In this document: positions 1 through 64,000 of the stretch, piece after piece | Position numbering within the stretch: the first letter of the stretch is position 1 | How the letters are laid out: every line of letters begins with the position of its first letter | Sequence record: PZ179880.1 | Strand: one strand, 5' to 3' | From: a phage | DNA: 64,000 nucleotides | The notes under the pieces: generated by a model | What the model saw: the letters and a program-made list of their open reading frames with translations, nothing else | The model's database searches: none | What the model was told of the DNA's origin: nothing | Made by a program: the position numbers and the translations under genes

Positions 1-359
1 AAGGCACCGGGAAAAAGAGCATTCAAATTAAATTGACGATTCAACAGAGCGTCAATAGAATCACCCAATGCTGTAACAGCTACAAAATTATAATCTTCCT
101 TTAATTTGTTAATTACACACAGGGCATCTTTATACGGAGACAAGTAACGAATAAAATCTGAACGATTGTATTTTTCAATTAACTTGACGCCAAGTTCTTC
201 GTCACAATTAAAGAGTTTACCTGGAGAAATAAATTTCTCATCTTGGATCATTTTTAAAATATGTTCTAATGGAAGATTATATTTCTGAGCAAAATAAGGA
301 AGGCCTGATTGCCAGCTTAAACATACTCCATCAATATCAGTCAAAATAGTTGGCTTCAT
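1..359 (-). CDS. HAD-superfamily hydrolase-like protein, N-terminal part (3' end outside window)
   Basis: Minus-strand frame from ATG at 357-359 running off the window start; N-terminal LTDIDGV resembles HAD motif I; ATGA overlap with upstream stop. Confidence 0.4.
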   Translation of the reverse strand, partial: MKPTILTDIDGVCLSWQSGLPYFAQKYNLPLEHILKMIQDEKFISPGKLFNCDEELGVKLIEKYNRSDFIRYLSPYKDALCVINKLKEDYNFVAVTALGDSIDALLNRQFNLNALFPGA

Positions 360-820
360 AGAGAGTCTCTTAATAGGTTTAACACATCAATAAATTCAGC
401 TTCGGTTAATATTGTATCATCTTTTGTTAGACCACTAGCCATGCTGTGCTTCAAAACTTTTCCTTTCGAGGCTTGTAATGCATCACGAAAGCCCTTGTTT
501 TGGATCGCTGCTTCAAAGTATGCATTTGTGTATAATTCTTTCCACGCTGGAGAGTATCTTGAAAACGGAACTCCAAGCCAGAAGAGGGTCCCACGGTCTT
601 GAGCTCTAGCATAAGACCTTCCAGCTTGTTGGGCGGCAAGCCCGGATAACCCAAATATACGACGTTGTTGTTCAACATTTTTCACCTTACATCCTTGAAG
701 GAATCCTTCGAGACCTCCAAATTGGATACCATCCATAACGAAAGGCCATTGGGCGAAATTGCTTAATGCACATGATGGCCATCTAAAATTGCTTCTTATC
801 TCTAGCTCAGACATTTTCAA
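356..820 (-). CDS. NADAR (YbiA-like) domain protein
   Basis: 154-aa ORF; segment SNFAQWPFVMDGIQFGGLEGFLQGCKV resembles the NADAR/YbiA signature; by-eye assignment. Confidence 0.45.
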   Translation of the reverse strand: MKMSELEIRSNFRWPSCALSNFAQWPFVMDGIQFGGLEGFLQGCKVKNVEQQRRIFGLSGLAAQQAGRSYARAQDRGTLFWLGVPFSRYSPAWKELYTNAYFEAAIQNKGFRDALQASKGKVLKHSMASGLTKDDTILTEAEFIDVLNLLRDSL

Positions 821-1013
821 TACTTATAATTTCAACATCAGCCCAATGACCATAGCAAGGAAGACGAAATTCAACTGGCCAGTTAGGGTCCTTTTCTAAT
901 ATAATAGACTTAACTTGTGGTTCTTCATGTTCATCGGTATACGGACCTTTATACGTTACTTTATATGTGACCTTAATGTACTGAATTCCAAAAATCTTAT
1001 TAATTATATTCAT
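807..1013 (-). CDS. hypothetical protein (68 aa)
   Basis: ORF in tightly packed minus-strand array, overlaps neighbours by a few nt. Confidence 0.4.
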   Translation of the reverse strand: MNIINKIFGIQYIKVTYKVTYKGPYTDEHEEPQVKSIILEKDPNWPVEFRLPCYGHWADVEIISIENV

Positions 1014-1207
1014 ACTAATTCCTTTAATCCATAGATAGGAGATAATTCATCACCCATACGAAGGTCTTCATTTCCATCTACCCAGGAAACAATATAAGCT
1101 TCTTTTATTTGAACGTCTCTCCATTTAAATGCAGGCAAAACCTTAGAAATTAATCCAGGTATACCGACTCCCTTTAATTCAACAGTTTGACCTAAAAAGA
1201 ATTTCAT
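1010..1207 (-). CDS. hypothetical protein (65 aa)
   Basis: ORF, ATGA-type overlap with upstream gene. Confidence 0.4.
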   Translation of the reverse strand: MKFFLGQTVELKGVGIPGLISKVLPAFKWRDVQIKEAYIVSWVDGNEDLRMGDELSPIYGLKELV

Positions 1208-1545
1208 TAGAACCTCATCTGAAAACCATGCGATTTAACATTACCACCACCAATGTCAGAAATGTTAATTTCACGCGCAATTGAAGGGTCAATGTCAATT
1301 TCACGGTTGAGTTTAGTGATAGCTAGAGTATCACGCCCATTTACAGTACGGAACTCTAAAGGGCAGACTACATTAACGTAGTTTTTAATCGATTCACTGG
1401 TAGGTTGCAAATGAGCAGGAAGGCCTTTAGGCGCCTTTGAGAAAACCACTTCACAGAAATTTTTGCGGGTATCAAAATAAGTAGTCATAAACATAGTATT
1501 TTCCTCAGTAAGGGGCCGAAGCCCCTGTTTTATTTTAAATATCAA
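1207..1545 (-). CDS. hypothetical protein (probable start at internal Met near 1500)
   Basis: ORF; GAGGAAAA Shine-Dalgarno precedes the internal ATG (MFMTTYF...); UUCG hairpin just upstream. Confidence 0.4.
   Translation of the reverse strand: MIFKIKQGLRPLTEENTMFMTTYFDTRKNFCEVVFSKAPKGLPAHLQPTSESIKNYVNVVCPLEFRTVNGRDTLAITKLNREIDIDPSIAREINISDIGGGNVKSHGFQMRF
1512..1525 (-). other. intercistronic UUCG-tetraloop hairpin
   Basis: GGGGC-UUCG-GCCCC 10 nt before SD of next ORF; T-run follows on plus strand. Confidence 0.45.
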
Positions 1546-1900
1546 ATTCGTTAAGAACTACATCAAAGATTGCTTCAAGATGCTCAGGTTTAGCTCTGTT
1601 ACTCAAAATATGACGAATCCAAGTTTTAACTAGAAGCTTACGATTGACGCCATTCCAGCAAGGATGAGTCCCTAAATCACGTTGACGAAAATCATCATCC
1701 AGAGCGATTTTGAAAGAAGAACCTTCTTTCGTGATTGAAACCGTGATGCCATTTTCAAATCGCATATAAACGTAGTTAGGAGTCATATACTGTTCAATTT
1801 CGCATACTGATCCATTTTGATGTTTCCAAAGGCAAATAGTATCAATAGAACCTGCAATACCGTTAGAAACATATTTACGTTCAAAGTTGATGTAGTTCAT
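1535..1900 (-). CDS. hypothetical protein (121 aa)
   Basis: ORF downstream of early promoter at ~1935-1966. Confidence 0.45.
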   Translation of the reverse strand: MNYINFERKYVSNGIAGSIDTICLWKHQNGSVCEIEQYMTPNYVYMRFENGITVSITKEGSSFKIALDDDFRQRDLGTHPCWNGVNRKLLVKTWIRHILSNRAKPEHLEAIFDVVLNEFDI

Positions 1901-1934
1901 TTTTATTCTCCAAGATGTTTAATTGCGGTACAGG

Positions 1935-1966
1935 TATATAATATCATATCCTGTACCAAAGTAAAC
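1935..1966 (-). promoter_or_regulatory. early promoter with stem-loop (PeSL-type)
   Basis: Minus-strand GTTTAC -35, 17-bp spacer, TATTAT; 8-bp inverted repeat GGTACAGG/CCTGTACC spans the -10. Confidence 0.5.
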
Positions 1967-1968
1967 AA

Positions 1969-2301
1969 TTATTTTACTACTTTCCAGTGCTGCATGTCAA
2001 GTTTGCCAACTTTTTTCATCTTCTCAATTAAGCGTTCTGCACGTTGGCGAGCTGTAACATAATACCATTCACCTAATTCATTTTGTTCAATTTTTCCAAC
2101 GATTACTGTATTCAATTCATAAATCCAACCAGTAAAGAAATTATGAACTTGGATTGTAAAGGTGAAATCTGTTCCCATACCTTCTGTTGTTTCTACTTCA
2201 ATAATATCACCTTCAACTGCCATTAAGAACCACATAGTTTCATCATATTTACCATTGAAGCATTTAGTTTTAACTGTAGCGTTCAGATTAATCGTTTTCA
2301 T
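1969..2301 (-). CDS. hypothetical protein (110 aa)
   Basis: ORF downstream of early promoter at ~2322-2358. Confidence 0.45.
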   Translation of the reverse strand: MKTINLNATVKTKCFNGKYDETMWFLMAVEGDIIEVETTEGMGTDFTFTIQVHNFFTGWIYELNTVIVGKIEQNELGEWYYVTARQRAERLIEKMKKVGKLDMQHWKVVK

Positions 2302-2321
2302 TTTATTCTCCTTTGTTTGTG

Positions 2322-2358
2322 TAAGATAATACTATCACAAAGGAACTATACTGTAAAC
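2322..2358 (-). promoter_or_regulatory. early promoter
   Basis: GTTTAC -35 and TAGTAT/TATTAT -10 on minus strand. Confidence 0.45.
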
Positions 2359-2382
2359 AACTTTGTGCAATCTTTGGAAAAT

Positions 2383-2406
2383 AAAAAAGGACTCCCGAAG
2401 GAGTCC
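2383..2406 (-). terminator. intrinsic terminator (UUCG tetraloop hairpin + U-run)
   Basis: mRNA GGACUCC-UUCG-GGAGUCC followed by UUUUUU; identical to 55795-55818. Confidence 0.65.
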
Positions 2407-2411
2407 TCAAC

Positions 2412-2588
2412 TTATGCTTTCTGCTTACCAAAACGAGAAGCATCATCTCGAAGAACCGCACGTGCTCGGCGCATGATCTTCTCAACAGTTTGATTGATAC
2501 GAGAGTTCGACCCACGCTTGTAACCAGCGCGTTTAGAATCACCAACTTTCTTTTCAACTGCTTTCTTTGCTTTAGCTTGTTTTGCCAT
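2412..2588 (-). CDS. small highly basic protein (58 aa from MAKQAK; ORF track extends to 2630)
   Basis: Lys/Arg-rich ORF followed by UUCG-hairpin terminator at 2383-2406. Confidence 0.4.
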   Translation of the reverse strand: MAKQAKAKKAVEKKVGDSKRAGYKRGSNSRINQTVEKIMRRARAVLRDDASRFGKQKA

Positions 2589-2827
2589 TATAAATTCTCT
2601 TTTAAATGAAAATGCAGGACTTATTGGCATTGCCTGCGAAAGCCCTCAAGGGGGTACTTAGGTTTTGAATATTTACCGACAGGATAACCATAAACCTCGT
2701 CAACATTCAAGAGGTACACCGTAAAACTGCCGGGGTCTTAAAACTATAATGATTCGCAAATCATTAATCAGACAGTTCGACGGCTCCTCGATTTTAGCTC
2801 ACACTAAGGCAGTGAATCTCCAATAAA

Positions 2828-3076
2828 TTACTTCAGTGTTACCACAAAGTGACGAACTGCTTTTCGTGCAGCAGAAGCCAGAGGCTTAGCATACTTAAGT
2901 TCATCTTTTTCCTGGAGCTCAGCAGCTAATGCAGTTTGAGCAGGATTCAGATGTTTGAAATAACGCAGGATTTCAAGAGCTTCGGCTTCAACATCAATAG
3001 ATGCGCCATAGTTTTCGTGACCATTATTCCATGCGTTTCGTTGCAGTTCAAGAGCGTGTTGTAATTGTTTAATCAT
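2828..3076 (-). CDS. rIII: lysis-inhibition accessory protein rIII
   Basis: 82 aa, position immediately downstream of gene 31 as in T4. Confidence 0.7.
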   Translation of the reverse strand: MIKQLQHALELQRNAWNNGHENYGASIDVEAEALEILRYFKHLNPAQTALAAELQEKDELKYAKPLASAARKAVRHFVVTLK

Positions 3077-3215
3077 TTAAAAATTCTCGTTAGAGATTAA
3101 AACTCGGTAGTCACGTTCTTCTGAATTTCATCTTCTTTCGACAGATCTCTCAGTTGTAGACTACCACATAGAATTGTTCGGTTAACTTATTATTCCGACA
3201 CCCAATTCATATTAT

Positions 3216-3223
3216 TATTTATA
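3216..3223 (-). promoter_or_regulatory. late promoter-like TATAAATA upstream of rIII
   Basis: Exact TATAAATA on minus strand abutting gene 31 stop. Confidence 0.4.
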
Positions 3224-3559
3224 TCACTTATAAAGACATGGAATAGCTTTATAGTGACAGGTAACGAATTTTTGTTTAATTTCTTTTGGCTGCTTAAGAC
3301 CCAGAGCTACAAAAGGATGCGGAACGTTTCGAATTTGACCAACTGGAAGAGAAGTCAAATCACCAACTTCGCAGAAACCTTCAGGAACATCAGGACCAAC
3401 AGAGTGAATTACACACAGTTCAGGAACTTCACCTTGAACACGTTTACCGATAATAAGTCCTGATTCTGTAACTTCTTCATCACCGGCTTGTGCAGGTTCA
3501 GAAACTAAAATAACATATTCACCGACAGCACGAATTGGTAGCTGTTGTACTTCAGACAT
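3224..3559 (-). CDS. 31: co-chaperonin gp31 (GroES-like) for capsid folding
   Basis: 111 aa; sequence matches remembered T4 gp31; synteny cd-31-rIII. Confidence 0.85.
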
Positions 3560-3589
3560 CGTTTTTCCTTTTTGTTAACAGATGAATTA

Positions 3590-3616
3590 ATAATAACAAA
3601 TAATTCTTAAAGCATT
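3590..3616 (-). promoter_or_regulatory. MotA-dependent middle promoter for gene 31
   Basis: Minus-strand AAATGCTTTA, 12-bp spacer, TATTAT; ~30 nt before ATG. Confidence 0.5.
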
Positions 3617-3924
3617 TATTTACCAATAAATTGAAGCAAATGCTCAACTTTCATACCATTAACGGAAATCAATTTGTCAATAGAAAAACCTCGCCATGCA
3701 CCAAGCTCAACATCAAATACTGGAATCATATCAGTAGATTCTTTCCGAGTAGATTCAGTCAATTTACCAGTTTGCATGGTTGGCATAAAGTCAGCATCAC
3801 GAGTACCTTTCATAGTACGAATAGTACCATCAGACTTTTCAAAAACCACGTTTGAAATACCCATGGACAATTTAGTTTTCAAAATTTCACGAATTGCTAC
3901 TTTTTGTTCAGTCGTCAGTTTCAT
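3616..3924 (-). CDS. hypothetical protein (31.1-like position)
   Basis: 102-aa ORF between cd and 31. Confidence 0.45.
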   Translation of the reverse strand: MKLTTEQKVAIREILKTKLSMGISNVVFEKSDGTIRTMKGTRDADFMPTMQTGKLTESTRKESTDMIPVFDVELGAWRGFSIDKLISVNGMKVEHLLQFIGK

Positions 3925-4161
3925 TTATTTACCTATCACAGTTTTAATATGAGTTGTTCCACGTTCTTTAAGAGTGGAAAGCAATTTTTGGCATTTTTCT
4001 AAATCAGATTTCCAACTATGCGGTCTATCAATACAAACCCAGTTTGACTTATAATACTGCCTCCATTTAGAGAAAAAATACTTCTTATACTCTACAACAA
4101 ATGAAATGTTCTCGTTGGAATAAGAACTAATTGCTGTAAGTTGTACCAAACGAAATTTCAT
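3925..4161 (-). CDS. hypothetical protein (31.2-like position)
   Basis: 78-aa ORF, abuts cd stop. Confidence 0.45.
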   Translation of the reverse strand: MKFRLVQLTAISSYSNENISFVVEYKKYFFSKWRQYYKSNWVCIDRPHSWKSDLEKCQKLLSTLKERGTTHIKTVIGK

Positions 4162-4742
4162 TATTCACCACAGAATTCGTTGATATTTTCCCAGTTTAAC
4201 TTATTCAAGTTTTTCTTAGGAACATTAAACACTTCAATACCCGCATTTCGCAGAATATCATCCCAGCCAGGTTTATTTTTATCGTATGTTTCGCAATAAA
4301 CCAGCTTTTTAATTCCAGATTGAGCTATCGCTTTTGCACAATCTGGGCAAGGAGAAAGTGTTACATACATAGTAGCACCTTCAATTGAAGAACCATTTCG
4401 TGCAGCAAACAAAATCGCATTTAGTTCAGCATGAATTTCATTTTTAGACGACCATTCAGAGTGAGCGCTACGGTGTTCTTTCGCCAAGACAAAACGATCA
4501 GTTGAACCAAATGATACACATTCGGGCTTATGACCTTGAATGATAGTATGTTTAGGCTTATTCAGCAACCAACCTTGCTCGGCAGCATAATCACAGCAGT
4601 TCACACCACCTGCAGGTGAACCATTATATCCAGTAGAAATAATACGTCCATTCTTTTCAATTACTGCTCCTACTTTCCAGGAGCAACATTTTGATTCTTG
4701 TGATACTAAATATGCAATTTGAAGTACTGTACTCGCTTTCAT
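4161..4742 (-). CDS. cd: dCMP deaminase
   Basis: 193 aa; zinc-binding deaminase motifs HAELNAI and SPCPDCAKAI. Confidence 0.9.
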   Translation of the reverse strand: MKASTVLQIAYLVSQESKCCSWKVGAVIEKNGRIISTGYNGSPAGGVNCCDYAAEQGWLLNKPKHTIIQGHKPECVSFGSTDRFVLAKEHRSAHSEWSSKNEIHAELNAILFAARNGSSIEGATMYVTLSPCPDCAKAIAQSGIKKLVYCETYDKNKPGWDDILRNAGIEVFNVPKKNLNKLNWENINEFCGE

Positions 4743-5077
4743 TTCATAATCACCAGATAAGCAGATTTAGCAGTTTCAACACGATAAATTTCGTGACGAA
4801 GTTTAGTTATACTTTTAATAACAGAACTAATTATATTCTGCCCATCTTTAAAGCGGTTTTTCTTATCAATAAAAATTGCGCCAACCATCTTTTTGTGAAG
4901 CTCAACCGGATACTTCGTCACAATAATAGCATCATACACAGAAGGATGAATACTATTCACCAGAGTATCATTCATTAAAGTTATTCTAATGAACTGTGCT
5001 GTTTCAGAATCAAGCGCTCTATGATCGCCAGTATCATTTTCAAGACAATTATCAAATATATCAGTTAAATTCATCAT
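4739..5077 (-). CDS. hypothetical protein (112 aa)
   Basis: ORF, ATGA overlap with cd. Confidence 0.45.
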   Translation of the reverse strand: MMNLTDIFDNCLENDTGDHRALDSETAQFIRITLMNDTLVNSIHPSVYDAIIVTKYPVELHKKMVGAIFIDKKNRFKDGQNIISSVIKSITKLRHEIYRVETAKSAYLVIMK

Positions 5078-5313
5078 AGTACGCCATACACCCTTTGTGC
5101 TTCAACTAATCCATCAAAATCCAATTTGAGATGTGTTATTTGGTCACCATCACCTGGATTCACAATTACTAATGCAGAATCGATTGGAGTTTCGGTAATA
5201 ACACGAACCGACGTTTCAGGAAATCGTTCAGAAACCTTATTTACCAATTCTTGAGCAAATAGTTTAACTTTTTCTTGGAATTCTTTAACAGTAATTGGTT
5301 TTTCGCTTAGCAT
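5074..5313 (-). CDS. hypothetical protein (79 aa)
   Basis: ORF in overlapping array. Confidence 0.45.
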   Translation of the reverse strand: MLSEKPITVKEFQEKVKLFAQELVNKVSERFPETSVRVITETPIDSALVIVNPGDGDQITHLKLDFDGLVEAQRVYGVL

Positions 5314-5834
5314 GTTGATCCTAGCTCCTTACTTTCAACATTTTTAACTAATTTGACAGAAACTAATTCAGCATCTTGGGTAATCATTACCGGACCTTCT
5401 TCATACTCTTCAAGATATTCTAGAGCTTTCTTTTTAGCTTCTTCCTTCGTATCAGTTTGAGCATAGATATAAAACATACAACCAGTAATACCTACTACTT
5501 TCCACTTAATTTCTTTATCAGTTTTAATTTCAAATTTACTTACAGAATCATCTTTTTGAACTTCTTCGAAAAAAGAATATTCTAACATATAAGCAATTGA
5601 AAATAACGGGCTAACTTTATAGGATTCACCCATTACATCAACAGCTTTATACCAACAATCATCAATTTCACGTTTAATGCTAATAACATTTTTCGCAGGA
5701 TCTATTTTTACTTTAAATGAATTTTCCCCAATAAACTGGGCAATTCGTTTATTAGCCCCGCAAGTTTCATTAAAAATATCTTTATACCCAGTTTTAAAGC
5801 GATAAACCTTATCTTCTTCAAACCATTCGCTCAT
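5307..5834 (-). CDS. hypothetical protein (175 aa)
   Basis: ORF downstream of early promoter ~5856-5894. Confidence 0.45.
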   Translation of the reverse strand: MSEWFEEDKVYRFKTGYKDIFNETCGANKRIAQFIGENSFKVKIDPAKNVISIKREIDDCWYKAVDVMGESYKVSPLFSIAYMLEYSFFEEVQKDDSVSKFEIKTDKEIKWKVVGITGCMFYIYAQTDTKEEAKKKALEYLEEYEEGPVMITQDAELVSVKLVKNVESKELGSTC

Positions 5835-5855
5835 TTCAATTTCCTCGTTTGTTTT

Positions 5856-5894
5856 GGTAGAGCTATAATATCACAACTCTACCGTAAAGTAAAC
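5856..5894 (-). promoter_or_regulatory. early promoter
   Basis: GTTTAC, 18 bp, TATTAT. Confidence 0.45.
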
Positions 5895-5895
5895 T

Positions 5896-6201
5896 TTAAA
5901 TTGCTTTGAATTCTGATGTCTGTGATTCAAAGCGAATATCGCCTTTGATGACTAGCTCAGCATCAAGACCGAATACGACAATGATATGCGCGGAACCTGG
6001 ATACAACGTGATGGCAACAGAATCCACCTGGTCTGGAAGCAAAGTGTTCAATACATGAGTCACTTGAGCATGGATTCGAAGCTCAGCTGCGTTATCAAGT
6101 TTTTCAAACATATTATTAGCGATAATTTGGCTAAACACTACTTCTACGATTTTAGAGTAAGTCGGAAACATATTTACCTCACATAATTTTCTTCGAGCCA
6201 A
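5896..6201 (-). CDS. hypothetical protein (101 aa)
   Basis: ORF. Confidence 0.4.
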   Translation of the reverse strand: MARRKLCEVNMFPTYSKIVEVVFSQIIANNMFEKLDNAAELRIHAQVTHVLNTLLPDQVDSVAITLYPGSAHIIVVFGLDAELVIKGDIRFESQTSEFKAI

Positions 6202-6374
6202 TCAATAACATCCAAAGCGTTATCAAAAGTTGCGCCATCTACTTTGTCTTCTGTTTCATAATCAAGAACATCTAGGCCTACTCTTCCGTCAACAATAGGC
6301 CATAGACAAAATAGATATTTCTTTTCTTTTTCAATTTTATCACAAAGACGATAAATCTTTTCTAGGTTATTCAT
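6174..6374 (-). CDS. hypothetical protein (66 aa)
   Basis: ORF. Confidence 0.4.
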   Translation of the reverse strand: MNNLEKIYRLCDKIEKEKKYLFCLWPIVDGRVGLDVLDYETEDKVDGATFDNALDVIDWLEENYVR

Positions 6375-6563
6375 ACGTTTTCCATGGTAAAGGCAGTTTA
6401 GTTTTCTTTACTACTAGTTCAACATCAGGATTCTTTTCTCTTAATTTAAGGCATTCCTCCCATGCTCTATTTTCACTAGTAAATACACAAAATTGCCCAT
6501 TACTAGTACCAACTAAACCGCTATTTACAATAACAATAGCCCAAGTTTCATGATGTAAAGCCA

Positions 6564-6564
<1 letters not shown>
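6367..6564 (-). CDS. hypothetical protein (65 aa)
   Basis: ORF, abuts pseT stop. Confidence 0.4.
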
Positions 6565-7785
<1,221 letters not shown>

Positions 7786-7789
<4 letters not shown>

Positions 7790-8016
7790 TTATTTTTCTC
7801 AACCAATGATTGAATATAATCATGCAGATCTTTAGATGCTTTACCCCACTTATTTTGGTATTCATTTTTAAGATTAGCACGCGATTGAGCTAATAAAACA
7901 TCATTAGTTGGAGGTAAAGATTCTAATCGTTGAATCTGGCGTCCATAAATCATTGCAGCCATCTCGGATTCATAAATCAATCCTTTGAGATGTTCAAATT
8001 GATGCCATGAAATCAT
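7786..8016 (-). CDS. hypothetical protein (76 aa)
   Basis: ORF in overlapping array. Confidence 0.45.
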
Positions 8017-8312
8017 TTACATTTATCCTCTTTTAGCTCTTGACGATAATAACATATCATAGTTTTTTGGTCATGTACATATCGTTTTACATCATTAAGC
8101 CAAATACGAAATTCCTGGGAATCTTCAAATGGCATACCGACCCAAGCTTTACCATCAATAACTTTAACTTGCCAAGATAGTTTAGCTTCATCATATGACT
8201 TTATTTGTACAGGCCAATTAGGATGAACTGTTTCTTTCTTTACTTCTAAAGGCTTTGTCGAACAACCAACTAGAAGACCAATAGATAATATTACTGCCGA
8301 TAGTTTAATCAT
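8013..8312 (-). CDS. outer-membrane lipoprotein, probable o-spanin
   Basis: Signal peptide ending in lipobox LVGC; immediately downstream of TM/coiled-coil protein; matches T4 pseT.2 slot. Confidence 0.55.
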   Translation of the reverse strand: MIKLSAVILSIGLLVGCSTKPLEVKKETVHPNWPVQIKSYDEAKLSWQVKVIDGKAWVGMPFEDSQEFRIWLNDVKRYVHDQKTMICYYRQELKEDKCK

Positions 8313-8662
8313 TTAGAAAGGTCCTGGATGTCTTCTGCGAACTTGTTGAAGGAGTTGTTGATTTGTTTTTCAACCAATCCTGGCTTATGAGCCACCACAT
8401 CCGCCTTCTTTGCATCTTTGCGCAGTTTTTCATTTTCACGCTCAATAGCAGCAATTGCCTCACGATTTTTATTATTCATCGCATCAATATAATTATACTG
8501 AATTCGCAAATTATCTAATGCTAAAGCGTTTTCATTGGCTGTTTTTGTAATTTCAGTAACTGATGTTTCTAATCTTTCTACCTTATTTTTTAAAATAATA
8601 GATGTTCCGCCAAATGCTATTACAAGTAATAGCAATCCAGCTGTAAAATTACTTACATGCAT
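8309..8662 (-). CDS. N-terminally anchored coiled-coil protein, probable i-spanin
   Basis: N-terminal TM helix then charged helical region; paired with lipoprotein; matches T4 pseT.3 slot. Confidence 0.55.
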   Translation of the reverse strand: MHVSNFTAGLLLLVIAFGGTSIILKNKVERLETSVTEITKTANENALALDNLRIQYNYIDAMNNKNREAIAAIERENEKLRKDAKKADVVAHKPGLVEKQINNSFNKFAEDIQDLSK

Positions 8663-9159
8663 AAAGTTTTAATAACCTCTACAATATCGTCTTGAGAAAG
8701 ACCGTTAATTAAAATATGATGTTCAGCTGGAGATTTAGAAATTTTAAAGCATGCCTCAACATCTTCTGCCATATCCGATGCGCTACGATTTGGATTACTA
8801 ATTCCAAGACGATGTTTTCCCGTCAAAGGATTAACGATGATGTAGCATTTACAGCTATTAATGTGAACATTAGGTTGAGTCTGATTAATGAACACATCAC
8901 AATCGTATTTCGCAAGCTGATTTTCTAAAAAGACTTTCATCTCCTCAACCGCATCAGGAAGCATATCACGGGCTTGCTCAAGACGACGATTTCGATATTC
9001 TTTAATGGTCGTTTTCCGTTTGACTTGCTTAGCTAAATCTTTCTTAAGATCGGTGATATATCCAACTCGACGATTTCCTTTAAATACAGAAATCCCATCT
9101 GTAGTATCACCATATGCTTCAACGACCATCTCAGTAGTAATAAGCTGTAAATCCATCAT
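8653..9159 (-). CDS. alc: Alc, inhibitor of host transcription on cytosine DNA
   Basis: 168 aa; position between rnlA and pseT as in T4. Confidence 0.7.
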   Translation of the reverse strand: MMDLQLITTEMVVEAYGDTTDGISVFKGNRRVGYITDLKKDLAKQVKRKTTIKEYRNRRLEQARDMLPDAVEEMKVFLENQLAKYDCDVFINQTQPNVHINSCKCYIIVNPLTGKHRLGISNPNRSASDMAEDVEACFKISKSPAEHHILINGLSQDDIVEVIKTLCM

Positions 9160-9187
9160 AAAGTCCTCATGTTATGTCAGTAAGTCT

Positions 9188-9217
9188 ACTATAACACAAC
9201 ACGAGGGACTTGTAAAC
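9188..9217 (-). promoter_or_regulatory. early promoter upstream of alc
   Basis: GTTTAC, 18 bp, TATAGT. Confidence 0.45.
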
Positions 9218-9220
9218 AGC

Positions 9221-10808
<1,588 letters not shown>

Positions 10809-10816
10809 AATAAAAT

Positions 10817-10830
10817 GGGCCTTGCGGCCC
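10817..10830 (-). promoter_or_regulatory. hairpin between Shine-Dalgarno and start codon of denA (split RBS)
   Basis: mRNA AAGGAG-GU-GGGCC GCAA GGCCC-AUUUUAUU-AUG; hairpin would shorten a 23-nt SD-AUG spacing. Confidence 0.45.
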
Positions 10831-10835
10831 ACTCC

Positions 10836-12005
10836 TTAAAAATATTTTTTAAAACTCATCATAACTTTATCATCAACATCATTATCAATCTGTGCTACAA
10901 GGTAAGATGACAGTTCTACTTCTTGTGGTGCGGATTGAACATTATCAGAATTAAGGTATTCACGAATCCAAGGATATGGATGTTTAACCGGAGCATCGGT
11001 AATTGGGCATGGAAGACCACACTGTTTCATACGAGATACAGTTAAGTAATCAATAAAGCTCCACATGCTATTTGTATTTAATCCAGGAACATCACCATCT
11101 TTAAATAAATGAACCGCCCAGTCTTTTTCTTGGCGGTTAACTTCCATGAAAATATCAACTGCTTCTTGTTCACACTCTTGAGCAATTTTAACCCATTCAT
11201 CACCATCAGTGCCAAGTTGAAGTTGACGAATAATATATTGGGTGCCTTTAAGGTGAAGTTGCTCATCACGAGCAATGAACTTCATAATCTTGGCATTACC
11301 TTCCATGATTTCCATGTTCTTATGGAAGTTAAAGGTACATGCGAAAGATACATAAAAACGAATAGCTTCCAATGCGTTGATTACGTGCAGGCAGAGGTAA
11401 AGAGATTTCATTAGTGCTCGTTTAGTACATTCAACAACTTTGCCTAACTCTTCTTTACGAAATCCTTCTGATAAAATTCCTTCATAATCTTCAACCGCAT
11501 TCTGATATTCACGAGTCTTAACTAGAACGTCATCATAATAACGACCAATAGATTCAGCACGTTTCATGATAGCTTCATCTAGTACAATCTCATCAAATAC
11601 CTTCGATGGATCAGTATAAAGATTTCGCATGATATGGGTATATGAACGGCTATGAATAGTTTCACTAAAAGTCCATGTAGCAACCCATGTATCAAGACTT
11701 GGGTCTGAAATTAATGACATAAGTACTGCAGACGGTGCACGACCCTGAATGCTATCTAGAAGTGATTGATACTTCAGGTTGTTAGTAAAAATATCTTGCT
11801 GATACTGAGGAAGCTTGTTAAATTGTGCAGCATCCATCATTAAGTTTACTTCTTCAGGACGCCAGAAAAATGACAACTGCTTTTCGGTTAAATCTTCAAA
11901 AACTTTATGACGTTGAATATCATAACGCGCAATACCAAGACCTGAACCGAAGAACATAGGTTCTTTTAAAACATCAACTGGGTTTGTATTAAAAACTGTA
12001 GACAT
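10836..12005 (-). CDS. nrdB: ribonucleotide reductase small subunit
   Basis: 389 aa from MSTVFNTNP; di-iron/tyrosyl radical family; contiguous (no intron). Confidence 0.9.
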   Translation of the reverse strand: MSTVFNTNPVDVLKEPMFFGSGLGIARYDIQRHKVFEDLTEKQLSFFWRPEEVNLMMDAAQFNKLPQYQQDIFTNNLKYQSLLDSIQGRAPSAVLMSLISDPSLDTWVATWTFSETIHSRSYTHIMRNLYTDPSKVFDEIVLDEAIMKRAESIGRYYDDVLVKTREYQNAVEDYEGILSEGFRKEELGKVVECTKRALMKSLYLCLHVINALEAIRFYVSFACTFNFHKNMEIMEGNAKIMKFIARDEQLHLKGTQYIIRQLQLGTDGDEWVKIAQECEQEAVDIFMEVNRQEKDWAVHLFKDGDVPGLNTNSMWSFIDYLTVSRMKQCGLPCPITDAPVKHPYPWIREYLNSDNVQSAPQEVELSSYLVAQIDNDVDDKVMMSFKKYF

Positions 12006-12736
12006 TAATTTTTCCTCTTTAAAATTCTGCCGTGTTTCCAACCTGGCGGTATAATATCATCTTTACCTATAAGCGTGCATTCACTTCCATTATTAATCCA
12101 TTTCTTACCGCGGATTCCTTTATAATCTCTTGGTTTTATTTTGTCAAACTTTGCATCAAGTTGATATGACCATCTAAATCCATAAGCATATTGAAATTTA
12201 CCCTCGGCACAATATTTGATATTTGACCCGTTTCCATTAACTGACCGGGACGCTGCCGCAATAGAGTGAAAGGTTTCTATGAAATCCCCATCTAATGAGA
12301 ATTTATGTATTTCTATAGATGGGCATGCATATCTATTCACGTTTGATACATGCTGTTTAGTTTCGCTTTTATGGTGCTTGCCTAACATTCCTTTAGGATG
12401 AGGATTATTTTTCCAATATTTCTTAAAGAACTCAGAATTAGCTTTAGCAAATAATTTTCTGTGTAAGCTGTACAATCTGTTATTAATTCTATTGCCAGCT
12501 TTATCTGTTGCCATTAACGTTAACGCAGAGGCAAGCCCAAAATGGCCTTCATTTATCTTACATAGTAGTAAATGAGCTATAAAATGTTCTCTGGCTGTTA
12601 ATTCAACTAAATTTTCCTTATCATCAGAACCTCCCATACATCTAGGGATTATATGATGTGTCTCTTTATATTCTGATAAAGATTCCCGAGCCTGAGCTCG
12701 GGAAATTAGGTCATTATAGATTTTTTGATAATTCAT
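12005..12736 (-). CDS. HNH homing endonuclease with NUMOD-type DNA-binding modules (MobE-like position)
   Basis: 243 aa; HNH core HHIIPRCMGGSDDKENLVELTAREHFIAH; NUMOD3-like GMLGKHHKSETK; free-standing between nrdA and nrdB. Confidence 0.7.
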   Translation of the reverse strand: MNYQKIYNDLISRAQARESLSEYKETHHIIPRCMGGSDDKENLVELTAREHFIAHLLLCKINEGHFGLASALTLMATDKAGNRINNRLYSLHRKLFAKANSEFFKKYWKNNPHPKGMLGKHHKSETKQHVSNVNRYACPSIEIHKFSLDGDFIETFHSIAAASRSVNGNGSNIKYCAEGKFQYAYGFRWSYQLDAKFDKIKPRDYKGIRGKKWINNGSECTLIGKDDIIPPGWKHGRILKRKN

Positions 12737-15000
12737 TACAATTTACACGCTGCGCAATCATCGGCTTTTGGAGTTTCTATTTCGTAATCATCAGTACCGG
12801 AACCATCACGAGTATTATGATAATAGAAGTTTTTAATGCCATAATACCATCCGTATAGCATGTCATCAATCATTACAGACATTGGAACCTTTCCTTTTGG
12901 AAAAATCTGCGGGTCATAATATGTATTCGCTGAAGCTGATTGACATACCCATTTCAGCATAATAGCTACCTGCGTAAGATAAGGTTTATTGCCTTTCTTA
13001 GCTAATTTCCACGTATAATCATAGAGGTCTATGTTATGCTCAATATTGGGCACGACTTGATTAAAGGAACCCTCTTTTGATTCTTTAACAGAGACTGGTC
13101 CACGTGGAGGCTCGATACCGTTTGTACTGTTAGAAACTTGGGAAGATGACTCACATGGCATAAGTGCTGATAATGTGCTATTACGGATGCCAAAGAGCTT
13201 AAGGTCTTCCCGCAGCGACGACCAGTCACAAACGTATTTTGGAGCTGCGATTTGGTCAATCTTTTTATTGTACCAGTCGATAGGTAATTCGCCTCGAGAC
13301 CAACGAGTGTCTGAATAATATTCGCAAGGTCCTTTTTCTTTGGCGAGCTTAATGGATGCTTTAATGAGCCCATACTGTAATCTCTCAAATAGTTCATGTG
13401 TTAAATCGTTAGCATCTTCATAAGAAGCAAAGTTACTTGCCAGCCAAGCTGCATAGTTCGTAACACCAACACCGAGATTACGACGCTTTTTAGCTTTTAA
13501 AGCTTCTGGAACCGGATAATCTTGATAGTCTAACAGGTTATCAAGTGCACGTACTTGAACTTCTGCTAATTCATTAATTTTATCTTGGTCTTGCCAATCG
13601 AAGTTATCCAACACAAATGCAGATAACGTGCACAATCCAATTTCAGCATCAGGACTATTCACATCATTTGTTGGAATAGCAATTTCACAACACAAGTTAC
13701 TCTGGCGAATAGGCGCCTTTTCACGAATAAACGGAGTATAGTTATTCGTATTATCAATGAACTGCACATAAATCCTTGCTGTTCCTGATCGTTCAGTCAT
13801 GAGTAATTCAAATAGTTCACGGGCTTTAATACGCTTTTTGCGAATATTAGGGTCTTTTTCTGCTGCTTCGTATAATTCGCAGAAACGGTCTTGGTCTTTA
13901 AAATAAGAATAATAAAGCTCACCACCCATTTCATGCGGACTGAACAAAGTAATGTAATCGTTCTTTCCAAAACGTTCCATCATCAAATCATTCAACTGGA
14001 CGCCATAATCCATATGACGGATACGGTTTTCTTCTACACCTTTGTTATTTTTCAAAACGAGAAGATTTTCAACTTCCAAATGCCAAATAGGATAATAAGC
14101 AGTAGCAGCGCCGCCACGAATTCCGCCCTGTGAACATGATTTAACAGCAGTCTGAAAATGTTTCCAAAAAGGAATAACACCAGTATGACGCACTTCACCC
14201 ATGCCAATCTTAGAACCTTCGGCACGAATCATACCAACGTTAATACCAATTCCAGCACGTTTGGAGATATATTCAACAATTGAAGCAGAAGCCTTATTAA
14301 TAGACTTTAATGAATCACCTGCCTCAATAACAACGCATGAACTAAACTGCCGAGTTGGAGTACGGCAACCAGCCATAATAGGAGTTGGTAATGAAATCTG
14401 TCGAGTAGATACTGCTTCATAAAAACGAATAACATGTTTTAATCTATCAACAGGTTCATCTTGATGCAATGCCATTCCAATAGTCATAAATGCAAACTGA
14501 GGAGTTTCATAAATTTGACCAGTGGTTTTATCTTTAACGAGATATTTTTCTTTTAATTGCATCGCCCCGGAATAAGTAAATTCCATATCCCGCTCATGCT
14601 TAATTTTTGATTCTAAAAATGTAATTTCTTCTGCTGAATATTTTGACAACAATTCAGGGTCATATTTACCTTCATTTACGCAGTAAGAAATATGGTCAAT
14701 AAATGAACGTGGTTCATACTGCCCATAAACATGCTTACGAAGAGCGAACATTAAACAGCGCGCAGCTACGTATTGATAATCAGGCTCTTCAACTGAAATA
14801 GAATTCGCAGCAGCCTTAATGACAATAGTCTGAATGTCATCAGTTGTCATTCCATCACGGAGATATGATTTAATATTTTCATATAATTCATAAGGATCTA
14901 CAGATGTTCCTTCAGCTGCCCAAGATAAAACTTTAATAATTTTTTGCGGGTCAAAGCTCTGAGAAACACCACTACTTTTGATAACATTAATTAATTGCAT
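12736..15000 (-). CDS. nrdA: ribonucleotide reductase large subunit
   Basis: 754 aa; ATP-cone N-terminus and class I RNR catalytic motifs. Confidence 0.95.
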   Translation of the reverse strand: MQLINVIKSSGVSQSFDPQKIIKVLSWAAEGTSVDPYELYENIKSYLRDGMTTDDIQTIVIKAAANSISVEEPDYQYVAARCLMFALRKHVYGQYEPRSFIDHISYCVNEGKYDPELLSKYSAEEITFLESKIKHERDMEFTYSGAMQLKEKYLVKDKTTGQIYETPQFAFMTIGMALHQDEPVDRLKHVIRFYEAVSTRQISLPTPIMAGCRTPTRQFSSCVVIEAGDSLKSINKASASIVEYISKRAGIGINVGMIRAEGSKIGMGEVRHTGVIPFWKHFQTAVKSCSQGGIRGGAATAYYPIWHLEVENLLVLKNNKGVEENRIRHMDYGVQLNDLMMERFGKNDYITLFSPHEMGGELYYSYFKDQDRFCELYEAAEKDPNIRKKRIKARELFELLMTERSGTARIYVQFIDNTNNYTPFIREKAPIRQSNLCCEIAIPTNDVNSPDAEIGLCTLSAFVLDNFDWQDQDKINELAEVQVRALDNLLDYQDYPVPEALKAKKRRNLGVGVTNYAAWLASNFASYEDANDLTHELFERLQYGLIKASIKLAKEKGPCEYYSDTRWSRGELPIDWYNKKIDQIAAPKYVCDWSSLREDLKLFGIRNSTLSALMPCESSSQVSNSTNGIEPPRGPVSVKESKEGSFNQVVPNIEHNIDLYDYTWKLAKKGNKPYLTQVAIMLKWVCQSASANTYYDPQIFPKGKVPMSVMIDDMLYGWYYGIKNFYYHNTRDGSGTDDYEIETPKADDCAACKL

Positions 15001-15317
15001 AAGTCCTCAACTTGAAAATCGTCTTTAAACAATCGGTTAACTATATGAGCTATTATATCACCATGACACGGCTTTGGTTTACATGTGCATCCTAGCCTCA
15101 TTCCACGTAAAGGCTCTAAATGTGCTTTAGTTATTTCTCCGGATTTAATTCGACGTATAAAATCTTTTTTGAATAATTCAATGGCAGCCTCCCGGCTGCC
15201 AGCATCTTTACCGACGTAATTTCCCCAAAATGTACCACGGTGAATATTAACATCAAAGTCGGATTTATATTTATTCACTACCTGGCATAGACGGCCCGCG
15301 CGGTGATAATTCGTCAT
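14991..15317 (-). CDS. hypothetical protein (nrdA.1-like position)
   Basis: 108-aa ORF between td and nrdA. Confidence 0.5.
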
Positions 15318-15534
15318 ATTGTTTTTCCGTTAAAACAGTAATATCATAGTAACAATCTGAAGAAGTTTTAACTGTAGAAATTTTATTATCAAAATACTCA
15401 CGAGTCATTTTATGAGTATAATATTTTTTGCCGTAAATGATAATAGGCTGATTTGGTCCTGGAACTTCTAACTCACTTGGATTAGGAAGTGTAAAAAGAA
15501 CTGCACCAGAAGTATCTTTAAATCGTAAAATCAT
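15271..15534 (-). CDS. hypothetical protein (nrdA.2-like position)
   Basis: 87-aa ORF. Confidence 0.45.
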
Positions 15535-15557
15535 ATATCCTCACAATTAATAATTAA

Positions 15558-16418
15558 TTACACCGCCATTTTTCCTTTAATAGGAGGGTGTGATTCGTAA
15601 CCTTTAAGAACGAAATCTTTAGGCCTGAGTTTAAGAACATATTCCAATTGTTCTTTAGTAGAAAGATAGCGGAATTTATAAGGCAATCCGCCTATTACCA
15701 GTTCACAAAGCTCTTTAGGTTCACGACGCAAAATTTCTTTACATTGTTCTACGTGATTCATATAGATATGAGTATTACCGCCAGAAAATATCAAATCTCC
15801 TGGAATAAGATTACACATCTTAGCTACAATATGAACTAATGCAGCATATGATGCAATATTAAATGGAAGACCGAGGAAAACATCTACCGAACGTTGATAC
15901 CACTGCAAATCCAAATAGCCATTACGCACATTAAACTGATAGAACATATGACAAGGCGGTAATGCCATATATTTAAGTTCAGCTGGATTCCACGCCGACA
16001 CAATTTGTCGCCTATCATTTGGTAGTTTTTTAATACGATCAATAACTTCTACAATTTGGTCTACACCGCCAAAATCACGCCATTGTTTTCCGTAAATTGG
16101 ACCAAGTTCACCACTATGATATCCTAAATCTTTTGCTTGGTTTTCGTAATTTTCATCCCAGACTGTTTTGCCTTGAATTAATGAATCGTGTTGAATTAAT
16201 CGTAAATCATTGACATTTGTGCTTCCTGATAAAAACCAAAGTAGCTCAGCAATGCAAGCTTTCCAGGCGAGCTTCTTAGTTGTTACTGCAGGAAAACCTT
16301 TACTTAAATCCCAGCGCAATTTAGTACCGAACAAAGCAATTGTTCCTGTGCCTGTTCGGTCATCAGTTTCATAGCCATTTTCCAGGATATCTTTAATTAA
16401 AAATTGGTATTGTTTCAT
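15558..16418 (-). CDS. td: thymidylate synthase
   Basis: 286 aa, contiguous (no intron); ThyA active-site region ALPPCH. Confidence 0.95.
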   Translation of the reverse strand: MKQYQFLIKDILENGYETDDRTGTGTIALFGTKLRWDLSKGFPAVTTKKLAWKACIAELLWFLSGSTNVNDLRLIQHDSLIQGKTVWDENYENQAKDLGYHSGELGPIYGKQWRDFGGVDQIVEVIDRIKKLPNDRRQIVSAWNPAELKYMALPPCHMFYQFNVRNGYLDLQWYQRSVDVFLGLPFNIASYAALVHIVAKMCNLIPGDLIFSGGNTHIYMNHVEQCKEILRREPKELCELVIGGLPYKFRYLSTKEQLEYVLKLRPKDFVLKGYESHPPIKGKMAV

Positions 16419-16426
16419 TAGTTCAT

Positions 16427-17447
<1,021 letters not shown>

Positions 17448-17455
17448 ATTATCTC

Positions 17456-17791
17456 CTAATATAAAGGATCAGGAACATATCCACTGGCTTTAATCATTTT
17501 AATTAACGTTAACATTCCTTTATTAACTGCTCGTGAAATTTCATCAAAAACTTCATCACTAAAAAGTTCTAACACGCCCTTCTGAACTTTTAATTTACAG
17601 CCAACAATTTCGTCATCGCCTATAGTAAATTCGTTTCCGCCAATTCCGCCGAAAAACTTAATTGCACCAGTCAACTGCCTTCCACGAGAATATGGGTCGT
17701 GTGATAAAGTAATATGAGTCACCCCAGGTACAGTTTTAAATTGGCAGCGAATGTTTACTTGGGAAATTCCAGTTACATGAATGTCAGACAT
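17456..17791 (-). CDS. hypothetical protein (frd.2-like)
   Basis: 111-aa ORF. Confidence 0.45.
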   Translation of the reverse strand: MSDIHVTGISQVNIRCQFKTVPGVTHITLSHDPYSRGRQLTGAIKFFGGIGGNEFTIGDDEIVGCKLKVQKGVLELFSDEVFDEISRAVNKGMLTLIKMIKASGYVPDPLY

Positions 17792-17801
17792 AATATTTTC
17801 C

Positions 17802-18101
17802 TCAGACGGACTTTTTCACAATTTTCCAATCGGCTTTAAACTGTTCAACGTCAGAATGGTAAATCCAGAATCCTGCGCTTTCTCCATCCTCATAAAGAGG
17901 GCATCCATCACATTCATCTTCCCACCCCATGTCACGTAAAAGATGTTCAGCTTTTTCAACAAGTTCAGAATCTTTACCGATGATATTAAAATACCATTTA
18001 CCTTTAACTTCTGAATCTTTGATGCTCTGACGTTGTAATCTCATTTTATTCTCCTTAGTTGATAAGGCTATAGTATCACTACCATAGCCCGTTGTAAACA
18101 A
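17802..18101 (-). CDS. hypothetical protein (frd.3-like)
   Basis: 99-aa ORF downstream of early promoter ~18070-18099. Confidence 0.45.
   Translation of the reverse strand: MFTTGYGSDTIALSTKENKMRLQRQSIKDSEVKGKWYFNIIGKDSELVEKAEHLLRDMGWEDECDGCPLYEDGESAGFWIYHSDVEQFKADWKIVKKSV
18070..18099 (-). promoter_or_regulatory. early promoter with stem-loop
   Basis: GTTTAC, 18 bp, TACTAT; imperfect inverted repeat across the -10. Confidence 0.45.
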
Positions 18102-18404
18102 TTATTTTTGAATTTTATCGAGCCACTTACCAAGCTTAATCATTTCTTTAGTAGCCTTTTCCATACTTCTGAACTTAACCAATAGAGGATAGGTATCGAC
18201 ACCCATAACTAAACTGGTTACAAGACTGTGTTCACCCACAAGCCATAACGAATACGTTTGAATATCGAGTCCGTAATTTCTGTCTTTATGGACCCGTACA
18301 CCCATCACTTCAAATTTCTCACTAGCTTTTTCTACCGCATCCAGGAAATCATCTTTAGTCATATTAGGCCTTAAAAGTTTTTCGCAAAAGTTCAATGATT
18401 TCAT
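18102..18404 (-). CDS. hypothetical protein (100 aa)
   Basis: ORF. Confidence 0.4.
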   Translation of the reverse strand: MKSLNFCEKLLRPNMTKDDFLDAVEKASEKFEVMGVRVHKDRNYGLDIQTYSLWLVGEHSLVTSLVMGVDTYPLLVKFRSMEKATKEMIKLGKWLDKIQK

Positions 18405-18765
18405 CTACATTGTTTTCGTCTACAATGCAGTGAATTTTTGTTACGCCAGAAACCTTGTCTTCGACTTCATCTTCTTCAGAAGTCGGTTCTTTATACTCGC
18501 GGAAACAATAAAACTCTTCTTCACTAAGTTCAAAATAATCATCACCTATGCCATCATTATAATAGATTTCGCCATTAGCACAAATGATTTCGGTTACATA
18601 ATCAAAGCCATCTAAACTTGATATTGATTTAACTTCAAACCAACCGCCATTTTCTTGAATGATGCTGACCATATTAGCATTTGATGAACTAATATCAATG
18701 AAAGATTTAATACGGTGTGGATTTAACTCATATTTTTTGCCGATTTCCATTTTGATTTTCCTCAT
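18364..18765 (-). CDS. hypothetical acidic protein (start may be internal Met)
   Basis: 133-aa ORF. Confidence 0.4.
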   Translation of the reverse strand: MRKIKMEIGKKYELNPHRIKSFIDISSSNANMVSIIQENGGWFEVKSISSLDGFDYVTEIICANGEIYYNDGIGDDYFELSEEEFYCFREYKEPTSEEDEVEDKVSGVTKIHCIVDENNVDEIIELLRKTFKA

Positions 18766-18795
18766 TTTAACGGGACTGTAATAGCCCCTTGATAA

Positions 18796-19023
18796 TTATT
18801 GTTCAATCAGTCCCATATAAAATTCTGCGTCTTCAGAATCCATGCCATCACAGTATTCATTAGCCATAAAGCGGGTGAGGTCTTCAAGAGGACCTTCAAT
18901 AACGATTTGAATACTCCAAAACTTAGAATCTTGCACATTTGTGATTCTAAGTTCAGGATAACGATTACGAATAATTTCTTCAATATATTCAAAATCAACG
19001 ATGTCAATATCAACTTTAGCCAT
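18796..19023 (-). CDS. hypothetical protein (75 aa from MAKVDID)
   Basis: AGAGGAAA SD precedes ATG at 19021-19023. Confidence 0.4.
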
Positions 19024-19057
19024 GTTATTTTCCTCTTTAATCATCAGCAGTATTGCC

Positions 19058-19096
19058 GATAGTTGTATAGTACCATAGAAGAGCAAGGATGTAAAC
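19058..19096 (-). promoter_or_regulatory. early promoter cassette (PeSL-type), copy A
   Basis: GTTTAC -35, TGGTACTAT -10, conserved leader CAACTATC; ~80 bp near-identical to 35380-35448. Confidence 0.55.
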
Positions 19097-19120
19097 CATT
19101 TTGTGAAAAAATTTTGAAAT

Positions 19121-19149
19121 AAAAAAAAAGGGGGACCTCTAGGGTCCCC
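19121..19149 (-). terminator. intrinsic terminator downstream of gene 32
   Basis: GGGGACC/GGUCCCC stem followed by U9. Confidence 0.7.
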
Positions 19150-19171
19150 AATTAATTAGTAATATAATCTA

Positions 19172-20080
19172 TTAAAGGTCATTCAAAAGGTCATCCAGGT
19201 CCGTGTCATCAGCACTAGATGAACTGTCAGAGCTTGAGCTCATAAAATCATCTTCAGTTTTTGTTTTGAAGTCATCAACATTGAATGCATCCAAATCATC
19301 AGCAACTTTATCAGCTTTCTTAGCGGCAGTTGCTGCGGCACCACCCATAGCAGCAGTTCCCATAACTTGACTGAACTTAGTGCTCAGTTCTTCAAACGAT
19401 TTGAATTTATCTTTAGAAGTCATTTCAGAAAGGTCAACCATTTGTTCGAACAGTTCTTTCTGGAAAGATTCATCATCAATGTTTGGAATCGCAGATTGAT
19501 TCAGGAATTTAGATTCGTCGTAGTTACTAAAACCAGAAACTTGTTTAACTTTCAGTACAAAGTTAGCACCTTCCCACGGACAAGTTACATCAACCGGAGT
19601 TTCACCCATTTCAACATCAACTGCAATCATTGCATTGATTTTATCCCAAATTTTCTTACCGAAACGGTATTTAAATACTTTACCTTCATTTTCTGGAGCA
19701 GCTGGGTCTTTTACTACAAGAATGTTAGCCCAGTAAGAAGTTTTACGTTTAACAAGACCATACTCTTTATTGTCAGTGTTGTACAAATCATTTTTACTGA
19801 TGTACTGACATACTGGACAAGAATCGTAATCACCGTGGGTAGATGAACAGTTTTCAATATACCATTTACCATTTTTCTTGAAACCGTGATTTACAAGAAT
19901 TGCGAATGGTGCTTGTTCATCATTTTTAGACGGAAGAAAACGAATTACTGCTTGACCGTTACCCGCATTATCGAGTTTCAGTTTCCACTCGCCTTTATCT
20001 TCAGAAGAAAAACCACCTTTATTTCCAGCCAGTTTAGCCATTTGTGCAGCGAGTTCAGCAGTAGATTTACGTTTAAACAT
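19172..20080 (-). CDS. 32: single-stranded DNA-binding protein gp32
   Basis: 302 aa; acidic C-terminal tail ending LDDLLNDL; UUAAA-repeat operator in leader; strong terminator downstream. Confidence 0.95.
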
Positions 20081-20112
20081 TTTTATTTCCTTTTTAATTT
20101 AATTAACAGTTG
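20081..20112 (-). promoter_or_regulatory. gene 32 translational operator (autoregulatory leader)
   Basis: mRNA leader ...UUAAUUAAAUUAAAAAGGAAAUAAAAAUG with reiterated UUAAA elements. Confidence 0.6.
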
Positions 20113-20154
20113 GTGCTATGACGATGTATGACCTCATAGCTGGTCAGTGAGATA

Positions 20155-20181
20155 ATTATAATCTATTTATAATAAGCAATT
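20155..20181 (-). promoter_or_regulatory. MotA-dependent middle promoter for gene 32
   Basis: Minus-strand AATTGCTTAT (MotA box), 12-bp spacer, TATAAT. Confidence 0.55.
20164..20171 (-). promoter_or_regulatory. late promoter-like TATAAATA upstream of gene 32
   Basis: Exact TATAAATA on minus strand inside the gene 32 middle-promoter spacer. Confidence 0.45.
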
Positions 20182-20833
20182 AATACTTACAAGATTTCAC
20201 AGTTTCAATGAAAACACTTTTGGCTTTCTGCGAATCAATATTTAAAATTTTTCTATAAGCCTTTAACTTTATAGAATAATTATTCCAGACTAAATTATCA
20301 GTCTGTTCATCATGTTTATCAATTATATTTAAAAACGAATCAAGCAAGATAAACGTCTCAAACGAAATTATATTCGATTGAAGTAGTTTAAAAATATAAC
20401 TTGATTGAACTTTTGGATTATACTCAAAGATTTCTTTAAAAGCAGAAACTTCAACTTTTTTACTAAAATAGTAAATATTGCGAATATCTTCTTCAAACTT
20501 AAATTTAATTTGCTTTAAGCGTCCGATATATTCACGATAAAACACAAGTGCATCAGCGTCAGAGATGTCACCAATCCAAGCATCTTGGTTAGCAACAAGA
20601 TTGCTTATAAAGATTAAAGCAAGTTCCTTTAATTTATATTTTTCTGATAACTTCTGGAAAAAATACTTATCCCTTCGCTTTTGATAAGCGGCATCAGACA
20701 CCCGCATGCACCAATTATACTTAATTACGTCATACTTTCCATTCATATGTTGTTTTATCATTAAGTATAATTTATAAACTGATTTACCATCAATATATCT
20801 TTCACCACCAGCAGGCATGCGGAGTTTAATCAT
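20180..20833 (-). CDS. 59: helicase loader gp59
   Basis: 217 aa, synteny 33-59-32. Confidence 0.85.
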   Translation of the reverse strand: MIKLRMPAGGERYIDGKSVYKLYLMIKQHMNGKYDVIKYNWCMRVSDAAYQKRRDKYFFQKLSEKYKLKELALIFISNLVANQDAWIGDISDADALVFYREYIGRLKQIKFKFEEDIRNIYYFSKKVEVSAFKEIFEYNPKVQSSYIFKLLQSNIISFETFILLDSFLNIIDKHDEQTDNLVWNNYSIKLKAYRKILNIDSQKAKSVFIETVKSCKY

Positions 20834-21168
20834 AGCAGAAAATCTAAGGTATTAGTTTTTTCACAACGAACAACAGAAGGACGTAAAAGATTTTCGTCAA
20901 TAGCTTCTGACTGAATTTTTTCAATTATACCCGAAGGAATAAATTTAGCAAATTGAGTTTCAGGAATAGAATTTTCTTCCAAGAATGCTGTTGTAGCTTC
21001 AAGATAACTCATTCCAAACTCTTCTACCATTTTTTCAATAATAAATCCATTTTCTTGACGGTCAAGAAGCTTTGCAATTTCATCCTTTTCTTTCTTAATT
21101 GAAAGTTCTTTTTCTGAAAGACCGGTCTCATCGACCGGACGAATATCATTTAGAGAAAACTGTGTCAT
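20830..21168 (-). CDS. 33: late transcription accessory protein gp33
   Basis: 112 aa from MTQFSLN; ATGA overlap with gene 59. Confidence 0.8.
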   Translation of the reverse strand: MTQFSLNDIRPVDETGLSEKELSIKKEKDEIAKLLDRQENGFIIEKMVEEFGMSYLEATTAFLEENSIPETQFAKFIPSGIIEKIQSEAIDENLLRPSVVRCEKTNTLDFLL

Positions 21169-21415
21169 AAAGTTCAACTACCTCTTCGGTTTCAGCTTCA
21201 AACACATCACGGTTATCTTTATGATACAAAGCTAATAGACGATTAAACATCTTACCATCAACACCAAGTTCATCTTTGGCACGAATTCGAATGTCTTTAA
21301 TCAATTCATTATAACCAGAAATTTTCAGTTTATGATCAGATGCTTCTTTGATAAATTTGGCCAAGTCTTCGCTATGAATAGCTTCGTCAAATTCAACCAT
21401 TTCTTTTTTAGCCAT
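21146..21415 (-). CDS. dsbA: dsDNA-binding protein DsbA
   Basis: 89 aa; synteny rnh-dsbA-33. Confidence 0.75.
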   Translation of the reverse strand: MAKKEMVEFDEAIHSEDLAKFIKEASDHKLKISGYNELIKDIRIRAKDELGVDGKMFNRLLALYHKDNRDVFEAETEEVVELYDTVFSK

Positions 21416-21423
21416 TATTCACC

Positions 21424-22341
21424 TCAAAATTCATTAATGCTATTAGTTAATTTAGAAAGACCCGCTTTTACAAAATATGAATAAATTTTGCCACGCGGTG
21501 GTAATTTATATGAATTATAGTAATTCACAATGTTTGAAGCAATATTATCAGGAATATAATCAAAGTCAATTAGAACTAAATTTTCTTTATATCGATTATA
21601 TTCAGATTCAGTGAGAAGCACCTTAGCTTGCTCACGGTCATTAGCAATAGCTTCAACAATAGATGTTTTCATTGAAGGAGTTCGTTCACCTTCAACTCTG
21701 GTAAACCAAAAGTCAGATCGTACTTTAACTGAAGCAACGTTATCCTTTTTGTCGCCTTTAAGGATTTTAGTCATGCAATCAATTTCAGCAGAACCGCTTT
21801 TAATTTTAACCCATTTCTTATGCATCGGTGACCATTGCTTAACATTTGGATACTTGTGAAGTTGAGTAAAGTCACCATCCGATGAAATGATTAAAATTTT
21901 ATGTCCTTCTAAAGAGAACTTTTTAACAAGCACAGCAATGTGGTCATCTGCTTCATACTTATCAATATCCATAACAATGTATGGCATATAAGCTTTCAAT
22001 TCATCTATAACTTTATGACTGGATTCAAAATAACCTTCCCAGTCCCAAGTAGATTCTTCTCGTGCTTTTCCACGGTTTTTCTTATAATAATAAGCAAAAT
22101 CACGACGCCAGTATCCGGATTTTGCGTTATCGATACACAATACAATTTTAGTGTATCCAAGAGTTTTTGCTTTTTTGACATTAAACTTAATTGAGTTCAA
22201 TATCAAATGACGAACCATTGATAAGTTAATTTTTTCTTTATCTGGAAAGTTTACTAAAGCAGTTGAAAGCGCAATTTGACTAAAGTCAATTAAGCAAATT
22301 CCTTCTTTGTAATCTTCATCCAGCATCATTTCTAAATCCAT
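21424..22341 (-). CDS. rnh: RNase H / 5'-3' exonuclease (FEN family)
   Basis: 305 aa from MDLEMMLDEDYK; divergent from gene 34. Confidence 0.9.
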   Translation of the reverse strand: MDLEMMLDEDYKEGICLIDFSQIALSTALVNFPDKEKINLSMVRHLILNSIKFNVKKAKTLGYTKIVLCIDNAKSGYWRRDFAYYYKKNRGKAREESTWDWEGYFESSHKVIDELKAYMPYIVMDIDKYEADDHIAVLVKKFSLEGHKILIISSDGDFTQLHKYPNVKQWSPMHKKWVKIKSGSAEIDCMTKILKGDKKDNVASVKVRSDFWFTRVEGERTPSMKTSIVEAIANDREQAKVLLTESEYNRYKENLVLIDFDYIPDNIASNIVNYYNSYKLPPRGKIYSYFVKAGLSKLTNSINEF

Positions 22342-22370
22342 ATGAACCTCGTTCAATTAGTGAGATTTCT

Positions 22371-22400
22371 ATTATATACTATCCAAATCTTAAAGTAAAC
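22371..22400 (-). promoter_or_regulatory. early promoter for rnh operon
   Basis: GTTTAC, 16 bp, TATATAAT. Confidence 0.5.
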
Positions 22401-22403
22401 AAG

Positions 22404-22411
22404 TATAAATA
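22404..22411 (+). promoter_or_regulatory. late promoter TATAAATA for gene 34
   Basis: Exact TATAAATA ~35 nt upstream of gene 34 ATG. Confidence 0.7.
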
Positions 22412-22445
22412 CTTATTATTGAAAACACAATAGGAGCCCGGGAGA

Positions 22446-25400
22446 ATGGCCGAGATTAAAAGAAAGTTCAGAGCAGAAGACGGTCTGGACGCAGGTGGCG
22501 ATAAAATAATCAATGTAGCTTTAGCTGATCGTACCGTAGGAACTGACGGTGTTAACGTTGATTACTTAATTCAAGAAAACACAGTTCAACAATATGATCC
22601 AACTCGTGGATATTTAAAAGATTTTGTAATCATTTATAATAATCGTTTTTGGGCAGCAACGGATAATATTCCAAAACCTGCTGGAAGTTTTAATAGAATT
22701 CGTTGGAAAGCATTACGTACTGATGCCGTATATACAACCGTATCATCTGGACCATATCAATTAAAATCCGGAGAAGCAATTTCAGTAGATACATCAGTTG
22801 GTAATGACATTGAGTTTAATTTACCGCCTTCTCCGCTTGATGGAGAAACCGTAATAATTCAAGATATTGGTGGAAAACCTGGTATAAATCAGGTTAAAAT
22901 AAATTCTTCAAATCAGAGTATTGTTAATTTTAGAGGTGAACAAGTACGTTCAGTTCTAATGACTCATCCAAAGTCACAGATGATATTCATTTTTAATAAT
23001 CGTTTGTGGCAAATGTATGTTGCTGATTATAGCAGAGAAGCTGCGATTGTTACTCCATCGACTGCATATCAAGCACAATCTAATGATTTTATCGTGCGTA
23101 GATTTACTTCCGCTGCGCCGATTAATATTAAACTTCCGAGATTTGCTAATCATGGCGATATTATTAATTTCGTTGATTTAGATAAATTAAATCCACTTTA
23201 TCATACAATTGTCACGACATATGATGAAACAACTTCAGTACAAGAAGTTGGAACTCATTCTATTGAAGGCCGTACATCGATTGACGGTTTCTTGATGTTT
23301 GATGATAATGAAAAATTATGGAGATTGTTTGACGGGGATAGTAAAGCGCGTTTACGCATTATAACAACTAATTCTAATATTCGTCCAAATGAAGAAGTTA
23401 TGGTATTTGGAGCGAATAACGGAACAACCCAAACAATTGAACTTCAGCTTCCAACTGATATTTCCATTGGTGATACTGTTAAAATTTCCATGAATTACAT
23501 GAGAAAAGGACAAACAGTTAAAATCAAAGCTGCTGGTGAAGATAAAATTGCTTCTTCAGTTCAATTGCTGCAATTCCCAAAACGCTCAGAATATCCACCT
23601 GAAGCTGAATGGGTGACTGTCCAAGAATTAGTTTTCAATGGTGAAACTAATTATGTTCCGGTTTTACAACTTGCTTATATAGAAGATTCTGACGGAAAAT
23701 ACTGGGTTGTACAACAAAACGTTCCAACGGTTGAAAGAGTCGATTCTTTAAATAATTCTACTAGAGCAAGATTAGGCGTAATTGCTTTAGCTACACAAGC
23801 TCAAGCAAATGCTGATTTAGAAAATTCTCCGCAAAAAGAATTAGCAATTACACCAGAAACATTAGCTAACCGTACTGCTACAGAAACTCGTAGAGGTATC
23901 GCAAGAATAGCAACTACTGCTCAAGTAAATCAGAACACTACATTCTCTTTTGCTGATGACCTTATCATCACTCCTAAAAAGCTGAATGAAAGAACTGCTA
24001 CAGAAACTCGTAGAGGCGTTGCTGAAATTGCCACGCAACAAGAAACTAATACAGGTACTGATGATACTACAATCATCACTCCTAAAAAGCTTCAAGCTCG
24101 TCAAGGTTCTGAATCATTATCTGGTATTGTAACCTTTGTATCTACTGCAGGAGCTACTCCAGCTTCTAGTCGTGAATTAAATGGTACAAATGTTTATAAT
24201 AAAAACACTAATAATTTAGTTGTTTCGCCTAAAGCTTTGGATCAGTATAAAGCTACTCCAACGCAACAAGGTGCAGTAATTTTAGCAGTTGAAAGTGAAG
24301 TAATTGCTGGACAAAGCCAAGAAGGATGGGCAAATGCGGTTGTAACGCCAGAAACGTTACATAAAAAGACATCAACTGATGCAAGAATTGGTTTAATTGA
24401 AATTGCTACGCAAAGTGAAGTTAATACAGGAACTGATTATACTCGTGCAGTCACTCCTAAAACTTTAAATGACCGTAAAGCAACTGAAAGTTTAAGTGGT
24501 ATAGCTGAAATTGCTACACAAGTTGAATTCGACGCAGGCGTCGACGATACTCGTATCTCTACACCATTAAAAATTAAAACCAGATTTAATAGTACTGATC
24601 GTACTTCTGTTGTTGCTCTATCTGGATTAGTTGAATCAGGAACTCTCTGGGACCATTATACCCTTAATATTCTTGAAGCAAATGAGACACAGCGTGGTAC
24701 ACTTCGTGTGGCTACGCAAGTTGAAGCTGCTGCAGGAACATTGGATAATGTTCTAATAACTCCTAAAAAGCTTTTAGGTACTAAATCTACTGAAGCGCAG
24801 GAAGGCGTTATTAAAGTTGCAACTCGGTCTGAAACTGTAGCTGGAACGTCAGCAAATACTGCTGTATCTCCAAAAAATTTAAAATGGATTGTGCAGAGTG
24901 AACCTACTTGGGCAGCTACTACTGCGATAAGAGGTTTTGTTAAAACCTCATCTGGTTCAATTACGTTCGTTGGTAATGATACAGCTGGTTCTACGCAGGA
25001 CTTAGAACTATATGAGAAAAATAACTATGCAGTATCACCATATGAATTAAACCGCGTATTAGCAAATTATTTGCCGTTAAAAGCAAAAGCTGTAGATAGT
25101 AATTTATTAGATGGTTTAGATTCACTCCAGTTCATTCGTAGGGATATTGCGCAGACGGTTAATGGTTCACTAACCTTAACACAGCAAACGAATCTGAGTG
25201 CCCCTCTTGTATCATCTAGTACTGCTACATTTGGTGGATCAGTTTCAGCAAATAGTACATTAACTATTTCTAATACTGGAACGGCAACTCGTCTGATTTT
25301 TGAGAAAGGACCTCAAACTGGAACAAACCCGGCTCAAACGATGACAGTCAGAGTGTGGGGAAATCAATTTAGTGGGGAGTCAGACACAACACGTTCTACT

Positions 25401-26315
25401 GTATTTGAAGTTAGTGATGAAACTTCTAGTCATTTTTATTCTCAGCGTAATAAAGCTGGTAATATAACATTTAATATCAACGGTACAGTAACACCGATAA
25501 ATGTGAATGCTTCAGGAACATTGAATGCGAATGGCGTTGCAACATTTGGTAATTCAGTCACTGCAACTGGTGAAATTATTTCTCGAAGCGCAAATGCTTT
25601 CCGTGCTATTAATGGAAATTACGGTTTCATTATTCGTAATGACGGGTCAGTAACGAATTTTATGCTTACTGCATCAGGCAATCAAACTGGTGGATTTAAT
25701 GGATTGCGTCCATTGTCCATTAATAATCAATCTGGGCAGGTCACAATTGGTGAAAGCTTGATCATTGCTAAAGGTGCTACTATAAATTCAGGTGGTTTAA
25801 CTGTTAACTCGAGAATTCGTTCTCAAGGTGTTAAAACATCTGATTTATATACCCGCGCTCCGACATCTGATACCGTAGGATTCTGGTCAATCGATATTAA
25901 TGATTCAGCCACTTATAACCAGTTCCCGGGTTATTTTAAAATGGTTGAAAAAACTAATGAAGTTACTGGACTTCCATACTTAGAACGTGGCGAAGAAGTT
26001 AAATCTCCTGGTACATTGACTCAGTTTGGTAACACACTTGATTCACTTTACCAAGATTGGATTACTTATCCAACGACTCCAGAAGCACGTACCACTCGCT
26101 GGACACGTACATGGCAAAAAACTAAAAACTCTTGGTCAAGTTTTGTTCAGGTATTTGACGGAGGTAACCCTCCTCAACCTTCAGATATAGGAGCGATCCC
26201 ATCTGATAATGGAATAATAGGTAATCTTACTATTCGTGATTTCTTACGAATTGGTAATGTTCGCATTATTCCTGACCCAGTGAATAAAACTGTTAAATTT
26301 GAATGGGTTGAATAA
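22446..26315 (+). CDS. 34: long tail fibre proximal subunit gp34
   Basis: 1289 aa; repeated tail-fibre motifs (ITPKKL..TATETRRG..IAT); late promoter TATAAATA upstream. Confidence 0.95.
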   Translation: MAEIKRKFRAEDGLDAGGDKIINVALADRTVGTDGVNVDYLIQENTVQQYDPTRGYLKDFVIIYNNRFWAATDNIPKPAGSFNRIRWKALRTDAVYTTVSSGPYQLKSGEAISVDTSVGNDIEFNLPPSPLDGETVIIQDIGGKPGINQVKINSSNQSIVNFRGEQVRSVLMTHPKSQMIFIFNNRLWQMYVADYSREAAIVTPSTAYQAQSNDFIVRRFTSAAPINIKLPRFANHGDIINFVDLDKLNPLYHTIVTTYDETTSVQEVGTHSIEGRTSIDGFLMFDDNEKLWRLFDGDSKARLRIITTNSNIRPNEEVMVFGANNGTTQTIELQLPTDISIGDTVKISMNYMRKGQTVKIKAAGEDKIASSVQLLQFPKRSEYPPEAEWVTVQELVFNGETNYVPVLQLAYIEDSDGKYWVVQQNVPTVERVDSLNNSTRARLGVIALATQAQANADLENSPQKELAITPETLANRTATETRRGIARIATTAQVNQNTTFSFADDLIITPKKLNERTATETRRGVAEIATQQETNTGTDDTTIITPKKLQARQGSESLSGIVTFVSTAGATPASSRELNGTNVYNKNTNNLVVSPKALDQYKATPTQQGAVILAVESEVIAGQSQEGWANAVVTPETLHKKTSTDARIGLIEIATQSEVNTGTDYTRAVTPKTLNDRKATESLSGIAEIATQVEFDAGVDDTRISTPLKIKTRFNSTDRTSVVALSGLVESGTLWDHYTLNILEANETQRGTLRVATQVEAAAGTLDNVLITPKKLLGTKSTEAQEGVIKVATRSETVAGTSANTAVSPKNLKWIVQSEPTWAATTAIRGFVKTSSGSITFVGNDTAGSTQDLELYEKNNYAVSPYELNRVLANYLPLKAKAVDSNLLDGLDSLQFIRRDIAQTVNGSLTLTQQTNLSAPLVSSSTATFGGSVSANSTLTISNTGTATRLIFEKGPQTGTNPAQTMTVRVWGNQFSGESDTTRSTVFEVSDETSSHFYSQRNKAGNITFNINGTVTPINVNASGTLNANGVATFGNSVTATGEIISRSANAFRAINGNYGFIIRNDGSVTNFMLTASGNQTGGFNGLRPLSINNQSGQVTIGESLIIAKGATINSGGLTVNSRIRSQGVKTSDLYTRAPTSDTVGFWSIDINDSATYNQFPGYFKMVEKTNEVTGLPYLERGEEVKSPGTLTQFGNTLDSLYQDWITYPTTPEARTTRWTRTWQKTKNSWSSFVQVFDGGNPPQPSDIGAIPSDNGIIGNLTIRDFLRIGNVRIIPDPVNKTVKFEWVE
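23860..24110 (+). repeat. ~120-bp tandem repeat units within gene 34
   Basis: actgctacagaaactcgtagagg at ~23875 and ~23995; atcatcactcctaaaaagct at ~23960 and ~24075. Confidence 0.6.
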
Positions 26316-26323
26316 GAGGTATT

Positions 26324-27439
26324 ATGGAAAAATTTATGGCAGAGTTTGGACAAGGATATGTCCAAACGCCATTTTTATCGGAAAGCAATTCAGTAAGATA
26401 TAAAATAAGCATAGCGGGCTCTTGCCCGCTTTCTACTGCAGGGCCATATGTTAAATTTCAGGATAATCCCGTTGGAAATCAAACATTTAGTGCAGGTCTT
26501 CATTTAAGAGTTTTTGACCCTTCTACGGGAGCATTAGTTGATAGTAAGTCATATGCTTTTTCTGCTTCAAACAATACAACATCTGCCGCTTTTGTCAGTT
26601 TTATGAATTCTTTGTCAAACAATAGACTTGTTGCTATATTAACTAGCGGAAAGGTTAATTTTCCTCCTGAAGTGGTATCTTGGTTAAGGGGAGCAGGAAC
26701 TTCAGTTTTTCCATCAGATTCAGTATTGTCAAGATTTGACGTATCATATGCTGCTTTTTATACTTCTTCTAAAAGAGCTATTGCATTAGAGCATGTTAAA
26801 CTAAGTAATAGAAAAAGCACAGATGATTATCAAACTATTTTAGATGTTGTATTTGATAGTTTAGAAGACGTCGGAGCTACGGGATTTCCTAAAAGAACAT
26901 ATGAAAGTGTCGAGCAATTTATGTCAGCGGTTGGTGGAACTAACAACGAAATTGCGCGATTGCCAACTTCAGCTGCTATAAGTAAACTATCTGATTATAA
27001 TTTAATTCCTGGTGATGTTCTTTATCTTAAAGCACAGTTATATGCTGATGCTGATTTACTTGATCTTGGAACTACAAATATATCTATCCGTTTTTATAAT
27101 GCATCAAATGGATATATTTCTTCAACACAGGCTGAGTTTACTGGGCAAGCTGGGTCATGGGAATTAAAGGAAGATTATGTAGTTGTTCCTGAAAATGCAG
27201 TCGGATTTACTATATATGCGCAGAGAACTGCTCAAGCTGGTCAAGGCGGAATGAGGAATTTAAGCTTTTCTGAAGTATCAAGAAATGGCGGCATTTCAAA
27301 ACCTGCCGAATTTGGCGTCAACGGTATTCGTGTTAATTATGTCTGTGAATCGGCTTCACCTCCAGATATAATGGTACTTCCTACACAAGCCTCTTCTAAA
27401 ACTGGCAAAGTGTTTGGGCAAGAATTTAGAGAAGTTTAA
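26324..27439 (+). CDS. 35: long tail fibre hinge/connector gp35
   Basis: 371 aa; follows gene 34 by 8 nt; terminator downstream. Confidence 0.9.
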   Translation: MEKFMAEFGQGYVQTPFLSESNSVRYKISIAGSCPLSTAGPYVKFQDNPVGNQTFSAGLHLRVFDPSTGALVDSKSYAFSASNNTTSAAFVSFMNSLSNNRLVAILTSGKVNFPPEVVSWLRGAGTSVFPSDSVLSRFDVSYAAFYTSSKRAIALEHVKLSNRKSTDDYQTILDVVFDSLEDVGATGFPKRTYESVEQFMSAVGGTNNEIARLPTSAAISKLSDYNLIPGDVLYLKAQLYADADLLDLGTTNISIRFYNASNGYISSTQAEFTGQAGSWELKEDYVVVPENAVGFTIYAQRTAQAGQGGMRNLSFSEVSRNGGISKPAEFGVNGIRVNYVCESASPPDIMVLPTQASSKTGKVFGQEFREV

Positions 27440-27444
27440 ACTGA

Positions 27445-27470
27445 GGGAGCCTTCGGGTTCCCTTTTTCTT
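27445..27470 (+). terminator. intrinsic terminator downstream of gene 35
   Basis: GGGAGCC-UUCG-GGUUCCC followed by UUUUUCUUU. Confidence 0.65.
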
Positions 27471-27478
27471 TATAAATA
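27471..27478 (+). promoter_or_regulatory. late promoter TATAAATA for gene 36
   Basis: Exact TATAAATA directly after gene 35 terminator. Confidence 0.65.
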
Positions 27479-27501
27479 ATATTAAAATAAAGGGGCATAT
27501 A

Positions 27502-28152
27502 ATGGCTGATTTAAAAGTAGGTTCAACTGTGGGTGGATCTGTCATTTGGCATCAAGGAAATTTTCCATTGAATTCAGCCGGTGACGATGTACTCTACAAA
27601 TCATTTAAAATATATTCAGAATATAATAAACCACAGGCAGCTGATAACGATTTCGTTTCTAAAGCTAATGGTGGTACTTACACCGGTCCAATTACTATTA
27701 ATTACGGGGTAAATAGTTATCTTCAATTAAGTAATAATGAAACCCCTATCCGAATTCGTTCTGGTGGCGGCACCGGTAATACTCTTGTAATCGGTGGCTC
27801 TTCTGGTGGTATTAGTTTTAGACCTGCAGGTAGTGAAATCACTACTGGACAAATTACTATTACGCCAGAAGGTTTGACAACATTCACTAAAGCTGTAAAG
27901 GCTCCATCTGTAACTGTTACATCTACTCCTTCCGCAGCATCAGATGCTACTCGTAAAGATTATGTTGATGGAGCAATAAATACTGTTACAGCAAATGCAA
28001 ACTCTAGAGTGTTACGATCTGGTGACACCATGACAGGAAATTTAACTGCGCCAAACCTTTTTTCACAGAATCCTGCATCTCAACCTTCACACGTTCCACG
28101 ATTTGACCAAATCGTAATTAAGGATTCTGTTCAAGATTTCGGCTATTATTAA
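27502..28152 (+). CDS. 36: long tail fibre distal connector gp36
   Basis: 216 aa; late promoter TATAAATA at 27471-27478. Confidence 0.9.
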   Translation: MADLKVGSTVGGSVIWHQGNFPLNSAGDDVLYKSFKIYSEYNKPQAADNDFVSKANGGTYTGPITINYGVNSYLQLSNNETPIRIRSGGGTGNTLVIGGSSGGISFRPAGSEITTGQITITPEGLTTFTKAVKAPSVTVTSTPSAASDATRKDYVDGAINTVTANANSRVLRSGDTMTGNLTAPNLFSQNPASQPSHVPRFDQIVIKDSVQDFGYY

Positions 28153-28160
28153 GAGGACTT

Positions 28161-31112
28161 ATGGCTACTTTAAAACAAATACAATTTAAAAGAAGCAAAA
28201 CCGCAGGTCAACTTCCTGCTGCTTCAGTATTAGCCGAAGGTGAATTGGCTATTAATTTAAAAGATAAAACAATTTTCACAAAAGATGACTCAGGCAATGT
28301 TATAGAATTAGGTTTAAAATATGGAGGAACAATTGATGGTTCTTTAACTGTTAATGGAAATATAATTGGAAATTTAACAGGTAACGCTGCAACTGCAACG
28401 AAATTAAAAACAGCACGAAAAATTAATGGTATATCCTTTGATGGGTCAAAAGATATCACGCTAACTCCATCTGACATAAATGTCAATAGCACAACATTTA
28501 TAAAAAATAACGGCGAATTACCTGTTGATGCTAATTTAGATGAGTACGGGCCTGTTGAAGAATATCTTGGAGTTTGGTCGAAAGCAACTTCAACCAACGC
28601 TCAACCAGCAAATAAATTTCCAGAAGAAAATGCTGTAGGTGTGCTAGAAGTATTTGTAGCCGGTCAATTTGCTGGTACTCAGAGATATACAACTAGATAC
28701 GGAAATGTTTATATTCGTTCCTTGACTGCTACATGGAACGGAGTAAATGGTCCGTGGAGTGTGTGGCGAAATATTCAATCCGGTACTCGTCCACTGTCAA
28801 CAACAATTGATCTTAATGATCTAGGAGGCGCTGAACACTTTGGTTTGTGGCGAAATAGTTCAAATTCCATTGCTACCTTTGACAGAAATTTCCCAGAAGA
28901 GGGGTCGTCAGCTAAAGGTCTTTTGGAAGTATATGAAGGGGGAAGCTATTCTCGTACACAAAGATATACAACCATGTTTGGTGTTGTTTATACTCGCTGT
29001 CTTACTGCTGCGTGGGATGCTTCTGCGCCTAAATGGGGACCGTGGCAACAAGTCGGTAATGTCACACCAGCGACTTTTTATGATGGAGATCTGAATGATT
29101 TTAAAACTCCTGGGTTATATAATATTTTAGGCACTGATGCCGTTATTAATTGTCCTACAGGCGAAGGTTTACCAGCCGTTATTGTTGGTTTGCTGGAAGT
29201 TAAACAGCGTGCTTCTGGCGGTGCTATTTTCCAAAAATTTACTACTGCCGGAACAGGTGCAACTACTCGCGATCGTATTTTTGAGCGTGCATATACTGGT
29301 GGTGCGTGGGGTGCATGGAACGAAGTATATACATCTTATTCTCTGCCAATTACTTTGGGTATGGGTGGCATTAAAGCTCAATTAGCGGAGTTAGATTGGC
29401 AAACCTTTGATTTTGTCCCTGGTAGTATGTTTAGCGTTCCTTTGAATAAAATAAAGAACATGCCAGCAAATATGAATTGGGGGACGATTGATGGAAACTT
29501 GGTTATGTTTTCTGTCGGTCCTAGCGAGCATACTGGCACAGGGCGTACTGTTCAGGTTTGGCGTGGTACTGTATCCCAGACAAACTACCGTTATTTTGTC
29601 GTTCGTGTATTCGGTAATTCAGGAAATAGAACTTGCACAGTTCGTCGTGTTGTTCTTGAAGACGGATCACATACTTGGACTGCTCAACAAAACTTTAGAG
29701 GATTGTTGAATATCACTGCTGTTGTTAATCTTGGCGCTAATCAGAAAATTTCACTTGCTCCAGGAGCATATATTCAAGCCCCTGCTAGCGGTTCTGGTTC
29801 TAATACTTACGCAAATCAGAATACTACTATTGCGCCATTATATCAGGCCATTGACGATTCAAATAAAAACCAGTTTGCTCCTATTGTAAAACAGAAAAAC
29901 ACTGTAACAAATATTACTATGGCTTCTGGTATGGATATTGCTAGTTCAGAATATCGTATCATTGCTCAAGGTGATTTATCCGCTACTGGAACTACAGCTA
30001 ATGAATTAGCTACATGGCGTTTCTTGCCGTCTGGCCGATTCATGTCACAAAGCCGAGTTTATGCTGGCGCAGCATTCTTGAACACTGATGGTAACATTGC
30101 TGGTTCAATCTGGAAGAAATACAACAATGCAACCAACTTAGACGCTGCTTTGAATACTCGCGTAGGTAAAAGCGGTGATACGATGACAGGTCGGTTAACA
30201 ATCAATGCACCTAATGATGTTATTGTATTATCAACAACTGCTAGTAATTCTTTGTATATTCGCGGTGATATAGACGGGACTGGTAACTGGTATATTGGTA
30301 GGGGTGGTGGTGATGATAATGGATTAGCGTTCCATAGTTATGCTAATAATGCTGGTGTATACATTACAAACAATGGTGAGATTGCGTTAAACCCGCAAAA
30401 TACCGCAATGGTTAACGTTAACCGTGACCGTGTACGCATTAACGGTTCTGGATGGATTGCTAGACAACCGGGTGATTGGGGCAACCAATGGCGAGTAGAA
30501 GCTCCATTATTCGTTGATCATGGTTATGTTTCACCGGATTGTTATTATCCAATTATTAAAGGAAGAAGTGTAATCACCAATCAAGGATATAGCACCGCTG
30601 TTGACTTTGGTATGCGTCGTATTCCATCACAGTGGGGGCAAGCAATCATTCGTGTCGGATCCACGGAGGCTTCTCCTGATGCTGGACACCCACAAGCTGT
30701 GTTTGAATTCCATCATGATGGATTCTTTTATACACCAGGAAATGGTAGCTTTAGCGATGTGTATATTCGTTCTGACTCCCGTCTCAAGATTAATAAAGAA
30801 GAATTAGAATATGGAGCAGTCGAAAAAGTTTGCCGACTGAAAGTTTATATTTACGATAAAGTTAAGTCTATTAAAGACCGTAGTGTTATTAAACGTGAAG
30901 TTGGTATTATTGCTCAGGACCTTGAAAAGGAATTACCGGAAGCTGTATCTAAGGTTGAAGTTGATGGATCTGATGTTCTGACAATTTCTAACTCTGCTGT
31001 GAATGCTCTTTTAATTAAGGCTATTCAGGAAATGAATGAAGAAATTAAAGAATTGAAAACGCCTCTCTTTACTAAAATTGCTCGCAAAATTAGTAAATAT
31101 TTTAAATTCTAA
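28161..31112 (+). CDS. 37: long tail fibre distal subunit gp37 with C-terminal intramolecular-chaperone (S74-like) domain
   Basis: 983 aa; three internal ~60-aa repeats; C-terminus SDSRLKINKEELEY... typical of auto-cleaving chaperone domains. Confidence 0.9.
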   Translation: MATLKQIQFKRSKTAGQLPAASVLAEGELAINLKDKTIFTKDDSGNVIELGLKYGGTIDGSLTVNGNIIGNLTGNAATATKLKTARKINGISFDGSKDITLTPSDINVNSTTFIKNNGELPVDANLDEYGPVEEYLGVWSKATSTNAQPANKFPEENAVGVLEVFVAGQFAGTQRYTTRYGNVYIRSLTATWNGVNGPWSVWRNIQSGTRPLSTTIDLNDLGGAEHFGLWRNSSNSIATFDRNFPEEGSSAKGLLEVYEGGSYSRTQRYTTMFGVVYTRCLTAAWDASAPKWGPWQQVGNVTPATFYDGDLNDFKTPGLYNILGTDAVINCPTGEGLPAVIVGLLEVKQRASGGAIFQKFTTAGTGATTRDRIFERAYTGGAWGAWNEVYTSYSLPITLGMGGIKAQLAELDWQTFDFVPGSMFSVPLNKIKNMPANMNWGTIDGNLVMFSVGPSEHTGTGRTVQVWRGTVSQTNYRYFVVRVFGNSGNRTCTVRRVVLEDGSHTWTAQQNFRGLLNITAVVNLGANQKISLAPGAYIQAPASGSGSNTYANQNTTIAPLYQAIDDSNKNQFAPIVKQKNTVTNITMASGMDIASSEYRIIAQGDLSATGTTANELATWRFLPSGRFMSQSRVYAGAAFLNTDGNIAGSIWKKYNNATNLDAALNTRVGKSGDTMTGRLTINAPNDVIVLSTTASNSLYIRGDIDGTGNWYIGRGGGDDNGLAFHSYANNAGVYITNNGEIALNPQNTAMVNVNRDRVRINGSGWIARQPGDWGNQWRVEAPLFVDHGYVSPDCYYPIIKGRSVITNQGYSTAVDFGMRRIPSQWGQAIIRVGSTEASPDAGHPQAVFEFHHDGFFYTPGNGSFSDVYIRSDSRLKINKEELEYGAVEKVCRLKVYIYDKVKSIKDRSVIKREVGIIAQDLEKELPEAVSKVEVDGSDVLTISNSAVNALLIKAIQEMNEEIKELKTPLFTKIARKISKYFKF

Positions 31113-31116
31113 CAGC

Positions 31117-31137
31117 AAGGGGGAAATTTCCCCCTTT
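31117..31137 (+). terminator. stem-loop downstream of gene 37 (weak terminator)
   Basis: GGGGGAAAUUUCCCCC palindrome followed by UUUGG. Confidence 0.4.
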
Positions 31138-31149
31138 GGAGTATAAATT

Positions 31150-31932
31150 ATGGCAGTAGTTGGAGTTCCTGGCTGGATTGGAAGTTCAGCCGTAAATGAA
31201 ACGGGACAGCGCTGGATGAGTCAAGCGGCTGGTCAATTAAGATTGGGTGTTCCTTGCTGGATGAGTCAATTTGCAGGTCGCTCACGAGAAATTATTCACA
31301 CGCTTGGAGCAGACCATAACTTCAATGGTCAATGGTTCCGAGATAGATGTTTTGAGGCAGGTAGTGCACCTATAGTGTTTAATATCACTGGAGATTTAGT
31401 ATCATATTCTAAAGATGTTCCTTTATTCTTCATGTACGGAGATACACCGAATGAATATGTTCAGTTGAACATACATGGTGTAACGATGTATGGCCGTGGC
31501 GGGAATGGCGGTAGCAATAGTCCTGGCTCAGCTGGGGGTCATTGTATTCAAAATGATATTGGTGGGAGACTAAGAATTAATAATGGCGGAGCTATTGCTG
31601 GCGGCGGTGGCGGTGGCGGCGGCGGGTATTATTCTCCTTTTTCACAAATGAGATTGACCTTTGGCGGTGGCGGCGGTCGTCCGTTTGGCGCACCGGGCGG
31701 ATCTATTGATATGCAATCAGGAGCAACTGCTGGTACTATTTCTTCGCCAGGCGCAGGGTCTGTGAACGGTATCTACAACGGCGGGTCTGGTGGTGAAGTT
31801 GGCTCCGCAGGAGGTAGATGTAATATTCGTGGTCAAGGATATGAATACGATGGCGGAGCTGCTGGTTATGCCGTCATAGGGTCTACACCGACATGGCAAA
31901 ACGTTGGAGCAATATATGGTCCAAGAGTATAA
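31150..31932 (+). CDS. 38: T2-type tail-fibre adhesin gp38 (glycine-rich motifs)
   Basis: 260 aa; poly-Gly blocks [10 protein letters not shown] and [13 protein letters not shown] separated by variable segments. Confidence 0.85.
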
Positions 31933-31962
31933 TTTGAATAAATATCCTTAAAAGGAGGGTCT

Positions 31963-32619
31963 ATGGCAGCACCTAGAATATCATTTTCGCCCTCTGATAT
32001 TCTGTTTGGTGTTCTAGATCGCTTGTTCAAAGATAATGCTACCGGGAAAGTTCTTGCTTCCCGGGTAGCTGTCGTAATTCTTTTGTTTATAATGGCGATT
32101 GTTTGGTATAGGGGAGATAGTTTCTTTGAGTACTATAAGCAATCAAAGTATGAAACATACAGTGAAATTATTGAAAAGGAAAGAAATGCACGCTTTGAAT
32201 CTGTCGCCCTGGAACAACTCCAGATAGTTCATATATCATCTGAGGCAGACTTTAGTGCGGTGTATTCTTTCCGCCCTAAAAACTTAAACTATTTTGTTGA
32301 TATTATAGCATATGAAGGAAAATTACCTTCAACAATAAGCGAAAAATCACTTGGAGGATATCCTGTTGATAAAACTATGGATGAATATACAGTTCATTTA
32401 AATGGACGTCATTATTATTCCGACTCAAAATTTGCTTTTTTACCAACTAAAAAGCCTACTCCCGAAATAAATTACATGTACAGTTGTCCATATTTCAATT
32501 TGGATAATATCTATGCTGGAACAATAACCATGTACTGGTATAGAAATGATCATATAAGTAATGACCGCCTTGAATCAATATGTTCTCAGGCGGCCAGAAT
32601 ATTAGGAAGGGCTAAATAA
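31963..32619 (+). CDS. t: holin T
   Basis: 218 aa; single N-terminal TM (VAVVILLFIMAIVW) plus large periplasmic domain. Confidence 0.9.
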   Translation: MAAPRISFSPSDILFGVLDRLFKDNATGKVLASRVAVVILLFIMAIVWYRGDSFFEYYKQSKYETYSEIIEKERNARFESVALEQLQIVHISSEADFSAVYSFRPKNLNYFVDIIAYEGKLPSTISEKSLGGYPVDKTMDEYTVHLNGRHYYSDSKFAFLPTKKPTPEINYMYSCPYFNLDNIYAGTITMYWYRNDHISNDRLESICSQAARILGRAK

Positions 32620-32892
32620 TTATTTGTTTGTATACATCTCTAGATATCGATATACACCCTCAAAACCCTCGTTGAATTCGTCGATGAGGGTTTTCTTATC
32701 TTCTTGAGTTAATTCAGAAACAATTTTACGGAATGAATTCTGATTTAACTTTCTACCTTCATGCGTTACTCCAATCTCATTCAGAAATGCGATAAAATTA
32801 GCACGATTCTCAACAATATCTTCTCTGGAAAATTTAATCAAAATAGACGCAACAGTAATAATTTCACGAACTGTATCAATGTTTTTATTCAT
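32620..32892 (-). CDS. asiA: anti-sigma-70 factor AsiA
   Basis: 90 aa; sequence matches remembered T4 AsiA (MNKNIDTVREIITVASILIKF...). Confidence 0.9.
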   Translation of the reverse strand: MNKNIDTVREIITVASILIKFSREDIVENRANFIAFLNEIGVTHEGRKLNQNSFRKIVSELTQEDKKTLIDEFNEGFEGVYRYLEMYTNK

Positions 32893-32920
32893 TAACTATA
32901 CCACTCAATTAGTTGACTTT

Positions 32921-32953
32921 ATTATAATATCATCAGACACTTGATTTGTAAAC
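32921..32953 (-). promoter_or_regulatory. early promoter for asiA
   Basis: GTTTAC, 18 bp, TATTATAAT. Confidence 0.5.
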
Positions 32954-33053
32954 TGGTCTGTGTTATTTTCTTCAAAAATTTTTTCTACGAATTCCTTGAA
33001 CGACTCACGTTCCTGAGCTACATTATGCTCGATTACCTTTTCAAGATTATGAC

Positions 33054-33332
33054 TCATTCAAAATAATCTTCAATTTCGTAATCATGGACATAAATCATTA
33101 TAGTTTTTAATACATCATCAATACTTTTTCCTGGAGCTGGAATTACGTAAAAATATCCTGCTTTTGAGAGGTCTTTATAAGTTCCAACCAAGAAATCATT
33201 ATTCTCGAGATGTAGTTCTTCAACTAATTCATTAACAATTGAGTGGTATAAATTTGGTAGAAGCTTATATAGCTTTTCTAGAATATCAATTTTGATTGTA
33301 TATTGAACCACAGATTGAGAATCAATAATCAT
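33054..33332 (-). CDS. arn: anti-restriction nuclease Arn (McrBC inhibitor)
   Basis: 92 aa, acidic; position between asiA and motA. Confidence 0.7.
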   Translation of the reverse strand: MIIDSQSVVQYTIKIDILEKLYKLLPNLYHSIVNELVEELHLENNDFLVGTYKDLSKAGYFYVIPAPGKSIDDVLKTIMIYVHDYEIEDYFE

Positions 33333-33415
33333 AGACCTTCCCCTTATGTTTCTGTTTGCGATTAGATTCTTTAAACGCTTTCTTCTTATCCTTATGGACA
33401 GAAGCTTTATTAAAA

Positions 33416-33634
33416 TTATGTTTTGCGACTAAATTGTTCATAGTGCTGAATTACCTCTCTTAAACATTTGCATGTGAATGAAAACTTTTTAGCTACACCA
33501 CATTCAAATATATGTTCTCTTAAATCACGCGTGTCAGTATATCCCATCTCAACAATAAAATGCCGTATTAGATTTTTATCTTTATCGTTGAGGGAATTAA
33601 AATAATCGGATTTTGAATTAATTTCCCTGGCCAA
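33416..33634 (-). CDS. hypothetical Cys-containing small protein (72 aa)
   Basis: ORF (arn.x slot). Confidence 0.4.
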   Translation of the reverse strand: MAREINSKSDYFNSLNDKDKNLIRHFIVEMGYTDTRDLREHIFECGVAKKFSFTCKCLREVIQHYEQFSRKT

Positions 33635-33914
33635 ATTGAATCACCTTCAGTTGACGTTTTAGTTCTTTTATCATTTCTTCGTTCATCGCAATATAAAGAT
33701 CACGTAAAGCAGGTTTTAGCATTCCATTTATTGGGGAACTAAATGGACATACATAATCTTTTCCTACGAGCTTTTTAGTTAATTCCATATCGCAAAACTG
33801 AAATGCAGGTTCATTAGCATAAATTCCCCAATTAGTTGACATCATTTTATTGGCATATTCCAACGCCTGGATTTGATTAGTAATTCCATCAATTTGAAAC
33901 TTTTTAATATTCAT
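33618..33914 (-). CDS. hypothetical protein (98 aa)
   Basis: ORF. Confidence 0.4.
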   Translation of the reverse strand: MNIKKFQIDGITNQIQALEYANKMMSTNWGIYANEPAFQFCDMELTKKLVGKDYVCPFSSPINGMLKPALRDLYIAMNEEMIKELKRQLKVIQFGQGN

Positions 33915-34375
33915 TAGTAAAGGTCCTCAGAGTAAAGTTCTTTTTCACTACCACCACGTTCAATACGTACTTGTCCAGCGTAAGTTGCAATAATCATTGC
34001 TTCTTCACGTGTCCAATAATTACTATATTGGTCAATAAACCCTTGATCATCATCACAAACTTGCTGAGTAACTAATTGAGGTTTAACTACATCTAAAACT
34101 TCTGCCATATCTTTAGAATAATGACGAGCACCCGGAATAATAAGAGTTCGTCCATCTTTTAATTTAAAACGGTTGGCTGCGCAAACAATTCGTCGTTGAT
34201 ACTTTTGGTTTTCGTCCCAATATGCGGTCTGCCAACAGATTTCAGGAACTTCTTTTAGAATATCTTCTTCTGTGCATTTATAACCATGTGCTTTAAATTT
34301 TTCAACAAGACTTTCTGGAGTTTCACGAGATAAAGGAACATTCAACATTTTTAAACGATTAATAAATGGATTCAT
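33914..34375 (-). CDS. hypothetical protein (153 aa)
   Basis: ORF. Confidence 0.45.
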
Positions 34376-34701
34376 TTAAACCATCCTTTAATACGCTGCC
34401 ACAAAGTTTTCTGCTGAGCTTTGTTAACACCAATTGAGCGAATAACTGGTTGAGATTCCTGGAATTCTTTATAATCAGCAAGGTAAATTTCGTAAGCTGA
34501 ATCTGTAAAGGAACTTATAGCTGCCATGAAATTATTGCGAATACCTACTGGAGCATCTTTACTTTCACGAATAATCATGTATTTACCAGTCTTAATCTTT
34601 ACAATAGTTCCAAGATAAGCTCCGTGGTACCAGATGTCCCATCCCTCTTGAGTGGGTTCTGCACAACGACGAAGTTCATTGATAATTTCTAACTTGTTCA
34701 T
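34372..34701 (-). CDS. hypothetical protein (109 aa)
   Basis: ORF, ATGA overlap. Confidence 0.45.
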
Positions 34702-34711
34702 TATTTATTCC

Positions 34712-35347
34712 TCATAGTTCAGATGCTACGGTGATTACAGCTTCAATGTTTTCTGCTGAGCGTTTAATGTCAAGATACACATTACCGTTTTTAGCGATTT
34801 TACATGACATTCCGATATCAATAAATTTCTGAATATGATGTTCCATCATTTTGTATCCAAAAATTCGCATATTTCCATTGTTGTTAATTTCAAAATTACG
34901 AATTCCGTGAGTGCGTTTTTCTAAAATAGCGAGATAGTTACTACGATAAGTTTCAACCTTTTTAAGAACAAATCCATTTTCATCTAAAAGTTTTAACATA
35001 AAGTCTTTATCTTCTTCCATATCAGAAGTAATCTCGCGAGCTTTACGAGTTGCTCGTTTTTTCAGCAGTTCAGGAGCGTTTTCCTGTGCGTATAAAGTTG
35101 CTGCATTTGAAATAATATCCTGAGCTTCACCAGTAATGATTAATCCATCACCAGATTTCTCTACTAGGCCTTTTTTAATCAATACCCCAATATTACTATT
35201 AACTACTGCATTACCTAAATCTGGATGCACCTCACGAACTTCTGCAGCTGCAATGAAATCTTTCTTAGCAATGGTAATTAAAATCGCAGCAGTTTTTTCA
35301 TTCAGAACATCGTTAGAAGCTTTGATGATGTAAGTTACTTTAGACAT
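34712..35347 (-). CDS. motA: middle-transcription activator MotA
   Basis: 211 aa; sequence matches remembered T4 MotA N-terminus; early promoter and terminator upstream. Confidence 0.9.
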   Translation of the reverse strand: MSKVTYIIKASNDVLNEKTAAILITIAKKDFIAAAEVREVHPDLGNAVVNSNIGVLIKKGLVEKSGDGLIITGEAQDIISNAATLYAQENAPELLKKRATRKAREITSDMEEDKDFMLKLLDENGFVLKKVETYRSNYLAILEKRTHGIRNFEINNNGNMRIFGYKMMEHHIQKFIDIGMSCKIAKNGNVYLDIKRSAENIEAVITVASEL

Positions 35348-35379
35348 TTTCTAATCTCCGTAATTCTGTATCAGTAGTT

Positions 35380-35418
35380 GATAGTTGTATAGTACCACAG
35401 TATGCTTTGGTTGTAAAC
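35380..35418 (-). promoter_or_regulatory. early promoter cassette (PeSL-type), copy B, for motA
   Basis: GTTTAC -35, TGGTACTAT -10, conserved leader; A/T-rich UP region and terminator immediately upstream. Confidence 0.55.
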
Positions 35419-35442
35419 CGTTTTGTGAAAAAAATTTTGAAA

Positions 35443-35469
35443 TAAAAAAGGGAGAGCCGAGGCTCTCCC
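35443..35469 (-). terminator. intrinsic terminator downstream of gene 52 / small membrane ORF
   Basis: 9-bp stem GGGAGAGCC/GGCUCUCCC followed by UUUUUUAUUU. Confidence 0.7.
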
Positions 35470-35477
35470 TAAAATTA

Positions 35478-35624
35478 CTACATGACTGTGATAACTGTCA
35501 TGATAACACGTTGAATTCCGAACGCAAGAAGACCTCCTGCTACGGCAGGAACAACACCTAAACCCGCCAGTAAAATGCTACCGGATACTAATGCAGCGCT
35601 TGTAATACCTATGAATGGACTCAT
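35478..35624 (-). CDS. small hydrophobic membrane peptide (48 aa)
   Basis: Not in ORF track (<60 aa); ATGA overlap with gene 52 stop; Gly/Ala/Val-rich TM sequence; terminator directly downstream. Confidence 0.45.
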   Translation of the reverse strand: MSPFIGITSAALVSGSILLAGLGVVPAVAGGLLAFGIQRVIMTVITVM

Positions 35625-36949
35625 TTGATTTCCTCTAAATCTTTGGTGTATTCTGTAACTACATCAGTAGTTTTCCAATATTCGTTTTCTTCTTTTTTAG
35701 CTTTAGCTTCTTCAGCAAGTTTCTTTGCTTCGTCGGAAGTCATATGAAAAATGTTCATTCCAACTAGTTTATCAACATAAGAAGAATACATCTCAATTTT
35801 AGAAAGTTCTTCGGTCAGTTCTTTACGAGTTTTACCCTGCACCACAATTTCACCTGAAATTACTTTCTTAATGAAATGTGCCTTGGCAAAGGCTAGACGA
35901 AATGCTGATTCAGTTTCTTTGATTTTGTTATCAATTCGTTTTTGGACATAAGTTTTACGAACTTCAACGAAGTCTTTGATTAAATCAACTACGTTGTCGT
36001 AAACTTGCAGCTTTCCTTTCTCATTAATAACGGTAATATTCTGGGAACGACGCTCAATCAACCCGAAGTCTTTCATAATTTTCGCGTGACGTTCTTCTTC
36101 GTTATCGCTCAAAGAGTATTCTTTGCGGAATTTAACTTTAAAGCCAAAGCCATGCTCACCACAAGCATCATCCCATGTAATGAAGCCTTTATCTTCAAGC
36201 GGGTCTAAGATTTTACTCACATAAGTTTCACGATCATACTTATATGGAATCTCAGTGATATGCATTTGGGTTCGTGAAGTAAACTTGTACGTTCCACGAA
36301 TTTCATATTGGCCATCAATTTCAACGACTTCACCACGAAATTCTGGGAATTCTACCTTCGGTTTAGTTACTTTCTTTCCTTGAAGAGCTTGTAGTACAGC
36401 TTTCTTGACAGAAGAAACACTATGAGGAAGAATGTAAGTTGCATAACCAGTTGCAATACCGGAAACACCATTAAGAAGAACAGTAGGAATAATAGGCAAA
36501 TAGAAAGCAGGAGGAATGTGTTCTTTATCTTGATGTACCGGAGCATATTCAGTATCTTTATATACGTTATAGAAATTTTTACTTACACGAGCAAAAATAT
36601 AACGACTTGCCGCTGCTTTTTGAACAGTACGAGAACCAAAGTTTCCTTGACCATCTAACAAAGGAAAGTTATTATTCCAAGTGTTAGCCATCAAAGCCCC
36701 CGCATCTTGTGCGGAGTTTTCGCCATGATGATATCCAAGGTCAGCTACACCACCTGCAATAGAAGCGAGTTTGTGAAACTTATCTTTATTTCCCCGTGCC
36801 AAATCAAGAGCTCGAGCGATAACAAATCGTTGAACTGGCTTAAATCCATCAATCATATTTGGAATAGCACGATTTTCAACCGTGTACATAGCATAAGCCA
36901 ATGCTTCATTATCAATGATACTTTTTAAATCACGATTATTCAGTTGCAT
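35621..36949 (-). CDS. 52: DNA topoisomerase II medium subunit gp52
   Basis: 442 aa; GyrA/ParC-like N-terminus with DNA-breakage region. Confidence 0.95.
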   Translation of the reverse strand: MQLNNRDLKSIIDNEALAYAMYTVENRAIPNMIDGFKPVQRFVIARALDLARGNKDKFHKLASIAGGVADLGYHHGENSAQDAGALMANTWNNNFPLLDGQGNFGSRTVQKAAASRYIFARVSKNFYNVYKDTEYAPVHQDKEHIPPAFYLPIIPTVLLNGVSGIATGYATYILPHSVSSVKKAVLQALQGKKVTKPKVEFPEFRGEVVEIDGQYEIRGTYKFTSRTQMHITEIPYKYDRETYVSKILDPLEDKGFITWDDACGEHGFGFKVKFRKEYSLSDNEEERHAKIMKDFGLIERRSQNITVINEKGKLQVYDNVVDLIKDFVEVRKTYVQKRIDNKIKETESAFRLAFAKAHFIKKVISGEIVVQGKTRKELTEELSKIEMYSSYVDKLVGMNIFHMTSDEAKKLAEEAKAKKEENEYWKTTDVVTEYTKDLEEIK

Positions 36950-36953
36950 AAAT

Positions 36954-37094
36954 TTACCATACTAGTGAATGTAGTGCCATAATAACATCAGAAATGAAAA
37001 GCACGACTTGAATTAATCCGAACATTACTCCATAATATAGCGCTATCAATAAAATAGCAAGGGCTACCGAGTAGCCCAAGATTTTCTTAATCAT
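36954..37094 (-). CDS. small hydrophobic peptide (46 aa, 52.1 slot)
   Basis: Hand-translated MIKKILGYSVALAILLIALYYGVMFGLIQVVLFISDVIMALHSLVW. Confidence 0.45.
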   Translation of the reverse strand: MIKKILGYSVALAILLIALYYGVMFGLIQVVLFISDVIMALHSLVW

Positions 37095-37245
37095 TAGTAG
37101 ATAACAACACAAATGTTAAATATGCACACATACCCTGGGCTAAAGCTTGTGAAAACACACTGCTAGCATCGATACAGATAGTTAAAACACATGCTACTAT
37201 CCAACAAATAAATGAAATAACTCCTAATAATTTTGCAATATTCAT
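37087..37245 (-). CDS. ac: small membrane protein Ac (acriflavine sensitivity)
   Basis: 52-aa hydrophobic ORF between stp and gene 52, as in T4. Confidence 0.55.
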   Translation of the reverse strand: MNIAKLLGVISFICWIVACVLTICIDASSVFSQALAQGMCAYLTFVLLSTND

Positions 37246-37252
37246 ATTTTCC

Positions 37253-37333
37253 TCACTGGCGTCCGAAGACGCCTTTAGTTTTAAGATTGTTACGATAGAA
37301 CTGCATCACGTGTTCGTTATGGAAATTACTCAT
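37253..37333 (-). CDS. stp: Stp peptide (activator of host PrrC anticodon nuclease / restriction alleviation)
   Basis: Hand-translated 26 aa [26 protein letters not shown], matching remembered T4 Stp. Confidence 0.8.
37262..37277 (-). other. UUCG-tetraloop hairpin within stp 3' coding region
   Basis: GGCGUC-UUCG-GACGCC encoding GVFGR, 6 nt before ac SD. Confidence 0.45.
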
Positions 37334-37788
37334 TAATATGCCTGCAAAACAAATTTAAAGTTATCAGCCAACATACGGTTCATTTCTTCAAGTGTTTGAT
37401 ACTCAGAATGATGATTACGAGTAAACGCTAAAGCTAACTGACCTTTTCCAAATCCCGTCGTCAGAGGTTTCATCTTAGAAGCAGGTAGATAAAATACTGT
37501 GTATGGAACATTGTTATTTGCAATAGTACGCGCGAGCTGGGACCGACGCTGACGAATATGACTTAGAACTGCACTGAATCCTTGCTTAGAACGCTGATTA
37601 CCTACATAAAATCGCGCAGATACACACGGACTATCAAATGGACCACCAAATTTACTCACTAAAAAGTAAAATCCAGGGTTAGATAAAATATCTTTATGCG
37701 GAGTTCCCAAAAACCACTCACCACCCTTGATTGTACCAATAACAGTAGCGCCTGCATTATTCAGATCAGTAACAGTCATGTATTTCAT
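37333..37788 (-). CDS. ndd: nucleoid disruption protein Ndd
   Basis: 151 aa from MKYMTVTDL (ORF track adds 16 codons); position upstream of stp. Confidence 0.7.
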
Positions 37789-37848
37789 ATTAATTTCCTC
37801 TAAATTATTTTCTACTCCAAGGCCACATGAATACACGCGGCCATTAAA

Positions 37849-38064
37849 TTAATCGTCGCAGTCGACGCTCAATTCCCAAAACTCTTCTACGGTATAAGTT
37901 TCAGTATCATTTTCAATACAGAAACGTTCATTACTGTTATTTGCTAAAGTAGCATTAACTGTCATTTTTTCGCTAGTGCTCTTAAGAGGTGAAATACGAA
38001 TTAACTGATCACCATTATCTAAACAGAAAATTTCACCAACTTTTACATCTTTAAAAATTTTCAT
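37849..38064 (-). CDS. hypothetical protein (71 aa)
   Basis: ORF. Confidence 0.4.
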   Translation of the reverse strand: MKIFKDVKVGEIFCLDNGDQLIRISPLKSTSEKMTVNATLANNSNERFCIENDTETYTVEEFWELSVDCDD

Positions 38065-38072
38065 AATTCACC

Positions 38073-38180
38073 TCAGGGAGTATAAAATCCAAATGCAGTT
38101 GTTGACCATCCCATCCAATATGGGATATTTGCGCCAATGTAAAATACAAGAATATAAAACCAAATGCTTAGTAAATTCAT
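38073..38180 (-). CDS. small hydrophobic peptide (35 aa)
   Basis: Hand-translated MNLLSIWFYILVFYIGANIPYWMGWSTTAFGFYTP; TAATG overlap. Confidence 0.35.
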   Translation of the reverse strand: MNLLSIWFYILVFYIGANIPYWMGWSTTAFGFYTP

Positions 38181-38398
38181 TATTTTACACCATTCCAAAT
38201 TGTTTCAACCACAGATTTCAAACCATTTTGGTGAATATCCATTCCGACAACTGCCATCAAATAGATTCCAACCACAACTGAAACCAAGGCGAAAATCAGC
38301 ATGAAAATGAATAAAGCTGGAAAAATATTATCGAAAAACCATTCCATAAATGTAAAAGCACTGCGTTTACGCTTCATATTTTCCTCACATAAATCCAA
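38180..38398 (-). CDS. small membrane protein (72 aa)
   Basis: Two hydrophobic helices. Confidence 0.45.
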   Translation of the reverse strand: MDLCEENMKRKRSAFTFMEWFFDNIFPALFIFMLIFALVSVVVGIYLMAVVGMDIHQNGLKSVVETIWNGVK

Positions 38399-38498
38399 AG
38401 TAAGCGTTTAATACATCAATCATTAAAACAATTGGGAATATACTCAAAACTACTAGTATTATAACTACATTCCATATAGCTTTAACAATCTTTTTCAT
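38385..38498 (-). CDS. small hydrophobic peptide (37 aa)
   Basis: GGAGGAA SD before ATG at 38496-38498; MKKIVKAIWNVVIILVVLSIF... Confidence 0.35.
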   Translation of the reverse strand: MKKIVKAIWNVVIILVVLSIFPIVLMIDVLNAYFGFM

Positions 38499-38524
38499 TT
38501 TCTGTTCCTCCGTAGTTGATAGGG

Positions 38525-38556
38525 TAATAATACCACAGAGGAACAGTCTTGTAAAC
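38525..38556 (-). promoter_or_regulatory. early promoter
   Basis: GTTTAC, 18 bp, TATTAT preceded by TGG. Confidence 0.45.
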
Positions 38557-38563
38557 AACTTTT

Positions 38564-38662
38564 TTAAAAATATTCGTAATAAATGTGAATGCCAATCACT
38601 ACTGCCGAAACTTGCGCAACCCACCATGCACAAGCAATAAGTACAGAATTCAAAATTTTCAT
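38564..38662 (-). CDS. small hydrophobic peptide (32 aa)
   Basis: Hand-translated MKILNSVLIACAWWVAQVSAVVIGIHIYYEYF. Confidence 0.35.
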   Translation of the reverse strand: MKILNSVLIACAWWVAQVSAVVIGIHIYYEYF

Positions 38663-38741
38663 AATAACCTCATCACAAAAGTAAATGTTAAACAAATTAA
38701 TGGAATACTAATTAACCAAATAAAACACCACCATAATGAAC

Positions 38742-39014
38742 TCATAGTTCAATCTCAGCGATTTTCATTTCATTACTATTAATAGCCGCTTTAAGACTAT
38801 CTGAAAGAATTACATTCCAGTGGTCATTCATATGACCATTAACCAAGCGTGTAATTTCTTCGGGAGTTGAAAAATAAGGCGTATCAGACTCCCAATGCGA
38901 TAGTCCCAAGCGAGTATAAATCATACCTTCATCATCGCTAGAATATTCAACTGACACAAACTCATCAGTTATTTTATGTTTAGCGTAATAAAATTTAAAT
39001 TTCATTTTACTCAA
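38742..39014 (-). CDS. hypothetical protein (90 aa)
   Basis: ORF. Confidence 0.45.
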   Translation of the reverse strand: MSKMKFKFYYAKHKITDEFVSVEYSSDDEGMIYTRLGLSHWESDTPYFSTPEEITRLVNGHMNDHWNVILSDSLKAAINSNEMKIAEIEL

Positions 39015-39217
39015 TAATCCGCTAAAAGATCGACGATTGCATCACGAAGACACTTATTCGCAATACGCTTAAGAGCAATTTCAGTTTCTGGAGCATTTTG
39101 AATAATCATTGAATTCAATTCAGCCTCAGCAAACTGAAGTTCTTTAACTAATTCAGCTTTATATTTTCCTTGCCCTTTCTTAGCTTTTGCTCGTTTTAAT
39201 TCAGCTGTAGTAAACAT
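39011..39217 (-). CDS. hypothetical basic protein (68 aa from MFTTAELKRAK)
   Basis: Early promoter at 39252-39291 lies inside the longer ORF-track version, so the internal start is preferred. Confidence 0.4.
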   Translation of the reverse strand: MFTTAELKRAKAKKGQGKYKAELVKELQFAEAELNSMIIQNAPETEIALKRIANKCLRDAIVDLLADY

Positions 39218-39242
39218 TTTATTCTCCAAATCCGTATCAGTT

Positions 39243-39291
39243 GATAGTTGTATAGTACCACAGTCCTTGTGGTATGTAAACTGTTTTGTGA
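39243..39291 (-). promoter_or_regulatory. early promoter cassette (PeSL-type), copy C
   Basis: GTTTAC, TGGTACTAT, conserved leader CAACTATCAACTGATAC; 7-bp hairpin TACCACA/TGTGGTA. Confidence 0.5.
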
Positions 39292-39297
39292 AAATTT

Positions 39298-39855
39298 TTA
39301 AATGGAAAGATACCATCCGTTGTAGTTGCTTTTTCTTACAACCTTACGAAGGTCTTCTCTATCACCGATGAACTTCGGAGTGTACTGGATGACACCTGGA
39401 TGAATTTCTTTAGTGTTGAATATAATTATACAGTCAGCGACTTGATGATTTAGAATGGGCCCTAGATTTATTCCAGAACCGTATGGATACTCTCCGCTGC
39501 ATCCGGTTGTTACCGAAATCCAACGTGAGTCAGTTTGATGTGTTTTGACTTCTACACGAAGCCCGCAGTATTTTGGATGCGCCAGTACATCCCACGCATA
39601 TGTATACGGGTCATTAACATCCTCTTGGCCTTTGTTAACGTACCCGCTTAGCCAATCTGCTACAAAAAATTCTGCGTACACAGCGATACGACATCTTTCA
39701 ATAACTTCTGCTTTATCCTGATTAGGATTTTGTTTTAAAGAGTATCTTGCTGTATCAGCAATTTTGACCTTCATTTCACTAGTCAAATCATTGTTCGATA
39801 GGGTAAATGTCGGAATCTGAAATAGTCTCTGTAAACCCGGATTCGTTTTCTGCAT
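39298..39855 (-). CDS. denB: endonuclease IV (cytosine-DNA specific)
   Basis: 185 aa; synteny rIIB-denB-ndd. Confidence 0.75.
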   Translation of the reverse strand: MQKTNPGLQRLFQIPTFTLSNNDLTSEMKVKIADTARYSLKQNPNQDKAEVIERCRIAVYAEFFVADWLSGYVNKGQEDVNDPYTYAWDVLAHPKYCGLRVEVKTHQTDSRWISVTTGCSGEYPYGSGINLGPILNHQVADCIIIFNTKEIHPGVIQYTPKFIGDREDLRKVVRKSNYNGWYLSI

Positions 39856-40117
39856 TTAGACTTTCCTTTTTACCGCTGAGATAAGCGTTATATACTTTAA
39901 GAGTACCATAATAAATTCTGTCATTTTCATCTAAAGACTCACGGTCGAGTTCATCGAGTTCCTTTTTATCCATGACTATAACATCATTACAGTAAAGAAA
40001 CCCAAGTTTTTCGTGACCAAACTCAAATTTATTGCAGTACACAATATTAGCGTGATGATTTCCGTGTAGATTAATCTCTTTTATGTCGGAATCACCGATA
40101 TTCATACAATAAATCAT
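39788..40117 (-). CDS. hypothetical acidic protein (109 aa)
   Basis: ORF, overlaps denB start. Confidence 0.4.
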   Translation of the reverse strand: MIYCMNIGDSDIKEINLHGNHHANIVYCNKFEFGHEKLGFLYCNDVIVMDKKELDELDRESLDENDRIYYGTLKVYNAYLSGKKESLNAENESGFTETISDSDIYPIEQ

Positions 40118-40127
40118 AATTTCCCTT

Positions 40128-40150
40128 AAAACAAAAGGGCCGAAGCCCTT
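40128..40150 (-). terminator. UUCG hairpin flanked by U-runs on both strands
   Basis: AAGGGC-UUCG-GCCCUU then UUUGUUUU on mRNA. Confidence 0.45.
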
Positions 40151-40153
40151 ATT

Positions 40154-40348
40154 TTATTTGAATTGTGCAATTCTTTTCTCTAAACAATCTGCGTAAGATT
40201 TCATTGAGATAAATTGTGAAAGCAACAGTTCTTGTTCAACTTCATTAATCGTTAGAAACTTTGTGCTTTCTAAAAATTTGCTCAGTGCATTAATTTTGAG
40301 CATTAATTGATCGTATTCTTCTTTTACTCGTGCTTGATAACCTAACAT
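40154..40348 (-). CDS. hypothetical protein (64 aa)
   Basis: ORF flanked by two UUCG hairpins. Confidence 0.45.
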   Translation of the reverse strand: MLGYQARVKEEYDQLMLKINALSKFLESTKFLTINEVEQELLLSQFISMKSYADCLEKRIAQFK

Positions 40349-40361
40349 AATTTTCCTTAGT

Positions 40362-40379
40362 TAAGGGCCGAAGCCCTTA
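40362..40379 (-). other. intercistronic UUCG-tetraloop hairpin at rIIB 3' end
   Basis: UAAGGGC-UUCG-GCCCUUA immediately before next gene's SD. Confidence 0.45.
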
Positions 40380-41315
40380 TTTAAATTGTTCAGTAACGTC
40401 TTCAACTACTTCGTATTGACAGGTACGCATTTTAGCATCGTTATAATCAATCGGAATTGATACTACATCACGCGGATGTACTTTAACTTTTACAACTCGA
40501 CTGGTTGAACTGCCAAAGTGACGAATATAAGATTTAGAACACACATGCAGACCACGAGAACAAGTTTGTGTATCATCGTCATTCACACGAGTACGTGGCA
40601 TTTTAACTACTTTACCAGGACTGTTATCAAAGGTATTTGAGTGACAGTCAAAGTAATTGCTGCGAACTACTTTCCAAGCATAGAAGTAACCGTCTTCTGT
40701 AATTTCAATATCGTTTGCTACCAAGAAATCAAAGAGTCGAGATACCGCTTTTTGGCTCGGGTTTTCCAGCAGATTTTCCAAGAACGGAAAATAAAATTCA
40801 AAGTTTTCACCTTTTTCCATCGAATCGAGAATACGATCAACTAAACCAGACCGCAATTCAATATTTTGATAGAACAGGCTTCCACCTTCAATTCGAACAT
40901 CACCGGAAATATATTTTTCAACTGCGCGACGAACATTAATTTTTTGTGCCGCTTCTTCCAATTTATCTGCAACAAGCAGATTAAGAATTTCCTGGAAGTT
41001 TGAATGAGTATTAGGAGTTGCGTTGTAAGTTACGCCATCAACAGTAATTGAAATGAATTTTTTAGATGCATTCCAAATAATGTCAGATTTAGCAACTGAA
41101 GCAATAGCTACATCACTCTTAACTTCAACTGTAATGTCACCGCTAATGGTAACTTTGGAACGCTCAGCTTCTTCAGCATTTTTCAAAACACGACGGATTG
41201 TGTCAACCGATACACCTTGCCAATCAGCCAATTCCTGTTGGGTATAATTACCACTTGAATACAGTTTAACAATTTCAGCTTGTTCGTTTTTGGTCAGGCA
41301 TTTAATATTGTACAT
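40377..41315 (-). CDS. rIIB: rIIB protein
   Basis: 312 aa; immediately downstream of rIIA. Confidence 0.9.
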   Translation of the reverse strand: MYNIKCLTKNEQAEIVKLYSSGNYTQQELADWQGVSVDTIRRVLKNAEEAERSKVTISGDITVEVKSDVAIASVAKSDIIWNASKKFISITVDGVTYNATPNTHSNFQEILNLLVADKLEEAAQKINVRRAVEKYISGDVRIEGGSLFYQNIELRSGLVDRILDSMEKGENFEFYFPFLENLLENPSQKAVSRLFDFLVANDIEITEDGYFYAWKVVRSNYFDCHSNTFDNSPGKVVKMPRTRVNDDDTQTCSRGLHVCSKSYIRHFGSSTSRVVKVKVHPRDVVSIPIDYNDAKMRTCQYEVVEDVTEQFK

Positions 41316-41320
41316 AATTT

Positions 41321-41335
41321 TCCTTATTAGGCCGC
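41321..41335 (-). other. stem-loop at rIIA/rIIB junction
   Basis: GGCC-GCAA-GGGCC palindrome in the 11-nt intergenic space. Confidence 0.35.
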
Positions 41336-43504
41336 AAGGGCCTTCATAGTTTTAGCGATTTGGGAAACTTCATCATCACTTAAAGAGTTGCGATAACCGA
41401 TGAAGTCGGAAACAATACGGAATTTCTTGGTAAACTCAGCAACCATTTTATCACTGTTTTTTGAAGCATTATTTGATAATACATCAAAAAGATTAGTTAC
41501 TGTCCAGATGTCATGACCGATGGTATCTTTTCCACCGTTGAAATATACACCCTGTAATGAACTAACCATATTAGCGAGTCGTGTATATTCTTCAGAAACT
41601 TCATCTACACTGAAGTACTTCATCATAAAATCTAGTTCAGGATACTTGATAATTTTATCAATATATCGTTTAGCTGAACTTGAATAACCTACATACTTAT
41701 CATAATCTACATCATCAAAAGCATCTACATATAAATCACGCAAAGTTTCAAAAATACATTGGCACTGACCGAGTTCTTTTACCTTTTTCTGCAAAAGCGG
41801 ACGAATAACATAAAACTCATTAATGCCAATAAGATTAGCCATACGAATCAAAATATTCATAGATGGATGACAAAGAGATGTAGTACCATCCATAGAGAAA
41901 ATATCAGAACGATGCATATACGCTACATACCCAGTAATTTCATCTGCTTCTGATGTGAGCGTAAATAATTCCTCTTTTTCCCAGCGCCCGTCTTTAATTT
42001 CAAACTTAAATGCTGTAGCAGCTTTAGGACGAGGAGCTTTACTTTTAACTACCTTTGGAATATAGCTTTTAACTAAAGCTTCAATTTCTGACAAATAATG
42101 AATGTTAACTTCATCACTTTCAAACATCGCCATAATATCAGGAAGCAAATCAATCTGCGATTCTACTTCTGGATTAATAAACAGAAGGCGTTCGTTGTGA
42201 TGAATATTCAAAGTGTTATTAAATTCACTATCATCTAACGCATGTGCTAATCCACGGACAATATTAACACGATTTTTAATATTATCAATAACGATATTAA
42301 TTTTTGTTGCATTAATACCAAACAGACGATAACTTGATGCAACGGCTGAAGTTTCATGACTTTGCTTAATGCGCTTCAGTCGAGGGTCAAGATTTACTTC
42401 ATACACAACTCCTGCATTGCATAACTTACTATCAGGTTCAAACATGCTTTGCATCTTCTTATATGACAGATTTTTAGTCGTAAATTTGACTGAATTACTA
42501 ATCATATAATCTCGAGCAGAATACCCCATCTTCATCAATTCACGATATGTATGACGGGGAGATGTGGATTCTTTAAATCGTTTTACATCTTCATTAAATG
42601 CTTTCTCACTGAGTTCTTTAACTCGTTCAATAATATTTTTACGAGTACGATCATCCAGTGAAAGAGCCTCGCGAGATGGAGCAATATCAAGTGAACCCAT
42701 TGGAAACTTAATGTAATTCACTTCATTGCGGATGCTTAACCAGTTACGGTCTCTAATGACACCATCAATAGGATAAACAATACCACCATAGATAGCATAC
42801 AATCCACCACGATCTGGCCAGTATCTTTCTGGATTTACGCCGTAATAATCATCAAAATCCGGAAAATAATCAATTTCGCGGTCAAGACCATTAATGATAG
42901 CCAAATCTTTGAATGGTCGCATGATATAGGAAACTTCATAAGCAAAGTTTCTAAAGTCTTTTTCTTCAACTGGAACTACGATTTCAATACCAGTTTTATC
43001 GTCTGGACCCATTTCTTTTACGAATGTAGGTTTAATCTGCGGACCGTCACCATCCATATAAGCTACATAACCGCGAATTTCACCTTTATGGTACGAAGTA
43101 ATACTAAACGTATCAGTATAACTAAACGGAGATTTAGAACCTAAACCAAATCCACCAATGAAATCGTTAGATTCAGCCTTAGATGAACTGAAGTATGAAT
43201 TATACAACCCAGGAGAATTATCATCACCCTGAATATCAAAATCGCTCATACCCGGACCAAAATCTCGGCAAACAAATCGCGGATCTAATCGTCCTGGAAC
43301 TTGAATGATAAATTTTTCAGGATTTCCATTGAGAGCATGGGCATCAATCATGTTGGTAATCAATTCACGTACTACTGCGCGAATCTTGTTTGTGTACAAA
43401 TCAGATGATAGAATTTTAAATACTTTAGGAGATGCTGTGATGCTAAATGCTTTTGATTTAGAACCATTACCAAGAATTGTTTCTTTTTCAGTGGTGATAA
43501 TCAT
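41327..43504 (-). CDS. rIIA: rIIA protein
   Basis: 725 aa; ATPase-like N-terminal region. Confidence 0.9.
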
Positions 43505-43514
43505 AATTTCCTCA

Positions 43515-43718
43515 TTAATTCATATTGCGTTTAATAACTTCAGCAACTTCTAGTAGTTCATCTTTAGTTGCGGTGTCGGATTGAATTTTATCTCTAATAT
43601 CCTTAAAGCGGTTTTTAAACTCTTCGGCTTCTCCCATATCGAAAAAGCGTTGAATGATTCTATATTCTCGATGAACTGCTTTATCAAAAAGTTCTAAATT
43701 TACTTTATATGATTTCAT
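43515..43718 (-). CDS. hypothetical protein (rIIA.1 slot)
   Basis: 67-aa ORF downstream of early promoter ~43741-43773. Confidence 0.5.
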
Positions 43719-43740
43719 TTCAATATCCTCATTTACCCAA

Positions 43741-43773
43741 TTAATTATACCACATCCTTGTGGTAAAGTAAAC
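43741..43773 (-). promoter_or_regulatory. early promoter between gene 39 and rIIA.1
   Basis: GTTTAC and TATAAT with CCACA/TGTGG hairpin in spacer. Confidence 0.45.
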
Positions 43774-45593
43774 TATTGGCTCATCCATTCTTTACGAAGG
43801 TCAGCGTTATCTCCCATGAGCATTTCAAAAAGCTCTTTCCAGTTCTCAGGAAGTTTAACAACATCATATACTGGGTTTTGAATCATCTCACGATATTCAG
43901 ATTTTTCCAAAGAGCCAAGTCCCTTAATATAACGGATGCTATGTTTAGGTAGAGCATCTTTGGCACTCTCATATTCAGCGACTGTATAAAACCATTCTTG
44001 TTTTTTACCGACCTGAGCGATGATTACAGGAGTTTTGACGAAGCGAATTCTTCCTTGTTCAAACAGTTCTGGCCAATTACTAAAAAATCCGAGCAGAGAA
44101 GGATAAATGCTTCCTAGACCATCATGGTCAGCATCGGTCATAATAGCAATATTATGATAATTCAAGTTTTCGGCTTTTTCACCAAGAACTAATCCAGTGA
44201 TTGCGCAAATATCAAACAGTTCTTTGTTTTTAAGCATATCAGCATATGACATACCCCAACTGTTGAGAACTTTACCACGTAATGGATAACCACCATGAAG
44301 TTCTTTATCACGAACATCAATAAGATATCCGATAGCAGAATCGCCCTCAGTCAAGAAAAGAGTAGTATCAGCATCTTTACCACAAAGATTCGCTTTAATA
44401 TGTTTATGAACCTTAGCTTTAGAAGCCTTTTTAGCTGCTTTAGTTTCTGCTGCTTTTTCTGCCGCCAATTTACGAGCCAAAGCAGCTTCAATAATTGGCA
44501 TTAAAATTGCTTCATTATTTAAAATAGCGCGTGAAATCTTTTTAGCATCAAGCTGAATATGACTACGAATTTCACCAAATGGAGAAGTCAAACGCTCTTT
44601 AGTTTGAGAATCAAATCGCATGTTTTTCATATCACGAACAAACATGACGATAGTCAAACATTCTTTAACACGTGCTTTAGTTACATCAATTTTGAACTTA
44701 CGTTTGATTTGTGGAATAAGGTCTTCACAAATATCATCCATAACACAGTCAATATGATGGCCACCATTCTTAGTATGAATGTTATTGACGTATGTTAATT
44801 GACGAAAACCATCCGGTGAACGACCAACCGCAATAGAACAATTTTCTTGTTCTTGAACGATAGCATGCTCATCATATTGGCGTGCATATTTCTTAAAATT
44901 ACCCTGAACCTTTTTACCATTAAAGGTAAATTGAATATCAGGATAAACTACTGCAAGTGTCTGGAGACGATCCAGTGTAATGTCAAGATAAACCTGAGAC
45001 AGCTCATTAGTTTCAAATGACATAAAATCAGGAATGAAAGTAACACGAGTTCCTTTCCATTTTCCAGGAATATCTTCCCATGATTTATTTTCCATGCCAT
45101 TTGAACAACGAACTACAATATTATTTTGACCGTCGCCAGTTTCACCGACAAACATCACAGAAAAAATGTTAGTTAAACTAGAACCAACACCGTTCATACC
45201 ACCAGTGACGCGTTCTTTGTCATCACCAAAGTTACCACCTGCTTTTGGAATAGTCCAGGCAGCAACAGGACCAGGAATTTCTTCACCAGTAGGTGTTTTA
45301 ACCATTGCCTGTGGAATACCACGACCGTTATCTTCAACTGTTACTTGGTTGTTTTTGATAGTAACATTAATTTTATTTGCGAATTTAAACTTAGTACGAA
45401 TACCTTCATCTACTGAGTTATCGATAATTTCATCAATAAGCTTAACAAGACCAGGTACATACTGAACACTTTCCCATTTACCAAACAGAAAGCGCTCATG
45501 CATTTCATTAGCAGAAGAGCCAATATACATGCCGCTACGCTTTTTGATATGTTCAATATCGCTCAGAATTTTAATTTCATTCTTAATCATCAC
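43773..45593 (-). CDS. 39: DNA topoisomerase II large subunit (fused gp39+gp60 equivalents)
   Basis: 606 aa; GHKL ATPase N-terminus and Toprim (EGDSA, DADHDG) in one continuous frame. Confidence 0.9.
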   Translation of the reverse strand: MMIKNEIKILSDIEHIKKRSGMYIGSSANEMHERFLFGKWESVQYVPGLVKLIDEIIDNSVDEGIRTKFKFANKINVTIKNNQVTVEDNGRGIPQAMVKTPTGEEIPGPVAAWTIPKAGGNFGDDKERVTGGMNGVGSSLTNIFSVMFVGETGDGQNNIVVRCSNGMENKSWEDIPGKWKGTRVTFIPDFMSFETNELSQVYLDITLDRLQTLAVVYPDIQFTFNGKKVQGNFKKYARQYDEHAIVQEQENCSIAVGRSPDGFRQLTYVNNIHTKNGGHHIDCVMDDICEDLIPQIKRKFKIDVTKARVKECLTIVMFVRDMKNMRFDSQTKERLTSPFGEIRSHIQLDAKKISRAILNNEAILMPIIEAALARKLAAEKAAETKAAKKASKAKVHKHIKANLCGKDADTTLFLTEGDSAIGYLIDVRDKELHGGYPLRGKVLNSWGMSYADMLKNKELFDICAITGLVLGEKAENLNYHNIAIMTDADHDGLGSIYPSLLGFFSNWPELFEQGRIRFVKTPVIIAQVGKKQEWFYTVAEYESAKDALPKHSIRYIKGLGSLEKSEYREMIQNPVYDVVKLPENWKELFEMLMGDNADLRKEWMSQ

Positions 45594-45642
45594 TTATCCT
45601 CGTTTGGTTTCGGGAATATTATACTCCGGTAATCATAAAGCT

Positions 45643-45656
45643 AAAGGCCCGAAGGC
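45643..45656 (-). other. UUCG-tetraloop hairpin upstream of gene 39
   Basis: GGCC-UUCG-GGCC overlapping lipoprotein ORF end; T-run on plus strand. Confidence 0.4.
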
Positions 45657-45659
45657 CTT

Positions 45660-45920
45660 TTATTTAAAACGGATAGTCGAATCCTTGAAGAATAGACCAG
45701 AACATACGGTTCCTTCTACTTTCTGCCCAGTAGGTCCAATAGCACGAAATCCAGTATGTTGGAAATCATTTTCAGAGCAACCGAACCAATTGTATCCAGT
45801 GATTTCAATATTAGTAAAACCGCTTGAAGACAAAACTTTGGTTGCGTTATCAGCATCAGTACATCCTACTAAAGATACTGCTAATACTAATGCCGCGATA
45901 GAACGATTAACATATTTCAT
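45660..45920 (-). CDS. putative lipoprotein
   Basis: Signal peptide with lipobox LVGC; start taken at ATG 45918-45920. Confidence 0.5.
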   Translation of the reverse strand: MKYVNRSIAALVLAVSLVGCTDADNATKVLSSSGFTNIEITGYNWFGCSENDFQHTGFRAIGPTGQKVEGTVCSGLFFKDSTIRFK

Positions 45921-45925
45921 AATTT

Positions 45926-46081
45926 TCACTTAAATTTAATGGCTTGAAGAAGACTAATAACTCTCAAACGACTTCTTTCATCTTTAACCGTAAAAGAAAG
46001 AGGGTCACCAGATTTCATAGTGATAGTGCATTCAAAATCAAAATCTTCGCGAATGCGATATTTCTTACTGATTTTAAACAT
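45926..46081 (-). CDS. hypothetical small protein (51 aa)
   Basis: Hand-translated ORF below track threshold. Confidence 0.3.
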   Translation of the reverse strand: MFKISKKYRIREDFDFECTITMKSGDPLSFTVKDERSRLRVISLLQAIKFK

Positions 46082-46083
46082 AA

Positions 46084-46260
46084 TTACCCTTTAAGTAAGT
46101 CGTAAAATCCACCATTCACATGCTTAGGAGCGGAAACTAACCGAATAGCAATCCGATGACAATCAGGACATACATCAGTATCCCTTTCAGAAATTTTCTT
46201 GATTTTTTCGTATTCTTTTGCGCAGTCTTTGGATTGGCATTTATAATCATAAAGCGGCAT
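46084..46260 (-). CDS. zinc-ribbon small protein (58 aa)
   Basis: Hand-translated; two Cys pairs (CQSKDC ... CPDC). Confidence 0.4.
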   Translation of the reverse strand: MPLYDYKCQSKDCAKEYEKIKKISERDTDVCPDCHRIAIRLVSAPKHVNGGFYDLLKG

Positions 46261-46262
46261 AA

Positions 46263-46676
46263 TTATTCCTTAAAGTGAGCTTTCAACATCTGATACAAAG
46301 ACCATGCCTGTTCATTATTTTCAATAGTAACTTTCATTACAGGGAATTCTGTAAAATCTTCTATTTGTTCTTGCTCTTCCTGCTCTTGCTCTTCGGCTGC
46401 CTGGTATGGATTTTCCACTTCATCAAAGAACTTTGCATCGTCCGCTAAAAGACAAATATAATTTTCATCGCAAATATCTTTATATAAAAATAATGTTCTG
46501 CTAGATGTCATAATTTTAATTGGAGTTTGAAGAGAATCAACATCCAAGATTTTAAAAGGTTGCATATCTAAACGTTGTGCATAAATTTTATTCTCAGTAT
46601 GGTCTTCAATAAAAGCTTCTTGAGCTTGTTTATTTTTAAATTGATACCATTTATTAACTTCAAATTTAATAGCCAT
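46263..46676 (-). CDS. hypothetical acidic protein (goF-like position)
   Basis: 137-aa ORF with [10 protein letters not shown] tract. Confidence 0.45.
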
Positions 46677-46891
46677 TAATAAATTTCCTTCCAGTAAGTT
46701 GTACCGCCTTCAGTGATTTCACGGAATACACCGTAAATTGGTTGTTTATCACCGACTTTCTCATACACATAAACCGAAGTTAAGTGAGTAAACTTGCTAG
46801 TATGTTCCTTTTGAACTACTACCAAATCTGGATCGAATAATACATCTTCAAATTCGTTATTAGTGCAGTTCTGAACAATTTTACGTTTCAT
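46676..46891 (-). CDS. hypothetical protein (cef-like position)
   Basis: 71-aa ORF. Confidence 0.4.
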
Positions 46892-46976
46892 TACAATTTC
46901 CTCATTAATTGAACATTGGAGTGATGCGTTTCAGAAGAGTAGTAGCACCTTTGGCAAATTTTCCATTTTATTCTCC

Positions 46977-47063
46977 AAGTTGTTTTCTGTATCAGTAGTT
47001 GATATTGATATAGTACCATAATCAACTACTGATGTATATAGTTTTATGAAAAAATTTTAAACT
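46977..47063 (-). promoter_or_regulatory. promoter-like element with perfect 13-bp inverted repeat flanking the -10
   Basis: ATCAGTAGTTGAT (46981-46993) and ATCAACTACTGAT (47011-47023) flank TGGTACTAT; A/T-rich UP region upstream. Confidence 0.4.
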
Positions 47064-47552
47064 TTATGCATAGAGAGCTTTGCTATAGTGTTTAATCCAG
47101 CTTTCAGGAATGACTTTGTATGTTCCTAAAAATACCACATTATACAGCTTAACACCGTCTTCTACCCACTGATCGGTAATGTATGCGCACATAGCACGAG
47201 TATAAACAGCCGCACCATCATCTTTGATAAATTTAAATTCACAAGGAGCAATGAACTTAATAGCCTGACCGAGTTTCCACTTAAAGTCTACACCTACGTG
47301 CGAAGTATCAATCGTTTCAATTCCTTTAGCAGGAACAGCTTTCAAAAACGCAGACTCAAGAAATTTCGCGCGAACATAGCCAAACTGGGGTTTAGACTTT
47401 CCATCTTTAGGAATGATACGCACTTTTACTTCAGAATCTTCATCTTTAACACCATGTTTAAGCTGAATGCTTACAATTTCAACCAATTTTCCTGCTGCTT
47501 TAGAACGGGATTTATCAGATACACGAGCAATTTCACCAATATTAATAATCAT
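47064..47552 (-). CDS. motB: MotB-like protein
   Basis: 162 aa; position as T4 motB; paralogous to next ORF. Confidence 0.55.
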   Translation of the reverse strand: MIINIGEIARVSDKSRSKAAGKLVEIVSIQLKHGVKDEDSEVKVRIIPKDGKSKPQFGYVRAKFLESAFLKAVPAKGIETIDTSHVGVDFKWKLGQAIKFIAPCEFKFIKDDGAAVYTRAMCAYITDQWVEDGVKLYNVVFLGTYKVIPESWIKHYSKALYA

Positions 47553-47589
47553 AGTTATCTCTCACTTGTTAAAAAGATTTTATACTCCA

Positions 47590-47626
47590 CGGGACCATTA
47601 TACTCTGGTCCCAAGAGTTTGTAAAC
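47590..47626 (-). promoter_or_regulatory. early promoter with -10 in hairpin loop
   Basis: GTTTAC, then GGGACCA-GAGTATAAT-GGTCCC. Confidence 0.45.
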
Positions 47627-47628
47627 TA

Positions 47629-48168
47629 TTAATTCAAAATAGCTACCACTGCACTACGAGGTACTACGCTAAAATCACCTGCATGAACAACGTTCAGAAG
47701 TTCAACACCATCTTCAATCCACTGGTCTGTTACCCAACCACAGACCGAAATAAATGGGGTCTTAATAGCTACTGCACGAGTCAAAAGGTCAGTAGGATCG
47801 CATTCTTGGAAGAGGATAAGCTCTGCTTCAAAAACTATAGTTTTAATTACTTCATCATTATCTAAACGGTGCACTCGAATCACGTAAGCTTTATTCTTAT
47901 CATGCCAATTACTTTTTGAAAAACTTTTAACCACGAACTCGCCTTCACCAAAAACGCTAGTCAATGCTTTATAACCCAAATCTAGTTCAGTAGTTTTAAT
48001 TTCAGTTTCAACCAGTTTGTAGGTTTTGCCGATTTCAATAGCGGTAGTCATAGTAGGTTCCTTAATTTCCAGTGGTTTAACAGGGCATACATAAGTGCTT
48101 ACAACATCAAAATCAATCAGTTTAGCTACCGGATTTGGTGTGTATTCAGGATTATAATTAAATTTCAT
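47629..48168 (-). CDS. MotB-family paralog
   Basis: 179 aa; shares C-terminal motif (TDQW[IV]EDGV.L.NVV) with 47064-47552. Confidence 0.5.
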   Translation of the reverse strand: MKFNYNPEYTPNPVAKLIDFDVVSTYVCPVKPLEIKEPTMTTAIEIGKTYKLVETEIKTTELDLGYKALTSVFGEGEFVVKSFSKSNWHDKNKAYVIRVHRLDNDEVIKTIVFEAELILFQECDPTDLLTRAVAIKTPFISVCGWVTDQWIEDGVELLNVVHAGDFSVVPRSAVVAILN

Positions 48169-48169
48169 A

Positions 48170-48709
48170 TTATCTCATTTCAATAAAATCTACGAGTTCA
48201 GCATGTGATTTGCGGAACATTACTTGGTGCCCGCCAATGATAACTTCATCTTCAGGAACTTCATATACAGCGAGATAAAATCCTTTAGAAGATAATTCTT
48301 CGCGTTCTTCTCGCGTGAACCATCTCATCATATCATATTCGCTAGCGAAAGCAAAATGATAAAGAGCTATAAACCATCCTGGAATATGATATTCTACTCC
48401 AACATAATCTTTCTTGAACTTAGTATTAATTACTATATTAGCGTTTTTAACTAATAGTTTATCTTCGTGTGGTAAAGGAATTCTTTTATTATTATCGCTA
48501 TGATGCATAAAATTAGGTCTATCATAACCTACGTGTAATAACCACTCTTCGCTCCATGAATCTATTATACTCCTGTATGGTGTTATTTGAACACAAAGAT
48601 TTCGACGCATTGTTATAGCATCTTCATAATCAAGAATGCTAAACGATGATTCAACACGATAAATTTTCATTTTATTATCCTCAGTAGCTATGATGTTATA
48701 ATACCACAA
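48170..48709 (-). CDS. hypothetical protein (179 aa)
   Basis: ORF. Confidence 0.45.
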   Translation of the reverse strand: MWYYNIIATEDNKMKIYRVESSFSILDYEDAITMRRNLCVQITPYRSIIDSWSEEWLLHVGYDRPNFMHHSDNNKRIPLPHEDKLLVKNANIVINTKFKKDYVGVEYHIPGWFIALYHFAFASEYDMMRWFTREEREELSSKGFYLAVYEVPEDEVIIGGHQVMFRKSHAELVDFIEMR

Positions 48710-48727
48710 CTAACCGAGGAAGTAAAC
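48695..48727 (-). promoter_or_regulatory. early promoter upstream of motB.2-like ORF
   Basis: GTTTAC and TATTATAAC on minus strand. Confidence 0.4.
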
Positions 48728-48733
48728 AACTTT

Positions 48734-49417
48734 TTATCGTTTTGTTGGAAGAGATAGAGGATCGCACTCTTCCTCTGACGGAGCATCTTCAAGACCCATA
48801 GCATATCGCAAAGCATACTTCATCATCAGGATGTCTTTCGCACAGTCATGAATAGAATCATGTGCAACGAATCCATCCAAAGTTCCCTTTGGAAGAGGAC
48901 ACGTGGTCATATCACGAACAAGCAGAAGTGCTTCAATTCTGGTACGAATATCACGCTGATTCCAGAATTTACAAGGTTCTAACTTAAATGTGTCAAGCTC
49001 ATTCTCGGAAACGCCGTTAAGACGTTGAATATCGCGAATGAGATCAACTAAAATTGGAAAATCAAACGACATTCCACGGCACCAGCCCTGAGATTTCCAA
49101 GGATCGATATTATGCGCATTGATGTAATCATTAAATTTTGCAATACCATCGATAGTGCTTACATCTTCATTTGATGGTGCAATATTTTTTCGAGCTTCAG
49201 GAGACTGATTTTTCCACCATTCGATAGTGCTTTTAGTAAAAAGACGATGTCCTTTTTGGCTTTTTAAATCAAATTTGATTTTAATGCCGCGTGAAACTAA
49301 TTCATCAAATGTTTCAACTACTTCTGGATTAGGGTCAAAGGCAATAACAGCCAAATCAATAACAGCTGCCTTTTCACCGCTTCCCATTGTTTCAAAATCT
49401 ATAATAAAATCAAACAT
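48734..49417 (-). CDS. dexA: exonuclease A (DnaQ-like 3'-5' exonuclease)
   Basis: 227 aa from MFDFIIDFETMG; DEDD exonuclease-like N-terminus. Confidence 0.7.
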   Translation of the reverse strand: MFDFIIDFETMGSGEKAAVIDLAVIAFDPNPEVVETFDELVSRGIKIKFDLKSQKGHRLFTKSTIEWWKNQSPEARKNIAPSNEDVSTIDGIAKFNDYINAHNIDPWKSQGWCRGMSFDFPILVDLIRDIQRLNGVSENELDTFKLEPCKFWNQRDIRTRIEALLLVRDMTTCPLPKGTLDGFVAHDSIHDCAKDILMMKYALRYAMGLEDAPSEEECDPLSLPTKR

Positions 49418-49670
49418 TAATAATCGCCTTATAAAGATGGCTAATTTCACCTAAAATATAATCACTGATTGTGACAGTTTTCACTCTACCACAAAAGAAT
49501 TCTAACGCAGTCAAATCTCGTTCAATTTCTTCCAATTGAAGCATTAACTTACTAGACTCAATTTTTACAGTTTCATAATTTTTACTATAAGATATTTCAT
49601 AAATTTCGCTTACTTTATCTTGAAGAAGATAAAACTGATCTTTAGTTATTTCCACGAATAGCTTCCTCAA
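49410..49670 (-). CDS. hypothetical protein (dexA.1 slot)
   Basis: 86-aa ORF. Confidence 0.45.
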   Translation of the reverse strand: MRKLFVEITKDQFYLLQDKVSEIYEISYSKNYETVKIESSKLMLQLEEIERDLTALEFFCGRVKTVTISDYILGEISHLYKAIINV

Positions 49671-49902
49671 ATTTAATCAGCAGCTTACAGACACTTTCAT
49701 CTAGCGTAATTACCGTGTCTGTATTACTATGATATGATTGTTTTTCAATTCGTTTAATTGCTAGTATAGTATCACTTATAAGATTAAGCTTATAAAGGAG
49801 CTCAGCTCCTGTTATCATAACACTGAGGTTATCTTGCTTGTCAGTATGCTTCTTTATACCATCTATTAGACGATTTAAATATTTTGAATTGATGTTAATC
49901 AT
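49642..49902 (-). CDS. hypothetical protein (dexA.2 slot)
   Basis: 86-aa ORF. Confidence 0.45.
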   Translation of the reverse strand: MININSKYLNRLIDGIKKHTDKQDNLSVMITGAELLYKLNLISDTILAIKRIEKQSYHSNTDTVITLDESVCKLLIKFEEAIRGNN

Positions 49903-49908
49903 ATATCC

Positions 49909-51228
49909 TCACACATAAAACACATCATAACGACCACGAGTGACACCAACATAAAGAAGCTGCTGAGCCAATTCAGCGTCTGCATAATGAATACAAGGCG
50001 TATAGATGAAAGCACGATCTACAGACATGCCCTGAGCTTTGTGGAATGTTGATGCAGGAAGTGCTTTCACTTTACTAAACTGTGATTTAGCATCCCAAAA
50101 ATCACTCCATGGAGCTTTTCCACCTTTATTCCAATTTTTATAAGTTTCTGCCGTTTTACCTAAAAATAAGTTAAACTTATACAGCTCTTCATCAGATGAA
50201 ATTATTTTAATCTTTTCACGATAATATTCATCATCGCCGTAAGTTTCTACTGTTAAATCCCAATGACGAATTAAATATTCTCCAGGAATACCACGAGCTT
50301 TAACAAATGTTGATGTATACTCTGCTTCTATAATACGAACTAATTGTCCGTTATTAAAAATAATTTCTGACACAGGCTTTCCATCAATTTTATATGTTTT
50401 AATTAATGGTTCCTGCATTACAATAATTTCACCGACAATAAAATCTTTATCAGTTTCAAAAATCTTTTTACGAATAATGCTATTTAACTTGTCAACAGAT
50501 TTATTTGTAAATGCCATTACACGATTTTCAAACAAATCATCTAGTGATTTAACGATTGAAAAATAATTTACCATAAAATCGCGTAAAGCGGTATCACCAG
50601 TAAATCCACGTACTCCATGCCCGTCAATAATTTTATCATAAATCCACTTACCGTTACGAACATCAGTAGCTACATCAATAATAGGAGCATTACTGCGTTT
50701 AACTTCGGTGAGTTCACACTGATAAAAATCTTTGTGCGTAAAGAATGGACTGATATAAGCAGTGTTTTCTCCCGGGTCAACAGGTCTAATTTGCTTATTA
50801 TCACCTATTCCAATTATAGTACACCACGGTGGAATAGTTGAAAGCAGAATTTTAAATAGCTTTCTATCATACATTGACACTTCGTCACAGATTAATACTC
50901 TACATTTAGCCAAATCTGGCACTTCTTTTTGCTCAAAAAGAACGTTTTCTTCGTATGTTACTGGGTTAATTTTAAGAATACTGTGAATAGTACTCGCTTC
51001 TTTCCCTGATAGTTTTGAAAGAATCTTTTTAGCTGCATGAGTAGGAGCTGCTAAAATAATGCCAGTTTCGCCTGTAGATATTAAAGCTTCAATGATGAAC
51101 TTAGTAAGAGTAGTCTTACCAGTACCAGCAGGTCCATTAATAGTTACATGATGTTTCTTTTCTTTAATAGCCCTCATAACGATGTTAAAGGCATTTTTCT
51201 GGCCTTCGGTCAAATCATCAAATGTCAT
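49909..51228 (-). CDS. dda: Dda DNA helicase (SF1B)
   Basis: 439 aa; Walker A GPAGTGKTT. Confidence 0.9.
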   Translation of the reverse strand: MTFDDLTEGQKNAFNIVMRAIKEKKHHVTINGPAGTGKTTLTKFIIEALISTGETGIILAAPTHAAKKILSKLSGKEASTIHSILKINPVTYEENVLFEQKEVPDLAKCRVLICDEVSMYDRKLFKILLSTIPPWCTIIGIGDNKQIRPVDPGENTAYISPFFTHKDFYQCELTEVKRSNAPIIDVATDVRNGKWIYDKIIDGHGVRGFTGDTALRDFMVNYFSIVKSLDDLFENRVMAFTNKSVDKLNSIIRKKIFETDKDFIVGEIIVMQEPLIKTYKIDGKPVSEIIFNNGQLVRIIEAEYTSTFVKARGIPGEYLIRHWDLTVETYGDDEYYREKIKIISSDEELYKFNLFLGKTAETYKNWNKGGKAPWSDFWDAKSQFSKVKALPASTFHKAQGMSVDRAFIYTPCIHYADAELAQQLLYVGVTRGRYDVFYV

Positions 51229-51536
51229 CGTAAATTCCCTGCAATTGGTATACTAACAATACGCCCAGTATCTAAAATTCGCCGATATAATCTTTGCGTG
51301 TCTACATCAGGCTTAACATGTTTAACTTCTATTTTATTAAACCAAAACTTACGTGGAGTCTCAACTAATCTCGGAATTCCCATACCTAAAGCTAGTCGAT
51401 ACTGATCTTTAAGAGTGGTAAATACTTTATCAGCAATCTCCCTTTCAAAAAATACAGCAGGGTGGTGTTCATCAAGAGGAACAGGCACTGCAAATCCATC
51501 TTTGTCTCTATACACTATCGCATATACATAAAACAT
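51225..51536 (-). CDS. hypothetical protein (dda.1 slot)
   Basis: 103-aa ORF, ATGA overlap. Confidence 0.5.
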   Translation of the reverse strand: MFYVYAIVYRDKDGFAVPVPLDEHHPAVFFEREIADKVFTTLKDQYRLALGMGIPRLVETPRKFWFNKIEVKHVKPDVDTQRLYRRILDTGRIVSIPIAGNLR

Positions 51537-51537
51537 A

Positions 51538-52284
51538 TTATCCTCGGATAAGTTTAAAAATTGAACAATTTAGCGGGTATCCTCTTTTTAGTTTAAGTTT
51601 ATCAATAAAAGACAAGTTTTGATACCGCTCTACACCTTGAATAATTTTATCACACATATCATATTGCATTTCTGCTTCTGACAACTTTTTCACAGTTTTC
51701 CAATCAGAGCCTTTAAGAAGAACGTTCAATTTAACAACTTCAGTTCCTTCTGCTATACGAGAACCATCAATACGAGCTTTGAGTGCTACAATCGTTAGCT
51801 TAATATCAGAGGTTTGTTTTGATTTAGAAAGCTGAGAAATGTGCTCAATTCGGTTTTCACGTTTTTTCTGTATAGCTTTAATTTGATTATAAGTCTTTTT
51901 GATTTTAGCCCATTTCTTTTCATCTAAATTTAGTTTATGAACTTTTTTCGCAGATGAACGACCAATTCGCAAAGCAAATAAATCACGCTTTTCAATCAAC
52001 TCTTCTAAAGTATAATCAGAACGAAATGTATTGTACTTTTTCTTTACTGCAATAACATTCCCTTTAATGTATCCAACGTTATTATCAAAACGTTCTAATG
52101 ATAATTTCTCTCCTTCAATACGATTATCAAAAGGTTCTCCCGAGTAAGCGCAAACTTTCTGATCTAAAATGTTCTTAATGTAATTGAAGTCTAAGTTAAA
52201 ATCTTTAGAACGTCTTTTAGCGGATGCCTGAGTGTGCTCTAGACGACGTGTAATTTTACGAATTTGATTTTTAGACAGTTTCAT
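51538..52284 (-). CDS. srd: basic protein at srd position (putative anti-sigma/sigma-like Srd)
   Basis: 248 aa, Lys/Arg-rich; synteny modA-srd-dda.1. Confidence 0.5.
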   Translation of the reverse strand: MKLSKNQIRKITRRLEHTQASAKRRSKDFNLDFNYIKNILDQKVCAYSGEPFDNRIEGEKLSLERFDNNVGYIKGNVIAVKKKYNTFRSDYTLEELIEKRDLFALRIGRSSAKKVHKLNLDEKKWAKIKKTYNQIKAIQKKRENRIEHISQLSKSKQTSDIKLTIVALKARIDGSRIAEGTEVVKLNVLLKGSDWKTVKKLSEAEMQYDMCDKIIQGVERYQNLSFIDKLKLKRGYPLNCSIFKLIRG

Positions 52285-52307
52285 ATTTTTCTCACGGACG
52301 GGTTAAC

Positions 52308-52344
52308 TACTTATACTATAACATTTTTACTTCAGCTTGTAAAC
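52308..52344 (-). promoter_or_regulatory. early promoter for srd
   Basis: GTTTAC, 18 bp, TATAGT. Confidence 0.45.
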
Positions 52345-52353
52345 AACTTTATG

Positions 52354-52384
52354 AAAAATGCTTTAAAACTTTCATGGTATAATG
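52354..52384 (+). promoter_or_regulatory. plus-strand MotA-box promoter-like sequence (antisense to modA)
   Basis: AAATGCTTTA, 12 bp, TGGTATAAT on the plus strand; no plus-strand ORF downstream. Confidence 0.3.
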
Positions 52385-52400
52385 AATCTAAGTCCTTCCA

Positions 52401-53003
52401 TTATAGATTAAATCCTTCAAAGTCAAGAGTATAGATAGTGTATGTTGAATACTTTTTATATTCATATCTATCAGCAATTCTAAATACACTTCCAGCTGGT
52501 ATCATTACTTCTTGTTCATCTGAAACTAATTCCATATTACGATAGCGATGGCTATCTGGAAACTTAAAACTCGGACTATATTCTTTACAACGTAGAGCTT
52601 TTATAGCATACTCCTGGAAATTGAATACCATAGGAGCTTTGAATTCAAAAATAACTTGTGTGTTATATTCTAAACCGGAAGCAAAGTGTAGAGCTATATT
52701 TTTATCATATGAAGCTGATACGACTTTATCAAATGTAATAATATCAATTCCTTGATTTAATACTTGTTTAGTCTCAGCTGGAACACCTCTCCAAAGAGGT
52801 TTATCGTTTGGAACCAAACGAGATTTGATTATTTCATTTAACCAAGAGTGGTCATCTGGCTTATTAGTAATACAATGAATTAAAAGTTCAATTTCAGATA
52901 AATTAAATCCTTCAGAAAGTAATTCTTCACGAATAGAAGCACGCACCGATGCATCCATTGATTTTATTTTAAAATCTTTTAATTGCATTGCCGAATATTT
53001 CAT
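52401..53003 (-). CDS. modA: ADP-ribosyltransferase ModA
   Basis: 200 aa; R-S-E type motif (LWRG ... SASYD ... E). Confidence 0.7.
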   Translation of the reverse strand: MKYSAMQLKDFKIKSMDASVRASIREELLSEGFNLSEIELLIHCITNKPDDHSWLNEIIKSRLVPNDKPLWRGVPAETKQVLNQGIDIITFDKVVSASYDKNIALHFASGLEYNTQVIFEFKAPMVFNFQEYAIKALRCKEYSPSFKFPDSHRYRNMELVSDEQEVMIPAGSVFRIADRYEYKKYSTYTIYTLDFEGFNL

Positions 53004-53635
53004 TCAACTACCTCAATATCATACACTTTAAATGTTCCAAATGAATCGTGTAATTTTTCTTTTGAAATAAAAGTTATTTTATACTTTCCAATTGGAATCA
53101 TCCATTCTTGTTCACGTACAATCATCATTAAGTTATCAGTACGTTCTGAATCTAGCCCATCAGTATCTTCATATGTGTACTTGAACTCAGTATTAGGAGA
53201 AGAAAGTATAATATCGCTGATATGGTCAGAATAATTAAAAGCTTTATCAGTTTTTAAGCGAAGTATTATTTTAGTAAAATATTCAGCATAAGAAAAAGAA
53301 CATGCTGTGAGTAAACTAGTAGTAAATGAATCTACCCTGTTCGTTGAAAACACTTCTCCAACTTGTAAATCTTTAATAAGTTCTTTTGTCGATTTTGATA
53401 TACCACGATATAACTGATAAGGCGATTTAGTTAAATGCTTTTTAATGATTTTATTCAATTGCCGATGAAGAGCTTCATTCTTTTTGGCTTCCATACATTG
53501 CCAAAGAATTGACTGTTCAAAGTCAGTAAATTTTTCACAGACCTTTTTATACATATCATATTGAAAATCAACGCTTTCAGCTTTTATAGATAACTGTTCA
53601 ACATCTGCAAGATTAATAATCATGATAGCCTCCAT
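53000..53635 (-). CDS. modB: ADP-ribosyltransferase ModB
   Basis: 211 aa; paralogous ART motifs (LYRG ... FSTNR). Confidence 0.7.
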   Translation of the reverse strand: MEAIMIINLADVEQLSIKAESVDFQYDMYKKVCEKFTDFEQSILWQCMEAKKNEALHRQLNKIIKKHLTKSPYQLYRGISKSTKELIKDLQVGEVFSTNRVDSFTTSLLTACSFSYAEYFTKIILRLKTDKAFNYSDHISDIILSSPNTEFKYTYEDTDGLDSERTDNLMMIVREQEWMIPIGKYKITFISKEKLHDSFGTFKVYDIEVVE

Positions 53636-53644
53636 ATACTTCAG

Positions 53645-53679
53645 AAGCTATCATATCATTGTTAGGAAGGAAAGTAAAC
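53645..53679 (-). promoter_or_regulatory. early promoter for modB
   Basis: GTTTAC, 18 bp, TATGAT. Confidence 0.45.
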
Positions 53680-53690
53680 AACTTTTTGAA

Positions 53691-53873
53691 TTATTTTGCC
53701 CAGGGAGCCCAGGGCGGAGGGTCAAGATGGTATGAAGCTAGTTCTTCTAGAAGAGCATCTGGGGCTTCAATTCCATAATTCTGTAATACTATACGGTACT
53801 CTTTCTTATAATCACTAGAATCATTCTGGATATTCGTAGAATGATTATCTTCTAACATCTCAAATAAATCCAT
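53691..53873 (-). CDS. hypothetical protein (60 aa)
   Basis: ORF. Confidence 0.35.
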   Translation of the reverse strand: MDLFEMLEDNHSTNIQNDSSDYKKEYRIVLQNYGIEAPDALLEELASYHLDPPPWAPWAK

Positions 53874-53881
53874 ATTAATTC

Positions 53882-54352
53882 CTAGCGATAAAAACCAAAA
53901 TAACGATTAGTTTCAATAATCTTTCTTTCTTCTTCGGACATTCTCCAGCGTAGTCCAACATCAAAATGAGCCCAGACCATCTTAACAAATGCATTTATAT
54001 CTTTAATATCTTCAATAATGAATGTTTTACTTTTAGAAGGTTGACTCGCTAATTTAACTTTATCGTCTTCAAATAGGTCAAAAAGACCATATTCATGAGC
54101 TCTTTTATAGCCTTTGATAGTTAAAGCCTCAGAAGAAGAAAATGGTGAATCAGTATGCTGCAAAATATCTTCAGTATGCTTTATAATTAGAATAACATCT
54201 TCTGGATATTTTCTTTCTTTTATATCTTTAATTAAAATATCCGGATTTTCTGCTAAAGGAATAATTAATGAACACTTTTTATCAAGTGTATTTACTGATT
54301 TACCTTCTTTAGACATAAATTCTATTGAATAATGTTTTGCTACTTCAATCAT
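53882..54352 (-). CDS. hypothetical protein (156 aa)
   Basis: ORF in modB-soc accessory cluster. Confidence 0.4.
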
Positions 54353-54505
54353 TCGATTTCCTCTTGCCTACTAATGGACCGTCAGGAATTTTGTTTTCCT
54401 GGATATATTTCTCATTTTCTTCCATCATTTTACTGCCAATTTTAAGAAGCAAATCCAATGCTTCATTTGCTTTAGCCTTGGCCTCTTCTAACGTTATATC
54501 TCTGT

Positions 54506-54709
54506 TCATGATTTATCCCCATAGATGTCTCTCATCAATTTAAGCGCTGAGCGTTCTAATTTCTTTTCTTTCTCAACGCTAATCATTGATTTCATCCATT
54601 CTTCTGATTCGTTCTGCATTTCTTTATTTGCTTGTTCAACCCAACCATCGTCAAGGTACATTGAGTTTGGTCTATTGAACCATTCAAGTATTTTCTTCAG
54701 AACTTTCAT
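54506..54709 (-). CDS. hypothetical protein (67 aa)
   Basis: ORF. Confidence 0.4.
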
Positions 54710-55181
54710 TTGTTTTACCTAAAACAACAGTAGGAGCATCGTCAAATTCATGAATTTTTAGCAAATTTGGATGTAAACTATTCCATACAGAAGAAATAAA
54801 ATATGATAAAGCATCTTCACTCGCAATTATAAATTTGTTTCCTTTATCTATTTTCCAGTTATATAATGAATCGTACGAATAGAAAGATAAAGGTTTATCA
54901 TTATATTGTTCTGCGCTAACATTAATGTATTCGGATTTAGTAAATGCTTCAATTGCTCTAAATGGAATATTTGGTACAGTTTCAATAATTCCGATCTTTT
55001 TAAGTTTTATTTCAGCATCTTCTGGAACTGGCATTGAAACGAAATTTTCTACGAGATACATTGGGTCACAATAACCCTTATCAATCATTACTGCTACGGT
55101 AATTGGAACATCTTTAGCAAATGACATGCTATTACTGCTAATATACATTTCAAACAAAATCGCTTCCATAATTTTCCTCAA
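54684..55181 (-). CDS. hypothetical protein (165 aa)
   Basis: ORF. Confidence 0.45.
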
Positions 55182-55561
55182 TCACAAGATGTAGATGAAC
55201 AACTAGAATCACAAGAACTTCCACATGAATCGCCCGTCCACACATGAACAGGAACATTAGTATCATATGAATCAGAACTAGACTGTGTATTCTGCGTATT
55301 AGATGATGTAGGTGTTGACCAACGCCAAGGATTTTTATAATATTCCTGGGCTTCTTCATAAGTCATAGTAACTGCTTCTACTGTTCCATCTCCCATATAA
55401 ACATATTCAACTACAGTTAAAGGAAGGTAGTCATTTGAAATAGGAACTACACCTTCTCCGGGAGTTGTAGAGAAAAAATCCGTAAAGAAACTTTTAAACC
55501 AATTAAAGATAAACATTACAAAAAGCCTCTTTGAAATTCGACTCTTTGAAATCCACCCCAA
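55178..55561 (-). CDS. hypothetical protein with hydrophobic N-terminus and Ser/Cys-rich C-terminal tail
   Basis: 127 aa; C-terminus ...[20 protein letters not shown]. Confidence 0.45.
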
Positions 55562-55728
55562 TCAGTGTATCGCATTTCAGCATTGAACTCGACTGAACCA
55601 TCTGCATGCATCATGAATGAATGCGTGACGATATCACAATCCCAGCTTTTCATACCCCATTTATCAGAGATAGCTTTATCAAGAACCTTCTGGAGGTCTT
55701 CATTTGGTTTAATCCAGCGATTTAACAT
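55516..55728 (-). CDS. hypothetical protein (70 aa)
   Basis: ORF. Confidence 0.4.
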   Translation of the reverse strand: MLNRWIKPNEDLQKVLDKAISDKWGMKSWDCDIVTHSFMMHADGSVEFNAEMRYTDWGGFQRVEFQRGFL

Positions 55729-55749
55729 AGTGCTCTCCTCTATAAGATA

Positions 55750-55784
55750 ATTTTATTATACCATACTCATTTTGGAAAGTAAAC
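55750..55784 (-). promoter_or_regulatory. early promoter
   Basis: GTTTAC and TGGTATAAT on minus strand, just downstream of soc terminator. Confidence 0.4.
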
Positions 55785-55794
55785 CGGTAAAATG

Positions 55795-55818
55795 AAAAAA
55801 GGACTCCCGAAGGAGTCC
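55795..55818 (-). terminator. intrinsic terminator downstream of soc
   Basis: Same GGACUCC-UUCG-GGAGUCC hairpin + U6. Confidence 0.65.
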
Positions 55819-55824
55819 TTGAAT

Positions 55825-56070
55825 TTATTCACCAGTTACTTTCCACAAATCTTCGTTTGCAGTAATCCATTCAGTACGTTGATTTTCTTCATATACTGTA
55901 GAATATGCTGCTTTTTCTGAAGGGAATATCTGATAATGAGCGCCAGAAATTTTGTGAACGTCAGAATAAAGAGGGAAAGCTACAGAAATTTCCTTTCCTT
56001 CAATTTTCTTATTTCCATCTAATTTTTGCTCAAATGTTTTAATATTAACATAACCGCGAGTACTAGCCAT
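55825..56070 (-). CDS. soc: small outer capsid protein Soc
   Basis: 81 aa; late promoter TATAAATA 30 nt upstream; terminator downstream. Confidence 0.85.
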   Translation of the reverse strand: MASTRGYVNIKTFEQKLDGNKKIEGKEISVAFPLYSDVHKISGAHYQIFPSEKAAYSTVYEENQRTEWITANEDLWKVTGE

Positions 56071-56085
56071 GTAATTCTCCTTTAT

Positions 56086-56295
56086 TTAAATTACATGACT
56101 ATTTATAATAAATTCTTGTGGAACGTTAAAATACCCAATTTTAGTTAATATAACAACATCACCGTTAATAATTACCGGAGAATAATCGGCTGGAGCATTA
56201 AACTTCCAATGAGCTCTAATATTATATCCATCAGAACCAAATGCTCAACTAGCCGGTCTCCCGGCTTTTTGCCATGCATAAAAATCAAATTTCAT
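56086..56295 (-). pseudogene. 70-codon frame interrupted by in-frame TGA (codon 17)
   Basis: ATG at 56293-56295 overlaps upstream stop (ATGA); TGA at 56245-56247; frame continues 52 codons to TAA at 56086-56088. Confidence 0.4.
56100..56107 (-). promoter_or_regulatory. late promoter TATAAATA for soc
   Basis: Reverse complement is TATAAATA, 30 nt upstream of soc ATG. Confidence 0.65.
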
Positions 56296-56492
56296 TTTGA
56301 ATGCTCTATAATTAATTTTAAGGCTTCTTCATGCACCTTACCTAATTGTATATGTCCAGTTTTAATTGTGTAAGCTTTGTGGAGCTGATTAGATAGGAGC
56401 TCGTATGTGAGCTCCTTGTCATAATTTTTAAATAGCTGGTCAATACGTTTCTTGTGGGCTTTCTTAAGTTGACGTTTATTTAAACGAGCCAT
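56292..56492 (-). CDS. hypothetical basic protein (66 aa)
   Basis: ORF abutting gene 56 stop. Confidence 0.45.
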   Translation of the reverse strand: MARLNKRQLKKAHKKRIDQLFKNYDKELTYELLSNQLHKAYTIKTGHIQLGKVHEEALKLIIEHSK

Positions 56493-57010
56493 TAATAACC
56501 TCGGTCTTGACGAGCGAAGTTTTCAGCATTTTTCAGATAATAAAGTTTAAAGATTTCTTCAGCCGTAAGACCGAGACCTTGGAACATGTTCAGAACGAAA
56601 TGAAGAATATCAATCATTTCGAATTTAATTTCCAACTGGTCTTGTGGAGACAAATCAGTAATCAGAGTTTCACGTCGTTCACCATGTTGAGCTTTCCAAG
56701 GCTTCCATACAGCAGATGCATCTTTTTCACCATTGCTCATACCACCAAGAGAAGTCAATAGTTCGCGGAATTCATCATCAATATAATCTTTCTGATTACG
56801 CAGCCAATCAACAACTTCACCCGCAGTAGCCAAATCATCAGGATGACGGTTATATTCAGGTTTATCTTTAGCTAAACGAACCTGTAGAGATTTCTGCATA
56901 TCAAGCATAACCTGCAGCGGGTCTTTTTCATCACCGAGAATATCCCAGTATTCATTTTGAGCTTTATCAGCGCCTTCGATCAGTTGACTACATTCGTTAA
57001 AGTAAGCCAT
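56492..57010 (-). CDS. 56: dCTP pyrophosphatase gp56 (MazG-like)
   Basis: 171 aa from MAYFNECSQ; middle promoter upstream. Confidence 0.85.
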   Translation of the reverse strand: MAYFNECSQLIEGADKAQNEYWDILGDEKDPLQVMLDMQKSLQVRLAKDKPEYNRHPDDLATAGEVVDWLRNQKDYIDDEFRELLTSLGGMSNGEKDASAVWKPWKAQHGERRETLITDLSPQDQLEIKFEMIDILHFVLNMFQGLGLTAEEIFKLYYLKNAENFARQDRGY

Positions 57011-57044
57011 TATTTTTCCTTTCAATTCATTAATAAGTTAAATA

Positions 57045-57070
57045 ATTATATCATTTGAGTATGTAAGCAA

Positions 57071-57071
<1 letters not shown>
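57045..57071 (-). promoter_or_regulatory. MotA-dependent middle promoter for gene 56
   Basis: Minus-strand AATTGCTTAC, 13-bp spacer, TATAAT. Confidence 0.5.
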
Positions 57072-58410
<1,339 letters not shown>

Positions 58411-58435
58411 TATATCATCCTCAGCAATTTATTTT

Positions 58436-58465
58436 ATAATACCATAACAAGCTGAGAAAGTAAAC
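58436..58465 (-). promoter_or_regulatory. early promoter for nuclease-like ORF and dam
   Basis: GTTTAC, 18 bp, TATTATAAAA. Confidence 0.45.
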
Positions 58466-58509
58466 AAATTTATGAAATTTGTGATAAATATTAATTTAAA
58501 GGAGGACAT

Positions 58510-58710
58510 ATGGCACAAAAATTAATGGCACTTGTTAATGCCATCAAAGGTAATAAGAAACGTATAGCTTTTACTATTTCTGCTATGGTAGGAATTTTAC
58601 TCTGGAACTTTATTTTATCACCAATTGCAATTGCGCATGGTGTTAATATTCCAGTAGTTACTCTTGATACATTCGTAGATCTAGCATTTGCTTTAGTTGG
58701 GTTAATTTAA
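58510..58710 (+). CDS. small two-helix membrane protein (66 aa)
   Basis: Plus-strand ORF in a gap with no minus-strand ORF; strong SD AAAGGAGGA 5 nt before ATG; hydrophobic. Confidence 0.4.
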   Translation: MAQKLMALVNAIKGNKKRIAFTISAMVGILLWNFILSPIAIAHGVNIPVVTLDTFVDLAFALVGLI

Positions 58711-59735
58711 ATCTTGGCATATTTAGATAACCGCATTTTAGCCATTAACCCCTGGGCAATATTATTTTTCATATATTCCATAATTTGTTCAGGGGTTGCA
58801 CCTTCCTTTCTAATCATATCATTAACATCTTTTGATTTCCAGGGAGATTTATCCCAAAACATAACCCTTTCTCCTGCATCAACTAATTTAGTCATTCGCT
58901 TGATAGTGTCAGGGTGACGAGGTTCATTATCTAAAACCCACACTCGTCTATCTTTAAATGGAACAACTTCTAGGTCTAATTGACCACCCGTAATAGCTAT
59001 ACCATTTTCAATAAAAAGCGAATCTATAGGTCCTTCTAGAACATATACATCACCATCTTTGACTCGTTCGACTCCATAGATTTTTGTTGCCTCAGGATAA
59101 GCTTTGATGGTGATATATTTTTGAGGAGCATCTTTCTTTAATGCACGTCCTTGAAAAGACTCAGCTTTTCCGTTAGCATTATAAATTGGAATAACAAGAC
59201 GAGGCTCAGGTGTTTCCTTTTTATATGTTCCTGGAGCTATACTATTAACTAATTTAGGCCATTCAGTTGTAAACCAAAGATATTTCCATTTATCCTTTGG
59301 AATACAACGAGCTTTTACATATTTTATAATTGGATGGTCTTCCGCCAATTTATCTAATCTGATGCATGACGGAAGAGATTTAATTATTTTCTTCTCAGGT
59401 TGTTTAGGAAGTTCTTTAGGTTTTTCTACTGGACGACTTTTACCTTTTTCTTTTCTTATTTCAAAGATATACTCACGATATAAATCAGGTTCAAACTCCT
59501 TTAAATATATTCCGATTGGTGCATGATAGTTACAGTTATAACAATGAATATTTCCTTCATTATTATCACCGTAATACCATCCACGGGCTTTATTTTGGTC
59601 GGTTTTTGAATCTCCACAAACAGGGCATCTAAACCTTAATTTAAAAGTTGAACTATTATTTACTTGTGTGAATTTAGGTAAATGAGCTAATGCACGATAT
59701 GCAAACTCATTATCAATCCAAGGTATTGATGACAT
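58707..59735 (-). CDS. 61: DNA primase gp61
   Basis: 342 aa; N-terminal zinc ribbon (CPVCGDS ... CYNCNYH), Toprim-like core. Confidence 0.9.
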   Translation of the reverse strand: MSSIPWIDNEFAYRALAHLPKFTQVNNSSTFKLRFRCPVCGDSKTDQNKARGWYYGDNNEGNIHCYNCNYHAPIGIYLKEFEPDLYREYIFEIRKEKGKSRPVEKPKELPKQPEKKIIKSLPSCIRLDKLAEDHPIIKYVKARCIPKDKWKYLWFTTEWPKLVNSIAPGTYKKETPEPRLVIPIYNANGKAESFQGRALKKDAPQKYITIKAYPEATKIYGVERVKDGDVYVLEGPIDSLFIENGIAITGGQLDLEVVPFKDRRVWVLDNEPRHPDTIKRMTKLVDAGERVMFWDKSPWKSKDVNDMIRKEGATPEQIMEYMKNNIAQGLMAKMRLSKYAKI

Positions 59736-59737
59736 TT

Positions 59738-59902
59738 TTACTCTTCTTTTTCTTTAGATTCCTCTTTTTTCTTTTTAGGAATCTGTTCAGGGCCTTTATT
59801 TACTACAGCACCTGACGTTGTTCCAGTAGAGATATTTTCAGGATTACCACCTGAATCTCCAGCTACCATATCTTCTTTAATAAATTCTTTATATGTTTTC
59901 AT
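59738..59902 (-). CDS. hypothetical small protein with Lys/Glu-rich tail (54 aa)
   Basis: Hand-translated; GAGG SD; fills the 61/61.1 gap. Confidence 0.3.
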   Translation of the reverse strand: MKTYKEFIKEDMVAGDSGGNPENISTGTTSGAVVNKGPEQIPKKKKEESKEKEE

Positions 59903-59903
59903 A

Positions 59904-60260
59904 TTAACCTCTATTCATAAAAGCATTAAAAATTTGGTCATCAATCGATGGAATAGCAATCTTTTCTGCGTCATTTAGCAAATCATTAATTTCATCAGAT
60001 AGCATAACACATGTACCTTTATTTCCTGTAATTGTTACTGCACAATTACGAACGTTTTCTTTATCAAATTTTAGGTTAATATTTTCGTAATGAAAATCCT
60101 TTAATGCCGAATATATTTTTAAAATGAAATTGTCTTTTACTACAATAAAACCGACTTCACTGTTAAAACGCGGCTCATGAAAACTGTAATAAACCTTTTC
60201 ATCTATAAAATCGTATGAAATTTTTTCCATTTTTAAATAAGAAAATTCAGAACTATACAT
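59904..60260 (-). CDS. hypothetical protein (61.1 slot)
   Basis: 118-aa ORF. Confidence 0.45.
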   Translation of the reverse strand: MYSSEFSYLKMEKISYDFIDEKVYYSFHEPRFNSEVGFIVVKDNFILKIYSALKDFHYENINLKFDKENVRNCAVTITGNKGTCVMLSDEINDLLNDAEKIAIPSIDDQIFNAFMNRG

Positions 60261-60272
60261 ATTAACCTCTAA

Positions 60273-60566
60273 TTACTCACCTACCACTTCAGCGATGATA
60301 TTTTTATTATTGAAGTTTTTATCGCAATACAGAACATAATTATACTGCATTACACCACCAGACTTAAGTTGTTTTTGCACTTCAGCTTTCATTTCAGGAC
60401 GATCACGCTCAACGATATTCATAATATCTGCTTCAATCTGAGTTTCAACCTCAGTCTGATCTGCAGTCATAGACCATTCGCACAAATCTTTATCATAACC
60501 TGCCATAGCAGGCTGAGCAGCACAAGAAGCTAAAGCAAAAATTGCAGCAAAAACAAATTTTTTCAT
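60273..60566 (-). CDS. sp: Spackle periplasmic protein (superinfection immunity / lysozyme inhibitor)
   Basis: 97 aa; cleavable signal peptide (ALASCAAQPAMA). Confidence 0.65.
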   Translation of the reverse strand: MKKFVFAAIFALASCAAQPAMAGYDKDLCEWSMTADQTEVETQIEADIMNIVERDRPEMKAEVQKQLKSGGVMQYNYVLYCDKNFNNKNIIAEVVGE

Positions 60567-60626
60567 GATAATCTCCTCAGTAGTTTATGTTTATATAATA
60601 TCTCAATTTTCAATAAAAGTAAACAC

Positions 60627-60929
60627 TTATTTTAAAACTTTTGCATAATCACATGTTACAAACTGTTTCTCTAACTTGACGATTTTACGAAAGTATCTTT
60701 TGCATTGACGAATCTGTCGCTTCGTAGGACGCACAGCAAACTTAATAGATTCCACTCGACCAAATGGAGGACTTTCTTCTGCTGAAATATCTAACACCAA
60801 TTCCCACGTATCCGCAATAAGTGCTTTGAATTGTGTATTTTTCCTGATGTTATACGGAGTAGGTTTAAATAAAACCGTATGCATATTACCCTCGCCAATC
60901 AGATTCAAAAACTTTTTTATCATTAACAA
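60627..60929 (-). CDS. hypothetical basic protein (61.2-61.4 slot; start may be internal MHTVLF)
   Basis: 100-aa ORF overlapping dmd 3' end. Confidence 0.4.
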   Translation of the reverse strand: MLMIKKFLNLIGEGNMHTVLFKPTPYNIRKNTQFKALIADTWELVLDISAEESPPFGRVESIKFAVRPTKRQIRQCKRYFRKIVKLEKQFVTCDYAKVLK

Positions 60930-61068
60930 ATGCTTTAACTAGTGCTTTATTAACTTCAGCATATTGAGTAGTAGCCCATTGAACGTCATCTTTCATCATT
61001 GTGGTCTCTTTAGTAAACATGCTTTCATTCTTAAACCACCCCATAAAAACTACCTTTACCAATTCCAT
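60886..61068 (-). CDS. dmd: Dmd (antitoxin against host RnlA/LsoA RNase toxins)
   Basis: 60 aa; adjacent to gene 41; matches remembered T4 Dmd. Confidence 0.6.
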   Translation of the reverse strand: MELVKVVFMGWFKNESMFTKETTMMKDDVQWATTQYAEVNKALVKAFVNDKKVFESDWRG

Positions 61069-61099
61069 AACAATCTCCTCATTTAACCAACAAGACTAC

Positions 61100-61127
61100 T
61101 ATACCATAGTCTTGTCAGCTTGTAAAC
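61100..61127 (-). promoter_or_regulatory. early promoter with 8-bp inverted repeat across -10
   Basis: GTTTAC; CAAGACTA/TAGTCTTG inverted repeat around TGGTATAG. Confidence 0.45.
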
Positions 61128-62554
61128 TAAAATTTTAATTCATTCGCCAAAGCATCTAACTGAGCTCGAGTGGATTCATTTCTTTGATAGCGATTCTGCT
61201 CAGCTTGTATCTGTTGTGAACCTGCTACCTCACTCACTTCAGTTGGAGTAGAATCTTGTTCAATTTCTACCCATTTCTGATTTCCTTTTTGAACACCCAT
61301 CAAAAACTTATTCCATTTATTCTTATCACCATATCGTGATTTGATTTGCTTAATAAGTTGTTGTTCAGCAGCTGCTAACTCCTCGGTTTCAATGACCGCA
61401 AGCATAAAATCAGCTGTTGCTGGAAGACCGGCAGATTCTGCAATATCGCTCATGTTAACATCAGAAGAATCCCAAGCTTGCTTACCAACCTGTGCTGCGG
61501 TCCAAAGAACAGTTTCGGTTTCAACAGCCAGAGCACGCAATTCCTCTGCGATAGCTTTAACAGTTGTGTAACTATTTTCTGAATACACTCTGATGCGGCA
61601 AGATTTACAAATACCTAGATAGTCGACAATAATGATTGTTGGAACAAAATTCTTCTTGAGTTTCAATTCATTTAAAAGAGATCGAAATGTATTAGCGTCT
61701 GCTCCACCAGTAGGATACTGTTTAACGATTAAACGACCGAGAGTAGATTTCTCACGCCATTTTTCCATTTTTCCTTTATACTCAGCGTAAGAAATATGCC
61801 CATCATCAATGTCATCAAGAGAAACATCAAGCATATTAGCGTCAATACGTTTAGCACAGACTTCTTCTGCCATTTCCATGGAAATGTAAAGAACATTATG
61901 TCCGAGCTGCAAATAATCTGCTGCCAATGAACACAATCCTAATGACTTACCAACGTTAACACCAGCCATTAAAACATTCAGTGTTCCAGTTTCAGCTCCA
62001 CCTTTAGTAATTTTATTTAGAATTTTGAGTTTAAATGGAACCTTACGCGCTTTATTCATATAAGATAGCCAACGTGCTTCATAGTCATCCATCCAATCAT
62101 GACCAACGTAACTATCAAATGAAATTGATAATGCTTGACGCATGATGTCAGGAATAGCACCTACATCTGGCATTTTCTTATTTCGTTTTTCCGGAGGAAG
62201 CTCAGCATTAGTTTGAATTTCAATTATTTTAGATGTGGCATTAAACATCGCCCTTTGCTGAACATATTTTTCTGTTTCTTTTACTAACCAGCTGTGGTCT
62301 TCTGGAGAATCGGCTAGTTTTGAAATAAGTGTTTTTACACCAGAATATTCTGTTTCAGTAAATGAACTATTTTCTAATGCAACATTTAACGCATTAATAG
62401 ATGGAACGCTATGGTACTCATTAACATGAGACTTAATTAATTTGAATGTATTTTTAGCTGGACCACTTTCAAAATATTCTGAATCCATATATGGCCAAAC
62501 TTTTGAAAAATAAGCTTGATCAAATATGAGATGAGAAAGAATAATTTCTACCAC
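61127..62554 (-). CDS. 41: replicative DNA helicase gp41 (DnaB family)
   Basis: 475 aa; Walker A GVNVGKS. Confidence 0.95.
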   Translation of the reverse strand: MVEIILSHLIFDQAYFSKVWPYMDSEYFESGPAKNTFKLIKSHVNEYHSVPSINALNVALENSSFTETEYSGVKTLISKLADSPEDHSWLVKETEKYVQQRAMFNATSKIIEIQTNAELPPEKRNKKMPDVGAIPDIMRQALSISFDSYVGHDWMDDYEARWLSYMNKARKVPFKLKILNKITKGGAETGTLNVLMAGVNVGKSLGLCSLAADYLQLGHNVLYISMEMAEEVCAKRIDANMLDVSLDDIDDGHISYAEYKGKMEKWREKSTLGRLIVKQYPTGGADANTFRSLLNELKLKKNFVPTIIIVDYLGICKSCRIRVYSENSYTTVKAIAEELRALAVETETVLWTAAQVGKQAWDSSDVNMSDIAESAGLPATADFMLAVIETEELAAAEQQLIKQIKSRYGDKNKWNKFLMGVQKGNQKWVEIEQDSTPTEVSEVAGSQQIQAEQNRYQRNESTRAQLDALANELKF

Positions 62555-62563
62555 ACTTACTCC

Positions 62564-62926
62564 TTAAAAGAATTTAAATTTTTTCTTTGACCTTTTATTA
62601 AATGCATCTTGCAGTTGCATTGTAATACATTTTTCTACATGAGGAGCTAACTCAGCTTTTCTTTCTTGGTCAAGAACAGCAAAGTCCATTACGACTTTTC
62701 CATCAACCCAATCTAATTTTGTCACATACACAATGTGTGTAGAACCATCTTCTAGTTTAATGACAATCTCCTGGATAACATTTTCCATAGCAGATTTAAT
62801 TATCTTAAGAGATTCATTAAAAAGACGTTCTTTTCTTTCTTCTTCCCCCTCCGAAGAGGGGGATTCGTCGATAATTTCTAGATCTAAATCTAAATCATCT
62901 TTATTCATTAAATTCTTCCATATCAC
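62564..62926 (-). CDS. 40: gp40 head-assembly accessory protein
   Basis: 120-aa ORF between uvsX and 41. Confidence 0.5.
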   Translation of the reverse strand: MIWKNLMNKDDLDLDLEIIDESPSSEGEEERKERLFNESLKIIKSAMENVIQEIVIKLEDGSTHIVYVTKLDWVDGKVVMDFAVLDQERKAELAPHVEKCITMQLQDAFNKRSKKKFKFF

Positions 62927-64000
62927 TTAACTGATCTAGGTCAGTTTCTAAATCAGCTGCTGATTTGTTTTTACTTTCTGGAGATTTAAATTTTTCAACC
63001 TTTGAGTTAATCAATTCATCAACTTCAGCTTCAACAATTTCATTACTATCAATAGCACCTAACTGATAAGCACGTTTAATAGCATCTCGGAATGGTTGAT
63101 GCTTAAATAAAGGACCCCAGAATGTAGTGCAATTGGTATCTTTTGCACGCCAAGATTTTTCTTCGCGAATCATCTCACCGGTTTCTTCATCAAGAAATTC
63201 ACGGGCATACCAGCCATTTTTAGGTTTTACTACAAATCCTAATTCTAGAGCCATATCTAACAATCCAGAATAAGGATCGATACCACCGTCAAATTTAACA
63301 TCAATAAAGAATTTACTTTTTTCTTTGACGGTACGAGATTTTTCTACATTTAGAACAAATTGATACCCCTGAAGATCAGAACCATCTTTAATTTGACGTT
63401 TACCGATAATGAATACAGTATCAGCCGAATACATTACGCCTGTACCACCTGTCATCACGGTTTTACTAAACATTTCAATTGTTTCAATTGTATGGTTAAC
63501 CGCAACACATGGAATATTTTTAATGCTAAAATAAGGAGTAACAATACGGAATAATGACTTCAGTGATTTAGCACGAGTCATATCTGCCACAGATTTTTCA
63601 TTCAAGGCATCTTCCGTTTCTTTCTTAGAAGCCATATTACCGATTGAGTCGATGAATACAATAACTTTTTCACCGCGCTCAATAGCTTCAAGCTGATTCA
63701 CCATATCAATTTTCAGTTGTTCAACTGACTGAATTGGCGTATGAATTACTCGTTCCGGGTCAACTCCCATGGATCGCAAATAAGCTGGAGTAATACCAAA
63801 TTCGCTATCATAGAATAGACAAACCGCGTCAGGATATTTGTTCAAATATGCCGCAACCATAGTCAAAGACATATTTGATTTAAAGTGTTTAGAAGGCCCT
63901 GCAAAAATAGTTAAACCAGACTGCATACCGCCATCAATCGCACCAGAAATAGCAATATTCAGCATTGGAATTTTTGTACGGATTACATCCTTTTCATTAA
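62901..64000 (-). CDS. uvsX: UvsX recombinase (RecA-like), C-terminal ~370 codons; 5' end outside window
   Basis: Frame stays open to window edge (upstream reads ...NEKDVIRTKIP-MLNIAISG); Walker A GPSKHFKS; acidic C-terminus. Confidence 0.9.
   Translation of the reverse strand, partial: NEKDVIRTKIPMLNIAISGAIDGGMQSGLTIFAGPSKHFKSNMSLTMVAAYLNKYPDAVCLFYDSEFGITPAYLRSMGVDPERVIHTPIQSVEQLKIDMVNQLEAIERGEKVIVFIDSIGNMASKKETEDALNEKSVADMTRAKSLKSLFRIVTPYFSIKNIPCVAVNHTIETIEMFSKTVMTGGTGVMYSADTVFIIGKRQIKDGSDLQGYQFVLNVEKSRTVKEKSKFFIDVKFDGGIDPYSGLLDMALELGFVVKPKNGWYAREFLDEETGEMIREEKSWRAKDTNCTTFWGPLFKHQPFRDAIKRAYQLGAIDSNEIVEAEVDELINSKVEKFKSPESKNKSAADLETDLDQLSDMEEFNE

Follow-up and report, generated by a model that had tools for sequence, protein, structure and literature searches.

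The described system closest to the repeats considered here is the PeSL (promoter-early stem-loop) cassette of T4-type phages, first defined in RB49 and phi1. In a PeSL, a sigma-70-like early promoter is combined with an AT-rich region, with a stem-loop whose position varies, and with an SD and ATG; promoter activity, terminator activity and the formation of mini-circles between adjacent PeSLs have experimental support (Arbiol et al. 2010, PMC2839356). The definition has been extended to T4 and PST as TTTACW-N17-TAYWAT with a stem-loop just upstream, the ndd region being one of the examples (Comeau et al. 2014, PMC4122927). T4 early promoters consist of UP, −35, TGn and −10 elements together with 'additional regions of consensus' (Hinton 2010, PMC2988021). 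Early transcripts can carry the RegB/S1 target GGAGRAYARAA, of which the T4 optimum GGAGAAUAAAA is needed for efficient cleavage; the motA RNA site GGAGAUUAGAA is a tested good substrate, GGAA sites are reported to be poorly cut, and no required information was found 5′ of GGAG (Durand et al. 2006, PMC1702504). The novel ORFs of T4-like phages do not differ in GC content from the remainder of the genome and give no appearance of having been acquired recently from the host (Nolan et al. 2006, PMC1524935).

The stretch of phage DNA analysed here (sequence record PZ179880.1; 64,000 nucleotides, termed the window) shares long stretches of 95–97% identity with many Tequatrovirus (T4-like) genomes and is collinear with T4 127952–168903 followed by T4 1–23485. 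The minus strand carries the early genes of the window, so the block under study is to be read as its reverse complement; all copies of the cassette read 5′–3′ on this strand. The repeats are very probably T4-type early (Pe) promoter cassettes of a Tequatrovirus, of the type published as PeSLs. Since they fit a published element type in the same genus, the kind of element is already known: what was noticed is a second encounter with the early promoters of T4 and with PeSLs, and it adds no new biology. An Rfam search of the whole window returned zero matches.

Repeat grouping of the window gives five copies. Three had been listed in a preliminary description of this DNA and are confirmed where it placed them (copies 1, 2 and 3, at 19058, 35380 and 39243); two had not been listed, at 46985–47058 (copy 4) and, more weakly, at 38502–38575 (copy 5). 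On the minus strand the elements follow one another in the order terminator (copies 1 and 2 only), ATTTCAAAATTTTTTCACAAAAyG, GTTTAC(A), a variable spacer of 17 nt, TGG-TACTAT, ACAACT and ATC..., after which a leader of 28–37 nt runs to the SD and the ATG. Spacing predicts that transcription starts at the A of ATCAA, which lies 7 nt downstream of the −10. The individual features are as follows.

19131..19149, minus strand: copy 1, predicted intrinsic terminator hairpin of gene 32, GGGGACC-CTAGA-GGTCCCC, −13.9 kcal/mol, with a T-run at 19121–19130.
19097..19120, minus strand: copy 1, A/T-rich UP block ATTTCAAAATTTTTTCACAAAATG, including a 21-nt run identical with copy 2.
19067..19096, minus strand: copy 1, core promoter, with GTTTAC at 19096–19091 (TTTACA at 19095–19090), a 17-nt spacer, TGG at 19075–19073 and TACTAT at 19072–19067.
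19021..19066, minus strand: copy 1, discriminator to ATG, with ACAACT at 19066–19061, predicted start A at 19060, leader ATCGGCAATACTGCTGATG..., SD AGAGGAA and ATG at 19023–19021.
35449..35470, minus strand: copy 2, predicted intrinsic terminator after motA.1/gene 52, AGGGAGAGCC-TCGG-CTCTCCCT, −18.6 kcal/mol (z −4.5), with a T-run at 35443–35448.
35389..35442, minus strand: copy 2, UP block and promoter, with GTTTAC at 35418–35413, a 17-nt spacer, TGG and TACTAT at 35394–35389.
35345..35388, minus strand: copy 2, ACAACT to ATG, with predicted start A at 35382, leader ATCAACTACTGATACAGAATTAC, GGAGATTAGAA (GGAG at 35359–35356) and the motA ATG at 35347–35345.
39215..39303, minus strand: copy 3, after denB and without a terminator, with GTTTAC at 39281–39276, TACTAT at 39257–39252, predicted start A at 39245 and leader ATCAACTGATACGGATTT.
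46964..47058, minus strand: copy 4, between motB and cef, with −35 TATACA at 47038–47033, TACTAT at 47015–47010, leader ATCAACTACTGATACAGAA and GGAGAATAAAATG at 46976–46964.
38496..38575, minus strand: copy 5, a partial family member driving ndd.4, with GTTTAC at 38556–38551, TATTAT at 38532–38527, TACCCT and leader ATCAACTACGGAGGAACAGAAA.

The ORF of gene 32 (19172..20080) ends just upstream of the copy 1 hairpin, and the gene downstream is a homologue of frd.3 (ORF 18796..19023; Pfam Phage_FRD3, E 6e-40). The UP block of copy 3 overlaps the denB stop codon (39300–39298), and the ORF downstream of this copy encodes 68 aa (39011..39217, phrog_4535); copy 4 is followed by an 11-codon ORF ahead of cef. 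An A/T-rich region lies directly upstream of the −35 in all five copies, and copies 1 and 2 have a 21-nt A/T block in common that is identical. The core promoter is TTTACA-17-TACTAT with TG in copies 1–3 and TTTACA-17-TATTAT in copy 5, while copy 4 has the degenerate −35 TATACA.

The 17-mer GGTACTATACAACTATC is exact at 19058–19074, 35380–35396 and 39243–39259 and occurs with 3 mismatches at 47001–47017, whereas shuffled sequence contains 0.09 matches on average and reached four matches in 0 of 100 shuffles; TTCACAAAANNGTTTAC is likewise exact in copies 1, 2 and 3. The copies had been called near-identical, which is an overstatement of a genuine repeat: gapped alignment of copies 1 and 2 gives 80% identity in 94 columns, the two longest stretches without a difference measure 21 and 18 nt, and the terminator stems are not alike. 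Gapped alignments replaced ungapped identity matrices of the promoters, which had under-estimated the similarity of the family because of indels of 1–3 nt. The likeness is nevertheless not confined to promoter hexamers, the observation that was to have counted against a cassette family; it clearly goes past the −35 and −10, taking in the start site and discriminator on one side, the UP block on the other, and the extended −10.

The same family is found in T4, where the 17-mer is exact at 167064, 163651, 146853, 70674, 55362, 53921 and 27058 and occurs as variants at 58758, 65392 and 6608. Copies in the window are orthologous to those at T4 146853, 163651, 167064 and 6608. Beyond T4, a 91-nt query taken from copy 2 has matches at 3984 places in 569 phage records, typically about eight per genome, and almost all of these are T4-like phages of Escherichia, Shigella and Yersinia. 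Anatomy, copy number and T4 orthology are matters of direct observation. Orthology and the UP/−35/TGn/−10 architecture together point to T4 early (Pe) promoters: the UP element, GTTTAC, TGn and −10 are those of the T4 Pe promoters (PMC2988021; PMC1524935), with orthologues at about 146.9, 163.7, 167.1 and 6.6 kb. Compared with T4 Pe promoters at large, the GGTACTATACAACTATC sub-family comprises only about 8–10 of about 40 and shares sequence well past the general consensus. The window itself contains about 20 other promoters of the form GTTTAC-N18-TAnnnT. In one public record (NC_055724) the orthologous motA cassette is annotated as a 'terminator' and a 'predicted early promoter'.

Comparison with PeSLs reveals no essential difference. 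The cassettes of the window have the AT-rich region, the early promoter, in most copies a stem-loop within or beside the promoter, and the SD and start codon of the downstream gene at their 3′ end; they are repeated in accessory-gene regions, some of them at places where ORF content changes between close relatives, and the ndd region, one of the published T4/PST examples, holds copies 3 and 5. The earlier reading of the repeats as PeSL-type early-promoter cassettes is supported by this published definition and by the comparative exchange data given below. It had also held that every copy includes an intrinsic terminator, which is true of copies 1 and 2, where a GC hairpin and T-run (both predicted terminators) lie directly upstream. 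Copies 3 and 4 differ from the PeSL in having no upstream terminator hairpin, and copy 3, having no hairpin, is best regarded as a 'half' cassette made up of the promoter only. The stem-loop of copies 4 and 5 lies on both sides of the −10, which is the layout described as the commonest in RB49/phi1. The 13-bp inverted repeat of copy 4 (47034–47021 with 47003–46990) gives a read-through RNA hairpin that folds at −20.2 kcal/mol (z −5.6), a feature shared by T4 at about 6608. In copy 5 part of the spacer (38546–38535) is complementary to the leader and SD (38513–38502), with a duplex of −26 kcal/mol (z −6.6). Seven variants of this ndd.4-type hairpin preserve the pairing in 97% of cells; four changes are one-sided (G-U), zero are two-sided, and shuffles score equally high. 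Complementary use of the upstream terminator and the promoter-embedded hairpin was considered and rejected: the two never co-occur in 50 promoters, but this is not significant (Fisher p 0.55 and 1.0).

Copy 5 and several other early promoters resemble the hairpins that sequester the ribosome-binding sites of T4 e, soc, 49 and I-TevI (PMC3014915), in that the SD pairs with sequence preceding the start; an SD left free would then be expected only on RNA begun at the proximal promoter. The described cases involve late or middle promoters, and in the three copies reported at the outset this pairing is absent (z about 0 to 1). As a general trait of those three copies, pairing between the spacer and the leader or SD was considered and rejected (duplex z 0.18, 0.42 and 0.99), and it is strong only in other cassettes. 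A search of the literature on transcription-start mapping in T4 and on RBS hairpins at early promoters found nothing specific.

The leader requires separate treatment. It had been reported that each copy combines a UP block, a GTTTAC −35, a −10 and a conserved leader, and the first three of these are present in every listed copy. The leader 20-mer CAACTATCAACTACTGATAC is not shared by all: within the window copy 2 alone has it exactly, the cef copy (copy 4) differs from it at 3 positions, copy 3 has a 3-nt deletion relative to it (ATCAACTGATAC), and copy 1 departs directly after ATC. The first five bases of the 20-mer, CAACT, are the end of the discriminator and lie upstream of the predicted start; given that start, this part of the 'leader' is untranscribed. 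The ATCAA that follows is a start-site box. Among 29 promoters outside the family, picked solely by their UP/−35 sequence in viral contigs, 22 have ATC(A/G) at a distance of exactly 6 nt from the −10, on its downstream side (in shuffles, 1.0 on average and at most 5), and the phages concerned include Serratia PS2, Aeromonas 44RR2.8t and Acinetobacter Acj61. The box is conserved across T4-like genera, and its presence in non-family promoters makes it promoter-intrinsic and far older than the cassette family. What is specific to the family within the 20-mer is the stretch CTACTGATAC, which at single loci varies to ACTACTGATAC, to ACTGATAC (one ACT of the tandem pair is lost) and to ACTAATAC.

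If the transcribed 5′ leader (AUCAACUACUGAUAC...) were an RNA element in its own right, for example an mRNA-stabilizing 5′ hairpin (AUCA/UGAU) or a site to which a regulatory RNA or protein binds, that function, and not promoter function or common descent, would keep it conserved. An identical run of 30–43 nt does cover the leader in several T4 paralogues with unrelated spacers, and minimum-energy folds show a 5′ hairpin of 4 bp in copies 2 and 4 and of 7 bp in copy 1. However, single-sequence folds of the leaders are no better than those of shuffles (z −0.39, −0.27 and +0.51; −1.45 in copy 1), RNAalifold finds 0 pairs over 14 leader variants, and ACTACTGATAC, ACTGATAC and ACTAATAC, all variants at the same locus, destroy the AUCA/UGAU hairpin with no compensating change. 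With zero Rfam matches over the whole window as well, the 5′ leader as a structured RNA is rejected; the RegB work, moreover, found no needed information 5′ of GGAG. An RNA element of this kind is very unlikely, and the additional RNA-level or protein-binding role that had been suggested for the 5′ leader finds no support, owing to its beginning upstream of the predicted start, the start-site box that other T4-like genera also have, its indel and point variants and its want of a consensus structure.

The sole documented RNA or protein role in these leaders is at their 3′ end, in the RegB/S1 site, about which the preliminary description was silent. In copies 3 and 4, and in the cassettes at 2358 and 18099, the SD is formed by the exact 11-mer GGAGAATAAAA; in copy 3 it stands as GGAGAATAAAA(TG) at 39227–39215. 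The motA site of copy 2 (GGAGATTAGAA) has one mismatch to the 11-mer. Copy 1 is without the RegB consensus (GAGGAAAATAA) and carries GAGGAAAAUAA, which is of the GGAA type. The match to the RegB/S1 target is limited to the 3′ end of the leaders. A RegB target is a single-stranded 11-mer in an early intergenic region, and leaders that are predicted to be unstructured, with exact sites in copies 3 and 4, are consistent with this.

A further reading, very unlikely in our estimation, treats the block from the discriminator to about +15 as a cis-acting control site, either a shut-off operator or, in a milder form, YATC(A/G)A as a distinct promoter or 5′-end element. T4 early promoters are shut off abruptly 2–3 min after infection by a mechanism that, according to reviews, is not understood. 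A block next to the start site that is absent from most early promoters and tolerant of indels argues against a control function. More specifically, the imperfect palindrome TATCA-N5-TGATA across the start site might be an operator for a DNA-binding protein, a candidate early shut-off factor of T4. Two reviews attribute the shut-off to neither AsiA nor ModA, and the palindrome is found in five T4 cassettes as well as in copies 2 and 4; yet only about 8–10 of about 40 T4 early promoters carry it, copy 1 wholly lacks the second half-site, and at orthologous loci in viable phages the half-site spacing falls from 5 to 2 nt and TGATA changes to TAATA, which makes such an operator highly improbable. 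Likenesses to IHF, DnaA-box, boxA and sigma-dependent pause motifs appear weak.

Sequence comparison points indirectly to exchange between cassettes. The T4 frd.3 and nrdC.10 cassettes agree without a difference over 58 nt, the whole spacer included, and other T4 pairs have identical runs of 30–43 nt spanning the −10 and leader. At the frd.3 locus the T4 spacer is AAGCATAAAGCTTTATGG, while in the window and in three IMG/VR contigs it is of the ATCCTTG(C/T)(T/C)CTTC type, as in the e.8 and imm.1 cassettes; on either side of the spacer, the gene 32 terminator and the frd.3 leader remain the same. Each of the two spacer alleles at frd.3, that of T4 and that of the window, matches a different paralogous cassette, and a short internal patch at this locus appears to have been replaced between paralogues. 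At the ndd.4 and denB loci, compared in T4, T2, SHFML-26, KFS-EC3, G3F8, S2_01 and the window, the discriminators TACCCT, ACAACT and TACTCT and the −10s TACTAT, TATTAT and TAATAT are exchanged among relatives, as are the leader types. These spacer and leader allele swaps are direct observations, and at two IMG/VR loci (L079 and L082) half cassettes occur in which the terminator is fused straight to the −10 region. The copies thus probably exchange short patches by homologous recombination, a form of concerted evolution, although selection and gene conversion are not cleanly separable as causes of the identical −16..+15 block. That the similarity is a generic early-promoter consensus, reached by independent convergence in copies that are neither related nor recombining, is extremely improbable: about 20 other promoters of the window do share the hexamers and an A/T-rich upstream region, but non-orthologous cassettes share positions with no known contact requirement (the 58-nt run of T4 frd.3 and nrdC.10, spacer included), spacer alleles are swapped between phages at one locus, and the 17-mer is exact three times against 0.09 expected.

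Whole ORFs are also gained, lost and replaced at the cassettes, with junctions observed inside them. At copy 3 the window has 441 bases more than T4, between 38774 and 39215, with a pair of small ORFs; the extra DNA is joined at each end within the SD/ATG segment (GGAGAATAAAATG / GAGTAAAATG / AATGAAATG), and the locus exists in at least three states among relatives. At the copy 2 locus of G3F8, a 75-aa ORF separates the cassette from motA and has a promoter cassette on either side, the two having the leader ATCAAATAAATGAACTGAAAC in common; in S2_01 an equally long ORF is annotated in front of motA. At the cassette at 5894 an ORF is inserted between the SD and the ATG of cd.2, and at the cassette at 18099 a module replacement ends at AAGGAGAATAAAATG. 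A block of promoter plus ORF at 57937–58478 (cassette 58465) is absent from T4 and is bounded by the repeat ATCACAAA. The 'morons' of lambdoid phages are likewise small accessory ORFs that stand at gene boundaries with a promoter and a terminator of their own; unlike in morons, the flanking signals here are a repeated, recombining family. In a rough count that set aside two introns and tail-fibre divergence, a cassette is involved in only four of about 17 indel or replacement loci between the window and T4, and cassettes occur at about 21 of about 110 gene boundaries (about 19%), so there is no demonstrable enrichment. In this the window departs from the PeSL description, its indels relative to T4 not being enriched at cassette-bearing boundaries. 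The cassettes serve as exchange points, but are not shown to be drivers of plasticity.

A mechanism can be proposed in which the promoter, terminator and RegB activities, as well as the mini-circles of RB49, are taken from the literature. Host sigma-70 RNA polymerase would bind the block, which corresponds approximately to its whole footprint: the UP element (AAAATTTTTTCACAAAAC), the −35 (G)TTTACA, the 17-nt spacer, TGG-TACTAT, ACAACT and the ATCAA box. The open complex of RNA polymerase protects a stretch that takes in the whole conserved block, from about −58 to +15. Transcription would probably start at the A of ATCAA, and the start site and initial transcribed region are probably tuned for start selection and promoter escape. 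The short and presumably unstructured leader would end in an SD that in several copies is the optimal RegB/S1 site GGAGAATAAAA, and is thus potentially a strong ribosome-binding site and a RegB target at once; a very strong immediate-early promoter combined with a RegB site in the SD would lead to early mRNA that is strongly made and then quickly inactivated. The intrinsic terminator of the preceding gene (gene 32, motA.1/52), directly before the UP element where there is one, would insulate the two units, shielding the cassette from transcription that arrives from upstream. The likeness of the copies would result from selection on contacts with polymerase and RegB together with short-patch recombination among the approximately eight copies per genome, and the same homology may allow ORF modules to be gained, lost and swapped at cassette boundaries.

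The cassette marks immediate-early transcription units, RegB-controlled genes and module boundaries, and is therefore useful for annotation; most of the 569 records that carry it leave it unannotated. The lack of any obvious enrichment of indels at cassette boundaries tempers the idea that PeSLs drive plasticity, and the start-site box, which extends from Tequatrovirus to the T4-like phages of Aeromonas, Acinetobacter and Serratia, may deserve a specialist look.

A subset of the early promoters has a spacer between the -35 and -10 elements that is complementary to the leader, including its Shine-Dalgarno sequence (SD). The spacer-leader duplexes have energies of -17 to -26 kcal/mol, with z-scores of -3.5 to -6.6 relative to shuffled sequences, and the complementarity is found at the following sites:

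window 38502-38546, in the partial cassette driving ndd.4
window, -35 at 9217, a further cassette
window, -35 at 48727, a further cassette
T4 early (Pe) promoters at 166807, 136336, 123093, 65413, 62797, 53943 and 8218

None of the early promoters with spacer-leader pairing has an upstream terminator, and in seven ndd.4/nrdC.8 variants the pairing is maintained via G-U changes only, a pattern that is not decisive. In the model proposed here, pairing with the spacer would hide the SD in read-through transcripts; in those that start at the proximal promoter, the SD would stay exposed. The spacer-leader hairpins resemble those in the late promoters of e, soc, 49 and I-TevI, as well as the PeSL stem-loops of RB49 that overlap the -10 element.

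The cassette between motB and cef contains a perfect 13-bp inverted repeat at window 46990-47034, with arms CATCAGTAGTTGAT and ATCAACTACTGAT. Through this repeat, the promoter spacer carries the conserved leader in reverse-complement form, and the two arms bracket the -10 element. The read-through RNA is predicted to fold into a hairpin of -20.2 kcal/mol (z -5.6), and the inverted repeat is also kept in T4, at approximately 6608.

In other T4-like phages, represented by Serratia PS2, Aeromonas 44RR2.8t, Acinetobacter Acj61 and metagenomic contigs, an ATC(A/G)A start-site box lies exactly 6 nt past the -10 element in 22 of 29 early-type promoters, where about one would be expected by chance. 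Loci with the box include L009, L014, L024, L027, L031, L044, L048, L053, L055, L064, L070 and L075. Two loci of IMG/VR contig 2974787500_000001 (L079 and L082) are 'half' cassettes, which have lost the UP element and -35 by deletion and in which the upstream terminator hairpin is joined directly to the extended -10/TACTAT.

In Escherichia phage G3F8 (L086 15160-15660), a 75-aa ORF (beginning MKFKIENEIV) separates the motA-type cassette from motA; on either side of this ORF lies a different promoter cassette, the two having the leader ATCAAATAAATGAACTGAAAC in common. An annotated ORF of equal size occupies the corresponding position before motA in phage S2_01 (L087), and in IMG/VR locus L042 the same cassette and leader as in G3F8 drive the G3F8 ORF.

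A 186-aa ORF of unknown function (phrog_8706; window 57850-58410, minus strand) lies between gene 61 and dam, the adjoining Dam GATC methylase gene, and has an early promoter of its own. Its Pfam matches are sub-threshold: one, with the DpnII (GATC) restriction endonuclease, scores 16.8 bits where the cut-off is 23 (E 0.0045), and another is with RE_BanI. Only about the last 25 codons are left in T4, where the deletion is bounded by a ATCACAAA repeat.

Alignment to annotated T4 shows that the window is without the following T4 features, the differences falling at about 11338-11341, 15869-15870, 20143-20179, 44108-44173 and 56107-56529:

the nrdB and td group I introns
segG
the mobA/gene 60 split of topoisomerase gene 39
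segF, in whose place stand approximately 420 bp

In both the window and T4, tiny ORFs are found directly 3′ of the conserved leader, SD and ATG:

window 46931-46966, minus strand, MENLPKVLLLF followed by a stop, before cef
T4 ~167017-166991, MKIAEIEL followed by a stop, before ndd.6

In the window, an 87-aa ORF (38742..39005) carries MKIAEIEL as an in-frame fusion at its C-terminus. These leader-proximal ORFs look like scars of module exchange.

Follow-up and report, generated by a model that had tools for sequence, protein, structure and literature searches.

Genes 37 and 38 and their spacer

The window, a 64,000-nucleotide stretch of phage DNA (sequence record PZ179880.1), is a Tequatrovirus segment of the T6/RB5/PST/fPS-2-like kind. 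Its open reading frames run in the order 34-35-36-37-38-t, collinear with the annotated Paracelsus genome. Gene 37 occupies positions 28161 to 31112 on the + strand and encodes the precursor of the long tail fiber distal subunit (983 amino acids plus stop, approximately 107 kDa). Its product matches PHROG 1699 ("long tail fiber protein distal subunit") and, at residues 690 to 739, the Pfam model gp37_trimer. The gp37/gp38 region of phages KEP10 and Paracelsus shares 95% nucleotide identity with the one here, and the Paracelsus counterpart is annotated as Gp37. Searches of gp37 and gp38 against NCBIfam returned no matching model, and Rfam and tRNA scans over the whole 64-kb window found nothing.

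Gene 38 (31150 to 31932, + strand) encodes a protein of 260 amino acids that matches the Pfam models GP38 (E value of 3.1e-71) and Gp38_N (1.2e-20) and the PDB chains 6F45_D, which is gp38 of phage S16 (6.5e-49), and 9V85 (1.6e-80). The protein combines an N-terminal attachment domain (Gp38_N) with glycine-rich motifs, and the glycine runs are visible in the translation. By these matches, gp38 is an adhesin of the T2/S16 type and not a chaperone of the T4 type. As a preliminary description of this DNA had stated, the gene begins directly downstream of gene 37: the TAA stop codon lies at 31110 to 31112, and a Shine-Dalgarno sequence read from the sequence (GGAG, 31138 to 31141, + strand) stands 8 nt before the ATG at 31150.

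Folding of the spacer between the two genes places a hairpin at 31118 to 31135 on the + strand (AGGGGGA-AATT-TCCCCCT). Described earlier as a weak stem-loop, it consists of 7 to 8 perfect pairs, with a folding energy of −12.1 kcal/mol alone and −13.6 kcal/mol in its intergenic context; the z-score in the 71-nt context is −2.0. T2 and RB6 carry a hairpin of another sequence at the same position (AGAGGGC-TTCG-GCCCTCT in T2). We considered an intrinsic terminator and rejected it: only three T residues follow the stem, and no terminator was called on the + strand; the calls made on the − strand at this stem result from the palindrome. Masking of the gene 38 ribosome-binding site was also set aside as speculation. 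The core of the hairpin ends 3 nt before GGAG. The 71-nt fold contains a weak outer stem in which AUUCUAA pairs with UUGGAGU; inspection of the T2 spacer by eye revealed no evident equivalent of this pairing. A hairpin at this conserved position might set the ratio of gp37 to gp38 expression.

A Peptidase_S74 domain at the C terminus of gp37

The C-terminal 113 residues of gp37 (S871 to F983, 12.9 kDa; 30771 to 31109, + strand) were delimited as an intramolecular chaperone domain by a match to Pfam PF13884 (Peptidase_S74) together with a profile alignment. This family is also called the "chaperone of endosialidase" domain. In the whole protein, the Pfam match covers residues 871 to 929 and profile positions 1 to 57 of 58, with an E value of 6e-10 and a score of 39.7 bits against a gathering cutoff of 22 bits; with the last 137 amino acids alone, the E value is 3.7e-11. 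A single-sequence search of the PDB gave a weak match to gp37 of Salmonella phage S16 (6F45_A; E value of 6.6e-4, 23.4 bits). When a nine-sequence profile was compared with solved structures, the same chain was matched with an E value of 2.2e-22 over 117 positions, in an alignment that reaches approximately residue 974, through the C-terminal helix. This profile also matched the auto-processing (ICA) domain of MYRF (7DC3, 2e-13), a phage tail fiber (8JOV, 2.5e-13), and the neck appendage chaperone of phage GA-1 (3GUD, 0.009). Thus, the preliminary description was right in regarding this C terminus as chaperone-like, and the similarity to peptidase S74 and chaperone profiles that it raised was found by both the Pfam and the PDB profile searches. 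Its boundaries require revision: the domain had been placed from position 30700 with a length of approximately 120 residues, but that position misses the reading frame by one base and lies 24 codons upstream of S871.

The nine aligned sequences are distant homologs that span T2, RB6, T5-like, Streptococcus PblB, Aeromonas, Synechococcus, Klebsiella, and Citrobacter phages, and ten alignment columns are invariant among them. We weighed the idea that chance or composition, such as that of a generic coiled-coil helix, produced the similarity and that the C terminus is ordinary fiber shaft. Helix-forming sequence rich in lysine and glutamate does make up the last third of the domain and could draw spurious matches; however, the Pfam match spans the nonhelical part (871 to 929), includes the catalytic motif, and exceeds the curated cutoff, and the profile match to a solved homolog (E value of 2e-22) extends over 117 positions. 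Chance has next to no prospect of accounting for these matches and is already refuted by them together with the ten invariant columns, which hold for phages that infect Gram-negative, Gram-positive, and cyanobacterial hosts.

The position of the domain is that of the family, since it extends up to the stop codon. A tblastn search found 1,307 phage records with this domain at the C-terminal ends of fiber genes, and in 29 PHROG tail fiber families it matches the extreme C termini (the last ~100 profile positions). A word-indexed homolog search returned 20 close fragments, most of which carry PF13884. The Peptidase_S74 fold comprises helices, a β-hairpin "tentacle," and a C-terminal helix that forms a trimeric coiled coil. 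An AlphaFold2 monomer of residues 851 to 983, built from a 15-sequence alignment, is too poor for use (mean pLDDT of 49.7, pTM of 0.24); the native domain is an obligate, intertwined trimer, and few sequences were aligned. The elements of the model follow an order compatible with that fold, namely, two helices, a hairpin at 929 to 942, and a long helix at 944 to 980. The sequence matches identify the C terminus of gp37 as an intramolecular chaperone domain of the Peptidase_S74 family whose Ser/Lys motif is intact.

Beyond the predicted coiled-coil helix, the domain ends in a basic amphipathic tail, TPLFTKIARKISKYFKF (residues 967 to 983; 31059 to 31109, + strand), that is specific to this subtype. 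Other subtypes of the chaperone domain have different ends, and the tail is absent in the T2 and S16 versions. It was found in 225 phage records of the T-even type, and among the matches listed, every annotated occurrence is a tail fiber/gp37 gene. The hydrophobic moment of the tail is 0.67, a value reached by 0.45% of shuffled sequences. Through this tail, the chaperone after its release, or the precursor before cleavage, might take on a second role, for which association with the membrane or with the gp57A chaperone in fiber assembly and the timing of gp38 loading might be candidates. A second role of the released 12.9-kDa peptide through TPLFTKIARKISKYFKF and, separately, a tuning of the gp37:gp38 ratio by the hairpin are long shots.

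Predicted autoproteolysis and capping by gp38

The domain opens with the motif S-D-x-R-x-K, here S871-D-S-R-L-K876 (30771 to 30788, + strand), which was assigned from the nine-sequence alignment and by equivalence to T5 pb1. All nine aligned sequences have its S, D, R, and K, and the lysine (Lys876) stands at +5 relative to Ser871. In T5 pb1, Ser1264 and Lys1269 cleave the Thr1263-Ser1264 bond, and the S1264A substitution blocks cleavage (PMC4690869). The 3GUD chain, which is the released GA-1 chaperone, begins SDERHK. By analogy, the predicted nucleophile, with which the released peptide would begin, is Ser871, and Lys876 is the predicted general base. The predicted cut falls at DVYIR|SDSRLK, between nucleotides 30770 and 30771, and would release a peptide of 113 residues and 12.9 kDa. 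The position of the motif likewise defines a predicted mature gp37 of residues 1 to 870 (28161 to 30770, + strand; approximately 94 kDa), whose tip strand, D-V-Y-I-R870, is expected, by comparison with S16, to form the docking face for gp38. In S16, gp37 removes its own C-terminal 113 residues by a cut at DLNVS^SDRRIKK and thereby exposes the gp38 docking surface (PMC7917993); because the two fragments are equal in length, we count the predicted 113-residue fragment as support. For Yersinia phages fPS-2, -65, and -90, a cut at DVYIR^SDGRLKI has been predicted from an alignment with the structure of S16 (PMC7917993).

Because the solved homologs work in this way, we infer the following mechanism for gp37. 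The chaperone domains would bring three gp37 chains into register, starting at the C termini, and so drive the distal fiber tip to fold. After the tip has reached its correct fold, Lys876 would activate Ser871 to attack the R870-S871 bond in each chain, and removal of the chaperone would allow the gp38 adhesin to cap the gp37 tip. The folding sensor in T5 and K1F lies in the mature part and consists of Arg and Asp residues of a neighboring chain, which form the oxyanion hole. The mature gp37 tip could not be aligned with T5 or K1F, and the folding sensor residues were therefore not located; the sole match of mature gp37 to solved relatives is short, lies in the T7 gp17 shaft region, and is uninformative.

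Whether the domain cuts itself can be weighed against a reading in which it is a genuine S74 domain that a protease of the host or of the phage cleaves in trans. The wording of the literature leaves some room for this reading, as PMC3157838 writes "proteolytically cleaved" without naming a protease and the original "proteolytic processing" result of 1986 could be read in this way. On the other side, the Ser/Lys pair for autocatalysis is intact and invariant in all nine sequences, homologs expressed alone in E. coli self-cleave and are blocked by Ser-to-Ala substitution (T5 pb1 [PMC4690869]), and S16 gp37 is described as autocleaved (PMC7917993, PMC7289586). Together, these points make a trans-acting protease extremely unlikely.

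For the phage studied here, we infer cleavage, its bond (R870-S871), and its timing before gp38 binding, and to that extent the domain could instead be retained as a degenerate, noncleaving S74 domain that forms part of the tip with gp38. The subtype-specific basic amphipathic tail, which has no assigned role, would fit such retention. However, the catalytic motif is intact, removal of the domain in S16 exposes the surface on which gp38 docks (PMC7917993), the N-terminal domain of gp38 here is of the S16 type (Gp38_N, 1.2e-20), and cleavage of gp37 is reported for T2 and T6 (PMC3157838), all of which render retention very improbable. We thus hold it highly probable that S871 to F983 is a Peptidase_S74/endosialidase chaperone domain that cleaves itself off after the tip has folded and before gp38 caps it.

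Relation to known fiber systems

C-terminal processing of T2 gp37 was reportedly shown by Drexler, Riede, and Henning in 1986. The intramolecular chaperone domains of K1F, T5 pb1, and GA-1/phi29 were reportedly described by Schwarzer (2007), Schulz (2010), and Garcia-Doval (2015), and Dunne et al. are said to have determined the structure of the S16 gp37-gp38 tip (PDB 6F45) in 2018. Autocatalytic release of the chaperone domain is known for S16, T5, and K1F. Since T2-type processing has been known from 1986, the family from 2007, and the S16 structure from 2018, the chaperone domain and the processing of gp37 are already known and ordinary and add nothing new to phage biology; with the site prediction for the same subtype in the fPS phages in print since 2021, there is no novelty in the cleavage site either. 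The significance is chiefly for annotation and engineering: R870 should be regarded as the end of mature gp37 in this phage, and fiber tip or gp38 swap constructs must include the 113-residue domain so that folding can occur and should allow for its cleavage.

Among the closest known systems are gp37 proteins of the same T6/RB5/PST type. The chaperone domain of Escherichia phage Paracelsus/Bas36 is 99.1% identical to the one here, while the receptor-proximal parts of mature gp37 are mosaic, with identity to Paracelsus falling to 78% over residues 701 to 750. The gp37 proteins of fPS-2, -65, and -90 share the DVYIR|SD(S/G)RLKI site and the 113-residue domain but show a few substitutions, with G at the position of S873, and fPS-2 and PST share the KISKYFKF tail.

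The arrangement of the fiber is consistent with the T2 type, as had been proposed for this DNA at the outset. A passage of PMC3157838 that cites Drexler et al. 1986 has T2 and T6 gp37 cleaved at the C terminus and then capped by gp38, which reportedly sits on processed gp37 in T2 and T6 virions (PMC3157838) and likewise in S16 (PMC7917993); here, a gp38 of the T2/S16 type is encoded downstream. T2 shares the gene order, the junction (NVYIR|SDIRLK), and a hairpin between genes 37 and 38, but its domain is only ~42% identical to that here and shorter, with ~100 residues from the serine to an end at ELESKLM. S16 shares the 113-residue chaperone and, by prediction, the cut before S-D-x-R-x-K and the docking of gp38 on the exposed tip; it differs in the residues before the cut (DLNVS versus DVYIR) and in lacking the basic amphipathic C-terminal tail.

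K1F, T5 pb1, and GA-1/phi29 have in common with gp37 a C-terminal Peptidase_S74 domain that starts with Ser...Lys(+5) and that is released, or in gp37 would be released, after the trimer has folded; T5-like fibers are 36 to 42% identical to the domain here by tblastn. The mature folds of K1F and T5 (the endosialidase β-helix and the T5 bullet domain) are unrelated to the T-even fiber tip, and receptor binding there falls to the mature tip itself, whereas here cleavage would create the site at which another protein, the adhesin, docks. T4 shares the locus and the task of folding the distal fiber from its C terminus. However, T4 gp37 keeps a C-terminal receptor-binding needle and depends on two separate chaperones, gp38 and gp57 (PMC5537660, PMC3157838), whereas the phage studied here has the more common arrangement, in which the chaperone is carried in cis and gp38 is the adhesin.

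The chaperone domain of gp37 and its genomic setting

The window is a segment of a T-even (Tequatrovirus) genome, with + strand open reading frames (ORFs) for gp34 (22446-26315, 1289 aa), gp35 (26324-27439), gp36 (27502-28152), gp37 (28161-31112, 983 aa), gp38 (31150-31932, 260 aa), and holin t (31963-32619). The segment spanning genes 37 and 38 shares 95% DNA identity with phage KEP10 and Escherichia phage Paracelsus and 90-95% with ~300 further T-even-type phages; the annotated Paracelsus genome is collinear with the window.

The C terminus of gp37 carries the Pfam domain PF13884 (Peptidase_S74, "chaperone of endosialidase") at residues 871-929 (39.7 bits, above the curated cut-off of 22 bits; E 6e-10; profile positions 1-57/58). 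No NCBIfam model matched. The domain opens with S871-D-S-R-L-K876 (nt 30771-30788) and comprises 113 aa (12.9 kDa) from S871 to the last residue, leaving 870 aa (~94 kDa) upstream. A preliminary description had recognized this C terminus as chaperone-like, and the peptide strings it quoted are present; its interval, 30700-31112, contains the domain, which runs from nt 30771 to the C-terminal end, but its start lies 24 codons too far upstream and is off the reading frame by one base; the length of about 120 residues is corrected to 113.

A single-sequence search of PDB chains returned 6F45_A, the long tail fibre distal subunit of Salmonella phage S16 (E 6.6e-4). We then aligned the domain with the C termini of T2 gp37, RB6 gp37, a T5-like fibre, Streptococcus phage PblB, and fibres of Aeromonas, Synechococcus, Klebsiella, and Citrobacter phages. 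Ten residues are invariant (S871, D872, R874, K876, G915, A918, P926, V929, L951, and A954), and the alignment profile matched 6F45_A (E 2.2e-22), the MYRF auto-processing domain 7DC3 (E 2e-13), the phage tail fibre 8JOV (E 2.5e-13), and the GA-1 neck-appendage chaperone 3GUD (E 0.009), whose deposited chain starts exactly at SDERHK, homologous to the gp37 motif. The domain is present in 1307 phage records (tblastn) and matches the extreme C termini of 29 PHROG fibre families. On these sequence comparisons, a chance origin of the similarity can be excluded. An AlphaFold2 monomer of residues 851-983 was poor (pLDDT 49.7), with two helices, a hairpin, and a long C-terminal helix, an order that fits the known fold without being evidence for it.

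Relative to Paracelsus, its closest relative, gp37 is a mosaic (28161-30770, residues ~651-800): most 50-residue blocks are 96-100% identical, with identity down to 90% and 78% in residues 651-750. Local recombination or diversification of the distal shaft would fit this pattern. Elsewhere, a 243-aa - strand ORF (12005-12736) sits between nrdA (12736-15000) and nrdB (~10836-12020). It has a NUMOD1 domain (E 1.2e-5), matches HNH weakly, and probably encodes a free-standing homing endonuclease at a mobE-like position; Paracelsus, otherwise collinear, lacks it, its nrdA and nrdB being adjacent. The thymidylate synthase gene td (15558-16418, - strand; 286 aa; Pfam E 1.6e-95) is in one piece, and an Rfam scan across the 64-kb window found no group I intron; in the Paracelsus annotation, an intron with a homing endonuclease splits td.

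Predicted cleavage of gp37 and docking of gp38

In T5 pb1, the Thr1263-Ser1264 bond is cut by Ser1264, activated by Lys1269; S1264A blocks cleavage, which also depends on correct trimer folding through an Arg from a neighbouring chain (PMC4690869). The site DVYIR^SDGRLKI of fPS-2/-65/-90 aligns with that of S16, with cleavage predicted after DVYIR (PMC7917993). For T2/T6, PMC3157838, citing Drexler et al. 1986, describes C-terminal cleavage of gp37 followed by capping with gp38. The window's gp37 reads DVYIR|SDSRLKI and has a C-terminal tail identical to that of fPS-2, PST, and RB5; it therefore belongs to this published subtype. By its sequence, gp38 is of the adhesin type, with Pfam matches to GP38 (3.1e-71) and Gp38_N (1.2e-20) and PDB matches to S16 gp38 (6F45_D, 6.5e-49) and 9V85 (1.6e-80). 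Domain membership, the motif, its position, and the gp38 partner are established here.

Given this literature, the subtype, and the adhesin-type gp38, the most likely mechanism is that three C-terminal chaperone domains would bring the distal tip into register and fold it, after which Ser871/Lys876 would cut R870|S871, the 12.9-kDa peptides would depart, and gp38 would dock onto three DVYIR strands. A protease acting in trans could instead make the cut, the domain could be retained uncleaved, or the similarity could be a compositional artefact; all three are disfavoured by a Ser/Lys motif that is both intact and invariant, by a gp38 of the adhesin type, and by the data on homologues, and even taken together they are very improbable. 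The motif-bearing PF13884 domain and its adhesin partner agree with the T2-type fibre proposed in the preliminary description; from the homologues we infer that cleavage takes place, when it does so, and that it is autocatalytic.

The spacer between genes 37 and 38

Gene 38 starts directly after gene 37, as had been noted: the stop codon TAA (31110-31112) is followed on the + strand by a perfect hairpin, AGGGGGA-AATT-TCCCCCT (31118-31135), GGAG (31138-31141), and ATG, the start of gene 38, at 31150. The hairpin had been called weak but is not: its folding energy is -12.1 kcal/mol by itself and -13.6 within its context (z-score -2.0, 71-nt context). It does not qualify as a canonical terminator either: it is followed by only three T, and no terminator was called on the + strand. 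At the same place, T2 carries AGAGGGC-TTCG-GCCCTCT (C(UUCG)G type) and RB6 and Paracelsus carry GGGGGAAATGCCCCC, all, like the window's, at ~-13 kcal/mol; that of Klebsiella phage KPN-11i is weaker and overlaps the stop codon. Position is thus conserved across these phages and sequence is not, which suggests a selected RNA structure in late mRNA with a conserved structural role rather than a terminator, perhaps in mRNA stability or processing or in setting the gp37:gp38 ratio.

The 71-nt fold also contains a weak outer stem (31106-31142) in which AUUCUAA, made up of the final gene 37 codon and the stop, pairs with UUGGAGU, the gene 38 Shine-Dalgarno region. This stem would couple gene 38 translation to gene 37 termination, a speculative role since no equivalent pairing was evident by eye in the T2 spacer.

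The subtype's tail and relation to known systems

The last 17 residues of the domain, TPLFTKIARKISKYFKF (31059-31109, + strand, residues 967-983), form a basic and strongly amphipathic tail with a hydrophobic moment of 0.67 that 0.45% of shuffles reach. This tail is conserved across 225 phage records; among the matches listed, every annotated one is a tail-fibre or gp37 gene. In T2, S16, and other subtypes, the domain ends differently, without this tail. The tail and the hairpin are both minor details.

The chaperone-domain finding is correct and already known, as everything here fits the established system. Closest are the same-subtype gp37 proteins of fPS-2, PST, RB5, and Paracelsus, the last with a chaperone domain 99.1% identical to the window's; next come S16 gp37-gp38 and T2 gp37, and then, more distantly, the chaperone domains of K1F, T5, and GA-1. 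T4 differs in that the gp37 C terminus is kept and gp38 is a trans chaperone (PMC5537660; PMC3157838).

Follow-up and report, generated by a model that had tools for sequence, protein, structure and literature searches.

Three tandem repeats in the long tail fibre protein gp37 of a T4-like phage are likely pyocin knob-type domains

Gene 37 of the phage sequence PZ179880.1 lies within the 64,000-nucleotide stretch of DNA that was analysed here (the window), and part of its product shows one pattern of residues three times in succession. Which kind of domain is repeated, how long its unit is, and whether it lies near the receptor are the questions raised by this locus; the original prediction had proposed units of about 60 aa, an old internal triplication and, possibly, a receptor-proximal module. 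The phage is T4-like, with the gene order gp34-gp35-gp36-gp37-gp38-holin t in the ORF list, and the gp37 DNA is 90-96% identical to annotated Tequatrovirus "long tail fiber distal subunit" genes. The first 66 aa are 79% identical to those of T4 gp37, many PHROG tail-fibre families match aa 54-116, and the Pfam matches in the protein are Peptidase_S74 and gp37_trimer; the structure of S16 gp37 (PDB 6f45) aligns with aa 865-969. The gene order, the conserved gp36-binding N-terminus, and the S74 end followed by a glycine-rich gp38 gene identify the protein as a T2/S16-type gp37 (Table 1). Removal of the chaperone domain after trimerisation is expected at the sequence DVYIR^SDSRLKI, a cleavage motif of the type reported for fPS phages (PMC7917993), and the mature protein is predicted to end at this point, about aa 870. 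The receptor-binding end of the fibre is gp38 at the gp37 tip: the next ORF encodes a 260-aa product with poly-Gly tracts, and the neighbouring genes at this position in RB9 and ECML-134 are annotated as "tail fiber adhesin" and "host specificity".

Table 1. Features of the gene 37 region, in window coordinates
Feature	Position	Strand	Evidence or remark
Gene 37, long tail fibre distal subunit, 983 aa	28161..31112	+	T2/S16 type with C-terminal intramolecular chaperone
Conserved tail-fibre motif AATATKLKTARKINGISFDG, aa 76-95	28386..28445	+	Regex and BLAST; directly upstream of the knob cassette
Putative knob unit R1, aa 119-211 (HMM envelope 121-210)	28515..28793	+	Smith-Waterman, phmmer, HMM
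Putative knob unit R2, aa 212-304 (HMM envelope 212-302)	28794..29072	+	Smith-Waterman, phmmer, HMM
Putative knob unit R3, diverged copy, aa 305-397 (HMM envelope 306-395)	29073..29351	+	hhalign, cross-profile HMM, AF2, Foldseek
Next domain, aa 398-~515, apparently co-inherited with the knobs	29352..29705	+	43-46% identical to P2-like gpH right after the third knob
C-terminal intramolecular chaperone, Peptidase_S74, aa 871-983	30771..31109	+	Pfam PF13884, E = 6e-10, aa 871-929
Gene 38, glycine-rich T2-type adhesin capping the gp37 tip	31150..31932	+	ORF translation with poly-Gly motifs

The three segments that had first drawn attention were all found in the ORF, at aa 149-202, 242-295 and 335-386 (nt 28605-28766, 28884-29045 and 29163-29318, all within 28590-29340). 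They are about 54 aa each and start exactly 93 aa apart, so the unit length had been underestimated: these strings are the conserved C-terminal half of a unit of about 93 aa, and gp37 contains three such units head to tail with an exact period of 93 aa (279 nt). An N-terminal part of the form D-L-N-x-[LF]...G-[ILV]-[WY]...N-x-P is common to all three, as is the order of the motifs (DLN..., G-Y/W, N-P, G-LEV, Q-x-[YF]-TT, R, W..W). R1 and R2 are ~36-41% identical, and R3 is ~20% identical to either. The DNA has diverged, as had been noted: Tandem Repeats Finder gave no 279-nt period, and a repeat search returned only short chance matches. An HMM scan of the 260 six-frame ORFs of at least 60 aa in the window found no more knob copies; in the same scan the C-terminus of gp34 gave a non-significant match (E = 0.3 to 1).

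The Smith-Waterman score of R1 against R2 is 161, compared with 27.7 +/- 5.5 for shuffled sequences (z = 24; none of 500 shuffles as high), and phmmer relates the two units with an i-E of ~1e-16. The chance that the whole similarity is an artefact of low complexity or compositional bias, with no repeat at all, is practically nil, as no point in its support was found and it is already refuted by these scores and the cross-profile scores given below, by orthologous three-unit arrays in hundreds of phage genomes, and by a knob family of 1568 cluster representatives at E <= 1e-3. Of the 150 best-scoring representatives, 142 carry two or more copies, three in tandem being the most frequent number, and the spacing has a median of 95 aa.

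The status of R3 requires separate consideration. Its pairwise similarity is weak both to R1 (z = 2.2, with 21 of 500 shuffles reaching the score) and to R2 (z = 3.4; 3 of 500), so self-alignment against shuffled controls, which had been suggested as a possible refutation, upholds the R1-R2 pair, while R3 stands out from its controls at the level of profiles. These pairwise values would fit a protein with two true repeats, the third segment being alike by chance or through convergence of beta-rich sequences, and the same can be said of the hhalign comparison of R1/R2 orthologues with R3 orthologues (E = 3e-5), where the probability is just 73% over 40 columns, and of the Foldseek search with R3 alone, where E-values are 0.05-0.8. 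However, the E-value of that hhalign comparison speaks for R3 as a copy; the R1/R2 HMM scores 9.9 bits on R3, and the R3 HMM scores 10.4 bits on R1 and 11.2 bits on R2, in each case above all 2000 composition-preserving shuffles; the units follow one another at exactly 93 aa and keep the conserved motifs in the common order; and the predicted strand pattern of R3 matches that of R1 and R2. Moreover, a search with R3 modelled alone by AF2 (pLDDT 76.5, pTM 0.70) leads to the knob proteins already found with R1 and R2, namely the phi812 RBP, the R1/R2 pyocin fibres and phi11 gp45, at TM ~0.55 and Foldseek probabilities of 0.9-1.0 (6cl5, probability 0.97, TMq 0.54; 6ct8, TMq 0.55), and at the sequence level the R3 HMM picks up the knob of the phi812 RBP (E = 0.038). 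Only two true repeats are therefore very improbable, and R3 is treated below as the third copy.

A repeated fold, which had also been proposed as a check, is seen in the AF2 monomer: the same order of five strands occurs three times, with mean pLDDT of 10-residue blocks of 64-89, mostly 70-89. In R1 the strands are at aa 137-141, 160-165, 173-178, 183-188 and 203-206 (block means 70-89). In a Foldseek search of the PDB with the three-unit model, the R1/R2 pyocin fibres came out on top (6cl5_A, E = 1.9e-6; 6cl6_A, E = 5e-6), followed by the RBPs of phi812, P68, phi11 and 80alpha, each with tandem knobs, the TM-scores being low, 0.2-0.3, for a multi-domain monomer. The profile of R1/R2 gave marginal matches in the PDB to the Pa193 fibre gp47 (9b45, E = 5.7e-4), 6cl5 (E = 0.006) and 6ct8 (E = 0.05). 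In a phmmer search of the PDB with whole gp37, T7 gp17 and S16 gp37 matched C-terminal parts only and the repeats were missed, so profiles of the units were required. The knob region has no Pfam or NCBIfam model, and PHROGs assigned gp37 only to the generic "tail collar fiber" and "long tail fiber" families; the nearest database homologues, 51-69% identical, bear the NCBI name "pyocin knob domain-containing protein". With a predicted five-strand unit of ~93 aa, structural likeness to 6CL5/6CL6 and tandem copies in a fibre, gp37 aa 119-397 are likely three tandem pyocin knob-type tail-fibre domains, which would form structural beads in the trimeric shaft. The original prediction did not recognise this known and named domain type.

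For the pyocin fibre, the architecture of such knobs, with buried sheets, has been described, and a role in the folding of trimeric fibres has been proposed (Buth et al., 2018; PMC6116203). By analogy, each ~93-aa unit of gp37 would fold into an antiparallel beta-sheet of five or six strands that bears loops on its surface; the conserved G-[LV]-LEV, QRYTT, R and W..W in the predicted strands would set the core while the loops vary. In the gp37 homotrimer, the sheets of each unit would pack on the three-fold axis into one globular bead, a geometry taken over from the pyocin fibre, and the triplet would then make a row of three beads in the upper part of the distal half-fibre shaft, directly after the gp36-binding N-terminus. 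The units were probably born by ancient duplication. Their most likely function is structural: trimer registration, folding nuclei, and the length and stiffness of the shaft. One observation that speaks against a purely structural role is that R2 is far more variable than R1 and R3, as is Knob2 in the pyocin fibre.

The N-terminus of gp37 meets gp36 at the knee of the fibre, and its C-terminus bears the gp38 adhesin (PMC3004832; PMC7917993). For this reason the knobs, located in the N-terminal third of gp37 close to the gp36 junction and ~470 residues before the gp38-bearing tip, belong to the upper distal half-fibre, and the suggestion of a receptor-proximal module does not hold. This position also weighs against a secondary glycan-binding site in the triplet, for example for the LPS core, which we regard as unlikely. 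Such a site would be in line with the properties of Knob2, the most variable surface of the pyocin fibre and one proposed for surface binding, and with the sialic acid binding of a knob-like domain of K1F (PMC6116203). Similarly, R2 is the most variable unit in the T-even orthologues (74.6% vs ~87%, with 53 of 93 columns varying), and the cassette phages in the collection all infect enterobacteria (E. coli, Shigella, Yersinia, Salmonella), hosts with related LPS cores. However, dN/dS is ~0.2 in all units, and the divergence of R2 comes with a doubled dS (1.17 vs 0.5), a pattern more suggestive of mosaic ancestry than of diversifying selection. In addition, the cassette is paired with three distal ends, namely the T2-type gp38 adhesin, the T4-type gp38 chaperone (Lv5cm) and the P2-like gpH tips, and likeness in gp37 was no guide to receptor specificity among the fPS phages (PMC7917993). 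Quite improbable, too, is a more specific version, in which the knobs, especially the variable R2, would be a second low-affinity carbohydrate zone for LPS core or O-antigen sugars on the upper shin, or a whisker-docking surface in the retracted state. If a carbohydrate zone of this kind were real, it could pre-orient the fibre or aid reversible "walking" on cells before gp38 engages the porin, and a cassette passing between T-even and P2-like phages would carry host-surface specificity with it and be more than a spacer.

Returning to the knobs as shaft beads, selection on them was estimated by a crude Nei-Gojobori calculation with 10 T-even orthologues. The mean pairwise identity is 87.8% in R1, 74.6% in R2 and 86.6% in R3, no unit changes in length among the ten sequences, and dN/dS is 0.16-0.20 in each unit, which indicates purifying selection on all three. 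Positive selection on the knobs was also considered, and this crude estimate, 0.16-0.20 everywhere, shows no hint of it.

The triplet does not travel alone. The three knobs and the next ~120 aa are ~50% identical to gpH tail fibres of P2-like phages, and the cassette was found in 228 phage records, ~190 of them T-even-like and ~37 Peduovirus-like. Judging from these sequences, the three knobs and the ~120-aa domain appear to be one old cassette exchanged horizontally between T-even gp37 and P2-like gpH. As the three-unit array is present in P2-like gpH at 50-60% identity, the triplication would predate the exchange between the phage groups; together with one predicted five-strand fold occurring three times and the lack of a DNA repeat, this bears out the idea of an old internal triplication. 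For the domain at aa 398-515 a PDB profile search gave nothing credible, and its AF2 pLDDT is below 50. A fourth knob was considered at this place, where the sequence looks knob-like by eye (LDWQTF..PGS...NMP...) and AF2 predicts several strands; it was rejected as lacking support, with a probability of 0.3% in hhalign against the knob profile.

The significance of these assignments beyond annotation is small: gp37 aa 119-397, blank in Pfam and NCBIfam, can be described as three likely pyocin-knob beads. The clean domain boundaries (aa 119, 212, 305 and 398) may be useful for chimeric fibres and expression constructs, and the cassette is a further example of mosaicism in tail fibres, here between virulent and temperate phages of enterobacteria, the latter represented by P2-like prophage fibres.

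The closest known systems include Knob1 and Knob2 of the Pseudomonas aeruginosa R1/R2 pyocin fibres (6CL5, 6CL6; PMC6116203; "pyocin knob domain" in NCBI/CDD), which likewise are tandem units of ~85-93 aa in the trimeric fibre of a contractile tail, each with a five- or six-stranded antiparallel sheet and loops, and which supplied the top Foldseek matches and the marginal profile match, to Knob2. In contrast to the two pyocin knobs, gp37 has three, at an identity of only ~17-20%. They occupy the N-terminal third of a subunit of 983 aa with a chaperone domain at its end and gp38 as a separate adhesin, whereas the pyocin knobs are ~100 A from the lectin-like foot of the same fibre. Tandem knob-like domains are also present in Staphylococcus RBPs (phi11 gp45, 5EFV; 80alpha, 6V8I; phi812, 9EUF; P68, 6IAB). 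Unlike gp37, these belong to siphovirus, podovirus and Twort-like baseplates of phages with Gram-positive hosts, are 12-24% identical and have another domain context.

The cassette recurs, with its three knobs and ~120-aa domain in unchanged order, in the gpH of P2-like phages (Peduovirus L-413C, 11W, phage 899) and of E. coli prophages. Identity to gp37 is 50% over aa 105-517 in L-413C and up to 60-68% per unit in 11W. The gpH cassette spans aa ~241-655 and comes after a P2 tail-collar N-terminus; next in gpH are the motif AATATKLKTARKI (aa ~641-664) and a different receptor-binding C-terminus, which goes with a gpG assembly protein. The motif shared by the two proteins is upstream of the cassette in gp37 and downstream of it in gpH. 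T4 gp37 (NP_049863) resembles the gp37 of the window in gene position, role in the distal half-fibre, N-terminus and a shared segment at aa 485-648, but it ends in a needle tip without the chaperone domain and gp38 adhesin, and none of three HMMs detected the knob cassette in it. The literature consulted on phages L-413C, fD1 and fPS deals with the gp37/gp38 context and contains nothing on these repeats.

At the DNA level, gene 37 is 95.9% identical to that of Escherichia phage Paracelsus (Bas36). As far as its main text goes, the RBPseg atlas (PMC12143355) does not explicitly state that Bas36 gp37 has three knobs; it covers gp37-like fibres of Straboviridae that terminate in Peptidase_S74 and lists "D7 = Pyocin knob" as a mobile pseudo-domain in six tail-fibre classes. 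The knob triplet belongs to this known type and introduces no new kind of element or mechanism; it is real but ordinary, a common component of phage tail fibres that has been catalogued before.

The distal subunit of the long tail fibre (gp37) contains a real and ancient three-fold tandem domain repeat, the units of which (R1, R2 and R3) are listed in the table with the surrounding genes. The three strings quoted in the original prediction were found at aa 149-202, 242-295 and 335-386 (nt 28605-28766, 28884-29045 and 29163-29318), and, as they start exactly 93 aa apart, the unit limits were set at this spacing; the unit size, first given as ~60 aa, is thus ~93 aa, the strings being its conserved C-terminal half. 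R1 and R2 align over their full length (Smith-Waterman score 161 vs 27.7 +/- 5.5 for shuffles, z = 24, 0/500; phmmer i-E ~1e-16), while R3 is much more diverged, with pairwise Smith-Waterman z of only 2.2 and 3.4 vs R1 and R2. Orthologous units were therefore compared as profiles: units from 31 database homologues were aligned separately for R1/R2 (alignment A1) and R3 (alignment A2). The hhalign comparison of A1 with A2 gave E = 3e-5 (probability 73%), covering the G-LEV...QRYTT...R...W..W half. The A1 HMM scored R3 at 9.9 bits, and the A2 HMM scored R1 and R2 at 10.4 and 11.2 bits, each value being higher than those of all 2000 composition-preserving shuffles. In the joint alignment, all three units share the motif order D-L-N-x-[LF], G-[ILV]-[WY], N-x-P, G-[ILV]-[LV]-E-[VI], Q-x-[YF]-T-T, R, W-x-x-W. 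Hence the old internal triplication seen in the raw sequence is upheld, with the unit size and string extent corrected: the repeat exceeds shuffled controls, directly for R1-R2 and via profiles for R3 (0/2000), and none is detectable at the DNA level, where divergence had been noted.

Coordinates of the long-tail-fibre genes and of features within gp37
Feature	Nucleotides	gp37 residues	Strand	Remarks
gp34	22446-26315		+	ORF, 1289 aa
gp35	26324-27439		+	ORF
gp36	27502-28152		+	ORF
gp37	28161-31112		+	ORF, 983 aa
gp37 N-terminus, upstream flank	28161-28514			G+C 32-33%
Motif AATATKLKTARKINGISFDG	28386-28445	76-95		upstream of the cassette
R1		119-211	+	93-aa spacing
R2		212-304	+	93-aa spacing
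R3		305-397	+	93-aa spacing
R1+R2+R3	28515-29351			three-unit block
Domain after R3	29352-29705	398-~515		~120 aa
Cassette + next domain	28515-29795			G+C 41-45%
gp37_trimer		690-739		Pfam
Predicted autocleavage site	30756-30791	~866-877		DVYIRSDSRLKI (DVYIR^SDSRLKI)
Peptidase_S74		871-929		Pfam, C-terminal
Chaperone domain, downstream flank	30771-31112			G+C 32-33%
gp38	31150-31932		+	ORF, glycine-rich
holin t	31963-32619		+	ORF

The window is a segment of a T-even (Tequatrovirus-like) genome with a G+C content of 35%, and its plus-strand ORFs form the classical long-tail-fibre block. At the DNA level, gp37 shares 90-96% identity with genes annotated "long tail fiber distal subunit" in many T4-like phages of Escherichia, Shigella and Yersinia; KEP10 and Paracelsus/Bas36 come closest (95.9%). 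Pfam recognized only the gp37_trimer and Peptidase_S74 chaperone domains in the protein, and the NCBIfam search of gp37 gave no match. Since the C-terminal Peptidase_S74 domain is present, this gp37 is of the T2/S16 type, in which the chaperone is removed by cleavage and gp38 is the adhesin capping the tip (PMC7917993). The predicted autocleavage site, within which the Peptidase_S74 match begins, matches the site proposed for Yersinia fPS phages, DVYIR^SDGRLKI (PMC7917993).

In the databases, the units most resemble tail fibres from P2-like prophages of E. coli (51-69% identity); NCBI gives several of these proteins the name "pyocin knob domain-containing protein". Sequence searches with the R1/R2 profile found gp47, the tail fibre of Pa193 (9b45), at E = 5.7e-4 and the Knob2 domain in the fibre of R1 pyocin at E = 0.006; with the R3 profile they found the phi812 receptor-binding protein (RBP) at E = 0.038. 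R3 modelled alone (pLDDT 76.5, pTM 0.70) gave structure matches, with weak E-values throughout, to the phi812 RBP (probability 1.0, TM 0.55), 6cl5 (probability 0.97, TM 0.54), and 6ct8 and 5efv (TM 0.55-0.56), the same set that the three-unit model had retrieved, and also to T4 gp34 (4uxg). From the homologue names, profiles and model taken together, we conclude that R1, R2 and R3 are probable pyocin-knob-type domains. The ~120-aa domain after R3 always travels with the three knobs; a fourth knob there was rejected, as comparison with the knob profile detected no relation, no PDB sequence matched the domain, and its AF2 model is of low confidence. A knob-profile scan of the window ORFs found the domain in none besides gp37; the C-terminal region of gp34 (aa ~1202-1242) gave a weak, non-significant match (whole-protein E = 0.3). 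T4 gp34, a reported structural neighbour of pyocin knobs (Buth et al., PMC6116203), likewise gave only a weak, non-significant match to the knob profiles (E = 0.004 in a database of six proteins).

When a profile built from the three types of unit (A5) was searched against a library of 1.84 billion proteins, 1568 cluster representatives were retrieved at E <= 1e-3. Among the best 150 of these, one to six knob copies were found in 8, 49, 57, 26, 4 and 6 proteins, respectively, with a median start-to-start spacing of 95 aa. Within this known family, the best-scoring members thus most often have three knobs in tandem, and the triple repeat of gp37 is a common arrangement of an already known type of domain. 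BFVD matches included tail fibres from phages of both Gram-negative and Gram-positive hosts, and the RBPseg atlas, which includes Paracelsus/Bas36, already counts the "Pyocin knob" among its mobile pseudo-domains, with occurrences in six tail-fibre classes (PMC12143355). The top family match, P0032 (1300 aa, from the representative library), has two separate triple-knob sets (aa 217-483 and 720-987; six copies in total), so the triplet can itself duplicate as a block.

About ten globular domains make up the stiff rod of the distal half-fibre; gp36 binds the gp37 N-terminus at the knee, and the C-terminus is the receptor-binding end (PMC3004832). The knobs (aa 119-397) are therefore part of the upper shin, and some 470 residues separate them from the predicted cleavage site, where gp38 docks, so that the proposed receptor-proximal module lies in fact in the upper shaft. 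Among ten T-even orthologues, the three-knob block has no indels and a dN/dS of 0.16-0.20 in each unit, giving no evidence of positive selection on the knobs; R2 is more diverged (mean identity 74.6% vs ~87% for the other units), with proportionally higher dS. Buth et al. argued that trimeric fibres fold with the help of knob domains, which have double hydrophobic cores (PMC6116203). Because of the position away from the tip, the orthologue data and this folding argument, we rank first a probable role as structural bead and trimerisation element. Accessory glycan binding is possible as a less likely alternative, as the same authors considered that knob domains may bind saccharides, citing the K1F beta-prism and the variable Knob2 (PMC6116203).

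The motif AATATKLKTARKINGISFDG lies upstream of the cassette (R1+R2+R3) in gp37 and downstream of it (aa ~641-664) in gpH, the tail fibre of P2-like phages, with L-413C having it at aa ~645-664. The two types of fibre have the modules in permuted order, a typical case of tail-fibre mosaicism; therefore AATATKLKTARKINGISFDG may serve as a recombination linker. Mosaicism of this kind has reportedly been noted since Haggard-Ljungquist et al. in 1992. The cassette with its next domain is richer in G+C than both flanks (see table) and than the window as a whole (35%), and the homologous gpH segment has 47-50%, which suggests a mosaic origin by old import from a higher-G+C source and is consistent with import into the T-even lineage, the direction of which we infer.

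By tblastn, the three-unit block was found in 228 phage records: ~190 T-even-like phages (77-98% identity), ~37 records with less than 60% identity, almost all of them from Peduovirus or P2-like phages, and a single-unit fibre of one Pantoea siphovirus. The cassette is also present (78-91% identity) in G2248 and G2494, whose taxonomy line reads Krischvirus, and is thus not limited to Tequatrovirus among Straboviridae. In gpH of phages L-413C, 11W and 899, three knobs occupy aa ~241-516; the domain that comes next shares 43-46% identity with aa 398-~520 of gp37. T4 gp37, unlike that of the window, lacks the cassette entirely. In Salmonella phage Lv5cm, gp37 (1647-4433) carries the three-knob cassette (59-92% identity per unit), but the next gene (at 4538) encodes a T4-type gp38 "tail fiber assembly protein" rather than a T2-type adhesin; the cassette, independent of the fibre-tip type, is therefore combined with distal ends of at least three kinds.

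Follow-up and report, generated by a model that had tools for sequence, protein, structure and literature searches.

The stretch of phage DNA analyzed here (sequence record PZ179880.1; 64,000 nucleotides, hereafter the window) contains a gene 38, which raises the question of what its product does. [quoted passage not shown] The gene is located as follows.

31150–31932, + strand: gene 38, stop codon included, encoding a 260-residue receptor-recognizing adhesin that we assign to the T6/RB3 subtype.

The 260 codons of gene 38 form a single intact open reading frame that begins with ATG and ends at a TAA stop; a GGAG sequence lies 8 nt 5′ of the ATG. Its G+C content is 48% and reaches 53.5% over positions 31490–31870, compared with a window mean of 35%. 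Glycine accounts for 62 of the 260 residues (24%) and for 49 of the 146 residues between positions 115 and 260 (34%); the preferred glycine codon is GGC in the poly-Gly tracts of gene 38 (9 of 14) and GGT in gp37 (51 of 100). An identical protein is present in public assemblies, and the protein is a member of a 155-member 90% cluster that also contains the gp38 proteins of RB5, WilhelmHis, and fPS-65.

The protein matches the Pfam families Gp38_N (PF21721; 74 bits, residues 1–42) and GP38 (PF05268; 240 bits, residues 47–260, profile positions 1–218 of 218), as well as PHROG 2056, “tail fiber protein; host specificity” (E = 6e-113, profile positions 1–267 of 267). Sequence matches to solved structures were obtained with PDB entry 9V85 (E = 1.6e-80), in which the receptor-binding domain of PP01 gp38 is fused to sfGFP (PMC12892980), and with chain D of 6F45 (6F45_D; E = 6.5e-49), which is S16 gp38 within the gp37–gp38 tip complex. 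An AlphaFold2 (AF2) model generated with 62 homologues as input had a mean pLDDT of 89.5 and a pTM of 0.80. When this model was searched against the PDB with Foldseek, 9V85 (TM 0.87, rmsd 2.2 Å, E = 3e-26) and 6F45_D (E = 2e-22) were the only entries under E = 1. The fold, which is predicted and not solved, is a β-helix combined with a polyglycine-II sandwich.

Three parts of gene 38 are needed to describe this architecture.

31150–31284, + strand: N-terminal attachment domain, residues 1–45 (Pfam Gp38_N, 1–42), containing W9, W22, and W37.
31492–31866, + strand: specificity region, residues 115–239, in which Gly-rich motifs alternate with variable segments 122–128, 160–171, 185–210, and 223–234, as seen in an entropy profile.
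31600–31626, + strand: central poly-Gly tract of nine Gly, read as GGC GGC GGT GGC GGT GGC GGC GGC GGG (from TRF and the codons).

The AF2 model has helices at residues 10–18 and 23–29 of the N-terminus, and the three Trp are conserved in 100% (W9), 98% (W22), and 89% (W37) of the 62 homologues. In the S16 structure, the three corresponding Trp are lodged in pockets of the gp37 trimer, the Gly motifs form polyglycine-II helices stacked as a sandwich of three layers, and the variable loops lie at its distal end (PMC6851490). The nine-Gly run of the window protein aligns with S16 polyglycine-II helix 3 (151-GGGGGGGG-158). In the 62 homologues, the Gly motifs are near-invariant, with mean column entropies of 0–0.4 bits for GRGGNGG, GG129–130, the poly-Gly, and GGGGGRPFG, whereas the four variable segments have mean column entropies of 1.6–2.3 bits. 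The alternation is a trait of the family and not a product of chance composition; a GRM/HVS scheme has been described for the gp38 specificity region (PMC3157838). The sequence-only reading of this locus had quoted three poly-Gly blocks, had described them as separated by short variable segments, and had held that these segments define receptor specificity. All three blocks are present (residues 151–161, being G151–G159 followed by YY; 172–184; and 210–222), but the first contains nine Gly and not the eight of the quoted string. The separation by variable segments is borne out by the entropy contrast, and their role in specificity has been published for close relatives (PMC3157838; bioRxiv 10.64898/2026.04.02.716166).

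The genes and signals around gene 38 are given below.

28161–31112, + strand: gene 37, encoding the 983-residue distal half-fiber subunit, with Pfam matches to Peptidase_S74 (residues 871–929) and gp37_trimer.
31117–31136, + strand: probable GC-rich intercistronic hairpin of genes 37 and 38, a perfect 10+10 palindrome (AAGGGGGAAA/TTTCCCCCTT) just 5′ of the ribosome-binding site.
31963–32619, + strand: gene t (holin; Pfam Phage_holin_T, 393 bits), the conserved downstream neighbor.

The gene order 37–38–t is the same in T6, T2, T4, and all relatives fetched, and the surrounding 24 kb is ~95–96% identical to several Tequatrovirus genomes. The start of gene 38 follows the gp37 stop by 38 nt. At residues 866–877, gp37 carries the motif DVYIR↓SDSRLKI (DVYIRSDSRLKI); in the fPS phages and S16, autocleavage at this motif has been proposed to expose the docking surface for gp38 (PMC7917993). 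Self-cleavage of the window gp37 is predicted after R870 and would release a 113-residue intramolecular chaperone encoded by positions 30771–31109. The tip that precedes this motif (30690–30770, residues ~845–870) matches the tips of T6 and PYps14T and is completely different in LF73P3, ZN18, and RB9, despite gp38 proteins that are 98–99.6% identical to that of the window. Since gp37 tips differ between near-identical gp38 proteins, the 37/38 boundary is itself a recombination junction.

The palindrome probably forms an intercistronic mRNA hairpin, and its stem is preserved by compensatory changes in 15 relatives (GGGGG/CCCCC, GGGGC/GCCCC, and GAGGGC/GCCCTC, with a TTCG loop in some). The sequence TATAAATT just 5′ of the gene 38 ATG resembles a T4 late promoter and was rejected as a candidate, being not conserved in T6 or RB9; scans for sigma-70 promoters and terminators returned nothing exceeding shuffled expectation. 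Further upstream, gp35 (hinge connector, 26324–27439) has a match over the gathering score to the Pfam ILEI (interleukin-like EMT inducer) domain at residues 58–112 (E = 8e-8).

At the DNA level, the Gly blocks had been read from the sequence as GGC/GGT repeat tracts (about 31600–31680) that could promote slippage or recombination. The description of the tracts holds: TRF detects (GGC)n at 31600–31625 (8.7 copies, 82% matches), a second GGN tract is found at 31663–31677, and a repeat search returned the following pair.

31608–31676, + strand: exact 15-nt direct repeat TGGCGGTGGCGGCGG, with copies at 31608–31622 and 31662–31676 that flank variable segment 160–171 (31627–31662).

The second part of the claim agrees with natural variants and with mosaic breakpoints at Gly motifs in relatives. 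We compared the gene 38 region of the window with that of 15 relatives. Two relatives, LYE-01 and G2540-3, stay near-identical to the window as far as 31625 or 31601, positions within the poly-Gly tract or at its end; their variable segments are divergent, and the match to the window resumes at 31858 within DGGAAG. In fFiEco06, near-identity ends at ~31450, ~40 nt 5′ of GRM1 (31492–31512), and the sequence differs from there to the gene end. HY01 has only 31294–31448 in common with the window. In BMB16, a foreign N-terminal domain extends to 31293, after which the sequence is that of the window. This is the pattern of recombination between conserved motifs for which PMC3157838 cites Tetart, Trojet, and Krisch.

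Rearrangements within the specificity region were also found. ZN18 (1501–2334 of the compared segment) has a 51-nt tandem duplication of segment 160–171 plus GGGGG, the junction of which is a hybrid of both Gly tracts. PYps47T has an independent 54-nt duplication of segment 160–171 plus Gly, with a six-Gly junction and in a different allelic background. Both junctions fall in the 15-nt repeats, and, to judge from these two alleles, duplication of loop 160–171 arose independently at least twice. In PYps14T (1501–2292 of the compared segment), the central run contains 12 Gly instead of nine, through a (GGCGGCGGT) expansion. The two duplications and this expansion correspond to window 31600–31677. 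In the PYps paper, PYps15T and PYps32T have the expansion too; the differences are described there as insertions only.

Several other records depart from the canonical gene. RB33 (KM607001; gene 38 at 2001–2831 of the compared segment) lacks one nucleotide at the first Gly motif (AGAG-GTGG), and the reading frame of HP3 gene 38 is shifted inside the poly-Gly tract. Both genes are annotated as truncated, and both frameshifts are likely to be sequencing errors in G-rich tracts. In P0034 (303 residues, from an E. coli assembly), gp38 residues 1–156, up to the poly-Gly, are fused to a gp37 C-terminal segment with DVYIRSDRRLKI and the intramolecular chaperone domain; this chimera arose either as an artifact of assembly or by recombination at the Gly tract. 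P0022, P0023, and P0027, from metagenome and Logan assemblies, encode gp38 lacking the poly-Gly tract and the adjacent variable segment. They might be taken for reciprocal deletions between the GGN repeats, but, being short-read assemblies of uncertain authenticity that show a type of deletion inviable in T6, they were set aside and are not relied on.

The relatives that bear on the receptor are listed below, with amino acid identities to the window gp38.

LF73P3 gp38: 99.6% identity.
RB9 gp38 (the same gene as in RB3/5/6/7/10): 98.1% identity, 5 substitutions; RB5 and the T6-like group use Tsx (PMC3157838).
fPS-65 gp38: 97.3% identity; LPS inner-core heptose requirement on Yersinia (PMC7917993).
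WilhelmHis (Bas35) gp38: 95% identity, 13 substitutions; tsx dependence, fully complemented (PMC8594841).
T6 gp38: 93% identity, 18 substitutions; Tsx (PMC8594841).
T2 gp38: 53% identity; FadL (PMC8594841).

The locus had initially been labeled T2-type, which is right as to the family; the nearest prototypes, however, are T6, RB3, and RB5 (93–98% amino acid identity) and not T2, which makes Tsx a likelier receptor than FadL, OmpF, or OmpA. We aligned the segments between the Gly motifs with those of adhesins with known receptors. Segments 122–128 and 160–171 are identical in the window, RB9, and WilhelmHis; compared with the latter two, segment 185–210 differs at two to three positions and segment 223–234 at one to two. 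The substitutions relative to RB9, with the window residue first, are A14S, S199A, N210S, S213G, and Y231S. Tsx is used by the T6-like adhesins of RB3/5/6/7/14/27 (PMC3157838), and adhesins that bind Tsx have a common set of variable segments (Trojet et al.). CM8, the gene 38 of which is among the T6-type matches (92.9% nucleotide identity to the ZN18 gene), was assigned Tsx/HepI in RB-TnSeq screens (bioRxiv 10.64898/2026.04.02.716166). Because the variable loops are identical or near-identical to those of T6, RB5, and WilhelmHis, the receptor is most likely Tsx, the nucleoside channel of the E. coli outer membrane. No receptor evidence was found for LF73P3. For ZN18, which is the closest of the Yersinia phages with Y231, a literature search on the receptor returned nothing relevant, and the receptors of Paracelsus and KarlGJung were not found in the text of the BASEL paper, which gives them in figures.

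Other readings of gene 38 have to be weighed against that of a fiber-tip adhesin with structural Gly tracts. The name that it has in common with T4 gene 38, its location between genes 37 and t, and the label “distal long tail fiber assembly catalyst” on several database records of homologues would all suit a nonstructural gp37 assembly chaperone that is absent from the virion. BLASTP against T4 gp38, however, gave E = 2.0 with 5 of 12 residues identical, which rules out a T4-type chaperone at the sequence level and upholds the earlier view that the protein is of the T2/K3/Ox2 type. The full-length Pfam adhesin matches and the solved adhesin homologues point the same way, the predicted self-cleaving chaperone domain at the end of the window gp37 is consistent with the T2/S16 fiber design, and the note in the T4 record itself describes T2-subfamily gp38 as unrelated. 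We consider a chaperone role to be next to impossible and put the probability that the product of gene 38 is a T2/T6/S16-type gp38 adhesin capping the long tail fiber at roughly 0.85, its place in the virion being deduced from its sequence. Within an adhesin, the GGN tracts could still form a dedicated hypermutable contingency locus at which replication slippage changes the host range at high frequency. The trinucleotide array, the natural length variants (12 Gly in PYps14T and the duplications in ZN18 and PYps47T), and the records of HP3 and RB33 that are frameshifted in or at the tracts would fit such a locus, but its probability is very low. The codons are mixed (GGC, GGT, and GGG), the longest perfect run is (GGC)3, and the length is strongly conserved: among 120 cluster representatives, the central run has nine Gly in 53 and eight in 38, that is, eight or nine in 91, and the genes of E. 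coli and Shigella phages among the 60 best matches are all 783 nt long with one exception of 780 nt. (A gapped-pattern scan of IMG/VR across the poly-Gly tract matched two contigs, each with a 27-nt tract, which are too few for length statistics.) As to the frameshifted records, the gene is full length in HP3.1, and that of RB33 has been reported to be functional (PMC3157838). Polyglycine-II helices explain the Gly runs structurally (PMC6851490), and in T6 none of the deletions that remove a variable or Gly motif is viable (Trojet et al.). An impure tract that is so conserved in length is mainly structural and not a contingency locus; slippage must be rare, and rearrangement at the GGN tracts is occasional and not a high-frequency switch.

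A fiber-tip adhesin with a primary receptor other than Tsx (OmpA, OmpF, OmpW, FadL, or an LPS core sugar) or with PST-like dual specificity is a more serious alternative, albeit an unlikely one. Four residues in the loop region (Y231, S199, N210, and S213) differ from the Tsx-verified RB9 allele, and position 231, in the fourth variable segment (223–234), is Ser in all three Tsx-verified relatives, RB5, WilhelmHis, and T6. Single-residue receptor switches are documented within the gp38 family, as in RB51/RB68, where the loop substitution Q206L changes the receptor from OmpF to OmpW (bioRxiv 10.64898/2026.04.02.716166). PST gp38 differs from that of T6 at three residues and gains OmpA/Yersinia recognition (PMC3157838; Trojet et al.). 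Moreover, Yersinia pseudotuberculosis has no Tsx (PMC3157838), yet near-identical adhesins occur in Yersinia phages, and fPS-65, 97% identical to the window, has been assigned only the LPS inner-core requirement (PMC7917993). On the other hand, the window protein retains the T6 residues at the three PST positions (Q166, M167, and G207, corresponding to T6 Q167, M168, and G208), two of its four variable segments are identical to those of RB5 and WilhelmHis with the other two only one to three residues off, and closely related gp38 proteins have a common receptor in published phylogenies. Taken together, Y231 and the documented single-substitution switches leave Tsx short of certainty, and we regard it as the likely receptor. 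It follows that the phage probably needs Tsx and that tsx-deficient hosts should resist it.

The absence of Tsx from Yersinia pseudotuberculosis is of interest with regard to the rearranged alleles. Both loop duplications and the 12-Gly expansion come from phages isolated on this species, and the 60 best matches include no E. coli or Shigella phage with any of these changes. PST, too, has changed residues in the loop formed by segment 160–171. These observations suggest, without proving it, that loop duplication is a recurrent host-range adaptation. The window allele is canonical and unduplicated and carries the 15-nt repeat pair that would be the substrate. We tentatively propose, as a possibility that is less probable than not by a wide measure, that the GGN repeats are a built-in recombination substrate for duplicating loop 160–171 and thereby provide Tsx-type phages with a recurrent route to Tsx-less Yersinia. 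If this were true, loop duplication would parallel the duplications in T4 gp37 that opened Yersinia as a host; duplications of the latter kind were reportedly selected on Yersinia by Tetart et al. (1996).

In the mechanism that we envisage, gp37 would trimerize, after which its C-terminal 113-residue chaperone domain would be cut off at DVYIR↓SD, and the three-helix N-terminal domain of gp38 would insert its three Trp (W9, W22, and W37) into the tip of gp37 thus exposed. The remainder of gp38 would form a small β-helix, with the Gly-rich stretches projecting as a polyglycine-II “sandwich,” and the variable segments, as loops linking the polyglycine helices, would contact the outer-membrane protein, most likely Tsx. 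The conserved GGN-coded motifs would act as short patches of DNA identity at which homologous or unequal recombination could occasionally swap, duplicate, or delete variable segments.

The sequence-only reading was thus real and correctly interpreted, and it can be refined to a T6/RB3-type gp38 adhesin that is probably specific for Tsx. Being near-identical to adhesins shown to bind Tsx, and 99.6% identical to a deposited phage protein, the gene 38 product represents already known biology: this is an ordinary host-range gene of a described type, all of the biology of which has been published. Our understanding of gp38 gains nothing from the window, given genetics since 1987, a structure since 2018, and large receptor screens in 2021–2026. 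What the sequence does provide is a host-range call, namely, a T6-type phage that probably requires Tsx, which is useful for the design of phage cocktails. The one point that goes slightly beyond the literature consulted is that, in Yersinia-isolated relatives, loops have repeatedly been duplicated and Gly runs expanded at the GGN repeats.

Among the known systems, T4 is the most distant, as its gp38 (183 residues) is unrelated in sequence and has only the gene name and map position in common with the window protein. T4 gp38 is not part of the virion, and the T4 gp37 tip itself binds the receptor (PMC6851490). PP01 gp38 (9V85) has the same fold as the window protein, with 68% identity over 220 columns and a near-identical β-helix at residues 47–115, but its four variable segments and its N-terminal attachment domain are unlike those of the window, and its receptor is OmpC (PMC12892980). 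The structural prototype, S16 gp38 (6F45), is built like the window protein, from three domains with Trp prongs, a poly-Gly helix at the center, and ten Gly motifs, whereas its identity is 43%, its receptor is Salmonella OmpC, and the tip sequence of its gp37 is different. The gp38 proteins of T2, K3, Ox2, and M1 belong to the same family and have the same segmented Gly-motif architecture. The variable segments of T2 gp38 differ from those of the window, with FadL/OmpF specificity; M1 gp38 is 80% identical to the window protein overall, but the segment after its poly-Gly is YWNASITRYRYRYVV, unlike segment 160–171 of the window. M1, K3, and Ox2 gp38 are specific for OmpA. The gp38 proteins of T6, RB3/RB5/RB9, and WilhelmHis are like the window protein in length (260–261 residues), domain order, and locus, and all fall in the 155-member 90% cluster. 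The proteins of T6, RB9, and WilhelmHis have Ser in place of Y231, which, like S199 (Ala in RB9), lies within a variable segment.

Follow-up and report, generated by a model that had tools for sequence, protein, structure and literature searches.

Eight hydrophobic micro-proteins encoded in an early gene block of a T4-like phage, candidate modulators of the host envelope

The window analysed here, a stretch of 64,000 nucleotides (record PZ179880.1), belongs to a Tequatrovirus (T4-like phage) and is 95-97% identical to Tequatrovirus genomes. It contains the block of T-even early genes motA.1 / 52 / 52.1 / ac / stp / ndd / ndd.1-ndd.6 (Table 1). Eight of these genes (motA.1, 52.1, ac, ndd.2, a 65-aa gene corresponding to ndd.2a/3, ndd.4, ndd.5 and ndd.6) code for mutually unrelated hydrophobic proteins of 28-65 residues. 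The T4 reference (NC_000866, T4p263-T4p275) presents the same order, strand and lengths, with 89-100% amino-acid identity to the window genes, and shares their PHROG and Pfam families and the neighbours motA, 52, stp, ndd, denB and rIIB. Between ndd.6 and denB, the window carries two extra ORFs of 87 and 101 aa that T4 lacks, and its Ac has one more Thr than that of the T4 reference.

Table 1. Genes and regulatory features of the early block, in coordinates of the window
Feature	Position	Strand	Description
motA.1	35478..35624	-	48-aa Gly/Ala-rich hydrophobic protein; 100% identical to T4 motA.1 over 48 aa
52.1	36954..37094	-	46-aa hydrophobic protein; 4 nt upstream of topoisomerase gene 52
ac	37087..37245	-	52-aa Ac (acridine sensitivity); allele with extra Thr near C-terminus
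stp	37253..37333	-	26-aa hydrophilic peptide, activator of host PrrC anticodon nuclease; context only
ndd	37333..37788	-	nucleoid disruption protein, 151 aa; 97% identical to T4 Ndd; context/anchor
ndd.1	37849..38064	-	71-aa soluble acidic protein; 97% identical to T4 ndd.1; phrog_2183; context only
ndd.2	38073..38180	-	35-aa aromatic-rich hydrophobic protein without charged residues; conserved N.PYW.GWS motif
65-aa gene (T4 'ndd.2a' + 'ndd.3' as one ORF)	38180..38377	-	basic N-terminus, one predicted TM segment, conserved C-terminal NGLKSVVE.IWNG
ndd.4	38385..38498	-	37 aa, predicted single-TM; MKK..KAIWN then TM segment; GGAGG SD upstream
ndd.5	38564..38662	-	32 aa, predicted single-TM; Tequatrovirus only; phrog_5011
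ndd.6	38659..38745	-	28 aa, predicted single-TM with Cys/Trp; 93% identical to T4 ndd.6; phrog_8851
Early-type promoter	38527..38555	-	TTTACA-N17-TATTAT with TG; in 65-nt spacer ahead of ndd.4
Second early-type promoter	39252..39280	-	TTTACA-N17-TACTAT with TG; upstream of 87-aa ORF, ndd.6, ndd.5
Intrinsic terminator hairpin past motA.1	35449..35470	-	9-bp stem then T-run; terminator in G50 and ASO78A annotation
Early-type promoter for motA	35417-35389	-	after motA.1 terminator hairpin
Two tandem RNA hairpins in 52.1	37041..37077	-	codons ~7-19; U-rich tract follows
C(UUCG)G tetraloop hairpin	37258..37273	-	last stp codons, just upstream of ac SD; terminator in G50 annotation

A preliminary description of the window had listed seven short membrane-like ORFs. 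All seven are present on the minus strand, each running from an ATG to a stop codon, and they match one-to-one motA.1, 52.1, ac, ndd.2, ndd.2a/ndd.3, ndd.4 and ndd.5 of the T4 annotation. Six had been delimited exactly (35478-35624, 48 aa; 36954-37094, 46 aa; 37087-37245, 52 aa; 38073-38180, 35 aa; 38385-38498, 37 aa; 38564-38662, 32 aa). The remaining one, given as 38180-38398, had been opened too far upstream, at a TTG; it truly begins at the ATG at 38377, preceded by the SD sequence GAGGAAAAT, and the product has 65 aa as annotated in relatives. The extension to the TTG at 38398 and an 80-82-aa extension of ndd.4 (38385-38633) were rejected: they are not conserved, span a promoter or an SD sequence and are interrupted by stops in relatives. 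An eighth hydrophobic micro-ORF, ndd.6, had been missed, and Stp is hydrophilic (GRAVY -1.03) and hence stands outside the membrane set.

At the position of the 65-aa gene, the T4 reference has two entries, ndd.2a and ndd.3. The 65-aa protein is intact in T4 genomes that have been sequenced again, and the split goes back to a single base that is absent from the original T4 reference sequence alone. The ndd.2a and ndd.3 of that reference are two fragments of a single gene.

The genes form tightly coupled operons that are preceded by early-type promoters of T4. The micro-gene starts have an SD sequence or a coupling overlap. One-nucleotide overlaps, previously thought to link the small ORFs as well as ndd, stp and ac, occur only from ndd to stp and from the 65-aa gene to ndd.2 (both TAATG), all other junctions being different. 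The pairs ndd.6/ndd.5 and 52/motA.1 overlap by 4 nt (ATGA) and ac/52.1 by 8 nt; ndd.5 and ndd.4 are separated by a 65-nt spacer carrying a promoter, and the remaining spacers measure 4-8 nt (7 nt for stp/ac).

The coding nature of the small ORFs is supported by several lines of evidence. Between 36950 and 38750, the minus strand contains seven hydrophobic ATG-initiated ORFs of 25-80 aa, against 1.03 +/- 0.99 expected in first-order Markov random sequences (n=500, maximum 5). In 10 Tequatrovirus genomes, the variable sites of all eight ORFs pooled are distributed 37/28/79 over the codon positions (chi-square p = 2e-7) and the pooled dN/dS is 0.17 in frame versus 1.21 and 1.37 in the shifted frames. 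Chance ORFs are ruled out by the Markov control together with the codon-position and dN/dS tests. Considered gene by gene within Tequatrovirus (alignment-based dN/dS), the ratio is 0.05 for motA.1, 0.05 for ac, 0.12 for ndd.2, 0.07 for the 65-aa gene and 0.06 for ndd.5, whose variable sites are distributed 1/0/9 by codon position. Purifying selection is weak on ndd.6 (0.58), and ndd.4, with too few within-genus substitutions for a test, has a cross-genus dN/dS of 0.23. The cross-genus values of the micro-genes range from 0.23 to 0.54, Ndd being comparable at 0.26. ORF lengths are essentially constant and the family-specific motifs are kept. The micro-ORFs are genuine protein-coding genes under purifying selection. 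The preliminary description had made its proposal depend on the conservation of the frames among relatives, and they are conserved.

Each micro-protein matches its own PHROG family with E-values of 1e-17 to 1e-30. The matches are full-length for motA.1 (phrog_3487, E 3e-30), ndd.2 (phrog_4135, 1e-22), ndd.4 (phrog_3098, 3e-21), ndd.5 (phrog_5011, 4e-26) and ndd.6 (phrog_8851, 4e-17). The 65-aa protein belongs to phrog_2401 (E 8e-30) and aligns through residues 5-63 with positions 3-57 of the 58 of PF23906 (DUF7248, the T4 Ndd.2a family; 73.6 bits, cutoff 27). The 52.1 protein is in phrog_3595 and is covered by PF24129 (DUF7396) over residues 1-46 of 46 (78.8 bits, cutoff 27); its 35/35 strong database matches carry this domain and all come from T4-like enterobacterial phages. 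Stp, 100% identical to T4 Stp, matches the anticodon nuclease activator family PF08133 (75.3 bits, cutoff 25). The NCBIfam search gave nothing meaningful, no PDB relative of 52.1, Ac or the 65-aa protein was retrieved even at E = 10, and profile, PDB and database searches detected no sequence similarity outside T4-like phages. A tandem array of paralogues was also considered and rejected: the iterated HMM sets have no member in common and none of the 28 pairwise hhalign probabilities reaches 1%.

The preliminary description had implied that these genes were overlooked. They are all annotated in T4, where the reference record predicts a membrane or periplasmic location for every micro-gene product; each has a PHROG family and two also have a Pfam family. 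The cluster is already known as a dispensable early set of predicted membrane micro-proteins, and was described as one of the predicted membrane-protein gene clusters of T4, within the deletable saΔ9 region (PMC6071114). The T4 annotation has included the genes for decades, and their grouping as predicted membrane proteins within an early region that can be deleted is on record; as a discovery, the set carries little weight. Many automated phage annotations omit these coding ORFs or attach a wrong label to them ('terminator', 'naphthalene 1,2-dioxygenase' or 'outer membrane protein').

The set of genes present in the block differs from one T4-like genus to another: 52.1 and ndd.4 are widespread, and ndd.5 is restricted to Tequatrovirus. 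Among 47 T4-like loci, 52.1 was found in 36, ndd.4 in 33 (and in 596 phage records) and ndd.6 in 23. The ndd.4 protein is 55-61% identical in Dhakavirus and 44% in Marfa, and ndd.6 is 44-54% identical in Dhakavirus and Mosigvirus. The ndd.2 protein is 89% identical to that of T4 and 46% to that of Klebsiella phage Marfa. PeSL (promoter-early stem-loop) cassettes have been described in hyperplastic regions of T4-like phages (Comeau 2014, PMC4122927), and reportedly also in work by Arbiol in 2010. The promoter at 38527-38555, annotated as an early promoter at the same site in phage ASO78A, fits the PeSL consensus TTTACW-N17-TAYWAT, and the exchange of an ndd.4/ndd.5 cassette through PeSLs is an example in Fig. 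6A of the study that gives this consensus (PMC4122927). Like PeSL cassettes, the micro-gene modules of the window are flanked by early promoters of this type and stem-loops (38555-38527, 39280-39252, 35470-35389), and their gene content differs between genera. However, PeSLs account for shuffling and not for protein action, they are not found at every junction and most genes of the block are joined by coupling overlaps.

In T4, the micro-genes are transcribed early (PMC9697503 Table S2). Time-resolved shotgun proteomics detected Ndd and, as an early protein, Ndd.1, whereas all eight micro-proteins and Stp went undetected (PMC9697503), as expected since these proteins are tiny and hydrophobic. 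The literature search retrieved no ribosome-profiling study of T4. By CRISPRi-ART, all the micro-genes were scored 'Not Fit' and gene 52 'Fit' (PMC11879866 supplements). The micro-genes are individually dispensable in the laboratory. With the block removed in saΔ9, the phage yield is halved, production running at 50% of the wild-type rate, and the phage-induced stimulation of phosphatidylglycerol synthesis is lost (PMC6071114). This lipid phenotype could stem from ndd, denB or stp and not from any micro-protein.

The gene 52.1 raises the question of the nature of the small ORFs most sharply. It could be argued that some or all of them are chance frames in an AT-rich spacer whose real role is that of regulatory RNA or DNA, such as terminators, hairpins or PeSL recombination motifs. 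The argument has most force at 36954-37094, where two GenBank records (G50 and ASO78A) annotate a rho-independent 'terminator' inside 52.1 without calling the ORF and several others leave it unannotated. Both hairpins, which lie in the first third of the gene, are conserved (99.5% of cells paired over 16 distinct sequences), with one compensatory change from C-G to U-A, and in divergent genera their place is taken by another stable hairpin. The silence of mass spectrometry on the proteins would also fit. On the other hand, the dN/dS of 52.1 is 0.24-0.35 in frame versus ~1 in frame +2, over the hairpins as well as over the last 27 codons, its length stays at 44-46 codons, and the LYYG...VLFISDVI...SLIW residues are kept across genera in which Ndd is 56-64% identical. 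Non-coding evolution is moreover rejected by the pooled test on the eight ORFs, and an RNA structure is compatible with a coding function. A purely regulatory role is very improbable. The AlphaFold2 model of 52.1 is a single helix (residues 2-45, pLDDT 96), which does not discriminate a helical hairpin from a single pass; it was not used in a fold search because a lone helix gives meaningless matches.

The position of 52.1 also suggests that, with motA.1, it might serve the phage itself as a membrane tether or accessory subunit of the T4 topoisomerase II or replication complex, instead of acting on the host. The two genes lie on either side of gene 52 and are coupled to it in translation. Gene 52.1 lies immediately upstream of gene 52 in 36/36 loci, and in most genera a hydrophobic ORF of 22-77 aa, from differing families, overlaps the gene 52 stop (ATGA). 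The conservation of 52.1 exceeds that of Ndd (85-89% versus 60-64% identity in Dhakavirus). Adjacency is nonetheless weak evidence, since synteny is generally conserved in T4-like phages, and saΔ9 is viable although 52.1 is removed. As the knock-downs of 52.1 and motA.1 are neutral, in contrast with the fitness defect of the gene 52 knock-down, this role in replication is retained only as a low-probability alternative.

The eight micro-proteins are all strongly hydrophobic on the Kyte-Doolittle scale, in agreement with the membrane-like character first attributed to the set. Their best 19-residue window, a length that meets that of a bilayer span, scores 1.64-3.05. Their insertion into the inner membrane and their topology are predictions from hydropathy. 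A lipoprotein nature of ndd.5 (LIAC motif, residues 8-11) was dismissed on inspection because the Cys lies too near the N-terminus for a signal peptide.

Within the set, a phenotype is known for Ac only. Expression of Ac sensitises E. coli to acriflavine and ampicillin, and the acridine phenotype was reported for T4 and for the Ac allele of PP01, which also bears the additional Thr (bioRxiv 10.1101/2025.06.30.662393). Ac was proposed to block AcrAB-TolC efflux (preprint bioRxiv 10.1101/2025.06.30.662393; cited in PMC13250531). The window Ac (phrog_2501, E 3.7e-25; 96% identical to T4 Ac) keeps the SSVFSQALAQG loop with Gly38, the residue whose change G38R confers resistance. The seven other micro-proteins are not homologous to Ac and its phenotype can therefore not be transferred to them. 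As the preliminary description had stated, functions beyond ac and stp are largely uncharacterised: none was found in the searchable literature, where results for the gene names are dominated by the neurodevelopmental 'NDD'. A phage toxicity screen concerned another phage and used ndd only as a control (PMC6893735).

Bacteria possess small inner-membrane protein regulators, such as AcrZ that binds AcrB and MgrB that binds PhoQ. The phage micro-proteins resemble them by their size (~30-65 aa), their one or two predicted hydrophobic helices and, for Ac, the suggested class of target; no sequence similarity was detected and the parallel is one of mode of action, not of membership. On balance, we consider it probable, with some reserve, that this T-even early block encodes eight hydrophobic micro-proteins acting as early inner-membrane modulators of host envelope machines, from accessory genes shuffled as cassettes. 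The peptides would insert into the inner membrane within minutes of infection and each would modulate a host envelope machine in the manner of the bacterial small membrane proteins. The proposed target of Ac is the AcrAB-TolC efflux pump, and one or more of the other micro-proteins probably underlie the change in phospholipid synthesis. As accessory and host-adaptive genes, they may have moved between PeSL motifs.

Other host-related roles were weighed against this modulation of envelope machines. Besides envelope-targeting takeover, the preliminary description had suggested immunity or superinfection-exclusion factors, which, like the T4 membrane proteins Imm and Sp, would keep out the DNA of secondary phages or prevent lysis from without by them. 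None of the present results points to superinfection immunity in particular. Early expression, the predicted membrane location and dispensability in single-infection laboratory assays would be expected of such factors. They are however without sequence relation to the Imm or Sp families, the Pfam and PHROG scans returning for each its own family only, and acridine sensitivity and phospholipid synthesis are the only traits mapped to the block. T4 exclusion is genetically accounted for by imm and sp, located elsewhere in the genome, and an exclusion role appears unlikely. Counter-defence against membrane-associated abortive-infection systems is likewise doubtful. It would suit the conflict genes of the same block, i.e. 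stp (PrrC/EcoprrI), rIIB/rIIA (RexAB) and arn (McrBC), the genus-variable content and PeSL shuffling typical of accessory host-range genes, and the dispensability on laboratory hosts. Yet the literature search found no paper on escape mutants or defence screens that names these genes, and the maintenance of 52.1 and ndd.4 across genera with different hosts fits a conserved host physiology better than sporadic defence.

A more specific version of the envelope-modulator reading can be put forward tentatively, as a possibility that we do not consider the likeliest. Each micro-protein would dock on a different conserved inner-membrane machine of the host, an RND efflux pump for Ac and, for one of 52.1/ndd.2-ndd.6, the enzymes of phospholipid synthesis on which the PG:PE ratio depends. 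The coding sequence of 52.1 would in addition serve as a conserved terminator or attenuator hairpin parting the early ac transcript from gene 52.

These micro-genes rank among the most conserved T-even genes without an assigned function. The block that carries them is needed for the phage-induced shift in host phospholipid synthesis, and one of its products, Ac, may disable a multidrug efflux pump. If true, a toolkit of micro-proteins directed at distinct envelope machines would account for the long-puzzling stimulation of phosphatidylglycerol synthesis by T4 that is lost in saΔ9.

The array of hydrophobic micro-protein ORFs around ac, stp and ndd is real, but its members are T4 genes that were annotated long ago and belong to a known, nonessential early cluster of membrane-protein genes. 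Several hundred Tequatrovirus (T4-like) genomes match the surrounding 3.8 kb at 95-97% identity, Escherichia phage vB_EcoM_G50 best of all, and the genes of this stretch all lie on the minus strand. On the basis of the annotated T4 reference (NC_000866) and of tblastn searches with each ORF against T4, T2, G50 and others, the window ORFs correspond one-to-one to T4 genes (see table). All eight micro-proteins (motA.1, 52.1, ac, ndd.2, the 65-aa gene, ndd.4, ndd.5 and ndd.6) are annotated in NC_000866 as predicted membrane, periplasmic or outer-membrane proteins and belong to existing PHROG families. Pfam places 52.1 in DUF7396, the 65-aa gene in DUF7248 and Stp in PF08133. A number of GenBank phage records (e.g. 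NC_054942, MH809535, MW749000) bear doubtful names: in several, homologues of the 37-aa ndd.4 or the 65-aa ndd.2a are called 'naphthalene 1,2-dioxygenase', and in others ndd.5 and ndd.6 are called 'outer membrane protein'. For ORFs so small and hydrophobic, these names have the look of annotation errors passed on from record to record.

Features of the region, with family presence among 47 T4-like loci and dN/dS within Tequatrovirus
Feature	Position	Strand	Length	Loci (of 47)	dN/dS
motA.1	35478-35624	-	48 aa	12	0.05
gene 52	35621-36949	-	442 aa		
52.1	36954-37094	-	46 aa	36	0.24
Two tandem RNA hairpins, then U-rich tract (codons about 7-19, 5' third, of 52.1)	37041-37077	-			
ac	37087-37245	-	52 aa	17	0.05
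stp	37253-37333	-	26 aa		
C(UUCG)G tetraloop hairpin	37258-37273				
ndd	37333-37788	-	151 aa		
ndd.1	37849-38064	-	71 aa		
ndd.2	38073-38180	-	35 aa	19	0.12
ndd.2a + ndd.3 (single ORF)	38180-38377	-	65 aa	17	0.07
ndd.4	38385-38498	-	37 aa	33	
PeSL promoter consensus match	38555-38527	-			
ndd.5	38564-38662	-	32 aa	10	0.06
ndd.6	38659-38745	-	28 aa	23	
phrog_2390 ORF	38742-39005	-	87 aa	22	
phrog_4535 ORF	39011-39316	-	101 aa		
PeSL promoter consensus match	39280-39252	-			
C(UUCG)G tetraloop hairpin	40135-40150				
denB.1 homologue	40154-40348	-	64 aa		
Small hydrophobic ORF	46137-46250	-			
Small hydrophobic ORF	46156-46278	+			
Small hydrophobic ORF	58510-58710	+			

Beyond ndd.6, two ORFs without T4 counterpart precede denB and rIIB, whereas only ~100 nt separate ndd.6 from denB in T4. 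Both encode soluble proteins of unknown function, and the 101-aa ORF, which harbours an early-type promoter, extends 19 nt over the stop of denB. The denB.1 homologue matches PF21825 (crAss001_48-related protein; 69.7 bits for a cutoff of 24.8). Three further small hydrophobic ORFs occur elsewhere in the window, in stretches that long ORFs do not cover.

The seven ORFs listed in the preliminary description are all present in the sequence, six with exact coordinates; the seventh, 38180-38398, starts at ATG 38377 behind GAGGAAAAT and not at the upstream TTG. The list omitted ndd.6. All eight micro-proteins are strongly hydrophobic, unlike Stp. Between 36950 and 38750 the coding strand holds seven hydrophobic ATG-ORFs of 25-80 aa, a density above chance, since 500 first-order Markov randomisations gave 1.03 +/- 0.99. 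The linkage by 1-nt overlaps is found only at ndd/stp and at the 65-aa gene/ndd.2 (TAATG); at the remaining junctions the genes overlap by ATGA or by 8 nt (ac/52.1), or are set apart by 4-8 nt or by a 65-nt spacer with a promoter.

Selection on these frames was measured by comparing ten genomes of Tequatrovirus. Pooled over the eight hydrophobic ORFs, dN/dS amounts to 0.17 for the annotated frame versus 1.21 and 1.37 for the two shifted ones, and variable sites at codon positions 1/2/3 number 37/28/79 (p = 2e-7). The weakest signal is that of ndd.6 (0.58), while ndd.4, with too few changes within the genus, gives 0.23 across genera. Family presence was scored by iterated HMM searches in 47 T4-like loci, made up of the window, eight annotated phages from GenBank and 38 contigs that an Ndd profile picked out of IMG/VR; Ndd identity among these loci ranges from 42% to 100%. 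The position of the eight families is always syntenic and their ORF length nearly invariant. In-frame purifying selection and synteny therefore clearly establish the conservation among relatives on which the preliminary description had made its reading depend. That the ORFs are not genes is the sole rival reading excluded. The micro-genes are co-directional, early-promoter-driven, translationally coupled and under purifying selection.

The RNA structure inside 52.1 bears on the same question, since two GenBank records annotate a terminator at this site and omit the gene. Across 16 distinct sequences the tandem hairpins are 99.5% paired and show a single compensatory pair; they are conserved in Tequatrovirus, Dhakavirus and Gaprivervirus, and other genera carry a different stable hairpin in the same place. 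As the coding signal persists in this part (dN/dS 0.32), the sequence probably serves both coding and hairpin purposes. It is most improbable that the micro-ORFs are non-coding or a terminator only. The final stp codons also form a C(UUCG)G tetraloop hairpin, immediately ahead of the ac ribosome-binding site, and a second lies just past the denB.1 ORF. A terminator and a promoter follow motA.1. Two sites match the promoter consensus of promoter-early stem-loop (PeSL) motifs, and the ndd.4/ndd.5 cassette is a published example of exchange via PeSL motifs (Comeau et al., PMC4122927).

In the T4 reference (6433-6629 of the NC_000866 locus), ndd.2a (40 aa) and ndd.3 (26 aa, a PHROG singleton) stand as separate genes because a single base is missing after ATGAA. 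Only X75802, AF158101 and NC_000866 match an 80-nt probe over this site in full (80/80), and all three are apparently one original reference sequence. The extra base is present in about 490 other phages and in the re-sequenced T4 genomes OZ209023 and KJ477684, which translate to an intact 65-aa protein. The two listed genes are fragments of a single 65-aa gene. Laboratory strain T2 (MH751506) appears to have lost two micro-genes, since ac is cut to a 13-codon CDS (2788-2829 of its locus) and the 65-aa gene is prematurely stopped at codon 45 (3894-4088).

Conserved motifs differ from family to family, and no paralogy was detected among the eight (hhalign <1% in all 28 pairs). Against 5.8 billion proteins, the 52.1 profile retrieved no more than 36 clusters, whose sources are essentially all phage contigs or T4-like phages of Enterobacterales; no solved structure was found among relatives. 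By tblastn over 50,697 phage records, Ndd occurs in 1081, 52.1 in 813 and ndd.4 in 596. One to four unrelated hydrophobic ORFs of 44-66 aa still occupy the ndd-52 interval of T4-like phages that are more distant, and the ORF behind gene 52 is usually hydrophobic there too, coupled by ATGA and from a different family (loci L005, L008, L029, L032, L035 and L041). Because distant phages keep these positions with unrelated ORFs, the presence of small hydrophobic ORFs beside gene 52 predates any single family. Among the interval families of other genera, one is marked by a G.W.P motif and another by the C-terminal pattern ER......CGV.K.

The micro-genes are non-essential in the laboratory, and their content varies between genera. 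The viable T4 deletion saΔ9 covers 52.1, ac, stp, ndd, ndd.1-ndd.6 and denB; viable phage are made at half (50%) the wild-type rate, and infection no longer stimulates phosphatidylglycerol synthesis (Kutter et al., PMC6071114). In genome-wide CRISPRi-ART, motA.1, 52.1, ac, stp, ndd and ndd.2-ndd.6 scored 'Not Fit' and gene 52 'Fit' (PMC11879866). Time-resolved omics of T4 recorded the micro-genes as early transcripts with undetected protein, Ndd and Ndd.1 being detected (PMC9697503). Functional data exist for Ac only: its deletion or the G38R change makes T4 resistant to acriflavine, E. coli expressing it becomes more sensitive to acriflavine and ampicillin, and a block of AcrAB-TolC was proposed (bioRxiv 10.1101/2025.06.30.662393) and repeated (PMC13250531).

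Topology was guessed only from charge distribution and hydropathy. Basic N-termini suggest an N-in orientation for 52.1, ndd.4, ndd.5 and the 65-aa protein, whose conserved 20-residue C-terminal tail would then be periplasmic. Ndd.2 is aromatic-rich with zero charged residues. AlphaFold2 predicts 52.1 as a single 44-residue helix (pLDDT 96), which exceeds the bilayer length and fits a hairpin or a single pass. That 52.1 and motA.1, encoded on either side of gene 52, form a topoisomerase tether is unlikely. A role of the micro-proteins in superinfection exclusion is equally doubtful, and one as anti-defence factors only slightly less so. The most likely reading, with Ac as the paradigm, is that at an early stage of infection the micro-proteins become inserted in the inner membrane and that each modulates some host envelope complex; the lipid phenotype of saΔ9 would be a likely read-out of this activity, either collective or of a single member.
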